A program made the translations under genes and the position numbers. A stretch of 64,000 bases of DNA, from the NCBI GenBank assembly GCA_000708835.1, contig DF237423.1, positions 8,671 to 72,670 of the forward strand. Direction: 5' to 3'. Source of the stretch: Klebsormidium nitens (lineage: Eukaryota; Plantae; Klebsormidiophyceae). The notes below the pieces were generated by a model, which did not search any database, had not been told where the DNA came from, and saw nothing but the letters and a program-made list of their open reading frames with translations. Positions 1 to 64,000 of this stretch are shown piece after piece. Positions within the stretch are counted from its first letter, which is position 1, and the number at the start of each line of letters is the position of its first letter.

Positions 1-249
1 CATTACGCAATATTCCTCACTTAATTTGGTCCGATCAATTGTCAATATACACTGCGCAACAATGCTTCGATCAATCTCTTCACGTCCATACATCCCGCGC
101 CCAATGTGATACCGCGATGGTGGTGCACCCACAGTAAGCTCTAAGTTACCCTCTTGCTTAAGCTAGCTCAATCGACACCTTCGAGGTAGATGGACGGTCT
201 TTATAGACCCTATTAGCAATCTGCCGCGCTAGGTCGACAAGCACCTGAG

Positions 250-3200
250 CTATTGATTGCAGAGTGACGTCACCGAGGGTCGTTCCCGACACCGCTTCCG
301 ACAATGTTCGAGCTCCCCGTTCCACGAGTTCATCGTGAGGTTTCTACAGCACATCAGCTTTGCTAGAGGGTGTTTGGTGGGCTTGTACGACAGGCGGCTA
401 GCGTAGAGAGATATCGTAAGGGCCTGGTAGCGTGCTAGGTTTGGATTGTCTATATACTGCTTCGCAAAAGCCGCCCCTCGCTCTCCGATCCTCTTCACGA
501 CGTCATCGTTATGCCGTGCCCACTCTATCTTTTTCTCAAGGTCCAGCTCGAAATTAAATGCGGATATTGGGATGTAATGCTTATACGCCTTGAGATCCGG
601 GTAAAACCATTGCAACCCTTCCTCCCATAACTTAAACACGACCGAGTTCGCCAGCAGCAGGTTCTTCAGTCGAAACGACGGCCCGTGTCCCTCGACGTCC
701 AGCAGATACTTATAATGCAGAAGCCCCTCTGCGCTCAGAGCGGATTCCGTTGTCATCCTCTCGCAGTCATCTTCCCCTATCGGGCCCCCGTGTTTCTCCA
801 GCGCCGGAATGTATAGCCTCTTACAGTCGTCTACCGGGCCGGTATGCCGGGAATCTATCAAGTCCGGTCGGGCCAGCCCCATTCTCAGCACGCGCGCACG
901 GGGCTCGACTGCGGTTAGAGTCCCCCGCCAAACCGCGCGCGCGTCTTTCAGCTCCCACGGGACGGGGGGGTAACTGTCGACGCGCCACGGGCTGCCCTCC
1001 TTGAAGTCCTGCTGCGACCACGTGTAGTCGTACCTACGATGGGAAAGTGGCGGAAATTGGAGAGAGGAAGGAAGGCGAGAAAGAAAAGAGAAAGGAAAAG
1101 GAAAGCGAAAGAGGAGGACGCGAGAAAGGAAGGAAGCGAAGCGAGTGAGGAAGGAAGAGCGAGAGGACAGTAGCGAGAGAGGGAAGTAGCGAACAAGGAG
1201 GAAGACAGAGACGCAAAATGCGAAAGAGGAAGGAATAAAAGAGGAGAAACGTTGAGGGCGGAGGAAGAGCTGGTCAACGGACAGTTTCGACCGGCGGCAT
1301 GCGCCCACAGACCGAGCCCAAGGAGGGAAGGAAGCTTATTGAGGATCCTTGTCGTGTTGCGGCTTACTTGTGTCAAGATTGTGAAAAGCGTTCTAAGAAG
1401 CAACCGGATGATTCCAGGCGAGCTTCGGTGAGAAACGTAAATATCATGATGTTCATCCTCAAAGCTTGCGGCCGTTTGAGTGGCCAAGTTTGGACCTTGC
1501 AGAGATTGAAGCCCGCTGTTTCACAGGCTGCAGCTCCGTATCCCATCATATCATTTGAGTCAGGTCGTGAACTGCGTGCATTTCAGTCAATACTGCAACC
1601 CCTTCTATGAAGCTGTGACGTGGGTAGGATGAGAAGAGTCTCCCAAAAGATCCTAGTGCCTATACCTCATGAAGTATTGAAAGCGGATCCGTTGACTTAC
1701 GTTGGGAGGAACAGCGCGTTGCAAGACGCCCCGTAGTTGTCGTCGCGCAGGCTCCACGACATCATGGGCGCTAAATTCTGGGCCAGCGTCTGGTAGGCCA
1801 CGGGGGCGCAGCGGTCGGAGAAGGACAGCAGAAAGTCCGCGTCGGGAACGTCGTGATCGGCAAGCATTTCTTGCAGGCTGGTCAGCGCGTGCAACGCCTG
1901 CGGTAAGAAAACGGGTTGACCAAGAGGTTAAGTACGGGCTACGATTAGCAGGGGTAATAAGATGTCGTGGTCGGCCAGCATTTCTTGCAGGCCTGTGGCA
2001 GAATGCAGGTTAATCTGGAGGTTATCTACCCAAGGTATAAAGCTGTGGGTTTTGGTGTAAGCAGTGGGCTATAGGAGGTCATGGTCAATGAGCTACTTCT
2101 AGCAGGCTGGCCTGCGCGTGCAACGCCGGCGGCAGAACACGGTTGACTGGGAGGATATCTACTGGTTGGTATAAGCAGTCGGCTAGGAAGGTGTGGTCGG
2201 TTAGCATATCCTGCAGACCGGTCATTCCTTGCGAGAAAATGCGGGCCAGCGGATTGGTTTACCGGGAAAAATTTTCTGGTTCCTTATAAGCAGCAGGGTG
2301 AAGAACGTTCTGTTTAGTCAGCAACTCCTGCAGGCTGGCGAAAGCGTGCAGTGCCTGCGAGAACATGCGGATAAGCGGATGGGTTACTGGGGAGGTTCTT
2401 AAGTGGTTAGGCAGAAGCAGAAGAATATCGGGCGTCGCGCGCAGCCAGCATCTTCTGCAGGCTGGTGAGAACTTGCATCGCCTGCAAGAAGCAGTCGGTT
2501 AGCAGTTGGGGTTAGCAATCAACGGGCTACTGGTACAGCAGATGTCCAATGACTTCTCCCGCCCCTGATAATGCATAATCTAGAAGTTCGACTTGATGAT
2601 CAAAGGTTGTCTCGTGGTCTCCTGCTCAGTAAATCGCCTTAGCGAGTCTCAGGATTGAGAGCGTAACGTCGGTTGATTGGGTCACCGTCCAAACCTGTTG
2701 TGCCTTCTCATATGTTTGATTGAGCGAATGATTGATTGATGTAATAAATGTCGACTGCATCCAGACAGTCTTTGAACGATCCCTATGGTCCGGTGGTCTG
2801 ATCCAGATTGCTCCAGATTAAGTACCGTCCCCGTCAATGAAGGAGGAATGATGCGAAGTCTGACGTCTCCATGCTCGGCCAGGTCGCTTTCCCATTCTTG
2901 GTCGCTGTCTCCCGGAAGAGTGCCTGATTTTTCAAGCTTTTGTGGCATGTGCGACCGGTTCACTATTTGCCCCTTCCCAACAGTGGCAAATGACAGAACA
3001 GCGGTGGCATCTTTGAGCTAGCGAATGGTATCCCATCCTTGCTGCCGGACCTGCTCCAATTAGGCATTATCAATAAGAACCGACAGGGGACCTGAAGCGT
3101 CATCCTCATGAGGAAGCCACCCCTGCTTACCGAGCCTGGTCAAGAGGCCCTCCAAAATGATGGGCACCGTTTTATGTGAGCTTTCTCGCCCTAAAAACAG

Positions 3201-4856
3201 AAAGGGGCGAGCTTTTCATAAGACTTACATGCCTCGTCCAGCTAGTGTCGTAGTACGCTGGGTCTCCATGCACTATCCTCCCGACCTGGAACCACAGACC
3301 GTCGTCCAGGATCGTCCCGTAACCAGCGTACAAGTATTCCAGGTCCTTAAAGTTGGTGTGGTTCTGCAAAGAGGGACGGTACAGCATCATAATCAAAACT
3401 ATTGCCCCTGACGCTAGCCAGCGCGTTTTGTCAGGGACGTGTCGTGGTTTCTGCTGCAGGCAGGCGACAGAGGCGATCGCTGCGAAGCGTGATCTCCACA
3501 TGATGGACACATGAAAGGTTCCAATTGGGGAACCGAAAGTCCAACGTCCACATGATCACAGACAGTGTATCTGCGGCGGTCTGGAACACTGATTTGCCCT
3601 TTGAAAGTGACGAACAGGCTGGACTGACAAGCTGACGGATGACAACATCCTCTCTGCTCTGGCGCCAATCCCCCACCGGCCTGCCCTCCAGAATGCCAAC
3701 TATCAGGCACCATGTCTTGGTGAAACATACGCAATTGTAGAAGATGGATCGAAGGAGCTCACCAACGGTGCAGGCGTGAAATACAGCAGGTTGTCCAGGA
3801 TCTGTATCCGCAGGCCCATGTGGCAGTTGTTCACATCAAACTTGTAGCCGGCAAACTCCTCCTCATTGCTGTGGCCAAGGAGAGGGACCACTCAGTTCCT
3901 GAGAGCTCCTCGATATAAAGAAGCCATTCAAAGAGCGACTACACCTCGTTTGAACATTGAGCGCGCAGTTCCTGGACAGAGGTTCCTCTTCCCGTCTACG
4001 GTGGTCCAGAGAGGGCATCCCACAGAATCCACTGTATAGTAATCGAGCGAACGCAGCCCCTTCATTGCATAAGGGCTTATATAATGATGGAGCCGAGGCT
4101 CAGCTGAAGTGAAAGATGATTGGTTGCAGATAGACTAGGAGGAAGAGGATTAGATGCGGTCAAGATCTGTTGAGGGGCACATTATGTCACCTACCTCCAA
4201 CCCCAGCAAAGGTTCATCCAGCCAGCTTCTACCTGCATCATCAAAAGGCAAAAGCTTTGTGTGCTACTTTTCAACGAGTAATGAAGCCGAGGGCGTGCGG
4301 ATCGACATGACCAAACATATAAATATGACCCCAAAAACCCTTGCAAGTGACGAGCTTGGTGCAAGATCAGTTCCCTCTTCAGACTGCTGCAAGATCAGAG
4401 TCTGTTCAGAATGATAAGCAATGCTGCGAGGCCGCTTCCCTCTTCCCTTTTTCTCACCTGCTCTTTGGTGATGACCGGAAGCGGCTCTAGCGCCTGCACC
4501 ACACGCAGGGCGCGCGAAATGTGGATCGTGTCGCATCTGCTCTCCAGGTAGCGATCCACGAAGACCTGCTGTTCTGCATTCTCTGATCCTGGCTCCCAGA
4601 TTCTGAGACAGGACGCCTTTGGCGCCTCTACCACCTCCTGAGGCGCAGCTTCTTTGTGTGGTGTTTCCATCAGGGCGGTGGACGACATGCTGCGTGTGAG
4701 CTCAGAGGACAACGTCAGAAGCGTCCGAGAGATGGACACGACAAACAGGCAAAGGAACACCACAAAGGCGAGGATCAGGAAGCGCTGCCCCAGGGCTCTG
4801 CGCACGAGGAAGATCGCCTGACGCGCTCTCCATCCCCAGGATCGCTTAGAAGCCAT
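250..4856 (-). CDS. Glycosyltransferase family 90 / CAP10-domain protein (type II membrane, ~552 aa)
   Basis: Hand-spliced exons 4856-4458, 4232-4195, 3868-3763, 3363-3229, 1897-1701 and 1033-250 all have GT-AG boundaries and consistent phases (1659 nt). N-terminal TM (FLILAFVVFLCLFVVSI). Family motifs VPDADFLLSFSD, WELKDARAVWRGT, YKYLLDVEGHGPSFRLKNLL, QWFYPDLKAYKHYIP, DLEKKIEWARHND. Confidence 0.85.
1036..1270 (-). other. Very long polypyrimidine tract / AG-exclusion zone before the last GT90 exon
   Basis: The plus strand is nearly pure A/G with no CT dinucleotide from ~1036 to 1270. The sense strand therefore has ~235 nt without AG upstream of the acceptor at 1035-1034. Confidence 0.7.
1845..2515 (-). 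repeat. Degenerate tandem array (~110-127 bp unit) of the GT90 exon-5 acceptor plus exon start
   Basis: Anchor (c/t)tgcaggc recurs at ~1872 (real exon), 1986, 2101, 2211, 2328 and 2455. Copies translate to LQEMLADHD, TGLQDMLTDH, ALHAFASLQELL and AMQVLTSLQKML versus the real ALHALTSLQEMLADHD. Confidence 0.8.
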
Positions 4857-6773
4857 GGCGCACTACCCCTGCACTACCTACATCTATGGTCCTGAAAGCT
4901 GAGAAAGGAGGAAAGGGCAGCTTTCGAGGGCAAATGCTGCGACATGCCACCATGCGGTATGTAGGTACCTACCTATTTCAATATCGCTACCGATTTCATT
5001 ATGCATGCAACAACGCAGCGATCCAGATCGAGGAACAACTTGAAGAAGGTCATGATTCGGTCACGATTCGATGCCCTGGATGATTGGCAGAGTGGTACCG
5101 CAGAACCAGGTACCGTACCACGTGAGTTACCTAATCGCCACGTGGACGGCAGCGCACGTTCAACGAATCTAGCTGTACGGTATCAATTCGGAAGGCTTTT
5201 GAACTGACGTCATGCTGTGAAGCGAAAGCCTGTTAAAGGGATCCCTCAACAGTGCTGCCATCACCAGCAATTGAATGCCGTGCGGAAAACAGCGCGCACA
5301 CAACTTGCAAAAACTTGGGGAAACTTGACCTAAAGGCCTAGAGACGAACTACCTAGTACGCTCAAGGAGCCAGCGAATCGATCAGAAGGTAGCAACATTG
5401 ATGCGCAAGCGCGCCTGAAGCCCGACGCTTAATTCTCTATATATGCAGATCTGAAGATTTGGGGGCGTCTGAATGGGGGCTTATGAACTTGGCCTTTCTC
5501 TGACCATGTGTAGCAATGTATTCCGAACCTTTCACACACGGAAAATATCATACGGGACAGACATGGTAGGATGGCCTGGAGACACGTGCAGCCGCTCAAA
5601 TAGGGCAGCTAATTGTCGAAAGGTATCAACGTCGATCTTATTCCTGGATTCCGTTCATCAACTCACTAGGTCTTCGATTCACCGTCGGTAAAGGATGGGT
5701 ACAGGATCTAGGTAAGTTTTCATGAGGGTACATCCGAGAGCCTTTCTACGGAATGCTGCACGCAAGCGACTGAATACCTATCTGGGTCTGAAGCACCATA
5801 TGTGCGTCCCTATACATCAGGCCGGTTGATGGGCTGATGCTCCACATGTGACTGATCAGGAACGCAAAAGCGAGGTTGCTTTCGAATCATTGCATTTTCA
5901 AAACAAGCGCGCAGCACAAAGTGAATCAGTCTGAACAAGCCGAATAACCGAAGGAACCCTGCGGGGTCAAGCTTGTTTGATCGTCACTCAGCGGCAGATG
6001 AAGCCCACTAGTGCTATAAATAGACCTGGGCCAGGACAGAAGCTAACCAGAACAAGCAGGGCTACTAGAGGTGGACACTGCTCTACAATATCAAATTCAA
6101 CGAGAAGCGGTCCCTTCGTACTCGTCGTACTGTCCACATCTGACCACAAGGCTGACTTGCTTGATGAAAGCTCCAGTCCTCTTCCGTCCACACTGTACAT
6201 GTTAGTTAGTTAGTTAGTTCAGCCTTGACTATCTAGTTGCTAATGACAAATGAAGTATGTCAACAGTGTTGACACGAAGAGAGATTAAACCTACTTGCGC
6301 TCCAACGGCAATTCCAAAAAACGACCTTCGCCTGATTGGATTCACCTGTTGACCTGCCCGTTACACTGTATGGCCCCTACCGCTATCTGCAGATTGGATA
6401 TCCTGGGGAACCCTCGCCCGGACTGCACGCAGTTGATGTCGAATCTCATCAAGTTTCTATCTAGAAAGAACGCCGTCGAGTCGTCACCTTTTATATCCCA
6501 AGACCTTTGCAAACTGCAAGCAACTATGTGAAGTTGTGGCAGGCCAATCTCTTCATCATAGCCAGAGGTGCATGCGACACGAGCTCTGGTCCCGCTTTGT
6601 ACTAAAGGCCGACGCTCATGCCCTCAACACCAAACGAACCGACAGTGTACTGCCTTGACCCCTATTCTATCCGCGTGCTCGCACTTTAGCCATGCGAGGC
6701 TGGTCCGAGCGGGGCCGGCAAGCGGAGACGTGCTTGGCTCATGTCTCGAAGCCAACTAGAGTACGTAATACGA

Positions 6774-9700
6774 TCAGGATCGTTCTCTGTTTCGTAGGTT
6801 TTGGCTCTTGGGGAAGGCGCCGCCGGCATATGGCAACGCGCTGCTGCCGTGATCCAGATCAAAAACGCCCTTGCCCTGCACAAGGAAGGGGTGCCGAGTT
6901 TATGACGGAACTGGACATGTGTCTTGTTTCTGCACGCCCTTGGAACGATGGACGTCCGATTCCATGCATCTCATGGATTCCAAGCTTCACAAGCTGAGCA
7001 AAAGCAGACGGGAATCCTGGTTTTCATGGGTGTTGATTTTGTCAGGGTCGTTTCGAAAGAGTGGTATAAGACATACGTAAGTCTCGTTGTTACGGACAGA
7101 ATATCCAGTGTCCTTTCAACCGACTTGTAAGCAATCCAATGTGGTCCAAAGCTCACCCGGCTCGGTGCCCGCCCGCTGGCGAGCTCGTGCCCCGCGCCGC
7201 GACTCCTGATCGACACGTGTGAATCCAGCTGTAAGCAAAAGGAGGCGCGGTTCTTAAGAATGTGTCTCCCCGTCACGTCGTCTCGGGTCGTGCTGCTGTC
7301 TCATTGTTTCACAACTTATCGAGAATCTTTCCTCAAAGCCCCCTTTTGCTTCTAGTTACGTAAGATGAGTACGGAAACAGACCAGAATATCATCCCCTTC
7401 TAGCAGAAGAACGTGCTATCTAGCAGAAGAACGTGCTATTAACGAACAGATAAGCCCTCAAAACAACGTCTCATCCATTTCACGTCGCGCTTACTTGCTC
7501 ATCCTGTCCGCTCTCCAGCCTCTCATCGACCGGCGCGATCTTCGCCCTCCCCAGGAGCCGCTCTTGCATCAGGGGGGTCGATGTCCTGCCATCCAGAGCC
7601 CCCCCTCCCGGGAACGCGCCTAGCAACCCGTGTCCCGCCTTCAGGTTACGGCTGGCGGGCCGCGCGTCCATCGCGGCCGCGTTTGCATCAGAGCCGTCCG
7701 ATGAGAGGCGCCCGTGGCTCGTGGTCGCGTGTCGGTACTCACTGCCGCCGCGCTCCATCGACGGCCCGCTTGCAAACTGCTGCGAGGGGCCGTATCCGTA
7801 CTGCAAACGACGAGGACTGCTTGGTCAAACACCAATACGCCTTGATAATCCATTAATGCAGAGCTTTTGTCAACTCCTGTCCGCCCTCTGGAAAAGTTCC
7901 TCAGATTTGACATGATACTATTCGCCCTTAAAAAGCGACACGAAAGCGGGTCAAAGTGCGGCTCACATTGTTGTGAGACTCGGGGATCTCTTCTGCACAC
8001 TTTGCCTTGTCGCACACACAGTCGCTAACGCCGAAAAAAATCGACGTCTTCGATCTCCATGCGCCTCCACTCACCCGTTTCAGTTGCTGGAGGCCCCGTG
8101 TTGGGTGCTGTCCGTTGCCTGGGGGCTCCCGTGCTCTGCTCGGTCCAGCCCCGGAGTAGCTCGACGAGGCCTGCTGCAGCGATGTGGGCAGGCCACCGGC
8201 CCGGTGACCCACCCCCACCTGAAAGGCAAACCGTTTCCGGTCAGAAACGTCCGCACGACTTGTCGAGTCGTATGACTAAGTTGTTCATGAGCAGGGCGAA
8301 GCTCTATATTCTGTCCGTTCAGCCATCAAAGCACTCGCGATGATTGCTCTGTAGCAAAACAGGAAACTATTTGCAAGGTGGCGGACAAAAGAAGGCCCAC
8401 GAAGGAACAGAAATCCTATCACGCGCAAAGAGACTTATAATACGTAATGGAACCTATCATACGCAAAGGGACCTCTCATAGGGCCGGCTCGACTGCTACC
8501 GCTTAGAAGGGCACAAGCTCCTTACCGTTCTTTTCCGCTGAGGCTGGCTCGCCAGCGCTATCTGGACCGGATGCTGTCCGCGTGGGCTCCTCTCCGGTCC
8601 TGCGATCGTTCCGTTCTCCTCCTCAATCCGCTCCCTCTGTAACTCGCGCTCGCGCCGCAACCGCTCCTTTCCCGCCCCGTGACTCGCTTGGCTCCCGACA
8701 TCGTAAGGCGACGGCAGGTGATTTTCTTGCATGTCGCGGCGACCCGCAGTTCGAGAGTTGTGACCGCTGCAAATGGAGAAGCAGGCAAGGGCGTTGGTAA
8801 GGACCGATTGGAAAGGGTCTCGAAAATCACTGCTGAAGGTACGATGTAAGGTTGGCGCAGAGCTTTGCAAGTCAAAGCAAGATTCCTGGGATAGAATCTC
8901 GACTAAACATGATGCGCTGGGCTCTGTTCAGAGCGGAGCCGAAGCTTCAAAGAGATTGCATGACATGCACAAGCATCTAGGCACGCCTCCCCACCTTATT
9001 TCTGAAATCTGGACCGATCCGCGCGACCGTAGCTCCTTCCTTCGACGACCTGCAGATTGCACGACCGGTTGGAATGTGAAGAAGACAAGAGAAACTTCTC
9101 CTCAGAATTAACCTAGATCAGAGAAGAATAAATGGCCTTTGCACCCAGGAAATAACTTGATTATCAACCCTGCAGTAACACGGCTACTCCTGCTGCGGAG
9201 CTCGTTTGTTAAGTCGTTTTCGAGGTGCCTTTGAATGGACAAACAGACACCGGTAAGCGCTCCGAACCGACAGAAGCACCAAAACGAGACGTCTGTTGTC
9301 ACTCTTTGAGGTCCTTATTCGCACCTTCCATTGCGGCCTCCTCGTGCTCCTCGACTTTACACCCCACCGCCGGCAGCAGCGGCGTCGGCACCGGTTCCGG
9401 CCGCAGGGGGGTCCCCCGCAACCCCTCTTCCCGCTCCTTCTTAGCTTTCTCGCGCTCCCCGCGACCGTGTCGCGTCGCGGGGCGGCTCTCCGAGTCGCCA
9501 TCCGCGCGCGCGGCCCCCTTCTGCGACGCGAGCGACGTCGGGGCGCGCCGGTCCGCCTTGCTGCGGCTCGGCGCACGCTCCAAAACCCCGTCCAAACCCC
9601 CAGCCTCGAAGCCGCCCGCGATGCTCTGCAGCTGCGCGTCCAAATTGTAACCGACCCCGTCCGTGACGGAGTCTCTGGCTGTCGTGGCCGCGCTGACGTT

Positions 9701-12700
9701 CTCGTGACGCAAGCTCAGCCCTTCCACCGCGAGGCCGTCCCCGTCGGACGTCCGGAACTTCCGCTCCGCGTTGCCTTCCGGCGGAGCCTCGGACGGAACG
9801 CCCTCCAGCAGCGTCGGAAGCGGGGAGATCCGCGTGCCCGCCTGCGTGGAGTCGCGCCCGGACGTCGACGACCCCGCGGCCGCGTCCGCTTTTCGCACCG
9901 CTGTCCGCTGCTGCTTCGGGTGCGCCCCGGGCATGGACCCCAGCGCCAGGGGGGGCACGATTCCGTGCTTCGGGGGGGGGCCGGTTCCCGCCTTCTTCGA
10001 CCCCCCCTTTTTGACGGGCCCCGCGTGGAGCCCCTTCGTCCGGGGCTTCCCGTCGCTGACCACGCTCTGGGTGTCGATGTCCATCTCGCTGTCGTCTCCA
10101 TTTCGGAGCTCCGACTGTTCGCTTTGGTCGATCTCCATCCCCTCCGGCTCCTTGTCCCCGGCGCGCCGTCCCTTCGCTTTTTCTTTCGGCATCGCCTTCC
10201 GCTCCTTCCCGACGGTCGTTGAACCCCCCTCCGACGGCGAAACCATCAGACCACGCTCGCGCTTCCTGCTCGGGGGCGGCTTCAGTTCTTGCTGCGAAGT
10301 CTGCCTCTCGAGCTGTGGCGGCTTCGCTGCGGTTTTGCCCTGCGACGGCTCTTCCTCGGACACCGCCTGGAGCGCCGCCGCGGCCGGGCTCTGAAACCCT
10401 AAACCCTTGGGCAGGTTGCGCCGCGGCGACGTCGCCTCGTCGTTCAGGCCGCTGTCGGGCGTCGCCTCGAAGGTCGTGCAGCTCGCCGTTTCCGCAGGCG
10501 CGCGCGCGCGCTTGGGAGTGACCAGAAGGTCGTTTGCGACGCTGCCACGTGTCGAGGGGCGGGTTTCGATGAGCGCCGTGGACTCGTGGTCGTCGGCCGC
10601 GGCCGCGGCGGAGTAGTTTGCGGACGGCGCGCTCGCGGTGGCGGACGGCAGGTGGACGTCCGTCAGGCCGTCGAAGTACGCGTGCTCAAGACACTGCTCC
10701 GCAGTCAGGCGCTGCAAATGCCAAAAGATCTCCGCGCTCTATTGCCGTTCTATAATTCGCACTGTTTCTTCGAAAGCTTGCTAATGCTGTTGGTCAAGAA
10801 CTTTGGATCGAAAACGTCGCTGCTGAGTCCGGGATTGTCAGGGTAGGCCACTCGAGATGGTCTCTCCGTGCAGACAGGGGACCGGCTTGGTTTTCTGTCA
10901 GCAGTTCCACGAGTCCCAAACTCGCAAGTACACGTCCGACTGGTCATTTACAAAACGCTTGCGAAGTTGTCAAAGCGAAAGTTGAAATGATCTCTAGGAA
11001 TCGAGTCATGCAATTTACCTTTCTGGGGTCCATGTTGAGCAGTCCCTTCATCAGGTCGAGGCCGGCTGGAGATAGCTTCCCAGCGTACCGTCTATCGAGC
11101 ATCTGCAATTGCAAGACAAGACCAACCTTAGCAATCTGCTCGGAAGCGCCGCTTGCCTTAACCCCCATACTCTCAGAGGATGAGAAGGACCACGGAACAG
11201 AGAAACAAACTCGCATCCGCGTTTAGTGCAAAAGAAAAAGAACTTTATCAGTTCATATAATGTCTCCAACGACCTCGTCTCACGTCTTGGACCAAGTGTC
11301 AGCCGCTGTCGATTGCACGGCGACTCAAGGACCCGAGAGGCCTTACCTCTGGTCGCCCCATGTCGGGAAACTTGAAGCCAGCATAGCGAGGATTCCGGAG
11401 GAACAGCTCCATGTGCTCTCCCGTGAGCGCGCCCATGACCTTCTGGATTATGTACAACTGAGGCAAACAGGAGCGCGGGTCAGCACAATCCTTGATTGGT
11501 ACACATTCCTTCATGTGGACGCATCACCCCATCCCTCCTTTCCAATGTTCAATCCTCTCATTTGATTCGATGGGGTCCCAAAAGTTGGTAATAGACAGTC
11601 TTCTTTGCGCTGATTTGAAAGTAAGAGCGACCTATCCGAGCTGCAGTTTCAAAGACGTTGTGATAGACGCAGACCCTGACCAAGAACGTGGTCCTTTGAA
11701 TTTAAAAGCCTTTTGTTCAGGTAATCGAAGACAGGGTTAGTTAAGTGTTTCCTCACTTGGTCAATGTCGCTCTCTCCTGGAAAGACGGGTTGGCCATCCA
11801 CTAGCTCCCCCATCATGCACCCCACGGCCCACTGGTCCACCTCCTTCCCGTAGTCTGTTGACCCCAGCAGAAGCTCAGGGGCGCGATACCTAAAGAAAAG
11901 GCTCATTTCGATCCTATTTTTAGAACAGACGTTTCTTCCAGTTCTTCAATAACTCGCCTGAAGACAAGTAACATCAATGAACTAGCCCTTATTGTGCTGT
12001 GTTCAGGCATCTGCTGAGGTTGAATGCGTCCTAGCTTCAAGTCAGCCAAAACTGTTTCTTCTAAGAACGTCAGAACCTTTTCTCAAAAACAAAGGTTGAC
12101 CAAATAATGTTGTATGAGCTTCTGCTTACCATCTTGTGGCTACATAGTCGGTCAGGGCAGCCCCTTTGTGCGGCAGGGTTCGTGCAAACCCAAAGTCGCA
12201 GAGCTTAAGGATTGGTCCCTGGCCCTCTGTGCCAGGATCAATGAGCAGATTCTCTGGCTGTAAAGATGCAAAAGAGTGAAGTGCGTCATTTCACAGTCTG
12301 TGGCCTTGAGTGGTTGAATGATGGCTCGTATTGACAGGCAGACTTGCTTATCAGAATGCATAGATAGATAGGGTGGACATATGCATCATCATGGTTCATC
12401 GGAGGGTTTCTCTTCATCCCGCTGTTTGTTTGGTTTTGCAAGATGCAGGCTGTACACACAAAACTGAGGGGCAAGAGTGCCGTCAGCCTTACCTTGATGT
12501 CTCTGTGGATGATCTCATGCTGATGACACCATGCAATGGCAGTCACAAGCTGGAAGATGAGTTTGCGCACGAGCTCTGGCTCCACTCCTCCTGGCTTCTC
12601 CTCCAAAACTTCCAATAGATTCTTGGGAACATACCTGAAGTAAGGGGTGATGATGAGGTTGCTGTTAAGTTGGCTCATTTGAGGAAACAGTAACCTTTGG

Positions 12701-13395
12701 TCTCTCAGTGCCTTGTGCATGCATAGACCTCCGCAAGTTTGCAGAGGTAGCATTCCCTGGCTTCAATTAGCAAAATCTGCACCAAGTCTGGGGCAACTTG
12801 CACTGCATTTTCCCTTGTGAACCTTACTGTTCTTGACCTGCATGCTTGCCAATATCAAAAGAATGAAACAGCTATAGGAAAGTGCTATTCACAGCGCTTG
12901 CACAGCCTCTTCATGGCATGACTGATGTGCTCAAGGAAGGTTCGGCATTGAGATTGAGGCAGATGCGCAAGTCAGTCTTCAATGTTTACAACTGGCTATT
13001 TGGCTATTTGCAATGACCTAAGTACTCCAATGAGCGTCCAAACCAGCAAAGCTCACATGACAACACTTTTTCATAATTGCTGAAGGGAAGGCTAAGTAAT
13101 CCCACAGTAAACGTAGGAAGAATCCAGTACCAAACTAAACGGATGCCACTTACTCAAAAACGAGGTACAGCTTGCCCTTCCTTCTGAAAGCCTCCTTGAG
13201 GTCAACAATGTTGTCCTGCCTGAGCATGCGCAACATCTTGACCTCTCGGAGGGTCGTCTTTCGGACAATCTCGTCATCATCTCCCTCCTTGAACTTCTTC
13301 ACCGCCACAATCTCTCCGGTTTCCTTATTCTTGCACTTCAAAACGACTCCATATGCCCCTTCTCCGACAACTCCAAGTACCTCGTACTTGTTCAT
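6774..13395 (-). CDS. CDKL5: CDKL5/LF5-like cyclin-dependent kinase-like protein with long low-complexity C-terminal tail
   Basis: Kinase exons 13395-13154 ([23 protein letters not shown]), 12634-12493 (HRDIK), 12257-12130 ([20 protein letters not shown]), 11889-11757 (YRAPELLLG), 11457-11347, 11102-11019 and 10711-~9303. Tail exons ~9049-8995, 8766-8526, 8218-8075, 7800-7495, 7228-7157 and 6875-~6774. Phases near 9300-8770 and the exact stop are uncertain. Confidence 0.85.
7399..7438. repeat. Perfect 20-bp tandem duplication (tctagcagaagaacgtgcta x2) in an intron
   Basis: Read directly from the sequence. Confidence 0.9.
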
Positions 13396-15490
13396 GGTTC
13401 CTGACTCCGGGCCAGAAGCCAATCAGGTCAGGTTGACCTTGGCACGGTTTGCTGGGGCCACAGCTAGCTCTGGATGGATCATGCCAGCTGGCATACCTGC
13501 CCCACCCACAATTGACCTCCACATCATTGCTCCCTCACCTCCGATTGGCTGGAAGCCCTGTGGCGCCAACAGTTGCTAAACCAGCTTGTCGAACAGGACT
13601 TTCAAAGATGCAAATTCAACCGAGCAAGGGTGTTGTGCCTGCGTCACCGACCCAAACGCTCTGTGATGCCCCCTAATTGCAGCTTTGTATACCAAGACTG
13701 AAATCTCGACTCTGCAAGTACCTAATTGATTGCAAGGACCATGCGCTAGTCTGAAGCTTTCCCGTTTACACCACTTTCCTTCTGCATTGCCCCGCGGAGT
13801 TTTGTCTTCTTAGTTTCGTCAGGAGTTCCTATCCGCTCTCTCCATTTCCTTCCCGGCCCTTGACTGGGGTCCTGATGGCTTCACTTGTGACCCTTCAACT
13901 TGTACATCTGTTCCCAAACCGTTAGGCAGGTAGAAAAACATGTAGTAAATGTCTTCAAAGTTGTTTCTAGCTTTCAGCTCCTTACATCAAGCTGGTGGTC
14001 TGGTGGAGATTTAGCAGAGTCCAGAATAAGGTAGAACCATATCCAGATGGACAATGCGGTAAGAATTTAACGAACCGAGGCTTGGCCAATGGGACTGAAA
14101 AGCACCGCATGCACAAGCGTCGCCTCTTCAGGACAGTTCTCCTTCGTACCACAGTACCCTTTATAATAACATTCAGACTATTACATTGGACTTGAACAAA
14201 TCGCTCGCTGCAATACCCCATCAGAAACTAACCGATTGCATTTGGGTGAGCCTGTTTCAGATCGTCATCACCCTGAAAAGGCGTTGCCGATAACAGCTTT
14301 CAACCGGAAAACCAAAAGCGGCGTTTGGAGTTGCAAGGTCCACTTTACCATCTGTGAGGTAGACTTGGCCGCGTCCAAACTCCCATGCGATGACCAGAAA
14401 ATCGTTGACTTGTTCAAGGGGAGTGGAAGTTACCCGCTACGTAAGGTTTCAATACCGTCGGCGCAGCACGAGTCAGCCCGGTTCCAGTTCCACCGGGTGA
14501 AAACGATGCCAAGCTAGTAGCTACTTCTCGACACAAGCTATATCTAACCCTCGGTACCTAGTAAGCTTCTCGTGCTCCGGGTGTCTGTGTACCATGTCGA
14601 AATGTACACTCGTACTGAAAGATTGCAACCGTGTACCTACCTCTGTTCACGTGAAAGCTCAATCACCGACTTCCTAAGCCGAATCTTGGTACTCTATCTC
14701 CGTCCGATTGATGAAGTGCACTGATCGGAGGGTCTGTGGTGTCTTTTTCAGGAGCAGATACATTGCAAGGTCACAAAGAGGGTCAAGAATTTTCGTACAG
14801 GAGAGCTACTAGCCGGGGCTACATTGGGCTAAATTTGAATGGATAAAGCGGGCCGTGTACTTCAAATTCCTGCTAGCTTGAGCTGGCTTGAGCATGTCAT
14901 TTTATCACAGACGCATCTAGACGCATCATGATTGACATAAGTAAGGTTTCCATGAGCTCTGGCAGGCTGCTGCCATGCCAGCCTTGCCAATTGTCGCAAC
15001 CATATGTCGACGTCCATACCAATGCTCGCAGCTGACTTATCCAATTTCGAAGAAGCAGGTTGCTGCAGCTTAGGACTGCGTGGTAGAATTGTTGCTGGCT
15101 GCTCGTTGCAAATTTCGAGCGTTAGCTCACGACTCTTTCCCCGATGAGGCACAGTAATCACGCCTTCAGTAGCGCAGGCTTTCTTCTCGAAAGCTGTAAC
15201 TCTTGGCCCAGTCCTTCTGCTGCAAATGATCGTTCATTCGACCCACCGTCCAGCAATCCTCAGCCATGATGCCCCAGTAAAAGGAGCGAAGCAAGAACCT
15301 ACGAAAGGAATGACATGGAGAAAAGTAACTACTCTTTTGCACATCCGTTTGGGTGCATCAACTGCAGGGCTTCGCTCAGATTGCAAGAGACCAATATTCG
15401 ATGTAATCTGAGCTGGTCAATAGCTGGCTGAGCAGGCTATGCCAATAGTATCCGGCGTGCATTCATGCATGAGTTGGGCGCAAGGATCAC

Positions 15491-18130
15491 ATGGAGGGCA
15501 TGCAATGGTTTACCTCATGCTGCGGGCTTTGTAGGCGGAAGGCTAGCTTGTTGGTTCTGGGACTTGACAATGGAGGTAAAGTGCCCTAGCGTCTCATTTG
15601 TCTTTCCTTATCTTTTGAAATAATGAGATCACCCAGCGAAAATTGCTCATCCCAGGTTCAAAGAAGTGGCATCGTCTGGTAATCATCGACAGGCAATCAA
15701 TGCTTTCTCATTTTTCTCGTGTGTTGTACTTGCTCAATCCTTGACAAACCCGGAAGCCTGAGAAGGATCCGAAAGCGGGTGCACTATGACACATGTTCAG
15801 TTCATGAACATACTTACTTTTGCGTTGCAGGAAAGTCGACCTTGGTAAAGCAACTGAAGGCTGATAAGGTAACCCTTTATATTCCCGCTTCTTGCATGTT
15901 TGTTGTGGCCTTATTGCGCCATGCCATTGAGAAGCAGCTCATCAAAGAAGCTGGTTTGCACGCCCCTAGGTGATCTCCATGCAATCACCAACCATACCAA
16001 AACCTTTTTCGAACCTGGATCCACTCACTTGTCCGCATTGAAATAGGAATGAATAACATTCGGACTTCACTTGCAACTCTTCGCATTCTGATGACAGTTT
16101 CACTTGCACCACTGTTGGTGACACGCTGAACAGTTGGTTGACTTGTTGCAACAGCGGCCCAGCCAGGTGGTCCCAACGGTTGGCTTTTCTGTCGAGAAGT
16201 TCGTTCTTGACGGGATGGCTCTGACGGTTGTGGACATGTCAGGGCAGGAGAAATATGTCAAGCTGTGGGAGTCTTTCTACAAAGATATTCAGGTGAGCCT
16301 GACACGTTGAGCCCGTTGTCAGAGAAGCCCGGGAACATTTGGTAAGAATGCAAGAACGATTACAAGAAGTTTCGTGTATCTTGTCGAAGTACCTGTGATT
16401 CCTTATTAGATCGCAAGGGAAGAGTAGCTGGTTGCTACAGGTTGCGAAGGAAGTGAAGAGAAAGTTGAAGGTCTCTGAGCTTCTGAAGGCACCACTCCTA
16501 TAACGTTAACCTGTCTGATGGCAGAGAATTCGTTGCCATCGATTCTTCGTTCTCCTGATCTACTCCTTCCTCAACGATCGTCGTTCTTTGCAAACAAAAC
16601 GTCGTCTCATTATAATCTTCTTCACTTTTTTGCAAAATTTTGCGACAGCATAAGTTAGTCGGGATGTCGCAGTCACTCAGCATGACGGTTGCACCGTTTT
16701 CACCTGTGCGCGCCTTTCAATATCTTTGGAGACTTTCCAAAGAGTTTGGCCTCCATCCTTAGCGGCAAGTACAAGGTGCGTAAGGAAAGTTATTTCTGCC
16801 ATCCGAACGCGTTCCAGGCTATAATGCCGCTCCAGACCTGAAGACCGCCTCAAGACAATTGTTGGGCAGGTTTGCAGAAAGAGAATTGGAGGCTGTTCAT
16901 AGTCCACCTTCAGAATCCTTTCTGTCCGTGCAGGCAGTCGTCTTTGTCGTCGACTCGGCTGATCGCGCCCGGCTGTCGGCTGCAAAAGCGCTTCTAGATT
17001 CGGTGCTCGAGCGGCCAGGTTCGCAATTTTAGCCCCTGGTTCACATGTCGATAAGTAGAGCTATCATTAGGGCGGCATTCTCTTCGTTTGTGAACCGTGA
17101 TTCTTCAGCCGTGACGGGAAAGATAATTCTGCGTTGGCTAACAAGATGAACGAATTGAGGAGATTGGCCTAGACGGGTTCGCTGCTTCTGCACGAGCCTG
17201 GCACGGACGCACGTAGACTTCCAACCAAGAAATATTTGCGAGACTCAAGATACTCGTCTTGCTGACCGCTCCACGTGAGCTCTGCAGCTAGTCAGGCACG
17301 GGCGGGTCTGCAAGACTACCCGCCAATCCATTAAGATTCCCTGTCAGAAAACCAGGATTTTGTCTCGCTGACCACTCCGCGAGCGCTTCGTGCAGAGCTC
17401 GAGCATTTGCCGCTTCTGGTGTTTGCCAACAAAGCAGACCTTGTGCACGCTCTGCCCGCAGTCCAGGTCAGAGCCGCGCACTGGCCGCGTACTTCCGCAT
17501 ACGTCTCCTTGAGCCCTGCAGAATGAATCCTGATGACCCCTTCTTCTCTGCTTTTAGAAGTGGACCTTAGGCGTGCATTCCCGGCTGGCAAAGCAAGCGC
17601 TTACAAGCTGTGCCTTCCGGGAACTTCAATCCGGTTCTAGATCTATCCGGCGAGTAGGTCTCACCTTCTAGTCGACGTCGTCCCGAAGTTGTTTGCAAGA
17701 CCTTAATCTGTCGAAGCCAATACGAACTATGAAGTCTCTCCAATTTTGCCCGCAGGTAGCCCAAGTATTGGCGGTCGATCGCCCCGGCAAGCGAAGAGCT
17801 TGGCACATCAGGTGAGGCCGGCTCAACGAATAGTTCAGACTTCGGATCAACTTCCAAAAGCATAACCTGCAAGAATCGGGAAGCGAGTGCCTCGTACCTC
17901 CGAGCGGCCTCGTTGCTTGCAAACGACATATTTGCTGCTATCCTGCTCAATCTTCATCATCATCCTGGAGTAGTACGTTTAAGCCTCGTCGAAATGCTCG
18001 CGACCTGCTCTCTGGCTCGGGTGTTTGATCGTCATAACCTCTTCTTGCTTGCAGTGCTAGCAGCGCCCTGACAGGACAGGGACTGGAGGAAGGGATCAAG
18101 TGGCTTCGAGACCGGCTTCGCAATCGATGA
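15491..18130 (+). CDS. ARL6: ADP-ribosylation factor-like GTPase ARL6/BBS3-like (182 aa)
   Basis: Exons 15491-15575, 15831-15868, 16155-16292, 16934-17018, 17396-17466, 17756-17811 and 18055-18130 are in phase (549 nt). Motifs GLDNGGKST, PTVGFSVEKF, DMSGQ (ARL6-type switch II), AVVFVVDSAD, FANKAD, WHI, ALTGQGLEEGIKWL. Confidence 0.88.
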
Positions 18131-19669
18131 CATGCATCTCTACGGAGATAGAGAGTCACGAGAGCTTTGGTACCAATGAAGTACGAATCACTGAAAGAGA
18201 TCTTAAACATACGGTCGGCGGTCCGGTCAGCACTGTCCTGTACAGGATTTGCGCCATACCTTAGTCTTGCGGACAAAAAGTCGATTCTCTATCTTGCACG
18301 GTCGCCGCCAGTGTTCTTCACGTTGAGAGTCTTTTGATTTAATGCGTGTGGAAACAGAAAAGCAGCCCATCTTGGATGGACGTTTCAAACCTCCCTCGCA
18401 TATGGTAAGCAAGGAGTGGCACATACTTCATTATACTAGCTGTACAAGGTTCACAAGGCTTTAACGTTCGGCTTGACCATAGCAGCAAGTTCAGGTCTTA
18501 AGCTCGACTTTGAATCCAACTTGATCTCTGGTAGATGCGGCATGTCGATAAGATAATTCTGTTCTGCGGAAACTGAATGCCAGTACACAACTTGATTTTC
18601 CTTTAGGACATGCAGTTGCGGCCACCCAGTGGCAAAGCGCAAAGAGCCACCCGTCAGAACGTACTGCCAATCCGTTTACAGATCTTCGAAGCTTCTTAAC
18701 TTTCAATGCACCCGGTGCACTGTACAAACAGATTTATGTGTAGCGCTAGGTCTCACATTTCTCACGAATGCAGAAATTGCGATATGAGGCTGCATTGTGG
18801 GCCGTGCATTCTCACAATCTGCCACCTTATTAAACGCAAAAAACGTGGATTATGATGGTGAAGAAGATGATTATGAAGCACGAAGGTGGCAGGAAGATGA
18901 AATTGTAACGGTTGTCAACCGGTGGTCGAGGCGCCGCTCTTATCTCCGGCAAAACCGTACGCTGACTGTGATGCGATTTGCCCGGGTTTCGAGTCCGCGG
19001 CACAATAAATGCCGATGACCTCATCCGGTCTCCTCCGAGCTTCCGAGGTGTTTCGGAAGGCTTCTCGACGGTGCTCGGAAAAGTGCAATGCTGATCGTAG
19101 CATTGCACATGCCGCAACGGCAGCTGCTCTCACCATTTGTCAACCAAGAAATGGCTTTTAGGCTCCATGCCGGAAGGAGGCGGGACTGCACAAGGAGGTC
19201 CAAGAGTCCGGGAGAAAGAGAGGAGTGGCCCAAAACTGGCAGGATTGCAGCCAGCTGCTCGGTTGCACTCATTCAGTCTTCAATGGGCAAAAGACAGCTG
19301 AGAAAGTCAGTGGTGGTATTCTTGGAAAGGGAAAAGAGACTTGCAACGCTGTGGGGTGGTGTGCAGTCCCGCGGCGTTGGCCGTGCAGCTATATTCTAGA
19401 TAGCCGGACTCTCTGATGCATCTTGGAAGCAATTAGTTTCACAGCTCCCATGCAGAGGTGGGAGACTACCTACGAAGAAATCGAGCAAGCTTTGTCGCCC
19501 CTGAGCTTTCTGTAGCTTTGCGGAAAGCTTGAGGTGCACTGTTTTGTTGCACAGGGCCGGCTGCGTCCAACCCTTTGCAAGACTCCGTGCTCAAGTCTCA
19601 GGACTCCCAGCTGGCATTGCGTGGCTATCAGTTTGTGAACTCACTTAAGTAAACCCCTGCTTTAAAAGA

Positions 19670-22600
19670 ATGGCAACACCCAAAGAGGCGGCGGGCTTTC
19701 AGGACGTTCCTTTGGCAACTTTTGATGGGAACAACGAGCACAGCAGAGCCCCATTCTCGTCGGAAGAATCGGGGGTCAATGAGAGTCCTCAGGGAGCAGA
19801 GGACGCAGGGTGCTGCGCATGGTTGTGTGGCCAGGGTGCGCGCCGGCAGGTGAGACAAGACTGCATCATGAGCTGCCCACAGAACTGGTGTCAAGTGCTG
19901 GCTTTCTTGGAGGCTCCCATTTGAGTGCCCTTGCAATGCCGCAAAAATGTTGTCTGACTCTGCAAGTTTCCTGGGTGCTGTGCAAAAGTGGGCTATGCTC
20001 AAAAATATAGGCAGCCTACTGATCGATCGATGCACTGCCACTCCGATGCATTGTGCATTACTACTATACAGATCAGAGACCTATCGTGTAGCTGAATATG
20101 TCTGTGACCACACTAGCCTGAGGAGTGCCTCTGAAAGAAGTGCACAGTGGTCGCAGCCTATTTGGGGAGGGTCACTGGCCCTGGTTTCGTGGGTATGCAT
20201 CTCAATTCAGGGGGCTTGCAGTCCTGCGTAGAGCGCCGTGCGGTGTGCAAGTGCCGTTCCTTAAGCGAAGGAGGGCAGCTGCTCTAGACTGTTGCCGTTT
20301 GACAAGGTTTTCCAGAACGAGGGGGAATCATAAGCTGAAGACGCTGTAACACTACTTCCCTGCGGTAGATGCGCTCAAGGGCCTTATGCTTGGAAAGGAC
20401 TGGATCATACTGTCCGAGTCGCTCTCAAGAACTTTCAGGCTCAGGGGATTCTTGCATCGTCTGGGCCGGAGAATGCTGCAAGATCTCGTACCCCTTCTCT
20501 CTGGGACAGGCAACTGCGAGCTTTTTGCTAAGGTTCTGGTTTTGACTGTGTTTCAGATAGTGCATGAAATCTTCTTTTATCTTCCTACTGCTGATTCAAT
20601 ATATGGCTTGCCTGCCTAGCCACAAGATCTGTTCTTAGAGCTCCTGCACTGCACTCTACTTTCTGTGTTACCAACCCTTCTAAGCACTTGCTTACACCTG
20701 CTTTCAGGCATACCTCCTCTGGATAGCAAACAGTCCATGAATGATCGTTCTCAACTCACCTTCCCCCAACATACCACGCACCCCGCACCTTTTGTTCGTC
20801 CACCGTTTCTGCTGGTGGCGATTCAAGCGGCTTGACAGAGTCACATTGTCAACTTCAGCTTTCCTTTGAAAATGTCAAGATTCACGTCAACGGTTGGCCC
20901 CAGGAGGGCCCTGCGGGGATGTCTTGGCCCCTTCATATCTAAGCCCCAAAAGTACCCAAGTACACCCAACTGCAATTCTGGCCCGCTCCCGCACCAAGGC
21001 CTGCGTAGGGACCTACTAACCCCCCGCCGCAACCCACATGTTTTTGACATATGCGATGTCTCTGCTAGTGCGCCTCTCTGAGGGACGAATCACAATCACT
21101 CCCCATGGCTCGCGAGTGAGGCCTCCCTTCTTGATCGCCCCCCAAGTATGCTTAAACACAAAACCCACTTTTGTTTCCAGGCCCGCCCTCGTACCAAGGC
21201 CTACTCAGAAGCCTACCGCCGCGCCGTCCAGCGCGCGCAGACCGCCGCGCAGAAAGCCAAAGCTTGGGAGGCGGCGCAAGAGGAGCGCATCGTCGGCAGC
21301 AAATGGTATTCCAAGGTCTTCGACTGCCTCACCTGCTACGACCCCCAGATCGAAGCGGAGCAGCAGGCGCGGCATCCGAACCCGCGCCGCTGGGCGCTCG
21401 GGCTGTGCGACTGCGTGCGCTATCGGGACGTGCAGGGCCGGGGGGTGAGCTTTCGGGCTTCTTTTTCCTGTCAAGATGTGTTATGTCATTCTTGGCTGTG
21501 AACCTATATCCACAATTGTGAAAGCTCTTTCAGGTTCTACCGCTCTTTCTCGTTCGACCTCTGGCAAGAGGGGCTGTGCACCTGTGTGCACTGACGCAAC
21601 ATACAGGGCCGGGGGATATGCCAACGCGCCTTCTCTTTGTTGTGACAACGTTTTCTTCTCTTCTTTGTTGTGGATCGGTTCCGCAATTGAGATTGTATCG
21701 ACTTCAGGATTTACTCTCATTTCCGTTCGACTCTGCAAAGAGGGGCTGCGCAATATGCAGAACCAGGGGGTACGATGGTACAGGACACATGCCCCCGTGT
21801 GTTTCAGATCTAGTCAATCTACGGCCTCATCTTTCTCAGTCTTTCTTTTCCATTTTCGGACTGCGATTCGTCCACCCTGAACCCATCACCAATGAGCAAA
21901 GCCTCAACCCAGAGAACGATTACCAGCTGGGAAAGATCTACTTGTTCTATGTCGAATGAAGTTAAACCACAGATCTAAACGTTTGCACTTTAGGATCCTA
22001 AGTCTGAGAACTCCAAGATGACAAGGACAAAACAAGATGCTGATAAGGCCATAGTATGAGCAGCCGAAAGTAGCACAGAAGCCCTGTCGCAGATCTTCCT
22101 TGTCCGGACCCGCACCTGTCCCCAATGGAATCATAGACTAGGAAACCCGACCCAGAATGGTGAACCTACTACTTTTGGCTTTGTCTTTGCGTTCTTTTTA
22201 TCTGACGATCTTAGCTCTCTTTCCTGCTTCGCAAAATGGTAACATCGCTCACCTACCTCCTCAAACACATCGCCTTCAAGGGCCTGACATCGGGTCTTTA
22301 ATTTGTCCTTTCTCCCCTCCTCCCAGCGCAGAACTAGAACCTGCTGTGATCGTTGCTGTGGCCCACTGAATGTTCTGGTTGTCTCCTTTAGCATCAGATT
22401 TCTAGCACCATTGGCCTCATATGGTTAGCATCACGTCTTTCGTGTTCCCGCCCTTGCAGAACTGAAACCTACGGTGGTCGCTGCTGTGGCCCCCAACTGG
22501 ACGTGCATTCATATTACTCAACATCATCCCCTTTCAGAGCAATGACTTCAGGGGGCTAACATCGGGTCTAATTGCTCCCCCCCACCCTTCAGAACTGGAT

Positions 22601-25170
22601 CCTGCTCAGGTCGTTGCTCTGGCCCAGAGTGGAAGATCATCCAATCTGCTCACAGACGGTTTTCTAGAAACAACATCTTTAGGGGGCTAGCACCGTAATC
22701 TCTTATTCCACCCCCGCTTGCAGAACTGGATGCTGCTTTGGTCTCTGCTGTGGCCCAACTGGGCGTTCGGCATGATCTGGACGGAGTACGTGGAGGAGCC
22801 GCAGGTGTGCGACAACGTCTGCTGGGACCTCTGCGTCACAATGGGCTGGCGGGGCATCCTCTGCTGCTGCCTCCTCTTCCCCCTCCAGGTGCGGTCGCAA
22901 TTCTCACCAGTTCTCTGCTTCTCTAAATCACTTTTCCTTTTCTTCTTTCTTTGTTAGTGTTCTTTGGTTCTATGCCTTTGCACAGGTTCCAGAATAAAAG
23001 AAGGGCTGGCGCGGCATCCTCTGCTGCTGCCTCCTCTTCCCCCTCTAGGTATCGTACCGCTCGCGAACGTGACCCCGTTTACTTTCTTCTGGTTTGATGC
23101 CCTTTGAACAGGCGCAAACTCTTTACGCTTTGTCAGCTCAATGTACTTCAGCAGCACTTTGAGTCAGCTTAATGCACGTCAACATTCAATAATATCGACG
23201 GTGGGAGTCGGCAATGTCTCCTCTGCTGCTGCCTCCTCTTCCCCCTCCAGGTGCGGCACCATTCTCAGCAATCTCCTGCTTTGCTTCAAATCTTCCTTTA
23301 CTTCAGAGTGGCTTCCTTGTCTGGCGCCAACACCGATCGTATTTCAATGAATGGCTAGAAGGCGTCTTGTCTTGGACCCGCCGTTTGGCGCTGATCTAAG
23401 TTCCTCTTCAAGAACCGCGACTGCTCCAGAACGGCCCAGTATTCGTTTCAAAGTCATCTCGTCGCGTGGACGAAAGGCACATGGCTTTCAACTCGTCAGA
23501 CGGAGCCGGATATTATTCTTTGCTTACGTTTGCACGGGTTATCCAACTGATCTTTTTCTGCTGCACGTGCAGTGGGGCACCGCGTGCAGCATCTTTCTGC
23601 CGTGCTTCGCGGCGACCTCGTACGGCTTCCGCAAGGCGACCGTCAACAAGTACGGCATCAAGGAGGACGCCGGCAAGACGGCGCTCTACGGCGCGTGCTG
23701 CCCCTTCTGCTCCATGAGCCAGGTGAGGAGTCGGTCGGCGGACTTTCCTGGTTAGAAATGAGGTTTCACGCTCAACGAGAATCGTTTGCGCCTTTGGGGT
23801 ATTGGGCGTAACTCTGGCCGGGGTCCCCGACGAAACAGTGCTGCCCCAACGACCAATTAAGTGCAGCGGAGCGAGAATTAAGCCCAAACGTTTGGTTTTC
23901 GAAGTTCAAAAGCAGGGACCGGTTGTTACGCTGACATCATGGAGACAGAGCTCAGGTTAACGGCTTTCCTCAACCACCTGTTTGAGACAGATTAGAAGAT
24001 CCATCTGTTCGCGACCCAGCGAAAGAACGGAACTAGTCTTTGTCTGAGTCGAGAAAAAGGAAGCGAAGGACCGGGGCAAAGTAAGGCAGATCAAGACTTG
24101 CATTCGTTTTCAGCAGTCCAATTGACTCGGGCCGTCTCGAACGGGATGCTCATGGCAAGACGGAAGGCTAGCATCCTTGAATGGGCAGGTTCTTCAGAAT
24201 AGCATGGATTCGCCGGGCAGTTCGGACGCTCGGATGAAAGGTTCCAATTTGAAAGCCTGGCTGTTGACCGAGGTATGCCCTCGCGTTGCTCAAAAGTGAT
24301 ATTTCAGCCTGGAGATCCGGATCATTACAGCAAGATCTGCATTCTTCTTTTTATTTTTGCCTCCAGTGAGTACTGCCTATAACTTTCCGACAAGCCTGCT
24401 CTTCGCGGTCTTGCTTTTCACCTGGGCAAGTTTCCGCCCATATCGACGTAGAGTCTTACAAATTTCCGCTCACTTTTGAACTTCCATTTTCCTGTCTTCC
24501 CGCTCAGATCTATGCCCACGTCACCGAGATCCACGACCGCGAGGACCTCGCGCGCCTCCAGTGGGAGGCGCTCGCCCAAACCCTCCAAACCCTGACGGAC
24601 GCGCCCGCGACGCTCGAGATGGAGCGCCCCGCGGGGCTGCGGCAAGCTGACGTCGAGATGACGGAAGCGGGCGGCCTCGCGGCCGCGGACGCGCCGCGCA
24701 AGGCGAAGCTGGGCGAACGGGTGCGCAAGCAGGCGGGGCGGGAGCTAAGCAGGTAAGGGGGTCTGAGTTCCTGAGGGTATCGGGGCATTGGGCGCAGAGT
24801 TTCTTTGAAACGGATTTGGAAGTAACGTTGGAGCGAAGAGTCCCGTTCTGGGACAGGCACTTGTTTATGTTGCAACCTTTCATCCCGTAACCCATGCCTC
24901 GAGTTCCAAACACAATCTCGGCTGCTTCAAAGCTACACGCTATGAGAAACCGCTCTTCTTCCGCTTGCCTTCCGGCCGGACAACCGCCTCTGCTGCAGCC
25001 CGGCCGCTGACGCCATGTTACTGACGTCGTTCGTTCCCCCGCGACGTCGCAGGGTGTTCCACAAGCGGGAGTCGGGCATCGGCGACGGCGACGAGGTGCC
25101 GGACGAGTTCCTGGACGCCGGCAACGCGCTGCGCTACCAGCACGTGCCCTGGTCGAAGATCGGGTGCTAA
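19670..25170 (+). CDS. PLAC8 (Cys-rich, DUF614/FWL-type) family protein (~373 aa)
   Basis: Exons 19670-19849, 21181-21444, 22724-22888, 23573-23722, 24508-24752 and 25053-25170 are in phase. Motifs WALGLCDC, LLWPNWAFG, RKATVNKYGIKED, ACCPFCSMSQ. Confidence 0.82.
22320..23290 (+). repeat. Decayed tandem copies of both ends of PLAC8 exon 3 in the flanking introns
   Basis: Acceptor copies cag|aact... at 22329, 22457 and 22590 precede the real one at 22721 (spacing 128-133). Donor-side copies ctctgctgctgcctcctcttcccc...ag|gt end at ~23049 and ~23252. Confidence 0.85.
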
Positions 25171-25380
25171 ATGATTCCAGGTGTCGAATACGGAGCAGCG
25201 ACACGTGTCGAAACCTGGAGGGAATGACGGGTTATCTGTGCTTAACACGCTGCGCTACCAGTACGTGCCCTGGTTGAAGATCGGGTGCTAATCCAATTTA
25301 GGTGTCGATCGAGAAAACGAAGGAGCGACACGTGTCAAAAACTGGAGGGAATGAAAACTTATCTGTGACCAGTACGTCGT
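25126..25380 (+). repeat. ~120-bp tandem duplication of the PLAC8 stop codon region plus 3' UTR
   Basis: cgctgcgctaccag(c/t)acgtgccctggt(c/t)gaagatcgggtgctaa...gcgacacgtgtc...ctggagggaatga...ttatctgtg occurs twice, with the start of a third copy (accagtacgt) at ~25369. Confidence 0.9.
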
Positions 25381-27399
25381 TGCGATGGCAAGGTCGGGCG
25401 GCGAACTCTCGAGTGAGGAGAGGCCGTTAGAAGCGCGCGGCTTGGTCAAGGAGTAACGATCAACCCCTTCGGCCGAGATACTGGAGAACTTGTATAGCCT
25501 TCTGGTTTCGGACACTTTAATAAAGCCGCCGAGCTGTGTACGACGGCGGCTTGACGCGTCAGATGATTGCTGACTTTCAACGAGAATCGAGAGCTTGATA
25601 TGAGAGACTCGGGTTGGTGCATTTTTCGCGCAGTTCTGATTGATAATCGACAGGCATTCCAATTGATTCGATCAATTCTGTAATCCTCCGTGCACGAGCC
25701 GGAGCTATATGATGTTCAAACACACGTTTCCAAGTTTCATGCAAACCGCAAAGTGTCGGACGTCGGGATTGGCGTCCACCAGCTGTGTGCATAAAGCTTG
25801 ATTGGAAATCGACCGCGCCTTACTTCGACCCATTTTACACTAGAGGTGAAAGAGAGGGCCTTCTTTCTGCAGAGATATTGTGCAGCATACGAGTATCGCG
25901 GAAAATCACGCAAACTGATCTCACATCCACTTGCAGTGCCGTGCATGCACACGAGCTGGCATGAAGCCGTGTAATTAGATCCTGAAGTGTCATGCTTTCT
26001 GAGTCAATACCTAGACGTCGCCAGCCCTGCCAATTCAGCCGCACAGTTGAAAGCCCGTATCTGTACGTGCATGCTTACAGCTACTATTGCAAAAATCGGG
26101 TTGGAAGGAACCCGGCCAACGTACGCGCGTATGTCGCCATCTAGTTAAAGCTCTGATCGTTTTCAGAAACGTTTTAATGCTCAACTATAGAGATCGAAGA
26201 GACTTTCTGCTAACAAAGGCCAAGCAGCTGCATTAAGGAGCCACAAGCTGATATTCAGATCCTGCTCCTTTAAGATGCTTCATGATTCGTCTGCTCCTGG
26301 AAGCGGCTGATTGCTAAGATACAGAAGCACATTCCCCGGAATCGTTTGCTCTGCCAGGCCGGCTTCTGCATGAATCATGAACATAATCTTGAGTTTCCTT
26401 TGAAGATCGGTGTAGAATCCCCTAGATCAATTCCGTTTATAGCGTCCCGTCGCACGTAGATCTGGAAAGAAAGATGCAGAAGAAAAGGTATGAGATGCTC
26501 GGGACAGGAAACTTTCTCATATCAGGCCATACAAAAAACGGTGCATGCTAAGCAAACTGAAGATGCTTAAAACATGACCTTTTCCGGAAAAAGGAACATA
26601 TCAGGTTGGTATGTTCCGCGCTTCCGCTTGCGGCGAGAACTGAGGCGAAAAGAGTTACGTTCAAGGAACCACCTTGGACATGCTCAAGTATCAATGCACG
26701 TATAGCGCATGCGTTGCTTACTTTGTGAGACAGCTCCTTAGTACATTCTGAACGGATGATCGGACAAACCTCATGATTTCAAGCCAGAAGCATTGTCGAG
26801 AAGTATATATGATAGGCTAGAAAATAGTTGCAGCTTGAAACGTAATTGCACTTGTGTCATGCCAAAAGGATAGGCACGGAGGGAAACGGCGCTAGAGGTC
26901 GCCTCTACGAAATTGAGATTCCGTGGGGCTACATTGTGCGACAAAACGCTTGCAAACGAGCCGCTAACCAGGAGGTTGGTCAAATGCCCTTACCAGGATG
27001 GACAGTTTACCAATTTCTACTTAGATCATGAACGGTGACCGATTGTGGTTAGCAGCAAACCTTCCCGTAAATCCACCTCGAGGAAGAGCTGTAAGCTGGG
27101 GTTGGCCTCTATTGTCTCCTGCATCCCTTGCCAAAACTGCGGCGTAAAGCTTGATTTTTGACTTGCTTGCTTTGGAAGACCCCATGCCTGTGTTCTCAGG
27201 TTGCATTTGAATGCGTTTGTCGGCACTCGGCAGTAGAAAGACACCGTGTCGATCTCCGGATCTCGTCACCCTCGGTACAATTACATGCGACCTAAGCTTG
27301 AATTGAGTAAGGGTCTTGACTTGGACGAGAAAAGGGGTCGGGTTAAGCAAGCCCGAATGTCTCCGCACGGAGATTATTGTCGAGGCTTCCTCAATGAAC

Positions 27400-28273
27400 T
27401 TAACAGCAGAAAGACAAAAAGGACGAAAAACGTATCTGCCATTCGTATCCCTCCACGTCTATCTTGATCACATCCACGCGCGCGCGCGCCCAGTCTTCGC
27501 CTTGTAGCAGCGTGTCCAGCCTCACGTAATCCACCGGGACCGCGCCCGCGCCCGCGGCCGCCCCGACCGTATTCCCCGGGGCCCACGTCATGTTGTCGCG
27601 CACGAAAACCTTCTTCCAGTCACTCCGATAACTCTCGTGTGACCTAAGAGCCGTGTGACCTAAGATAGGCACCCGGGGGACGGGTGGGGTTGGTATGGTG
27701 GTTAGGGTGGGGTGGGGTGCGGAGCGGCTGATTACTCGGGTTAGGATTTTAGTTTGAAGTGCCCGGGTAGCTCGTATCTTAAGTCACACGCCCGTTAGGT
27801 CACACGAGAGTTACCGGTATCTTCCTGTCTCCGTCCCCGACAGCTTTATTCTCGACTTTCACCGCCAGGGACTCCTCCACCGAGCGCGCGAGCAGGCCCG
27901 CCAGGCGCGGGTTCGCCTCGACCGCCAGAACGCGCCCGGTGGGTCCCACCGCGCGCGCGAACAGCGCCGTGTACCCGCCAACGCACGCGCCGACGTCCAC
28001 CATGTTCTGCCCCGCGCGCACGAGCGCGCGCACCGCTTCGATGGTCCCCCGCTCCTACACGGTTCCTTGACATAAGTGCGGAGTGACGCCCCGATCCCGG
28101 GAGTCGAGGAAGAAGTGAGTGTCAAAGAAATAAACGTAGCACATGAGGACGTGATAGCCCAAGTAGAACATTCTCTTCGCGGACCGGTCGTCGGCTCGGA
28201 GCGCCTCCGCTAGTTTCTCGAGAGCGCTCTTCAGGTCGCCCTGCTGGTGCGCGCGCTCGATCACGGCCCGCAA
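27400..28273 (-). pseudogene. FkbM-family SAM-dependent methyltransferase, disrupted
   Basis: Motifs FFLDSRDRGVTPHL, VDVGACVGGYTALFARAVGPTGRVLAVEANP and IKIDVEGYE. There is an in-frame TAG at 28057-28055 (GTV*ERG), a TIR element at 27627-27815, and non-canonical splice sites where canonical ones are expected (ttgcgg acceptor ~28270; CAG|atacgt donor ~27436). Confidence 0.75.
27627..27815. mobile_element. MITE-like non-autonomous element, copy 1 (~41-bp imperfect TIRs)
   Basis: Left end gataactctcgtgtgacctaagagccgtgtgacctaagata versus reverse complement of the right end ggtaactctcgtgtgacctaacgggcgtgtgacttaagata. TSD not cleanly resolved. Confidence 0.8.
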
Positions 28274-28982
28274 GTCAGGAGGGGTTTAACCCTTGACCTC
28301 TGGCAGGTGCAGTCTGGGGGAATCTGTTTCCACCTCTATATGATACGAGCTGAAAATTGTCGTTCGACGTGGCAAAGTCCTTGCTCAACGGCTTGAACAG
28401 ACCTTGCATCTCGACTTTTACCCAGACGGGAAGGTCACGACGACCCCCATTGATGTCGTCTGCAAGAAGGTCGAGAATAGCGTTCGAATCTAGTGTTAAG
28501 CCAAAGGGACCTGGTATTTTTTGCGCGAATTCGAATTAGAAAAGTGGGAGAACTGATCTGCGGCGTCGCTATCTTCGGAGGAAAGTTTGCAATTGCGATC
28601 TGATCCTACGTCTCTCTCAACAGCGAACACGCGAGCGAGCTTTTCCAAGGGTTTGGAGGCCCTCGAAAGAGCATTGCAGGAACTAAAGGACAATTTCGAG
28701 CGGAGCTATATACGCAAAGGGCGGCAATGAGCTCTAACTTTGTCGGCAGATTTTGCGCTTAGCAAACGAGGCCCATTTAATGCAATGCAGGTAAGAGGTC
28801 TTGCTTCGCTTCGAATCCGCAAAGAGGTCGTTACGGACCATATTGTGACGTAACAGCCGCGCACTCAGCAAATCTGGTCTAACGTTCGAGAACTCTGCAT
28901 CCAAATCTTTTCTCCACGATTGTGATCCGCCCATCTGCGCGCCCCGCCGTAGGCCTCACTTACCTGTCACCGTTATCTAGTG

Positions 28983-29423
28983 ATGGCTGCCTTCTGTTTG
29001 CGGACCGACTTTCTCTCCGTTCAAGTTCCTCGAGAACACATTGCTGTGGGTGAAATCTTTCCGGTCCCGTTCCGGGTCGAGTTCGGATACAAGCAAGTAC
29101 TGAGGAGATGAAGATGACGTTCACTAAAAAGCTGAATTGAGTTTGGAAGTAAATAGGCCACCCAATCACCAAATCTCCAAGAGACCAACTTTTCAGCTCG
29201 CCTGCCCACCTCTGTGTTCCTTTGCAGCATCAGGCACTTCTTCGAGATTGTCTATCTGTTCCCCCAGATCTCTGACAATGGTAAGAAGCTCCTCCGTCTC
29301 CAGATCCCCTCCATCTGCATTGATGTGGCTTACGTTGGGCTGCCTTGGGAAGATGTTCTGATGCAAGGAAAGGAGGATAAGCTGTTAAACTGTGAGGACA
29401 AGTATGAAGGCGATGGCAAATAA
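28983..29423 (+). CDS. Possible small two-exon protein of unknown function
   Basis: Two C-ending-codon-biased segments (MAAFCLRTDFLSVQVPREHIAVGEIFPVPFRVEFGY and, after ttcctttgcag, IRHFFEIVYLFPQISDNGKKLL...). No recognisable motif, and the donor would have to be GC. Confidence 0.2.
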
Positions 29424-30314
29424 GCATAATAATGAAGAGAAGAAGTCGGTTTATTGTGAAACTTTCTTGCGGATAGTACCTTTGTTCGAACTCGGAGCCT
29501 TGAGTCCGTAACCATTCATCGGATTGACCAGCGGCGAGCTTAATCTGCAGGCAGCCTCAATCTTCCGATCGCACATTCACTGCTGTTGTGAACCTTTATC
29601 CTTAAAGTTGGATGGCAAATTTTGAGTGCTCCGTTGAGATGCTTGGAGGGAGATCGCCGGACTTTGTAAGGGGAATTCTGCCGTTCTCAGCAGATTATCT
29701 TCCGGCGTTTCGTTCATTGCCAGAGAGCTCATTGGTCAGCTTCGGTAGAAAGGGTCGTAGCTGGATTCAAAGCAGGGGTACAGACTGCCGGGCGTCCGCC
29801 GCTGATGCTCAAAACTGTAAGTATGAGAGGTTGAAGAGTCCACTTTTACTTGGAACCAAACGAACCAGTCTCTGAGATGACAAATTAACAGCTTGCCACC
29901 TCACAGGCCTTCAGTCAGTCCGAGCCGCCACGTTTGCTAGGGCGCCCCAAAAATATCATGACCAAAATACGGGGCATCGTTTCTTTCTTTCACGTAGCAG
30001 CGACGTTGCGGTCGTTCCTTTCGACACAATCGCCTACCGACTTTGTGTTCATGGTGGGCTTTACCGGATAGCGTATCACAGTGTCATGCATATCGTCGGG
30101 TAAGTCTGCGGTAATTGCCACTCGATGTGGCGCGTTGAGCTGAAACCGTTTCAAGAATCATTGTGCGTTCAGATGAGCCGTTAAGCGAAGGTGATGTGAC
30201 AACTTGCCTTCCGGAATACGCAAAACAACTGCGGGCTCAATTGTGCCAGCAATCTCAAGCCTACTGAGGACAAGCCGGGACTTTTGAAATCAACGTATGG
30301 TCATATCGCACTCT

Positions 30315-30494
30315 GGTAAGTCTAGTCTGCCCTAACCGCAGTGTGCCTTAAAATAGGCGGCGGCCCGGGGGACGCGGGTAGGGTGCGTTGGGGTGCGGAT
30401 CGCGTAAGTTTCTGGGTTAGGGTTTCAATTTGGTTGCTCGGGGTCTACTAATTAATGTTTTGGCACATAGCTGTTTGGGCGCACAAGAGTTACC
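30315..30494. mobile_element. MITE-like element, diverged copy 2 of the 27627-27815 family
   Basis: Ends ggtaagtctagtctgccctaa ... gcacaagagttacc. Shared internal blocks ataggc, cccgggggacg, ggggtgcgga and gggttagg(g/a)ttt. Similar length (180 vs 189 bp). Confidence 0.65.
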
Positions 30495-31549
30495 ACTGAC
30501 CAGTATTCATATCTCATCCAGGTGTGACCGTCGAAACGTTGGCACGCCTAGTCGAATCGCGGCTGCGTCTGTCTATCATTAGCAAGACACCGCATGATAG
30601 CGGCGCATGCGTGAAGGGGATAGCAATGGTCGGCAGAGCCTGTAGCACACTCGCCACTTGCGGTTCCCAAGGTGGTAAAATTGTTTCTGTCTGATCAGAA
30701 CACGACAGACACTTGTTGCCGTCTTCCAAGAGTAATGAACTTTTTGTCTATAGGCTCTATCATGATGCATGAGTGACCATAGCAACTTGAGGAGATCCAA
30801 GATGATCCTCATGCCAAGAACCAAAAAGCTGGGCGACGTACGCGCTTATCAGAGATGATCGGCCGGATGCATAAAACTCTTACGTGACTATATTCGATCG
30901 ACGCTCAAGGCTGAGTGTACGTCCGAGAATTCTCGACGGCAATCCGAAAGATTCGACCAGCATCATTTTTCAAAGCGCTTTGACTCTAATCGATGCCCAT
31001 TACTTGCACCGAATGAAGGTAAACGTAGTCCATCCGGCGGTCCAGTCCAATAGATTTAACAATCAGTAGCGTTTGCCGGAAGCTTGGAACTGGGGTGAAC
31101 ATTCCGTTTCCAGGTTCTACGAAACGCTTCAAGTTACAAGAGCCGGCCTTTATCAACAAACTCTACAAGCTCTATTCAAAAGGGCTTGATTTTACCAAAA
31201 CGTATCTATCAAAAGTAAACCCTGGTCCCAGGATTCTTCATAGGCCCATGCTAGCCATTGCGCTTCATGAAGCGCTCTTTGACAAAAGGTTTAGCAGACG
31301 GAGCCTTTTGCAATCTCTAGTCTCCAAACGCTCCACATGGTACACAAGTTCTTATCGTTACATGGGCGAAAGCAGGCCCGCTTCTATGCTCATTGACCGG
31401 TGACGCTCTCGCTCAAGTCAACATTCCCGTCCGTGGCACAGCTTTCTCGCCCGTCCGTGCTAAAAGTACACGTATCATCCGGATCAGTTGACTCATTTCA
31501 ATCGTGACCGCTAACGTACAGTTTTAAGCTGCCCGCCAAAAGCGAGAAA

Positions 31550-34500
31550 TCACGCCCCCGCTTTGAGCTCAGTTGCCACCCCATCCGCTGCACGGGGCGC
31601 CTCCTTCTTCATTCTCTGCTCGCGCGCCCCCTCGTCCTCTAACCTCGGCACGTCGGAGGGCGCGGGCGCTTCCTTCTCCTCAACCCCCGGTCCATTCTCC
31701 TGCTTGGGCGCCCCCCCATTGGGCGCAGACTTCTTCTCCTCCTCCTCTGGTTGCGCCTCGGTTCCGGCCGCCTCCGTTCCTTCCGCTGCCACTCCGTCCG
31801 CCGCTTCTCCCTCGGCGGCGGCCTCCGTCTCCACCTTGCCATTCGCGCCCTCCCCCTGGTCGCCCTTTTCGGCGACGTCTCCCTCGGGCGCCTGCTCTTT
31901 GCTCCCGCCATCACCGGCGACCTTCTCCTTGGGCGCCTTCTCCTCAGCCTCCGTGCTGACGTCAGCGGGCGCCTCTTTGCTCTCGTCAGCAGGCGCCAGA
32001 GCCGGCTCCGCGTCCTCTGCAGCGGGGACGTCCTCGTCCACTTCGGCGGGTTTCTCCTCGGTGACGTCAGCGGGAGCTTCTTCGGCCTCTTTGGCGGGCG
32101 CCGCTTCCGTCTTCTCGCCCGTCTCGGCGGGTTTTTCCTTGCTGACATCAGCGGCCTCCTCCATGCTGACGTCGGCGTCCGCCGGCTTCTTCTCAACCGC
32201 GCCTGCGGCGGGGGCTTCCTCGGCCTTGGCTGCAGTCTGTTCCCCGTCCTGTCAAGGGATATGTATTAAGGTAAGCAATCAACGACTTCGTCAAACGTGT
32301 GCACGTTATGCAATGTGACTATTTACCAACATCGCAGAAAAGAAGACCAATCCGGCAGACGGCTGGTGAATTCTAAGGCCGAAAAGCAGTGCCAGGACGA
32401 GTTACTGTCTTCGTATTTGAGATTGTCGCAATTGCAAGCAACGTCGATGTTCCCAACCGAGCAATATTTCACTATGCAGTTGCTTTACCTAGTAGCTGAG
32501 GTTTGTATATCAACAACAGTCGCAGACTCTGCAAAACAGTAAGCCATTCAGAGAATCCTCGCAAAATGTTGAAATTATCGACGGTCCTGCAATCTGGAGA
32601 ATCAGCGAACTTTCCGGGACGGCATTAAGCCTGCCCGCCAGCTTTTCAGATTGCAAAGCATCTAGATCCACAGCTTGCCCACAGGCCCATGCAGAGTCGC
32701 TCTGACAACTGTCCAAAAAGCCCAGAGCAAATCTGCAAATACGAACAGCCAATTCGTGTGTGCGACAGGAAGCCCAACCCTCCACCCCACTCACCTGCTC
32801 TTTCTTCGCCCCGTCTGTCTGCGCCGCTGCGCACTCCATCCCCCCGGGGCACTTCGCATAGCCCCGGTAGTGCCCGTTGTGCAGCTTGATGAGCGCCGTC
32901 TCGAGGTCCCGGCAATCGACGCCGGACGCCTTGGCCAGCTCCTCCAGGACGTCCGTGGCCTTGACCGGCGACTGCGCCTTTTGGCCGTCCGAATCCGCGC
33001 CCTTCTGGCGCTTGTTGGTCCGCGCGATCTTGGAGACGAGGCCCAAGTGCTGCGAAGGGATCGTGAATTGTTCAGCTTGCTGAGGTCACTAATAGAAGTG
33101 CTGACGTATGTCATCGGCTTGCTGATTGGGCTTAGCCACCAGGCAAAGGTTACGGTGCCTTGGGAGGAAAATCGCTCGAGCTAAATATGACTTGGGTTCG
33201 GCTCACCGCTGATGATGCGGAATACACAAGCACTGCAAACCGTCGGGCTCTTCAGAATGAATGAGCCCGCTGGCTTCTTTGCTTTGAAACGGCACGGGTA
33301 GAGAGGTGTCGTCCGGTGGTCACTGCATCGAAAACTTTACAAGGTAGCTGCAAAAGCCAACAAAGTAATAGAAACATATGCCTCGAACCATCGAAAACTG
33401 CTCAACAACCTAAGAAACATATAATTAGCCTCTTGACCGTCATCAAAGTTAGATCGGCTACACGACCACAACCAACCCGCATGATATTCTGCTGCGAATG
33501 CTCGAGACGCCGCGTCCCTATTAGAACCTGGTTCAGAGCCCTGTCAACGTTCTTCCACTGATATGCAAGAACTCAAAAAGCCTATACGGACTCCCCTTGT
33601 CGCGTGCAGCCCCCACGGTTCTGAGACAGTTTCCTTCCAGATCAGAACCTGAAACATACTCAGACGAAAAGACCAAAGTGAAAACCTGACCGTTGGGGCC
33701 AGCACTGAAACGTTTCTCGACCGGCCGTGCCCACGGTGACCCTTGTCAGAAAGTTCTCAACGCCGGGGCACGAATCCACTTACCTGCACTACTTCCAGCG
33801 CCCTGTCGCTGATGTCGAGCCCGTCCTTGACCACACCTCTTCACCCGTCGGTCACAAGACGACTTTTGTTATTAATGCCGAGAAATCCGACCCGCGGCTC
33901 TCACCTGCGCTGCTTCCAGCGCCCTCTCGCTGACGTCGAGCACGTCCTTGACCTGCGGGTACAGCTCCTTGAGGTCGCGCAGGAACAGCTCCGCCGTGGT
34001 GGGGCCCATGTACGGCAGGGCCTCCACGCTCGCGCGCACCTCGCTGCACACAAGCGGCGGATCGATAATCAACGATTTTCGGGTCAAGTGAAAGATAGTC
34101 TTACTGTTTGAAGCCAAGCTTTTTCTCCTCTGTATTTCAGATGCATCGAGTCTTATACTAGTTTTCCTTCTTCTCTTTCTCTGCAGGTGAGCGTGTAGTG
34201 CAGGGCTTCCACTTTGGCATGCACCTCGCTGCACACACGCCGGTGCATCCGGTTGAGATCTCAGATATCGATTGTCAGGTACCTCCGAAGGCGATTGGGT
34301 AAGTGAGATGTTTGTCTTCTCTGCAGCGACGTTTTGTGGGTACAATGACGCCACAATATTTCACAACGATCATGTGTAAGAAGGTCACCCCATTAGCCCG
34401 CAGCTCGCTGCACAGACATGGATGCAAGAGAGGTGGAGAGCTCTCATCAAGGGAAGAGGATGACTTTGGCAGTCACTACTCGAGCAAAGGAGACTGCTGA

Positions 34501-37500
34501 GAGGAGACTGCTCACTGCGGGTCCTCGGAGCTGGTGAGCAGCTGGCGCACGCTGCCCGCGTACTGGTCCTGCAACACCTGAGTCAGCGATTGCAGCTGCT
34601 TGGTGGTGCGGTCGCGGCGCTGGGCCTTACCCTCCTGCAAATTGGAGAAATGGTCTCGAACCAAGACGTTCGAATGGACGGAACGGGCGGGGTTGGTCTG
34701 GAGGTTCGCTTTGGATCGTCGATTTCTTTCACCCTAGAGTGCTTCTTTTGCAAGTTACCCTTATCGGAGGAAGGGGGGAATGGAACTCGAGACTTTTACC
34801 CTGAGTTCTTGGAAGTTGGCCTGGTAACAACGGGTGGCCGGACAACCAGCCCGGATCGACGAGCATATGTGAGACAACATGGAGGAAGAGAGTGCAAAGG
34901 ATGCCAATCCATATACGGATAAGGCTGGGGAATGTCATGTGAGCAGATTTCCTGCTTTCAATGCCTCCGTAGTCAATAATCAATAAAAATTTCAGCTCTT
35001 TTGCTTGGCTTCAAATGTGCCTGGACTCGATTAGGTAGCCCTTTTGACTTTTATTTTTCCTCTGTCCCGCCCCGTCCAAGAGGCCCGTACTGAAGCGGGA
35101 CCTTCTTGACCCATTGTATATTCTTGCACAATTTTTGCTGTCCCTCTTGGGGCACTTACCAAGTCAGCTGGACTGCCCCTCCCCAGAACACCAATGCCAA
35201 TGTCGCCCTGGCTGCTCCTTCTCCTAACCGTTAAATACTTCGTCTTTAAAATGTTAACTCTTACCTTACCCCCCTGCACCCCCTTCGTAGCTATAGGCAT
35301 CTACATCTGGATGGTAAGAATCTTACAGGGCGCTTTCTTGAAAAGCCCTGACCCCTGACCAACAGCCGATTCTCGGACCCCTCCTAGTCCAACATGGCAT
35401 TTTTATACACAAGAGTCAACAAGGGAACCAAGCGCATCTTTCCGGACCATCAAACCATGCTACCAGATGTCAACTTACATCAAAGCACCCACTACTTTTC
35501 CTGGGGCTTCGAATCAGACTGGTGTCCAACCCCACACTTCGCACATACAAGCCTCCCTGGTCACTCAAGACTCTCCAAAATCCGTCCTTATGTCCCACAG
35601 CGCCTCATCCTCACGTTTACCTCCCTTGATGTAAGTTTCGTCCTAATCAAAACTCTCAGCTAACCCAAGCTGGTGTACAAAACCCCCAACTGGTGATGAC
35701 ATATTGCCCCACTCACCGACAGCTTGTCCCACAGCGCATGATACTCCAGCTTGCCGGCGTCTGACACATTCTTGATGCCCCCTTCAGTCAGCACTTTGTA
35801 TGTGTTCACGACCTGCCCCGCACTGATCCCCCGGCTGAAGAGCACCGAGAGCAGGAACCACTGCTCAAGCGCCGCGTCACCCCCATTCTCAAGGTCAATG
35901 CCGGCCTCCTTGCTCTGGCGGCCGCCGTACCTGCAGATAGTTGGCTAAGGATTGGAACCGACATATTTAAACAAGGGGTGATTTTTTTGGAGCGACTCGT
36001 TGGAGTCCTTGTGGAGGCGGCGACGACTATACTTGCAATAACGAGGAATTCCAGGTTTTGTAGAGCTCTCTTTGAGAGTTTGCCTACTTTCAGCGAATAG
36101 ACTCACGGATTCAGGGAACTAGGGGTATTTTAGGCGCGAAAGGCCTTGGGGATTTGCAAGTACAGTCCGCATATTATTGCGTTAGACAACAAAAGTAGCG
36201 CTCTACAACAGCTCTTCAGTGTGCCCCCAAGAAGCTTGACAAGACTTGGTGAAACAGCAACTGCGTTAGCAATTGCAATTGAGTCAGTCTTATATTTTCA
36301 GAGGATCCTGGGATAGCCTCTTTTCAGACCCTGTGCAGGACACCAGAACTTCTGTGAACACTGGGGCGCCTGCAGGGCTCACATTGCTTGCAAACCATAA
36401 GCAGTAAGAAAACGGCAGGAACTATAAAAGAACTGAGAGCTATGATGGTAAGATAGCTTGTGCTGGTGCATGCACCTGCATTTTTCACAAGGACAAAAAG
36501 CTTTGTTACCCAGATATCAATACTTTTCTAAGTTACATTGAATTTCAATGTATTCATTTGTTTGGAGAGAAAGACACATCACTGTTTTGCCCATGTTTGA
36601 CAACAGCAAGTTTTGTAGGCTATGCATTTTTCAGACTGAGTCCAGGTAAAACAGTATTACATCATCTTAACTGACGCAAGCGTTGAAAAACACATGCAAC
36701 TATTTGGCGAGGAAATGCAAAGGGACCTTGAGCACACCTTTCAAAAGCCAGAAGTAACAACAGCCAATCAAGACTGGAGGGAATGAAAGGAGCTGGCCCC
36801 AAGAGGGCTTCTACCCAAGAAGAGTTATCATACGCTTCCAAAACATGTTTAATGCTCACCATGAAGTTTGGTGGGTATGGACAAATCCAGAAATGTGAAG
36901 ACACTTGGTAAAATGTGAATCTTATGTGGTAATGTCGATTTGCTTATCTGCCCTTTTGATTGCTTGTTTGGGGGCAAAGCAAGCGCAAAAAGACCAAGAA
37001 GCTCCCCTTCGAAGAGCTGGATGTCACACAAACACAATGAAAGGTCAGCATAGAATTTCTTACAACCATTTTCTACATAAGTTGCCTTGTGTAAGCGATG
37101 GCACTGACACTACGGCGTTCTGAGCATCCATGTCTGGTGAAATACATCTCACTGAAAATACAATTGAAGGCTTCAGACAGTGGGCCCCCACCGAATGGTA
37201 AATGGAGGGCTGGTCCCATTTTTGTTCCTGTCCTTAGAACCACATGCAGCCTGCTGTATAGCCCTCTCACAATGTCAATCCAATACCTCAGGAATGCCTC
37301 TCTGCCCTTCCAGCCATCTTTCTTTCAAAGGTAAAAGGTAAAGTAACCATCCTTGACTGGAATACATGTACATGCACGATGGCATAATCCACATTGTCCT
37401 GCTCTTCTGTTGCTCTTGCAGAAAAGAAGAGGAACGCATGTCTTGGAAGGGGGATCAAGGGGTAATGCAACGAACGGTATAAGGTTGCAATGGATGCAGT

Positions 37501-37798
37501 CTAACCAGACAGGGTAGGTTGACAGTCAGCCCCCAAACGTCATCATGAGCTGGATATGACTCCACTGAGTAAAGCCACAAAATGCCCCTTCTCTTATGTT
37601 TCAGCTCAAAAATAAAATGGAGACAAAAGTAATTAGCTCAGACTCCAATTTCCATCAGATCAAGTTCCTACTCCTCAAGTGCACTTACCTGTCTATGAGA
37701 CCAACAGCGAGTTCCTGCTGGTCCTTCTCGCCCAGACGCCCTGGCAGCACTTGCGTGTGCTCCTTCTTGGAGGCAGCGCCGCGCTTCCTTGGGGCCAT
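31550..37798 (-). CDS. Prokaryote-type HhH-GPD/endonuclease III-superfamily protein with Ala/Glu-rich C-terminal tail (~511 aa)
   Basis: Exons 37798-37689, 35930-35717, 34634-34516, 34043-33905, 33049-32795 and 32248-31550 are in phase (1536 nt). YGGRQSKEAGIDL..EQWFLLSVLFSRGIS, QYAGSVRQL and HhH-like ALPYMGPTTAELFLRDLKELYP match my recollection of an uncharacterised bacterial/archaeal HhH-GPD family. Confidence 0.72.
33775..33955 (-). repeat. Intronic copy of the exon-4 3' end plus donor of the HhH-GPD gene (~120 bp spacing)
   Basis: cttacctgcactacttccagcgccctgtcgctgatgtcgagcccgtccttgacc (~33779) versus the real ctcacctgcgctgcttccagcgccctctcgctgacgtcgagcacgtccttgacc (~33900). Confidence 0.85.
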
Positions 37799-38856
37799 TG
37801 CGACTGAGCAAAAGCGCAGAAGCTGATTCAACTGTATGTTCAGAAGCAGCAACACCCTTGCAATGTGAGGGGTGAGCTCGTCCCTAAGGAAAGCGCGACG
37901 CGAGCTGAACTTCAAATCTTCAACACGGTCACCAGTGTAGCGCCAAGTTCCAACCACATTCACAAGCACATGGCAAACTGACCAAGAAAAGGAACCAGCA
38001 TCAACTTCTGAAACTCGCTTTCTCTTTCCTTGCGCCTGTTCACACTACGCTTTATCAGCTGTGCTTGTGCCGTGATTGGTAATGTGTAAATTGGCTCTAC
38101 ATACTTGATTGCCACGTCACCAAGTCCGCAAAATCTTTGCATGCAGTCGCATTTATTTCCGGCGCTTTGTCTTGCGTCACCCTTGGGTGCCAAGTCTGAA
38201 AAATGACGTCCGCAAAAGGCACATGCCGCAGCCAAGTCAGCAGTGCATAATGGCGCCCGGCCCAGTCCAGACTCCAAAGCCCTGTTTAGAGGGCTTGCTA
38301 CTGAATGCAAGCCCTCTTGAGTCTCAGCTCAAACTTGAATGCCAGCTCTTTGGAAAGGCCTTCTGCTCAAGACGTTGGCGCTAGAACGACGCATCACTTT
38401 TTACTCTAAAAGTCTCCAAGACGCCTTTAAAGGGGAATTTCCCTGCCCGTAAAAGCTGGCGCGCTGCAATTGGTCTTCTAGGTATCATTCAGCAGCTGTT
38501 CAGCATTTGTCGGACCTGTCAGTCCGCTCCTGGACATTCATCCTCACTCAAACATTCTCCTTAGTTGGGCTTACTTCTTCTTGGAGCGCTGCAGCTCATA
38601 TCTCACACTGAGGGAACAGGCTGCAATGCGTGGCTGAACTAGATTGCAGCATGCTGTAATACTTCTATCTTCTAAAGAATAATTTCAAGGAAGCAAGCTC
38701 TCTTGCCACTGATCAACCACCGCTGCCAGCAGCTGAAGAAGCCCTCTCAACTACCTGAACCACCAGATACCAGTCGTCAAATACTTACCAATGCCGCGCC
38801 ACCGCGCAACTCCCGGCCCGACGTCCAACACCCGCACGGGGGGCCGGAAAGGCACC

Positions 38857-41800
38857 ATGCCTGAGCCCCCCGCTGACCTCCCCAAGGAAGAAGAGCCTCA
38901 ACCCACTGATGAGGAACAACCTGCAGACACCAAAGAGGACAACGCAAACGGCAAGAGGTCGGCTGAGGGGGAGGCGTCGGGGGGAACTATGGTGGGGTTG
39001 AAGCGGCAGAAGATGGCGAGTGGGCGGCATGGGCTGGTGGTGGTGCCCAGGATTCCGTACCAGTACTTTGTCACCAAGGTGAGGAGAAGGGGCGTTTGAG
39101 GGGCCTTAATGCTTCTGTGCTAAATGTTGAGCTGCTTGCAAACGGGGTACAAGGGTGGTGTCATGATGTCAGGCCGCAGGGGGCGGTGAGTGACTTGGTG
39201 GGTTGTCTTTGTAGGCTGCCGCATATTGAACACATGTTGAGCTTGAGATTATAGGTTGAACAAGTGGGAAAGCAACGTAGCTCGCACTGATGGCGCATGC
39301 ATGACGACCAAGCCTGTTTGCATCTTTGGTGACTCGGGTTTTCGTCCTTAATATTATGTTTCTGAACAAGTTTTTTCCGGCATGCAAGTAGTTCCTTCCT
39401 CTGGTCAAAGTGTCAGCTAGAAAGCATGGCATGAGTGCTTCCAGGTAAATCCTTTCATATAGGACTTGTGTCTTCCATGACAGGGGTTTGGGGACACTGA
39501 CGAGGGCGCTGGGAGTGATCCATACGAGACGGGCTCATATGACATGGCGCTTGAGATGGCTAAGATCCACCAGTTCAACATATTACAGGTGCGCACCTTC
39601 AGAGTGCACCGCAGCAAAATCCGTACGTTTGTTTACTTGACATGTGCCCTTTTGCTTCCTTGTACTTTTCTTTTAAGAACGCAACCCTTCTGTAGCAAAA
39701 CTTGAAATTGGGCACAATCCAAGTTGGATATGTGAGCTCAATGGGTGTTTGTTAAACATGGCTTCCACTTCTACTGCCTGGCATGCGTTCTTTAGCTTGT
39801 CACGCGTTACAAGCTCCCTTTGGATCTCTCTCACTTTTCCTTCTTTGCAGTACACATCGGTTCTGCCCCCGGAAGCACATGAGACGCCCCTTGAAAATGC
39901 AGAGCCTAACTTCATGCATGGTGAGTATCTTTGCTTTTCTCAATTGATGTAATAGGTGCTTAAAGTTGGACTGAGAAACTAGTTGCTGTACCTGATTGAT
40001 CACGTCCGGATCAGTTTGATGATCTGGACGTGATCATGCATGAGGTGACCCTTCGTTTTGTAGGAGACATATGCTGGTCGGTTGTGCATCTAGCAGTGAC
40101 GCTACCTCGTATGGGCATGGAAATTGAGCTTCTGGACTAGGCTGAAGAGCTGAGAACTAGTGACCAGGCGGCCCAGCTTACGAATATCTAAGGACCAACG
40201 CACACATTCTGTGCACTGCTTGCTGCCGCAGTTATCTGGATCTATCACGTTCTGCATTCCCGCTTGTCATTGCGGACGGGGCCACTTCGTAAAGTTGCGC
40301 GCTGATTCAACGAGGGGACCAAGGCGACCATTATTCAGACTCGTCGTCACACACAAGTCAAAAGCATAGGTTCGAATAGGCCGTTCAATAGCCTGAGGCA
40401 ATACAAAACGTGCTGGGCTCAAGACAGAGTCATTCATGCTGACGTCGCAACTTGCTGGACAGTTAACTTCTGTGGCCGACCGAGAAGCTAAGAGGTCCGA
40501 GATTGTTTGGCCGGAATCTAGAAAGGTAGTTCCGTTGCAGGTGCCGTTTTGGAGACCATCATGTCCGTGATGCATGGAACCAAGGGCGACCGGATCTGCG
40601 CCGGCATTGGCCGAATCCATGTAAGGCTCCCGATGACGTCGCAGGAACAAGTTTGTTGTTTCTTGGGTTGATAATATTTCTGCCGTGTCTCCTTACTCCG
40701 TCGTCATCAAAATTAGCTCAAATCTTCTGTCAAAGTTTTAAGAGTCTTCTGGGAAGAGTGCTTCCAACTGCTTACATTTATGGTGCTGTGGTTATATGTG
40801 CACGTAAAGATTATCATGGACTACAGTATGTGCAAGGCGTGCCTCGATGCCTTCGGCGGCCAGAAAGCTTCTGCGGGAAATGCCACTGTTTCGGAGAAGC
40901 AGAGTGTTCGAGCGGCTGAACAAGTCGCTTCTCGTGTAGGTGCGGCGCAAGAAGGACAAGTTCGTCATTGGAGGCTACGCTGCAGGTGAGCCAACTCTTC
41001 TTTTTCTGTCTCTGAACCAGAAGCGCATTCAGTTTTTCGTGCTGATGATCAATCTGGTTGCGTATAGTGCTTAAGGAATGCTTGAGGACGAGACGGACAA
41101 AAGTGAGCACTGCCACAACGTTCTCGTCCAGAATTGATATAATACCTCTGCTTGCCTTGCCACGCTTTGACAGGCGCTCTCTTTAGAAACCTTTTGCCTT
41201 TCCTTCACGGTTTGCGTACCGGATGTCGAACAGTCTGTGTCATCCAATTTGTCAACTCGACCAGATGACTTAGAAAATGTGCTGTCGCCAACCCAAAAGC
41301 AAGCGCATTTTGAAAGAGCTGCTAAGTGAGCTCACCTCCTTGCCTCCTAGCACATAACATGCGCCCCAAATTGTTGCGATCATCTGCCATTGCTGGCTTC
41401 AATCCAAGATCGAGCGGAAGACGTCTAGTCACAGACTCGTCTGCGTTACAGATCTGCCCACTTCGAATTGATTGCAATACAAGCTGATTAAGTTGCTATG
41501 TTCTCAATTTCCAAGGCAATCAATCTTGACTCGATGTCAACCTTGTTTGCAGAGTACAAGGGCCACGCGTGCGCAGCCGACGCGACCAAGTCCCTCCAGG
41601 ACGACTTGCGTGGGATCGTCGAGCGGCGGTACGACACCAACGAGTATGAGAGTTTCGGAGAGGACTACACCGTGCAAGTGAGGATGAGACTCCCCTCCCA
41701 CCGTGTTTGCTTCTAAGGAAACATGTTGGCATCTCGGATGAGATCTTTTGTGATCTTCCGCACTATGCGTATGCTTCTGCGTACAGCCTGCAAAGCCCAA

Positions 41801-42352
41801 AGCTCGTGCACTTGTGTCGAAAGAGTTGCGATGCTTCGTTTGGAAACACGTGTTCCGACTTCTAATACTGGACGCGGAAATGCCTCCTGGCGTCAGTAAC
41901 TTTCTTTTGTTGTGGTCGACGAGAAGCATTAAGGAGGCAGGCCAGCCTCATTTCCATCCTTTCAATATCGAGGACCCGTGTTGCCCCGACATTCTGACGT
42001 TGTCATTTGTGCCGCCCTATGTTGCCACGACTTTGCTTAACGGTCGCGTTGAGCATTGCAAGCTCTCATACGAAGTCCCCCTTAATTGGACCATGCGAAC
42101 TCCTCTTCAAAGTGCACTTCGAGCTTGCCCTTTTACCTTCAAACAGAGAGAGCTTCCATTCCTACATCTTTGTTTCAGTCTCCCGCAGCTTTAAATGCAC
42201 ATCCGAGGGGACCGATTGCTTGTGCCTTGACTCGCTCAGTGCCATGTTATATCGGGGTGGCATTTCTGCAGGAGCACGAAGTTAAGAAGGGCTACGGAAC
42301 TGTGCTGGCTGCCATCTGCTTCACATCCTACATCATGCCGGAGATCGTCTAG
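38857..42352 (+). CDS. pdaD: Pyruvoyl-dependent arginine decarboxylase proenzyme (chlamydial AaxB-like)
   Basis: Exons 38857-39078, 39484-39588, 39851-39920, 40541-40620, 40940-40985, 41553-41677 and 42272-42352 are in phase (an alternative upstream ATG is at 38791). Motifs GFGDTDEG..PYETGSYDMALEMAKIHQFNILQYTSVLP (T-S self-cleavage site), HGAVLETIM, IGGYAAEY, GYGTVLAAICF. Confidence 0.85.
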
Positions 42353-43535
42353 AGCCGAGATTGGCAGTTGTACCACGCGATCCGACAGAGACTGCGGCCA
42401 CTGCCCAGCTCGTACCACCGCAGGAGGTGCTGACTGCTTAACAGCCGGGGCAGATACGGTGGCAAGTTTCTGGGAGAACGCGGCTAGCAATGTCCGTCCC
42501 CGCCTCAGTTTTGTAGGGCCAGATAGCTGCAGAGACTGTTGTGATAGATCGAGGAACCGAGTGTGACCTTAGTTACCGTGATCGGATTGAAATCTTGTAG
42601 AATAGTATGCCCGCGTGCGATTCTGTAAGGGGTGACTGTATCTGACGTATGTGCTCCGAAAAGTTGCACATGCATGCATGCTATGGACTCCGGAAGCACA
42701 TCTGAAAGGCAATAAAAGCTTGCCCGTCAAGTGGTCAGTACGTGCAAATATCAAAGTATGGTGTTTGCAAACATATGTAATCTTGTAGTAGCTCAATGCG
42801 TGTAGGTATTTGCCCGGTATTTGGAGTTCACGCTGCGCTTGAGCAAGCGGCCTATATGCGCATGTTTCCTCAGTGGATAGCTGGATGCTTGCATCGCTCA
42901 GATCAGTGAGTAGTTCATGAGCAGTTCATGAGCAGCTCTTGAGGCTTCTCGTTTTTGCCCTATTATCGTCAGCGCATCTCGGTCAGCTTGCAGCGCAGCC
43001 AGGCTAGAGCCGTTCACCATCGATTGGCTCGCGCGGTTCAGAGCACTTTGGGGGCGGGGCCTCTGGCCATGTCCGGTTTTCTCTGTCGCGTTGATTTGTT
43101 CACGATTGCTGGAGGGAGGCGTAGCAGTGAGGAGTGATATTTGAGGTGCATGAGGCTAGCTGTGGCACTCACATGCGACTTTGAGTTGGCTTGGCCAAAG
43201 ACCATTGTTTGTATTGTTATTGCATGTTATTGTTATTCTTGTTCAACAATTGATTGCGCTCAAAGTTACATCATTAATTGCACGGCTGGCCATTGTAGGG
43301 TAATCACATATGTACTGACTCAGGCCAGCTATATTGTTCCATTCGACGACAATGATCATGCATTCCTTGTAGGATCATGTGTTGCGATACAAGACTCTGT
43401 TTGACCACGCATTGAAGTGGAGTAAATATATAGACTCGAATGCATGGCGATTGTAATGTACTTAAAGTCTGACACTTTTCAGTCGTAAGAACATGCGCGT
43501 CGCGGGGTAAGAACCTCACTTAATATTGCTCAATG

Positions 43536-44900
43536 TCAACGTTCCATGTTCTCAAGCTCAAAGATCACTCCTGGAAATGTTCTCTGTAGCTTGAAGAAGC
43601 TGTTCATAGAGTCAATCAGGCCATCCGTTTCCTCACTCCTTTCTGAATCTAACATCACGTATACCTCAACTGCGACTTTCTCAAGAAGCGGGGAGTTTGG
43701 AAGGAGGCTATGCAGATTCTTGGTCAATTCCAGAAGGTCAAAAATATCGAGATTACAAAACCTGAGATGCCGTAGGTGCCTTAGGCTAGGACCCCGCTCC
43801 ATCAGGCCGCTCGGTGGCAATTTGGATGTTTCCACTTTGAGGTATTCCAGCAAAGGATTTGAGATTGCCACTTTTTGAAGCATCACTGTCAGGTTGATCT
43901 CCATCTCGTCATCATCCAAGCCCAGTACCCCTTGATTGAACGTGAAATCCTGAAGACTGGGGCTATTGTCGAGCAGCTGAACCGTCTGCTCCCAAGTAGC
44001 ATTGATCAAATCCAGAGCCGTCAACGAAAGCAGCTTGTGTCTGACAACCAAGGTAAACCGATCTTCTTCGAAGTCGTCGTTTTTCCTATGTTCCTCCTCG
44101 AAGCGCAGCGAAATACGCTGAAGGCTGGGGGTGGACGTAAGGTCGATGCGAAGCGCTTCAGCACGAGAAGCTAAGTCGAGGTTCAAGCTTTCCAACCTCT
44201 CAAAGTTCAAGCACAGCGTTCCTTCCAGTCTCCCTTGAAGAGAAAGGCTCTTCAGAAAAGGGCATGCCTGTGTCAAGCTAACCTGGTTCAGCACCCCGAC
44301 CAACTGATCCCCGCTGCAATTCGAGAGCCTCAACTCGGAAAGGTTGTTGGGGAAGGAAAGCTGCCATGAGCATCCTTGGTGTCGAAAAACCTTCCTCGTG
44401 CATAATTTGAGCCGCTTCAGATTGCTGCACCGCGAGAGAGACTCCAGCATGAAGTCGGTGAAAGTGAGCTCGTTTTCGTCAAAGGGTGGTATGTCGAAGC
44501 GCTCCTCACTAATGATGAAGGCGTATGGATCGTGGTAGGTAAAGTCTTCGAGAGTATCCCTCAGAGACTCAATCCACTTGGCGGGAAAGACCTCAGACAG
44601 CTTGCAGCTATTCCCTGCGCTCTTGCAACTGTCGCAATGGCGATCTACAATTCTCAGTCGCAGGGTTTTCACGTTCTGCGCCTGTGCAAGGAAGCGGCCG
44701 TATGCTTTGGTGGACTGGCAGTCCTCCCTGCTGGCACAAGTCATGCAGCCGATCTCTAACTCCACATCCTTGATACCTCTGGCTGCCCTACGGAATGCTT
44801 TGCTCACTCCTGATATTTGCAACAACTCCTTCATGCTGAAACCCTTCATCAGAATCACGGTGAGCAGATCTGTTGGAAGGACTTGAATAGGAGGAGCCAT
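43536..44900 (-). CDS. F-box/LRR-type protein, intronless (454 aa)
   Basis: Single ORF. N-terminal F-box IQVLPTDLLTVILMKGFSMKELLQISGVSKAFRRAA followed by LxxLxL repeats (CSNLKRLKL, LSELRLSNC, LKSLSLQ, LESLNLDL). Confidence 0.8.
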   Translation of the reverse strand: MAPPIQVLPTDLLTVILMKGFSMKELLQISGVSKAFRRAARGIKDVELEIGCMTCASREDCQSTKAYGRFLAQAQNVKTLRLRIVDRHCDSCKSAGNSCKLSEVFPAKWIESLRDTLEDFTYHDPYAFIISEERFDIPPFDENELTFTDFMLESLSRCSNLKRLKLCTRKVFRHQGCSWQLSFPNNLSELRLSNCSGDQLVGVLNQVSLTQACPFLKSLSLQGRLEGTLCLNFERLESLNLDLASRAEALRIDLTSTPSLQRISLRFEEEHRKNDDFEEDRFTLVVRHKLLSLTALDLINATWEQTVQLLDNSPSLQDFTFNQGVLGLDDDEMEINLTVMLQKVAISNPLLEYLKVETSKLPPSGLMERGPSLRHLRHLRFCNLDIFDLLELTKNLHSLLPNSPLLEKVAVEVYVMLDSERSEETDGLIDSMNSFFKLQRTFPGVIFELENMER

Positions 44901-45683
44901 TGGGCTTTCTCCTTGCTGCTTCTCTCTCCAGCTTCTTGTTCTCTGCCACGACGTCAAGCCTCCCTCACCCTCGAAACGCCCAAAGCAGAATGCGGCAATG
45001 CAGCCAATTAAATGCTAATCAATGCAGCTACATGCAGTATGATTACACGCGCACGCGCGCGTAAGACCTTACGGTTAAGGCGGCCAGGCCGGCCGCGCGT
45101 CTCAAAGGGGCGTGAGTCCACGGTCCGCGACGCTCGGCTGGGGGCCCCGCCGGCCCGTGCATGCATTGCTGGGATTGCATGAATTAGCTATAATGTAAGA
45201 TCTAATACGTGCTTCAGTCACACCGTACTGGAAAATAGGTAGCTTAGTAGGACATCGCACCCATGCGCAGATCAGGCTAGCAGGAGGCTAGCAGCGTCGC
45301 CGCGTGAATTCTTGAAAGCAAATGATATCCTTGTATTCACGACTGCATGAGGGGGTGGCTGCAACAGCTGCACCCACTTTAAAGGTCAAGTCAGAGTCAA
45401 ACATGTGATCATTCAGTGAAGATAATATGAAGCTTCGCTCGCTAGCCAGGCGGCCATTTGAGCCTGGTCGGGCACATATATGCAACCCCACTTTCCAACT
45501 CAAAGTTAGTCACCCAGCCTCCATCGCCTTCACGCCTTCATTTGGTAGCATTACAGTACTCTTGATGAGCGCCTTTGGTTTCTGGACTCAATTCTGATCA
45601 TTCGGAGACAGCCGACGAGCTACAAACATACGTTGTTTGTCAGATTATGCTGCTGAAGGGTGATAAGAGCGGACGACAAATCC

Positions 45684-48600
45684 TCACAGCATCCCCCCTT
45701 GCGGTCCTCCGCTTTGCGACCCTAACGGCACAAACAACGAGCCCACATTTGCAATAAACATCATACTCGTTTCGGAACCGTTTGCGCTTTTGCCATGGAT
45801 GTCCCGAGTCACGGCGTCCAGAGCCCCTTGCAGGTTTTTCTCCTGCGGACTTCCGGACATCACCGCAATCAATGCCATGCGGGCCTCGTCGCGCACAACA
45901 CCCGCCACACCTAGTTGCCCCGCCGCAGCTTCCGCCGCCCCAGGCCGCGCTTTGGACCGCGGATCCACCGTAACGCCCATGTCCAGATGTTTCTTCTTCC
46001 CATCGATCCCGTCGCCCGTTTTCCGCACGTTGCCCGTTACACCGGTCCTCCCTGTCGAAGAACTCCCCCTCTTGCCAGCAACACGTCTTCCGCTTTCTAC
46101 TGGACCGTCACCAACCGGCCGACTACGTTCTTCCACTTCAAACGACGTAGAAGTCCCCCCGCCTGCGCTGCGCCCCGCCCCTCTCTCCCGGTATTTCAGC
46201 GCCAGCTTCGCCTCGACGGAAGCTTTGAGCGCCTCCCACTTCTGCTGCCGCACGTCCGCGCTCGTTCCCGGGCTCCCCTTCAGCGTGTCTTTGACCGCAG
46301 CCTTGACCGCGTTCCACTCTTGCTGACTAATGAACCGGCCACTCGCAGCCTGTGTATGTCCCCCGCTTCCGGGCACCCCCACCGAGCGACCCGGCTGATC
46401 CCCAGAATGCGAATCTGAAACTTCAGACGCACTCTTCGAGTGCGCAACCCCTTCGGCCTCTTGTGAGTGTCCCTTAGCGGATGATAAGCTCACAGAATTA
46501 TCGTCCCGTCGTTCGCTTCCCCCCTCTTCTTCCGCCCTCAGACCCTCCCCGCTACTCGCTTTTCTCCCGTTCCCAAGCCCCCCGCCAATCCGCCTCTCTG
46601 CATCCGCGTTTCCGGTCCCCGTACCACTCCCCAAATTTTCGGACGGCACCCCGTGCCCCTCCGCCGAACGCCCCCCCGCGTCCGCACCCTCTGCCACCTG
46701 CTCCAACACGTACTGCCGGTTCCAGAAGGGGCCCCGTCGGACGATCTCCCACCCCGGCCCTCTGTTCACAACCACTCCGTCCCGGGTCCGCCCGCTTCCG
46801 GACAGGGCCTCTCGCCCGTTCCGCTTAAACGCCGGATGGTCCATTATGATTTCCCACCACGGCTTGTCCGCGGCTCCTCCAGCCGTCCGCCGACTGCTGG
46901 AACCGTCCGCAGAGTGAGCGCCCACTCCGCTGTCGATTCCGTTCCGCTGATCCGAAGTGCCCCCTGTGTAATCGCCGTCGGCGGGATCCCTTCCCAGTAA
47001 GTCGTCCGCATTACCTTTCGCGGTGCCAATTGTCCGTTCCGGATTCTCACGACTCCTCGGAGAGTCTGCCTGCTCATTCATCCCCGCATCACTTCCGCTT
47101 CCAACCTGGGAACCCACTCGCGCTCCCCCGTCAAACCCCGAGTTCCGTTTCGCTTCGACTTCCCTCACCACATCGCCCAATAAGCTGCTGCCAGGTGGCC
47201 CGCTGTCCTTGAAGGCATCCGGTCCCCACCGCCGGATTCCGCCCCTCTCGCCGGATTCCGCCGTCGCCCCGCCCTCAGACTCCTTCAAGCGGTGCGCCAA
47301 CTCCTGCTTGAGCCGCTCCTGGGCGATGGCGGCCGCCTCAGCAGCTGCGGCGCAGTCCTCGAAGCTGTCGACTGAGATGGAGAAGTGCGGCTGGAGGCCC
47401 ACCGCGCTGCGGCCCCACTTGTTGCCGAGTACCACGTCGTCGAAAAGGTCCTGGAGAAGGATGGGTTCAGATATTTTCGATACAGTAGAACGAGCGGAAC
47501 GATGATGTGGAATAGCAATGCGAATCTTCTTGTTGCCAAGGACTACGTCGTCGAAAAGGTCCTGCAAAAGGATAGGTTGAGAAAATTTCGATACAGCAGA
47601 ATGAGCGGATGATACTATAACGGCCCGCTGCGGCCCCACTTGTTGCCAAGGGCTACGTCGTCAAAAAGGTCCTGGAGAAGGAGCAACACCTTGAGGTGCG
47701 GAAAGCCGACCAGCCGAACGACGGGCCGGAGGCTGAACGTCCAGGAAGTTACGTCGTCAAGGAAAGTTTTAGAGGTGATGCAACTGATCTGAAACGGGTC
47801 AGCACACCAGGAAAACTGATATGAAAAGAGAGTTGTATGTTCAGAAGAAAGCGGCGGCCGTCTTGTTGGTCAACCTTCTGACGAGAACCTGAGCTGATTT
47901 CAGAGGAGTGTATCAAGGTCAAGGCAGAATTTGAAGAGCTCAAAAGGCTGGTTTAGGGCCTGATGCAACAGAGAACGTCAAAGTGTAATGAGTGGTGCGT
48001 TTGGATCGGACAATCTTGCATGAGCAGGACGGCTTAAGTACGGAGAGGCAAGCACCCTGCTCTTCGCAATTCAACTGCCCGAAGGCGAGAATTTTCATAC
48101 AACTTGAGGTTGGACAAAAGGATGCATGCTCCCCGGCCCCTTTCTCGCGGGATTGGGTGTCGACGCAGCGGCCCTCGAACAGCTCGAGTCCGGTGCCATT
48201 CACTGACAGCCCAGGCCTCTGTTCTTCTAACTGTCCTTCCTTGCGCTCCAAAAAACTTTCTCAGAGACGAGACCTCCTGATCCAAAACCGAAAGGCCCTG
48301 CTCACCTGCGCATACACCGCCGCCAGGTTGAGCAGAATCTTGTCGACTCCCGCGCTCGTCCCAGACGGGGCCTCCTCCATCAGATCCTTCACATCGCTCG
48401 GTTCCAGCAGGCTGGTGTCCTCTTCGAGCCCGTCCGCATCGGAGGGGGGTGCTCCTAGCCCGCCGGGGGGGGCCCCCGGATCGAGGGAACTGTAGCGCTG
48501 CGCGCGGCGCGTGCGGATGAGGCCCTCAAAGTGGAGGTCGACGCTGCGGTCGAGGGCGGAGTGGAGCGCGGACTTGTCCAGGAAGCACGGGGTGTACCTG

Positions 48601-51146
48601 GAAGTGCATAACATGATCTGGAAACACTTCATACCTTACCCTTAAAAGTGAAGTGTCAAAAAAGCACGTAGATACTGCTAGAGCGCCCATGTCCTCTGAA
48701 GTGGCATGATCGTCCGACGTGTTGGTGAAGCAACGGAATCGGAACTTGTCCTTGACTTGTCCTTGGCTGTAGTAAGTTCTCGTCACCACGACATTCAAAG
48801 AAGTTGCTGGTTTTTCAGCTGTACTTTGAAATTTTACGTGACAAATTCCATGATGTAATCAGCGGATGAATCAGGGGCCAACGAAAAGATAGGGTCACAA
48901 GAGCAGACGGACAACTTAAAAAACTTACTTCAGCCCGTTACCATTGTGGAAACCGAAAGCTATCGAATGCCAGTCTTAAAAATGATTTGACTTGAATAGC
49001 CCAAGACACAACGCAGCTGGCCGAGCCTGAGCAGAGGGAACTCCGTGCTGATTTGAAGAAAGGCAACACCGCACACACCATAAGACTGTGGGAAAGGCGT
49101 GATAGATAAGGGTCTGCATCACCCGGAAAAGCTTGGTTGAAGATCGTCAACAAAGAACTCAACTTCAGGATCCGGTCCCGTATAAGGATTCTTTGAGAGT
49201 GCTCAGAAGTGAGACACACTCGCTTGACACTCATAGTAATGCCAGTTGGCTTGAGATGTGAAACGCAGGTCTCACCAGCGCACACCGTCTTCGCTCGGCA
49301 CCACGACATTGAAGTTGTGCGCGACGAAGATAGGGGTCCCAGTGAACCCCCGCGCTGCCCGCCAGCCAAACTGCCTCCGAAGGATGCGCTTTGCAGCGCG
49401 CACCTGCTTCTTGTTGGGAACCAGCTTGAAGGCATCTGAGTCCATCTGCATAATGCGGCAGAGTGTTTAATCGAAACACTTGAGCAGGTGTGGGGTTCTT
49501 GAGTGTAGCCTAAGTGAGACTTGTTGGCTAATGAGTGTCCAACTGAGACACTTACAATTGATGGAAGAGGCTTCCACTCAGATAGAGGAATGAGCAGACG
49601 CCTACTTTCGCAGAGGTTCATTCAGAGGTGGATACTCATACGACGATTTGGCTTGAGCGAAACGGATAAGTTGCTAATCAAAGCGGCTATATTTGGTTGG
49701 TGGGAGGATCAGCACGCTGACATGCCAGGTGTACTACCGTGAGTGTCCCCTACTGCGCAAGAAAAAGGCACCAGCGGAAGGTCGGTTCACGATGTCGGGG
49801 AGGGGCAAGCTACCAACCAAGATTGCTATGTCGGAGGTGCGATTCTGACCTTAATGCAGTTGTAAGCATCCTGGAGGGAACACTCCACTACCGTGCTGCT
49901 CGACACCTCTGGCGACAAGAGCCAGCCCGCTTTAGTGACGTCGACCTGGCGGCCTGCACAAAGGAGGACATACAACCAAGTTTGTAAGCAGACTTCTGTT
50001 TGTATATAAGAGTCCTGCCACTGTACGGTGGGAGTAACGCCGCAAAAGACCTTCAGCACTTCTCTAGTTCTAATGTTGTGATTGTGACTTGATTAATAGT
50101 TTCACACAACCAAAGAAACAAGCTAGCTCAGGGAAACAGGCTGGACGAGAGTGGAGAACGGATTCAAGATCTGCTTTTCCATGCTCCCACTCTAAATCTG
50201 TACCAAGTCGAAGTGAGCAGAGCAGAAAGACGACGACTCACTTGCCGCCTCCTTGTCCAAAAAGAACTCGAAGCGCGGCTTCTCCCGGCCCCGGTTGACC
50301 CACCACAGGAGTCCCTTCTCCACCGCTCTCCCCACCGGCATGTCATTCATCGCTTCCAAGAAGCCAGGGAGAGGGTTTCCTGGGGGCAGCTTCTGCACAG
50401 GGCCCAGAGACACCATCTGCTTCCTGGCTCTGTCTCCCATGGTGTAAACGGACCCCACAAAGGTGGGCCCCAGGGGCCCTTCAGTGTCAGGGGTGTCAGC
50501 ATTTGAATGGGGGGTCGGCTTATGGGAGTGAATGAGGGGAGTGGAAGACGGCTGTGCGCAACCGGAAGGGAAGGGGCTGGGGTCGTCGGCGATGAAGTTT
50601 GAGGAGGTGCCAGCGGAAAGGAGACCGGGGAGGGCGGCTGATGTCAGCGAAGCTGGGTTATCACCTCGTCCGTGGCTTTCACGAGTGGTGGTACGCCTTG
50701 ATGCTGCACACAACGTAAAGAGCTATGTGACAGTCGACCAGGCTGACAGCATTGCTGCTGAGAAGATTCAGGAATGTTTCCAGCCATGCCCTACTCACAG
50801 ATAAGTTACAATGTGATTGTACCAACTAAGGCTGCTTAATCAGAGAATGTTCCTTCGAGCGACATTAACTTCCAGAATCATGCACTTGATAACAAAACCC
50901 ACCACCATGAAAGTAATGACATTTTTCTTGAGTGAAGCCATCAATGGGCAAGGGAGGATTGACAGTGACTGATTTTGGCAGAGTCCTTATCCGAGGGCGC
51001 CACGCCATATCTTCATGCTTCAATCCAAGTGACCAACTCACCTGCACTGGTCCAAAGCTGGTCTGAACCGCTCTGTGTGAGCACCATTGGTAGTTCCATT
51101 CTGCCTTCTTGAAAGCTCTTCTCACGAGGGATGCACTTCTAAACAA
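45684..51146 (-). CDS. Tic22-like family protein (plant At5g62650-type) with long Gly/Ser-rich insertion; 5' end uncertain
   Basis: Exons include ~50700-50242, 49953-49850, ~49435-49276, 48597-48306 and 47450-45684. Motifs AFKLVPNKKQVRAA, FTGTPIF, YTPCFLDKSAL, SVDLHFEGLIRTRR and VVLGNKWGRSAVGLQPHFSISVDSFE resemble the plant Tic22-like family as I recall it. One phase junction is unresolved. Confidence 0.6.
47400..47765 (-). repeat. 110-111 bp tandem copies of the last-exon acceptor plus exon start of the Tic22-like gene
   Basis: cag|GACCTTTT(C/T)GACGACGT..GGCAACAAG starts at 47450 (real), 47561 (in frame, +37 aa) and 47671 (leads to a stop). There is a faint fourth copy near 47760. Confidence 0.9.
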
Positions 51147-51928
51147 ACGGCTTGAACATGAGCGGTGTTGGTAACCACACCTTCACATCCAAAAAACCCT
51201 CCTCCTCTAAGAATGTGAGCTAGCTTCTACTTTGGAAGTTGCAAGCTAGCTAGTTGCAAAGAGTTACCTGACATGGTAACGCCCTGACAATCTGCAATCT
51301 TTAAACAGATAATGATGCAGCCGCTGGTCGGCACAGCAATCCAGCACCCGCAAACTCTGTGCCAGGCGGAAATGTCAAATATCTTTCTGCCAGCTGCCGC
51401 TTCTGACTACCCTTACACTCCTGACTCAGATAAGAAGAGCTATCCTCAAAGTGCCCTGGAACAGCGCTGCAACTTGGTACCCCTCTCTTTGCGGAAGCTG
51501 CTTCTGCTGCTGAACGATGAATCCTCTGTCAATGGCTTCCTCCTCATGAGATCTAGCAAGGTGGGAGAAAATATTCGAGGTTTTCTGGATGTGGGATAAG
51601 TAGGCAGCAATCTCCAAGACATGCGCGTAGCCCTTAGTCCAATATTCTTTTGGAAGACAATATGACGGGCGATAATCGATTATAAGCGGAGGGCTGACTA
51701 GTGCCGAAATTTCTAGCTTTCCCGAAATGCCTGGCCCTGGAGCTGGAGCTGGGCAGAGTCTTCTGAGAAGTCTAGACTCTGATTGTCGCCACTCGCATTG
51801 CTGCAGGTTTCGCCATGATGATGTGGTCTGCAAAGGTAGAGTAGCTTTCCTAGTCAAACGTTCAGACTCGCAACAGAATGTGTACTCGCTCTTAGGTCCA
51901 TGGTTCACGCTACGGCCTTATAAAAGAA

Positions 51929-51954
51929 GTATGTATGTATGTATGTATGTATGT
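51929..51954. repeat. (TATG)n microsatellite
   Basis: gtatgtatgtatgtatgtatgtatgt read directly. Confidence 0.9.
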
Positions 51955-52108
51955 GGTCTGCAAAGCTACTGTAGCTGAGCATACAAAATAAGAGTATCAA
52001 AGCTGGTGCATTGTGGGAGGTGGTGTAGCAGTCCAGCTTGTTGAAAGTCCCGCTTGATTCCCTGCAAAAACTGGGTCTGCGTCGGAAGTGGTTTGGCTTC
52101 ATACCACC

Positions 52109-55100
52109 ATGGGAGCAGCAAGCAGCTCCGATGCTCCTCCTGACTGCGCGCAAGGAGTCCGCTTCACCAGCATTCGAGGGGTTGGGGCCGCTGACGTGCT
52201 CTGGGATGGAGATGATTGGGGACGATCAAAAGGTATTTACTTGATGCCCTTTGCTATCACAATCAGCATTTGCCCCCCTGGTTTTTGAGTTAAGCTGGAC
52301 TAATTTCAATTCCAGAAGCGCTGCATCGCTACGAAAACTCAACCCGGAAGAATCAATGAGAATCTCAGAATTGTATAGGGTGCCAGTTCCGCAACAATTG
52401 TCTCACTGAGCGCTGTTGGTTTTTCCACAATTGCATGTTGGCGCCACCGCATGTCGTGGACAAAGTGTTGGCATAGATTGCGAATAGCCCCCTGTTACTT
52501 CACAAGCTTTGATCTTTCTGAGATACAAGCTTTTCAAGCCAACCAGAAATACACCGATTAGCAACTGCCACCAGGAAGCTGCATCTTTGAAATCTACCAG
52601 GCTTGCGAGGCGTATCAGCTTGAAAGATGGAAGCAGTCATTGCCACCTCTGCCAGAAGTGCATTGCCACCTCTGCCAGAAGTGTTGAAAAGGGGAATTGA
52701 TCATTGACAATCCAAAAGCAGAACAGTTCTTTGACAGTTGCACATTTGAAGGTCTGCCAGTTCCAACCAGACATTAAGGCAGTGTAGCTGAATACCATGA
52801 TGTCAGCTTTTCTCATTGATGCTTATGGCATGATTTCCTGTTGCAGGTGGTCAGTTGTTAGAATCAAGGATGTTTGAGTTGGAGATACACACGTTTCCAG
52901 AAAGAGGGCCTCCGCTCGCGTCCATGACCAACAATCTGTTCACCCGGGACTGGGCGAACCCCATTCTTTCAAACTTCAAGCTAAGAAGGTAGGTCAGGAG
53001 CCTCCGAAGATTGTTCAGTTGAGGCAGGGACACCAAGTATACTCATAGGCACTCCTCTTGAAAGAGACGCTGGCAGATCTGCACGTAACGTCTTACAAGG
53101 TCAGTGGGAAGTTGATTCCTCCCGTGCAAGGCAGCCTTTCAGCAGTCCAGCTTGCTCTGCACCGGCTCCTCTTTGGATTCTTGCCTTTGCTTCTGATTGC
53201 CACTAGTAGACTTCACCAGCAAAGATGGATACCCCACGTTTCAGGGTCCAGAGAGCCAATGATAAGAAGCCAGAGCACCTTCGGCTGGTCAAGATACGGG
53301 GGGACGGCAAGTGTCTATTCAGAGCTATGGTGAGAATATTCTCTTCCCACTTTCTTCAACTGGCTGACCTTCCAACCCATTCTCATCAGCAAGGCTTCAA
53401 CTTCAAGAATAAATCACATATGTTGCTTATTCACACGTCGCAATCGTCCAGTGGGCTGGGCGCTCATCTCGACCTTGAGCAGACGTTTCTGTTGCCATCA
53501 CAAGCTGGTGTTTGACATTTGAAAGCTCATTCCGGCACGCAGTTTTTTTGTCGTCTGTTGATCAGAAACGGCAGGACAACCACAAAGTCAATCCAGAAGG
53601 TGCAGCCTTTACTTGGTTTACATGTCGTAAGGTATTAATCTAGACAAGACGTTGTTCAAATGTACGTCCTCTTTTTGACCCGTTCCGTCTTCTCCTCCAG
53701 GCATGCGGCCTTGCTGCGAATAAAGGAGAGGTCCTCGGGTTTCGGGAAGAAGAAGAAGCAGGTCCGTTGGCCTTCTTGCATTGCGTGCTAGTTGGCTGAG
53801 GCCAAAGCTAAGAAAATTGCTATCAGCATGTTCTAGCTGATTGACTATATTCAGTGATTCTCCTCCAACGCTTTACTAAAACGGAGTGGGCCCGAACCCT
53901 TCTTGGCCCGTCCTAAACGCTAAGATGAGAGGATAAATACAAGACGTTCCGCTTGTTTCTGCACAAGCTGAAAGCGTTCAAAAAGGTTCGTACTGATAAC
54001 CACCGATTGTTTCCAGATAACGGACGCTGAACCCGTTCTCACTGCTCTTGCGAATGCAGACAGTCTGCGCCTGGCGGTACACGACGCCCTATGTACAAAC
54101 GAGCGGCGGCGGCGGCAGTACGAGGAGGCCCTCATTGCAATCACTTTAGACCAGTCCGTCGAAAGGTAAGACCGCAAGCCTAACCACTGCATGCCGAACC
54201 AATTTGATTTGCGGAGTCTCAGTCTTTGATTCTTTACAGGCGTCAAACCGCGTTGCTCTTCATGAGTCGAGTGTGGAAGACTGCCATCAGTGTAAGTCTC
54301 AGTTGTGTGTTTGTACGACAATCTCATCTCAGCTTTATAGACGTTCTTTCAAGTGCAGCGTGCCTCTTTGTTCGGATTCTTTTTGTTATCTCGTCGGATC
54401 TGTCTGGCTGCCCAAAAGGCGGTCAATCGAACATTCCTTTCCTAGGAGCTTTGCGGTTTCCTGCCCAGTTACCCTCTGTTAGCTGTTGTTAAGTATGCTT
54501 CGCTGGAGTAGCTCGTCACAAGGCCACTCCCAAACTCGGTTTCTCTAGCTCTGTTTCTCCCCAGCCTGTGGATAAGCGTTTGAAGAATCCGCTGACTCGC
54601 GCTTCTACTTGCTGGTCAGCGCCGAATGTATATATGACTGCCGTAGGAAAGCCACTTCCTTTCCGGGTTGCAAGCAGGTACTGCACGCGATTAAGCAGAC
54701 CAGATTTCTGGGGAGGGGAGCCGGAAATGCTGGTGAGTTCGCGGTCGTGGATTCGGAATCTGCGACTCGGTCTTCTTGCAGGTTGTATGGCGTCCCGTCT
54801 AATACAGGGTCAGTACGGCAGACCTTCTTACATGAGGGCAAGCCAATTTGCGAAGTTGCTGGCCTATTTCCAAGTTGTTGGGACACAACGGACAATTTGT
54901 GCGTCGGCCAAGTGCGAAGTCCGCAAACTTGTGAAAGAAACTTATGGATCGGCCAGGGTTCTGGGATTGTCCAGAACCTTCTAAATTCCAGGTACGTTTT
55001 ATGATTGATCAATGCGTTATCGTCTTTTCCATTACGCAGGTCTTATCTCGAATGCTCAAGCTGCCAATATACGTCTACGTTCCAGAATCGACGGTAAGCG

Positions 55101-55471
55101 TGGCTCCTGTTGACCTTCCCCAATTCGGACGTTCGACTGCCTGGGCGGATTCCGGTCGGAAGCATCAGCATAGACAGATAATTTGTCATCACCAAACCGT
55201 CTTCTTTCCTCCAACGTGTGTGCAACAGAGAAGCAAAACCCAAGAGTCGATTTTGATGAATCGACAGCCGTTATCCCCATTGCGCTTTACTGACGTCGGT
55301 TGCTCTGCCTTGCTTTTGCAGACGAGGTTCAAGTCCGCTTTAGGCAGCGGGTTTGTGCCGATTCAGCAATACGGTGAGGAGTTCGAAAAGTCGACGAAAA
55401 CCAAGAAGCCTCGAAAACCGGTGCGGCTGTTGTATAACGGACACAATCACTTTGACCTTCTAATACCTTAA
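52109..55471 (+). CDS. OTU3: OTU-domain deubiquitinase, plant OTU3-like
   Basis: Exons 52109-52232 (tentative), 53220-53329, 53701-53761, 54060-54165, 54678-54732, 55040-55093 and 55322-55471 are in phase. Catalytic IRGDGKCLFRA, DFWGGEPEML, VRLLYNGHNHFDLL. Confidence 0.85.
52638..52683. repeat. Perfect 23-bp tandem duplication (cattgccacctctgccagaagtg x2)
   Basis: Read directly from the sequence. Confidence 0.9.
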
Positions 55472-55988
55472 CGCTCCGATACCCATCGCGACCTCGACGT
55501 GGCAATCGCAGCGTTGAAGCCAAGCTGATGGAGCTAGCATTTGAACCGTCTGACACATTTCGAGGCAGTTTGTCATGCACACTGAGCTTGCTGATTATCC
55601 AGGCTCCTGCGAAACATGGCTGCAATAGGCGGCCGGGATGACGGTAGGACGTGGCAGGCCCATATTGCTATGCCGACTGATCATTGTATATGCCATGGAA
55701 GCCTATGGCCGGCCCCTGCATTGCTACGGCGTTCTGAAACGAATTGTGATGTCAGTCAATATCGAACTGCATGGTGCAAATCGGGGGCCAATATAAATGT
55801 CCAACCCACGATTGAGTATACCGAGCATGATTCTAGTGCAGGCTTGCCAAGGCAAAGGCGTGCGCCGTCATGTGCCTGGCAACACCGTCGGAATCATAAT
55901 CGTCGATGAGACAGTCAGGATCCCAATATGCTTGATCTTGACGAATCTAACACTGTGACAGGCTTCACACAAATCAAACAGTTAGTGT

Positions 55989-57380
55989 TTACGGTCTGCT
56001 CCTAGACAGCTGGAACGAATTAAGTACACACCTAGACAATCTACCCATCGTCTGCCCCGCGGGCAGCCACATATTCAAACCCTGTACAAAAGGTTCATAT
56101 CTGCCTTCGACTATCTCATCCCCAATAAGCAGCGGGCGAAAATGCACACCTGTATGGTAAAAAGCCAGAGGGTAGTGTTCAAAAACATAGTATGTGAAGG
56201 CATAGTGACGCCATTGACCAACAAATTTGACGGGCTTTACAGACAATTATCATGCAATGGGCGCATGTCTGACGAGCTTGACCTCACCAGCAGATACCTG
56301 ACAGAAGACAAGGTAACAAGTTGAGCTGAGTGCAGGAGTCAGACATGGCCCTCTAAAAGATAATATCTAACCAACCTATGTAGAGATCTCTAGCTCTTTT
56401 CAAGAAGCTGCGGCTGGCCCATTGAATTGTTGAGGGAGTATACAAGTTGAGCACTATCAGTATCCTTTCCCCGGTCGCATCGTCACTGTCAGGAACCCTC
56501 TGTTTAAAGAAGAGGCCACTGATGTCGCCAGCTTTGCCACCATCCATTAAACTTGCAGAAAGATTGAAAGCCAATATTCGAATGCATGTACTGGGTTCCC
56601 ATCAAAATTCAGGACAACATGACAGTATGACAATATGCCAATATGACTCTTGTCATGATAGCTCCAAGACAAAATGGCATGGGTTGCTTCATACTCATGT
56701 CAAGGAGCCAAAGACCAGTCACTGAGAAGCTGAAGTGCGGATGAAGCAGCTCAAGATGAAGCTAAATCGATACTGCTTCTGCTAAATCTGGTTGAAAAGA
56801 CTTTTCCTCTTGCTCTAACCCTTTGGCCAGTCATTGTCGTGGAAACCCTCCACACAACCTGCTACCAATCAGCCACCTGCGGTGCTTTCAAAGGGGTTTC
56901 AAAGTCAATCTTCAAAGTCAATCTTTCACTTTTTGAACTTGTGAAGAATTGATTAAATCATCACAGAAAGGGCAGCAACACTTCTTCATGGAACTTGTCA
57001 CAAGAAGCCAGCAAGTCTTCTTCACAGCACATAACCTTTAGGTCACGAAGTTGCTGAGCAACGCAACCCAAATTTGTGAATGATTCTCTATAGAACTGAC
57101 TCTAAGCAACCGCATTGAGCACATCAAAGAATACAAAGTCATCTGAAAGCTCACCTTACGGCAGGTTCAGCCGCTTTTTCATCTCTTTGATGATAAGCTC
57201 AATTTGGTCTGAAGGGAGCTTCCCAATGCGGAAGGTGAGCCCCTTATGCCCCTTGCGCTCGTTTGGCCGCACTTCCCCCAGCTTAAATTTGGGGGAGCTT
57301 GGACCTCTTGGTCCGCTTGCGAAATCCCGCATCGAGCTTCTCCAGAAGCTCCTCAAAGAAGTCCTGATGTGGCCCCGCAT
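55989..57380 (-). pseudogene. Decayed multi-exon coding remnant of unknown family
   Basis: Protein-like segments with splice-like ends (…SDQIELIIKEMKKRLNLP|gtaagg at 57160; ESFTNLGCVAQQLRDLKVMCCEEDLL…; RILIVLNLYTPS…; WRHYAFTYYVFEHYPLAFY…) interspersed with stops. No motif recognised. Confidence 0.3.
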
Positions 57381-57581
57381 GGATGGCGAATATTATCGTT
57401 GAATAGCAGCGGTCATTTCCGGTTTGTTAATACCATGATGAGCCTTGACAAAGGAGGAGAGCTGATTGTTTCACAATACCCAGTGTCTTTTGCTCGCGCC
57501 AAAATGAGCGGCGACGCTGCAACTTGAAAGTGCTGGCATTAAGTAGGAGTGCCTCAGCCAATGAGAGTCCAGGATCTTCAA

Positions 57582-58296
57582 GGGTACCGTCATTTTGAAG
57601 CTGGTACCCCCCCATTCTTTTATAGGGGGTACCCGTTAGAGGCTTGACTCAACAATTTCAGCCGCCCCGGGGGGGGGGCTAGGAGTGAGTCGAGCTCTCA
57701 GGCGGGGAGGGGGGGGGCGCTTGAGGCTTGGGCCGAAGGCCCAAGCACAGGCGCTTGATTGGTCAAATACCCACATAATCATCAGAANNNNNNNNNNNNN
57801 NNNNNNNNNNNNNNNNNNNNNNNNNNNNNNNNNNNNNNNNNNNNNNNNNNNNNNNNNNNNNNNNNNNNNNNNNNNNNNNNNNNNNNNNNNNNNNNNNNNN
57901 NNNNNNNNNNNNNNNNNNNNNNNNNNNNNNNNNNNNNNNNNNNNNNNNNNNNNNNNNNNNNNNNNNNNNNNNNNNNNNNNNNNNNNNNNNNNNNNNNNNN
58001 NNNNNNNNNNNNNNNNNNNNNNNNNNNNNNNNNNNNNNNNNNNNNNNNNNNNNNNNNNNNNNNNNNNNNNNNNNNNNNNNNNNNNNNNNNNNNNNNNNNN
58101 NNNNNNNNNNNNNNNNNNNNNNNNNNNNNNNNNNNNNNNNNNNNNNNNNNNNNNNNNNNNNNNNNNNNNNNNNNNNNNNNNNNNNNNNNNNNNNNNNNNN
58201 NNNNNNNNNNNNNNCGAGGGGGTCCTAGAAAGGTGGCTTCGAAAAAAATGGTCGATTTAAGAATGGGGGGGTGCCACTTACAAAATGACGATACCC
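57582..58296. mobile_element. Non-autonomous DNA transposon (38-bp imperfect TIRs, 3-bp CAA TSD; PIF/Harbinger-like) spanning the assembly gap
   Basis: Left gggtaccgtcattttgaagctggtacccccccattctt versus reverse complement of the right end gggtatcgtcattttgtaagtggcacccccccattctt (33/38). CAA at 57579-57581 and 58297-58299. Confidence 0.75.
57788..58214. other. Assembly gap (427 N)
   Basis: Run of n. Confidence 1.
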
Positions 58297-59820
58297 CAAC
58301 AAGCATTTGAGGCCGAGGAATTTGGCGCGTAAGGGTCCGGCCAGGGAATGAATGACAGGTAGATCGCCGCGTTTTGTCGTTTCCCTTCTGAACTTCGGAT
58401 TGGCCAGCGCAAACCGCCGGTTAGGTCAATTTTAACATCGAAATCGGCGGGTCCGATTGATCCACCGTTGCCCGTAACCCCGCACAGCACGGGAAATGGT
58501 GGTGTATTGTTTCGCGGGCGTCCTCGCGGACTCCCCGCGCGGACGGGTCGTCGGCGGACTCGGGCGAGTTGCCCGGCATTAGCGGACTGAGTGCGGACGG
58601 TCGCACTTTCGGGTCGAATCTGGCAGTACCGTGCTGACGGACTCAGGCAATTTTATACTGCCGTTATCGCTGCCGGTTTTGAATAGATGCAACCTGGGAG
58701 GTTCTGCCTTTTGGGTTAGAATCTGGGTTAAAAGATGTGCTTCTCATTTAGGGTTTTCGAAGCTAGTACAGGCTGTCCCTGAATCATGCAAGGAGTGCAT
58801 CATTCAGGGAGAACGCTGATTCACAAGCCTCCAAGGATCGCATGCACTTTTTGCTGGTAAAAGCTCTTGCTGGTAAAAAGCTCTAGCTGGAGCTTTGAGG
58901 CGTTGCAGCTACGTGTGGCAGCAAGTCCAAGCTAAGCTGTATATGGACGGCAGGGTGGGGCCAATACTCTGTGAGCTAATTTAGCGAAGGTGCTGATTTG
59001 AATTAAAATCTAGCCATTGAGATGGGGGCATCCAGTAGACTCGGATTAAAGTTTGGGTGCAGTTGTTTGAGTATTCTGAACAGAAGGACAGCAAGTATAG
59101 GGGCTGCTTTCTCCCAGCTCGAAGTGACAACAGCTGCAGCGGTAAAACCTTTTGTTGGCGTGGTGGAGGGTATTTCAAAGGATCAAACATCTTTCACAAA
59201 CCAGCAATTGGGTTTGAATTCTGAGCTGCCCTGCAGTCCAGCAGTTGTGGTTTGCTCTGTCAGTAGCACCATAGAACCAGCAAGCAGAAGGGGGCATGGT
59301 TTTCGGTGGCCCTTAGGGTTGGCCCTTCTTGCTCCAACGCTCGCGGCAACTGAATTGGTAAGCCTGGGCCTTTTGTTGCAAAACACATTCCATTTTGATT
59401 GCAAGTTGTTCTCTGTTTTTCCCATCTGTTTCTGGATTTTTGAAAAACTAGATGCCATAGTCAATCGAGGAGCCTGTCAGACACAAAACCAGGTACAGTT
59501 CAGAGAAGTGCTGGTCAGCTTTTCTAAAAAGCTCATTTGCTTAACTTGTCTGGACGAAGCAAGCAAAATGCTGGACAGGATATTATCATACTCGTTCACT
59601 CAAGAACCTGGCAGGATGGAGAAAGCAAGCAATATGATTTATAAGCATGCCAATGATTCAACAAAAATCATTGCAATCAAGCTCAGTAATTCCTGATGAT
59701 CATTCTCTTCATCTTCAATGAACGCAAGGTCATTGGCCACAACCTTCAAAGGGTTTATGGAGAGACTTCTCAGATTGGCGGGCTCCACATGTTAAAGCAG
59801 ACTTTGTATGCTTCTCACAG

Positions 59821-62800
59821 ACGGCGCGCGCTGCGGATGAAGATGATGCATTCGATGACCTTGAGCAAGTTGAGGAGTTGGATATGGAAGATGCAGCACT
59901 TGAGTGGGGGTGGACGAGCGGTCTGATAGTGACAGCTCGATCTCGGATATGGAAGGCGATGACCCTGTCGATGAAAGTCCAGATCAAACAAAGGTGATCC
60001 TGACCAAGTTAGCTGCGGTGCGCTCGGATGCAACAAGAAGACTTTATCGTGTAAACACAAGAGACTATCAGGTGAGCTGCAAACATTTGATACTTCTTTT
60101 TGATCTAAGCTAGTAGCTGAACGTGCCATGGTGCCCATTGTCAAGACTGAACACATGTCTTCTTCGTCTTTCAAAAATAGATATGTGCTAAGGAAGGTAA
60201 TTTCTTTCTTCGTTCCAGCGCTTCTGGGAAAGGAAACATCTGCTGAAAGCTGGGACGACAGTGCCCCGTGCAGCCGTCACCAAAGCAGGGGTTGGAAAGT
60301 TTATGGTGGCAAAGCGCAAGCGGGTAGGTCTTCTGTCCAGATTGATTATGGTGTCTAACGGGTTTTATGTGCAGAATGGTGCTTGTGTGTCCAGAAATGG
60401 ATGTGATCAGATTGGTTCTGGTTGCAAATTGCAGTCAACAGGTTTTTTGCAGAAACTACAGAGACGCGATGTCTTCTAATGTGCATCGCGTGCATGCTTG
60501 TTACCTCTACATCTGATCTGACCGTGCGTGTACCGCTTCGTGTGCAGTCACACTCTTGGCTGAACAACCATTTGAAAGCGTTCCAGTGGGTTTTTAGAGC
60601 ATACAAGCGGTCAGCAGATGCCACAGTCCCGGACCTGCGAAGACTGGCGGTCGTTGAAGATACTATGAAGTTTGCAAAAGAGAAGAGCGCGAATCGTGCA
60701 AAAGAGTAAGTGGAAAGGCTCCTCATGAAGTTTCATGGTTTGGCAAATACTTGAGAGAACTCGTCAATGAATCCTGCTCTGTTTAGCTTAAAAAGCTGGT
60801 TAACGTTGAAAGAAAGGAGGTTTACATGCGGACTGGAGTTCCGTCACTTTTAGCTTGCTCTACTCAACATAGTGCAATTCGAAGCCTGGGCTATCCAAGG
60901 TTGAAACCTGCCCTTTTTATGTCACGTTATTCTAAGCCCGGATACTTACACTTTCTTGTTCCTTTTGTGCACAGTGAGTATGAGGACCGCCAGAAAGGGT
61001 TAAGTGCAGGTTACAGCCCGCAGGAGTATTGTCAGATCAGCGAGTACTGGTTGAACATGCTCAGGAAAGGCCACAGAGGGGATGCCAAGGAGCCACCTCC
61101 CTTCACAGCCCTCCAGCTAAGGTAAGTCTGCTGTCACTCGAACTTCCTTGGTAAACAGATGTTTGAGGGTTAGCAATAGGTGTTACGTAATCTCTTTCCA
61201 AAGTTTTCCCTTGATTTTTGTGGATTGTCGCTTGCTGGATTGTCGCTTGCTGCTTTTCTTCGCTGTGTCTCTTCTTGTTGCGCCCGGCTCTCAAGTTTTT
61301 ACCTCATTATTTTGTCTTCGCCCCTACAGGGCGGACTTCCTCTGGTTGAATACTGCTCTAGGACGTGGCCAAGATGCCTACAATCGGCAGCTACCTGACC
61401 AATTCGTGTACAACATGCCATACGTGGGCCCGGATCAAGCGGACGTCTTTGCTACGGTCACCAGAAACGGCAAGACTAACAAGGTTAGTGTCTATCGTTA
61501 TTTGAATGGATTCAAGCAGGCTTTGCTGCCATGCACGCTCAAGCATTCATTTGCCTCTGGACACTAGCCTCCTCTAGCCACAAACCTTAAGTGTCCGTTG
61601 GGCCAGTATAACGAACCGTAGATTTGTAAGCTGCGGATCCCTCATTGATCAGTCATGCTGACCAGTCATGCCGCAAATCATTCTGAATGTAGTGTTGAAG
61701 CCAATCTTTGTGGCTAAATTGCTGATCTTTGTAGGTCATCTGTTGATCTGGTTTCTTTTCATCTTTCTACAGAATGCAAGGGCGGAGTTCATCGGCGCTC
61801 TTCGGAACCGCAACGTCATGATCTGCTGCGTTGGGGCGGAGGCCATGCGAACAATCTGGCGTTTCCACATTGACACGGATGCCAACACTTCTTGCCCCGA
61901 TTTCAGCACCAAGCAAGGCTGGTACGTACATACAGTCGTTCGGACTGTTGATTGTGAGCTTGTTGGCAGTAGTCGGCAACACTTACTTCCTTGTTTAGTT
62001 CAACCTCTGATTGAATATGATGATCAGATTTGCCCTCGTTGCTTCAAAGGGTCAAGGATGGCAGGACATTGAAGGCTCCTCTGAGCGGCTTGGTAGCTCA
62101 GTACCTAAGCCACTCAGGTGGCCAACATTTGTCTTTTTCACGAGTGTTCCTCGCTCGGTTTCCAACCGTTTTCAACTCTCCCCTCCTAGGTATGACACGC
62201 CCGTTGCCCCAGGGCGAGCCACAAAGAAAAACCCGCATGGCCACTTGACGTACAACACCTACTACAAGTACTTCCGAAGTGCCTTTGAAGCAAACAACAT
62301 CTCTTCGGACAAGGTCGTGCATGCTGGACGTGGGCACGGTACGCGGGCGGCAGCTGCAGCAGGGTGAGTGGCGTGACATTTCAACGTCTAACTCCGGTTG
62401 ATGTACTTCGTCAAATCGGTCCGGCTAGCTTCGACTGGACGGAAGGGTCCCGAGCTGGTTAGGATTGCCCTTGGGGAGCTTAAGTTGTGTTGGTGGAATC
62501 TGCCATACGGTTTACTGTGCAGGGTTTCCAATCCAAAAGGAAGTGTGCCGGTTTTATCGAAGTGTTTCGCAACGTCAAAAGTCCACTTCGGCTGTGATAC
62601 TCGCAACCTGCAGGCGAGTACTTAGAGGGGTTCAAAACTAACCAAGTCCGTGTTTGCACCACAGAGCGGACCCCCGAGAGCTCCAGTCGCTCGGCCGATG
62701 GACCTACGCCAACTTCGACATGTCCTATCTCACCAGCCTACTCCCGAAGGCGTTGGTCATTCAGGCCGGGGTCAACAAGGACGACACTAGAGGCCGACCT

Positions 62801-64000
62801 CTACTCAAATCCTACATCGTACCGCGGGGTCGGGTACAGCCTCCGGACGACCTGATCCAGTTGTTGCTGCCGTGGTTGGACGCTGCGTTGGCCGCAATCA
62901 AAGAGGTAAGTAGCATAGATGCGAAAGTTTCCTTACATGTAGGCGGGTATACGAGAACTCAGGCAGGCGAGTGCATGTCAATCGTTGAAAGCTTCGAAAG
63001 CCTTTGCACTATTCACCTGCAACCTGGCGTTCCTTGCAGTGCATCTGACGTTCCTTGCAGTGCATCTTTCAGGGCTGTATGGAAACGGGATTCGAAAGAA
63101 GCCAGGCTTTATGCAATCAGATGGATTGAAAATGATGCGTTGTCAATCTTTGAGAATTATTCTTGCAGAGGAACGTAAGGGGCCGAGCGTCTGACCGAGA
63201 CCTTGCGGCGGAGGGCGTTCTGCTCCGTTGGAGGAAGGAGCGCGTCATCTTCCTACAAGACGCCGCCGCGCTCTGGAGCGCCTACCAGGACCTGACACTC
63301 TATCAACTCCCTGTTTTCAAGCACCCGAAGTGGGAGCCGTTCCGCCAAGAAGTCCTGGCGATGTGCGAGCGGTACAAGGACCTGGCGGTGGACGAGGTGG
63401 ACAACTCAAACTTGCCGGCCGAGGTACGTTTTCTTGAAGACAATCTCAATCATGACGCAAACAGGTGCAAACGTTGGGCCATCGGTTTGCAGGCAGCCAG
63501 CAATGCGAGGCCCCGGTTAGACCGCCTCAGGTTTGCCTGACGCAAGAACGGACAGTTCGTGTTATTAGTGACGCAAGAACGGACAGTCCGGGCTGTCCTG
63601 ACGCAGGAACGGACAGTCCGGGCTCTCGGGCTGTCCCGACGCAATCTTGAACGGACAGTCCGGGCTGTCCTGACGCAAGAATGAACATTACGGGCTGTGC
63701 TGACGCAAGAACGGACCGTTCGGGCTGTTACAAACCGAAGATAAATCAAAGCGCTATTGTGCTCTCTCGAGATTGCTTGCGCAAGAAAGAAGCTGCTCAA
63801 TGCAGAGTCTTTAACCGACAAAGGCTGAAGGCGGGTTCCTAAATGCTTTCAGACGAGACCTGTGTCTTACAAGGATACTTCTTTTCTGCACCCGCAGGTT
63901 GCCACAGCGTTGATGGCCCTCGAGGAGCGCATCATCGCGCTTCACGACCAACTTGCAGAGGTTCGCGCACAGGAGAGCGCCGGGTCGCGAGAACGAGAAG
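59821..64000 (+). mobile_element. CryptonF-like / Ndc10-related tyrosine recombinase gene (10+ exons, truncated by window end)
   Basis: Exons 59821-60071, 60219-60323, 60548-60705, 60975-61121, 61330-61483, 61773-61921, 62190-62363, 62665-62905, 63169-63423 and 63898->64000 join with GT-AG boundaries and consistent phase. YR residues: R (ALGRGQD, 61364), K (GKTN, 61472), HxxR (HAGR, 62320-62331), W (LGRW, 62699), Y (MSYL, 62726). Also PDFSTKQGWYD, YIVPRGRVQPP and RVIFLQDAA, typical of the CryptonF/Ndc10 fold. Confidence 0.85.
63538..63730. repeat. ~30-bp minisatellite (6 copies) with an internal palindrome, in intron 9 of the Crypton gene
   Basis: Unit tgacgcaagaacggacagtccgggctgtcc at 63538, 63569, 63599, 63637, 63671 and 63701. 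Core GGACAG-tccggg-CTGTCC is intact at 63581-63598 and 63653-63670. Confidence 0.9.

Follow-up and report, generated by a model that had tools for sequence, protein, structure and literature searches.

An expressed, intron-rich tyrosine recombinase gene of the Crypton type in Klebsormidium nitens

Gene structure and transcription

The forward strand of the DNA analysed here, a 64-kb stretch of the Klebsormidium nitens genome (hereafter the window), carries a gene for a Crypton-type recombinase whose transcript begins at about 58.8 kb and runs beyond the window end. RNA contigs confirm that this gene is genuine, i.e. expressed and correctly spliced in K. nitens. Its exon model was reconstructed from the letters of the window, and the open frame was found exon by exon, each exon being read in its own frame.

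An upstream exon 0 (58787-59357), for which contigs start at 58787, 58814 or 58824, is joined to exon 1 (59821-60071), in which an acid-rich stretch and the recombinase occupy different frames. Exon 2 (60219-60323) and exon 3 (60548-60705) belong to the N-terminal region and are followed by exon 4 (60975-61121); the joints 60071/60219 and 60323/60548, as well as those of exons 3 and 4, were recovered in all four RNA runs. Exon 5 (61330-61483) contributes the first catalytic arginine and the lysine, exon 6 (61773-61921) has a weak match to the Pfam family NDC10_II, exon 7 (62190-62363) carries the motif H-A-G-R, and exon 8 (62665-62905) adds the tryptophan and the catalytic tyrosine together with another weak NDC10_II match; the joints of exons 5 and 7 are present in RNA contigs. 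Exon 9 (63169-63423) encodes a conserved region C-terminal of the catalytic tyrosine. Exon 10 (63898-64000), attached by the joint 63423/63898 in 4/4 runs, is incomplete at the window end, past which one RNA contig (2194 letters, with letter 1384 corresponding to position 63421) extends for another 705 bases or so.

All introns have canonical ends (GT donors 10/10, AG acceptors 10/10), including the one behind exon 0. The original prediction had proposed nine junctions spliced in phase, and all nine are indeed GT..AG and spliced in contigs of all four RNA runs; with 59357/59821 added, ten joints are documented in these runs, which come from four studies. The predicted gene start at 59821 is an exact acceptor site, since the RNA contigs carry the joint 59357/59821, and the upstream exon at about 58.8-59.36 kb had been overlooked. 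Hand reading of the four split codons (GAT, AGG, TGG and GGA) revealed no stop, and the recombinase frame, from ATG 59949 onward, remains open through ten exons up to the window end (at least 536 codons). The recombinase exons show a coding-like GC periodicity, with values of 0.60/0.44/0.66 at the three codon positions compared with 0.57/0.44/0.66 in the GT90 reading frame of the same window.

RNA contigs from the four studies match the window at 100% identity, with no mismatches and no indels, and among 24 listed RNA runs 20 contain all or part of the stretch (7 studies). Spliced contigs have a depth of 30-220. Depth falls to zero or single digits (at most about 7) in five bins of 200 bases, located at 59401-59800 (intron 0), 62401-62600 (intronic), 63601-63800 (last intron) and 58601-58800 (upstream); bins of mixed exon and intron content show higher depth, and the other introns are covered by single unspliced contigs at a depth of about 3-19. 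No contigs of 95-99% likeness were found in the four RNA runs, and no further copy of the gene is present within the 64-kb window. An assembly gap of 427 N (57788-58214), which ends some 600 bases upstream of the gene, separates it from the remainder of the window.

Start codon and frame offset

The recombinase frame does not continue the frame of the 5' part of exon 1. It has an upstream stop at 59901-59903 and its first ATG at 59949; the frame opened by ATG 59884 is acid-rich and reads for 37 codons to a stop at 59995-59997. A 2-base offset between the two frames lies at about 59908-59913, just after the start codon used by the relative P0017, and it is here that the GAN-rich, acid-rich coding pattern switches frame. 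The distance between two Met codons is 65 bases in K. nitens versus 63 bases (21 codons in one frame) in P0017. This offset is the only defect visible in the copy. Because of this offset after the start codon of the relative, the recombinase start is limited to ATG 59949, which is preceded by ten upstream ATGs, and translation is doubtful. BLASTP did not align the other-frame piece with P0017, so the first nine residues are matched to the relative only by a hand alignment and by agreement in length. The second Met and the residues following it are kept in P0017 (76% over 41 residues). A small frame-restoring intron was ruled out, as contigs of three runs span 59820-60071 without a joint, and no classical -1 slippery site is visible in the sequence at the frame break.

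Exon 0 is most likely a 5' UTR, an assignment we make with some doubt. A reading frame from ATG 59022 is open and in phase up to the donor. This frame continues for 113 codons into the intron, and its codon-position GC (0.51/0.55/0.45) is not coding-like; a coding N-terminal extension was rejected on these two grounds. Pfam reported no family for the exon 0 reading frame or for the frame-0 piece 59821-59994, and the NPG motif does not occur in any forward frame of 58215-60071. A ubiquitin-like or 2A leader was rejected from the missing Pfam match and the missing NPG motif upstream and in exon 1.

Catalytic residues, domain assignment and relatives

The complete catalytic set R-K-HxxR-W-Y, claimed by the original prediction, could be located, with each residue in a block that is alignable to NDC10_II-type relatives. 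The first catalytic arginine (61364-61366, within R-G-Q-D) and the lysine (61472-61474) lie in exon 5, H-A-G-R as the HxxR motif (62320-62331) in exon 7, and the tryptophan (62699-62701) and the catalytic tyrosine (62726-62728) in exon 8. The tyrosine is invariant in 13/13 rows of our alignment A1. The spacing from H to R is 3, from H to W 26 and from W to Y 9, the same as in Cre.

In Pfam searches NDC10_II was the top match for two of the ten exon pieces, namely exon 6 (profile positions 86-132, E 0.022, 14.3 bits) and exon 8 (positions 189-263, E 0.012, 15.2 bits); the profile positions are collinear and both scores fall below the curated cut-off of 26.3 bits. Eight of the ten exon pieces lack any Pfam match. 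The relatives P0011 (67 bits, 2e-18), P0002 (34 bits) and P0003 (30.4 bits) exceed the cut-off. Exons 5 to 8 align collinearly to the metagenomic fragment P0011, exon 5 at its residues 1-43 (E 9e-10), exon 6 at residues 45-89 (E 3e-6) and exon 7 at residues 117-156 (E 1e-9). Indirectly, by way of such relatives, the recombinase domain can be assigned to the CryptonF/Ndc10 type (NDC10_II). On sequence comparison, the catalytic set and the NDC10_II-type relatives together support the proposed intron-rich tyrosine recombinase of Crypton/Ndc10-domain-2 type.

Other families gave a negative picture within the material scanned. DUF3504 had no Pfam match in the ten exon pieces or in eight relatives, and GCR1_C, a domain that the name CryptonF presupposes and that would lie beyond the window end, had none in exons 9 or 10. 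Reverse-transcriptase families had no match in the pieces scanned, in a window that ends inside exon 10 and has 427 N upstream of the gene. Sequence searches of the PDB with exon 8, P0011 and a 14-row profile returned unrelated chains only (E >= 0.03), with no recombinase and no Ndc10 chain among the matches.

A phmmer search with exon 8 yielded 14 matches, the best of them at 76% and 60% identity, the latter being P0002. For exon 9, the relatives P0018 (89%) and P0019 (81%) agree with the K. nitens gene in their exon ends, and 60/85 columns of this exon are invariant among the three sequences; the changes seen in the relatives of the gene are mostly conservative. Intron positions are common to the K. 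nitens gene and its relatives at 89%, 81%/76% and 60% identity. These relatives are singleton fragments or clusters, found on one or two contigs each, and for such singletons with shared introns vertical inheritance fits as well as a transposon does. Metagenome scans for the loci of the relatives, using alignment A2 and P0011, produced 317 and 264 pattern matches, respectively, with none confirmed, and a word-index search with P0011 recovered only itself and one 95% relative. From the alignments P0010 was excluded (31 matching residues only), and the long phmmer matches P0013 (1863 aa, six short stretches) and P0014 (756 aa, nine short stretches) were set aside. The MAFFT alignment A3 misplaced exons 6 and 7; pairwise alignments to P0011 were used instead.

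A proposed Crypton transposon lineage and its alternatives

We consider it about an even bet (probability roughly 0.5) that the gene encodes the recombinase of a lineage of Crypton-type DNA transposons which has resided in green algae long enough to turn intron-rich. This reading starts from the observed transcription, splicing, open frame and catalytic residues and from family membership via the relatives, and it predicts translation, catalytic activity and mobility. The copy, which would be low-copy or solitary, has at least 11 exons, is transcribed from about 58.8 kb and is fully spliced. In its product, starting at ATG 59949, exons 1-4 would supply the N-terminal region and exons 4/5-9 a tyrosine-recombinase catalytic domain of the NDC10_II/CryptonF type. 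Provided that translation takes place, the tyrosine at 62726-62728 would attack the DNA backbone, assisted by R, K, H-x-x-R and W, and the outcome would be conservative site-specific recombination. For a Crypton this would mean that a short terminal sequence recombines with a similar target, in excision as well as in integration, following the Goodwin model as quoted in PMC9977147. Several observations count against this reading: no element ends, target site or second copy are recognizable in the window, whose sequence is bounded here by the N gap and the window end; no contigs of 95-99% likeness occur in the four runs; the exon-level Pfam scores stay below the cut-off; no PDB structure matched by sequence; GCR1_C is missing from the exons scanned; and the relatives are singleton fragments with common intron positions.

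Possible, and clearly less probable, is a host-retained (domesticated) recombinase, that is a single-copy, vertically inherited gene of Crypton origin that has kept its active site and serves the cell. Expression with full splicing in 4/4 runs, the presence in 20 of the 24 listed runs (7 studies) and the lack of contigs of 95-99% likeness in four runs all speak in its favor, as do the relatives, with their shared exon ends, mostly conservative changes, 60/85 invariant columns in exon 9 and occurrence as singleton clusters on one or two contigs, and a codon-position GC that equals the values of a host-like frame of the window. The counter-evidence comprises the frame break next to the start codon, the ten upstream ATGs, the assembly gap adjoining the gene, and identities of 76-89%, which are low if the relatives are close species. 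To our knowledge, the active site has been lost in all known domesticated Crypton genes (Ndc10, Gcr1 and DUF3504 genes). Only tentatively do we suggest that a catalytically intact, Crypton-derived recombinase may be a vertically inherited single-copy host gene of Klebsormidium-type streptophyte algae. If this applied to the gene and its relatives, domestication would, as a rare case, have left DNA cleavage by a recombinase in place, and the plant lineage would harbor a domesticated yet active site-specific recombinase. The same frame break lends itself to a further scenario, which we regard as rather unlikely: a transcribed copy in early decay, in which the start-proximal break has already ended translation of the recombinase and the intact remainder merely reflects recency. 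The first Met of P0017 has its counterpart in ATG 59884, from which only 37 codons can be read here, and both the Met-Met distance of 65 instead of 63 bases and the shift of the acid-rich, GAN-rich pattern at about 59908-59913 agree with decay. The open frame of at least 536 codons, spread over ten exons with all splice sites intact, does not, and neither does the conservation of the second Met and its following residues; moreover, a start at 59949 would cost only some 22 acidic residues, and BLASTP aligned no part of the other-frame piece to P0017. With a frame break beside the start codon used by the relative, the earlier conclusion that the gene must be young, active or domesticated is not a clean one.

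An origin from outside the algal genome, as a contaminant (e.g. fungal) or as a chimeric join at the scaffold gap, is extremely improbable. The gap of 427 N does lie between this gene and the algal genes in the window, and NDC10_II-type recombinases are best known from fungi. The gene nevertheless occurs at 100% identity in contigs of four studies, it has ten short GT..AG introns at positions common to its relatives, and its codon-position GC equals that of the neighbouring GT90 reading frame; the view that it is an expressed gene of the algal genome, and no contaminant, is supported. Nothing in the data points to horizontal transfer, which had been raised as an option. Equally hard to uphold, at a very low probability, is a recombinase of a DIRS/Ngaro-type retroelement instead of a Crypton. 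Tyrosine-recombinase retroelements do occur in many eukaryotes (PMC3212892). As far as it lies within the window, the transcript unit here consists of recombinase exons only, no reverse-transcriptase family matched the pieces scanned, and the domain that was matched is NDC10_II.

For the Crypton lineage that we favor, the closest known system comes from another green alga. In PMC9977147, CryptonF elements with a tyrosine recombinase (YR) and GCR1_C are described as active transposons in Chlamydomonas reinhardtii, which possesses CryptonF-1_cRei and a second autonomous Crypton family; insertions and excisions have been shown, with CACCG as ends and CAYCG as target. The Klebsormidium gene resembles CryptonF-1_cRei, as portrayed there, in its green-algal host and its CryptonF-type tyrosine recombinase, and the Chlamydomonas gene is likewise drawn with introns. 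Movement, ends and GCR1_C are known for the Chlamydomonas elements, with which the present gene was compared by description. The predicted novelty of a streptophyte-algal copy is overstated, given the active CryptonF of C. reinhardtii (PMC9977147): green algae were already known to harbor elements of this kind, and our gene adds a member. Fungal and oomycete CryptonF elements (Crypton-Cn1 and others) combine a YR with GCR1_C and have 6-bp terminal direct repeats (PMC3212892). They share with the Klebsormidium gene an NDC10_II-class recombinase domain in which the catalytic R-H-R-Y is kept; in contrast to them, the Klebsormidium gene has at least ten introns, and direct similarity is weak (14-15 bits for the exons). 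Yeast Ndc10/Cbf2 and Gcr1 belong to the same domain family, NDC10_II, and are CryptonF-derived host genes that have lost the catalytic site (PMC3212892), whereas the full set of R, K, HxxR, W and Y is retained here. The loss of the catalytic site that marks domesticated genes of the Ndc10/Gcr1 type is accordingly not seen, the catalytic set being intact.

The gene and its RNA support document the presence and expression of CryptonF-like recombinase genes in a streptophyte alga, i.e. in the lineage leading to land plants. A literature search, in which sources were judged largely by title and abstract, found no description of Cryptons in Klebsormidium or in streptophyte algae.

With regard to transposon context, two circumstances may be recorded side by side, the assembly gap adjoining the gene and the active, intron-bearing CryptonF of Chlamydomonas (PMC9977147). 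Five copies of GCGGAC are clustered on the forward strand within 73 bases (58526-58598), about 200-290 bases upstream of the transcript start. The last intron contains a tandem repeat with a unit of about 30 bases (63536-63728), in which the near-palindrome CGGACAGTCCG is found; it has seven matches versus 0.91 expected.

Splicing and transcription of the recombinase gene

The transcription unit comprises at least 11 exons. It begins at about 58.8 kb on the + strand and reaches the window end. Exon 0, in which contigs start at 58787, 58814 or 58824, has its donor end at 59357. It is followed by ten + strand exons placed from the sequence: exon 1 (59821-60071), exon 2 (60219-60323), exon 3 (60548-60705), exon 4 (60975-61121), exon 5 (61330-61483), exon 6 (61773-61921), exon 7 (62190-62363), exon 8 (62665-62905), exon 9 (63169-63423) and exon 10 (63898 to the window end). 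The nine in-phase junctions of the original prediction are all found as GT..AG joints in each of four sequencing runs. A tenth junction (59357/59821), likewise present in all four, adds the upstream exon 0. GT stands at 10/10 donors and AG at 10/10 acceptors, and the frame is open in every one of the ten exons, each read separately. Four codons are split (GAT, AGG, TGG, GGA), and 1609 exonic bases, or 536 codons, are stop-free from ATG 59949 to base 64000.

The gene stretch is wholly or partly contained in 20 of the 24 listed sequencing runs, from seven studies. Contigs of four runs from four studies were compared with window 58001-64000. None of these runs is recorded as RNA, and their type is a guess. 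Spliced contigs reach depths of 30-220, whereas depth is zero or in single digits (up to about 7) in five 200-base bins: 59401-59800 (intron 0), 62401-62600 (no depth in any of the four runs), 63601-63800 (last intron) and 58601-58800 (upstream of the transcript). Bins with mixed exon and intron have higher depth, and lone unspliced contigs across other introns have a depth of about 3-19. DNA would not give such a contrast between spliced exons and introns, which argues for an RNA source. Contigs of the four runs showed no other letters or indels relative to the window, and none had 95-99% likeness to the gene.

Family assignment, catalytic residues and shared introns

Pfam and other searches were run exon by exon rather than on the joined protein. 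NDC10_II, a domain common to yeast Ndc10 and CryptonF recombinases, was the top Pfam match for two of the ten exon pieces, namely exon 6 (profile 86-132, E 0.022, 14.3 bits) and exon 8 (profile 189-263, E 0.012, 15.2 bits). Both matches lie below the 26.3-bit cut-off and are collinear on the profile; the remaining eight pieces had no Pfam match. Exon 8 was compared by phmmer with 1.84 billion representatives; 14 proteins matched (E <= 0.001), 12 of them short fragments of 80-242 aa. The closest are P0001 (76% identity) and P0002 (60%). NDC10_II was matched by seven of the eight relative fragments scanned, and three exceeded the cut-off: P0011 (67 bits, E 2e-18), P0002 (34 bits) and P0003 (30.4 bits). 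Exons 5-8 match P0011 in linear order, at residues 1-43 (exon 5, E 9e-10), 45-89 (exon 6, E 3e-6), 117-156 (exon 7, E 1e-9) and 163-233 (exon 8, phmmer). The NDC10_II matches of exons 6 and 8 and the P0011 alignments thus support membership in the tyrosine recombinase (YR) family as first proposed. Sequence search gave no match among solved structures, so support for the recombinase fold comes through the Pfam family alone.

All five elements of the proposed R-K-HxxR-W-Y set are present on the + strand in exons 5, 7 and 8: R (61364-66, in R-G-Q-D), K (61472-74), H-A-G-R (62320-31), W (62699-701) and Y (62726-28). Throughout the 13 rows of alignment A1 (window gene and relatives), the tyrosine is unchanged and G-x-W is near-invariant. 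H-A-G-R is common to the window gene, P0011, P0006 and P0015, and the R and K also occur in P0011. The spacing (H to W 26, W to Y 9) equals that of Cre.

For exon 9, relatives are P0018 (Logan, 89%) and P0019 (JGI, 81%); of the 85 columns, 60 are the same in all three sequences, and the changes are mostly conservative. P0019 and P0001, both on 19,503-base contigs, are probably one gene. The similarity of nearly all fragments ends at the window's exon ends, with a Val codon (as from a GT donor) after the last exon residue and acceptor-like read-through before the first. Intron positions are therefore common to relatives of 33-89% identity. P0011 is without introns between exons 5 and 8. The relatives are singleton clusters on one or two contigs, except for the P0006 cluster with two members. 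Two metagenome scans for loci of relatives gave no confirmed match.

Reading frame at the gene start

Upstream, the recombinase frame extends back to a stop at 59901-03, and ATG 59949 is the first start codon within it. A different frame gives an acid-rich, strongly GAN-periodic reading in the 5' part of exon 1 (59821-59903; codon-position GC 0.85/0.30/0.41); this other frame holds ATG 59884 and a stop at 59995-97. For exon 1 a single relative emerged, P0017, a fragment on a 797-base ENA contig, with 76% identity over 41 residues, ending at the same exon boundary. In P0017 one frame holds two Met at a distance of exactly 21 codons, and the second is the conserved Met of 59949. In the window, ATG 59884 and ATG 59949 are 65 bases apart, two above 63, and nine codons from 59884 plus a 2-base skip plus the recombinase frame give exactly 21 residues. 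From this excess and this reading we infer that the frame of the window gene is offset by 2 bases at about 59908-59913. BLASTP of the other-frame piece against P0017 gave no alignment, so the nine-residue match depends on hand alignment and the length argument. At this place the RNA contigs of all four runs are free of indels, so an assembly error is excluded.

Given the offset, ATG 59949 is the only possible start of the recombinase; ten ATGs precede it (four in exon 0, six in exon 1), and a protein begun there would lack about 22 acidic residues. Exon 0 has an open, in-phase frame from ATG 59022; its codon-position GC (0.51/0.55/0.45) is not coding-like, it matched no Pfam family, and we take it to be 5' UTR. 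The claim of an intact, active gene must therefore be qualified as regards its start.

Origin and surroundings

We read the gene as a recombinase of a Crypton transposon lineage, with a probability of about one half. The family, the frame break and an assembly gap that lies 600 bases ahead of the transcript speak for this reading. Steady expression and full splicing would also suit a recombinase retained by the host, as would the lack of a close paralogue among the contigs of the four runs and the relatives, diverged yet intact with the same introns. Codon-position GC (0.60/0.44/0.66) can likewise be called equal to that of a Glyco_transf_90 frame at 250-1308 (0.57/0.44/0.66). We consider retention by the host the less likely of the two. 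That the transcribed copy is in early decay, as the frame break might suggest, is less likely still, and a contaminant origin is unlikely.

PMC3212892 links Ndc10 and Gcr1 to CryptonF, and defines the latter by YR, GCR1_C and 6-bp terminal direct repeats. In Chlamydomonas reinhardtii, active CryptonF elements are described that contain YR and GCR1_C and whose drawing shows introns (PMC9977147), so green algae are already known hosts. No description of streptophyte-alga Cryptons was found in the literature available, supplements aside, which may list some. The proposed new host range is thus true in a modest sense only. The earlier observation of a recombinase gene is confirmed and extended.

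On the + strand, 3-5 kb ahead of the recombinase and separated from it by an N gap, is an OTU/otubain-like cysteine-protease gene (53225-53515 and 54944-55471). One of its exons holds the Cys box (Pfam Peptidase_C65, E 0.0086, below cut-off), and the last one ends with a motif resembling a His box. A Ulp1 protease is known from some oomycete Cryptons. The gap (427 N, 57788-58214) is preceded by abundant long G and C runs. Elsewhere, the Glyco_transf_90 frame (- strand, E 5.8e-31) is an ordinary host-type gene, and 43536-44957 (- strand) has a weak F-box-like match.

Exact tandem duplications of about two copies occur in intron 4 (15 bases, 61221-61252) and intron 8 (21 bases, 63024-63067). GCGGAC, with 52 matches in the whole window versus 30.5 expected, occurs five times on the + strand within 73 bases (58526-58598), 200-290 bases before the transcript begins; the cluster may represent subterminal repeats or a promoter motif. 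The last intron holds a tandem array (63536-63728) of units of about 30 bases, each containing the near-palindrome CGGACAGTCCG (seven matches versus 0.91 expected); CGGAC is a core common to this array and the upstream cluster.
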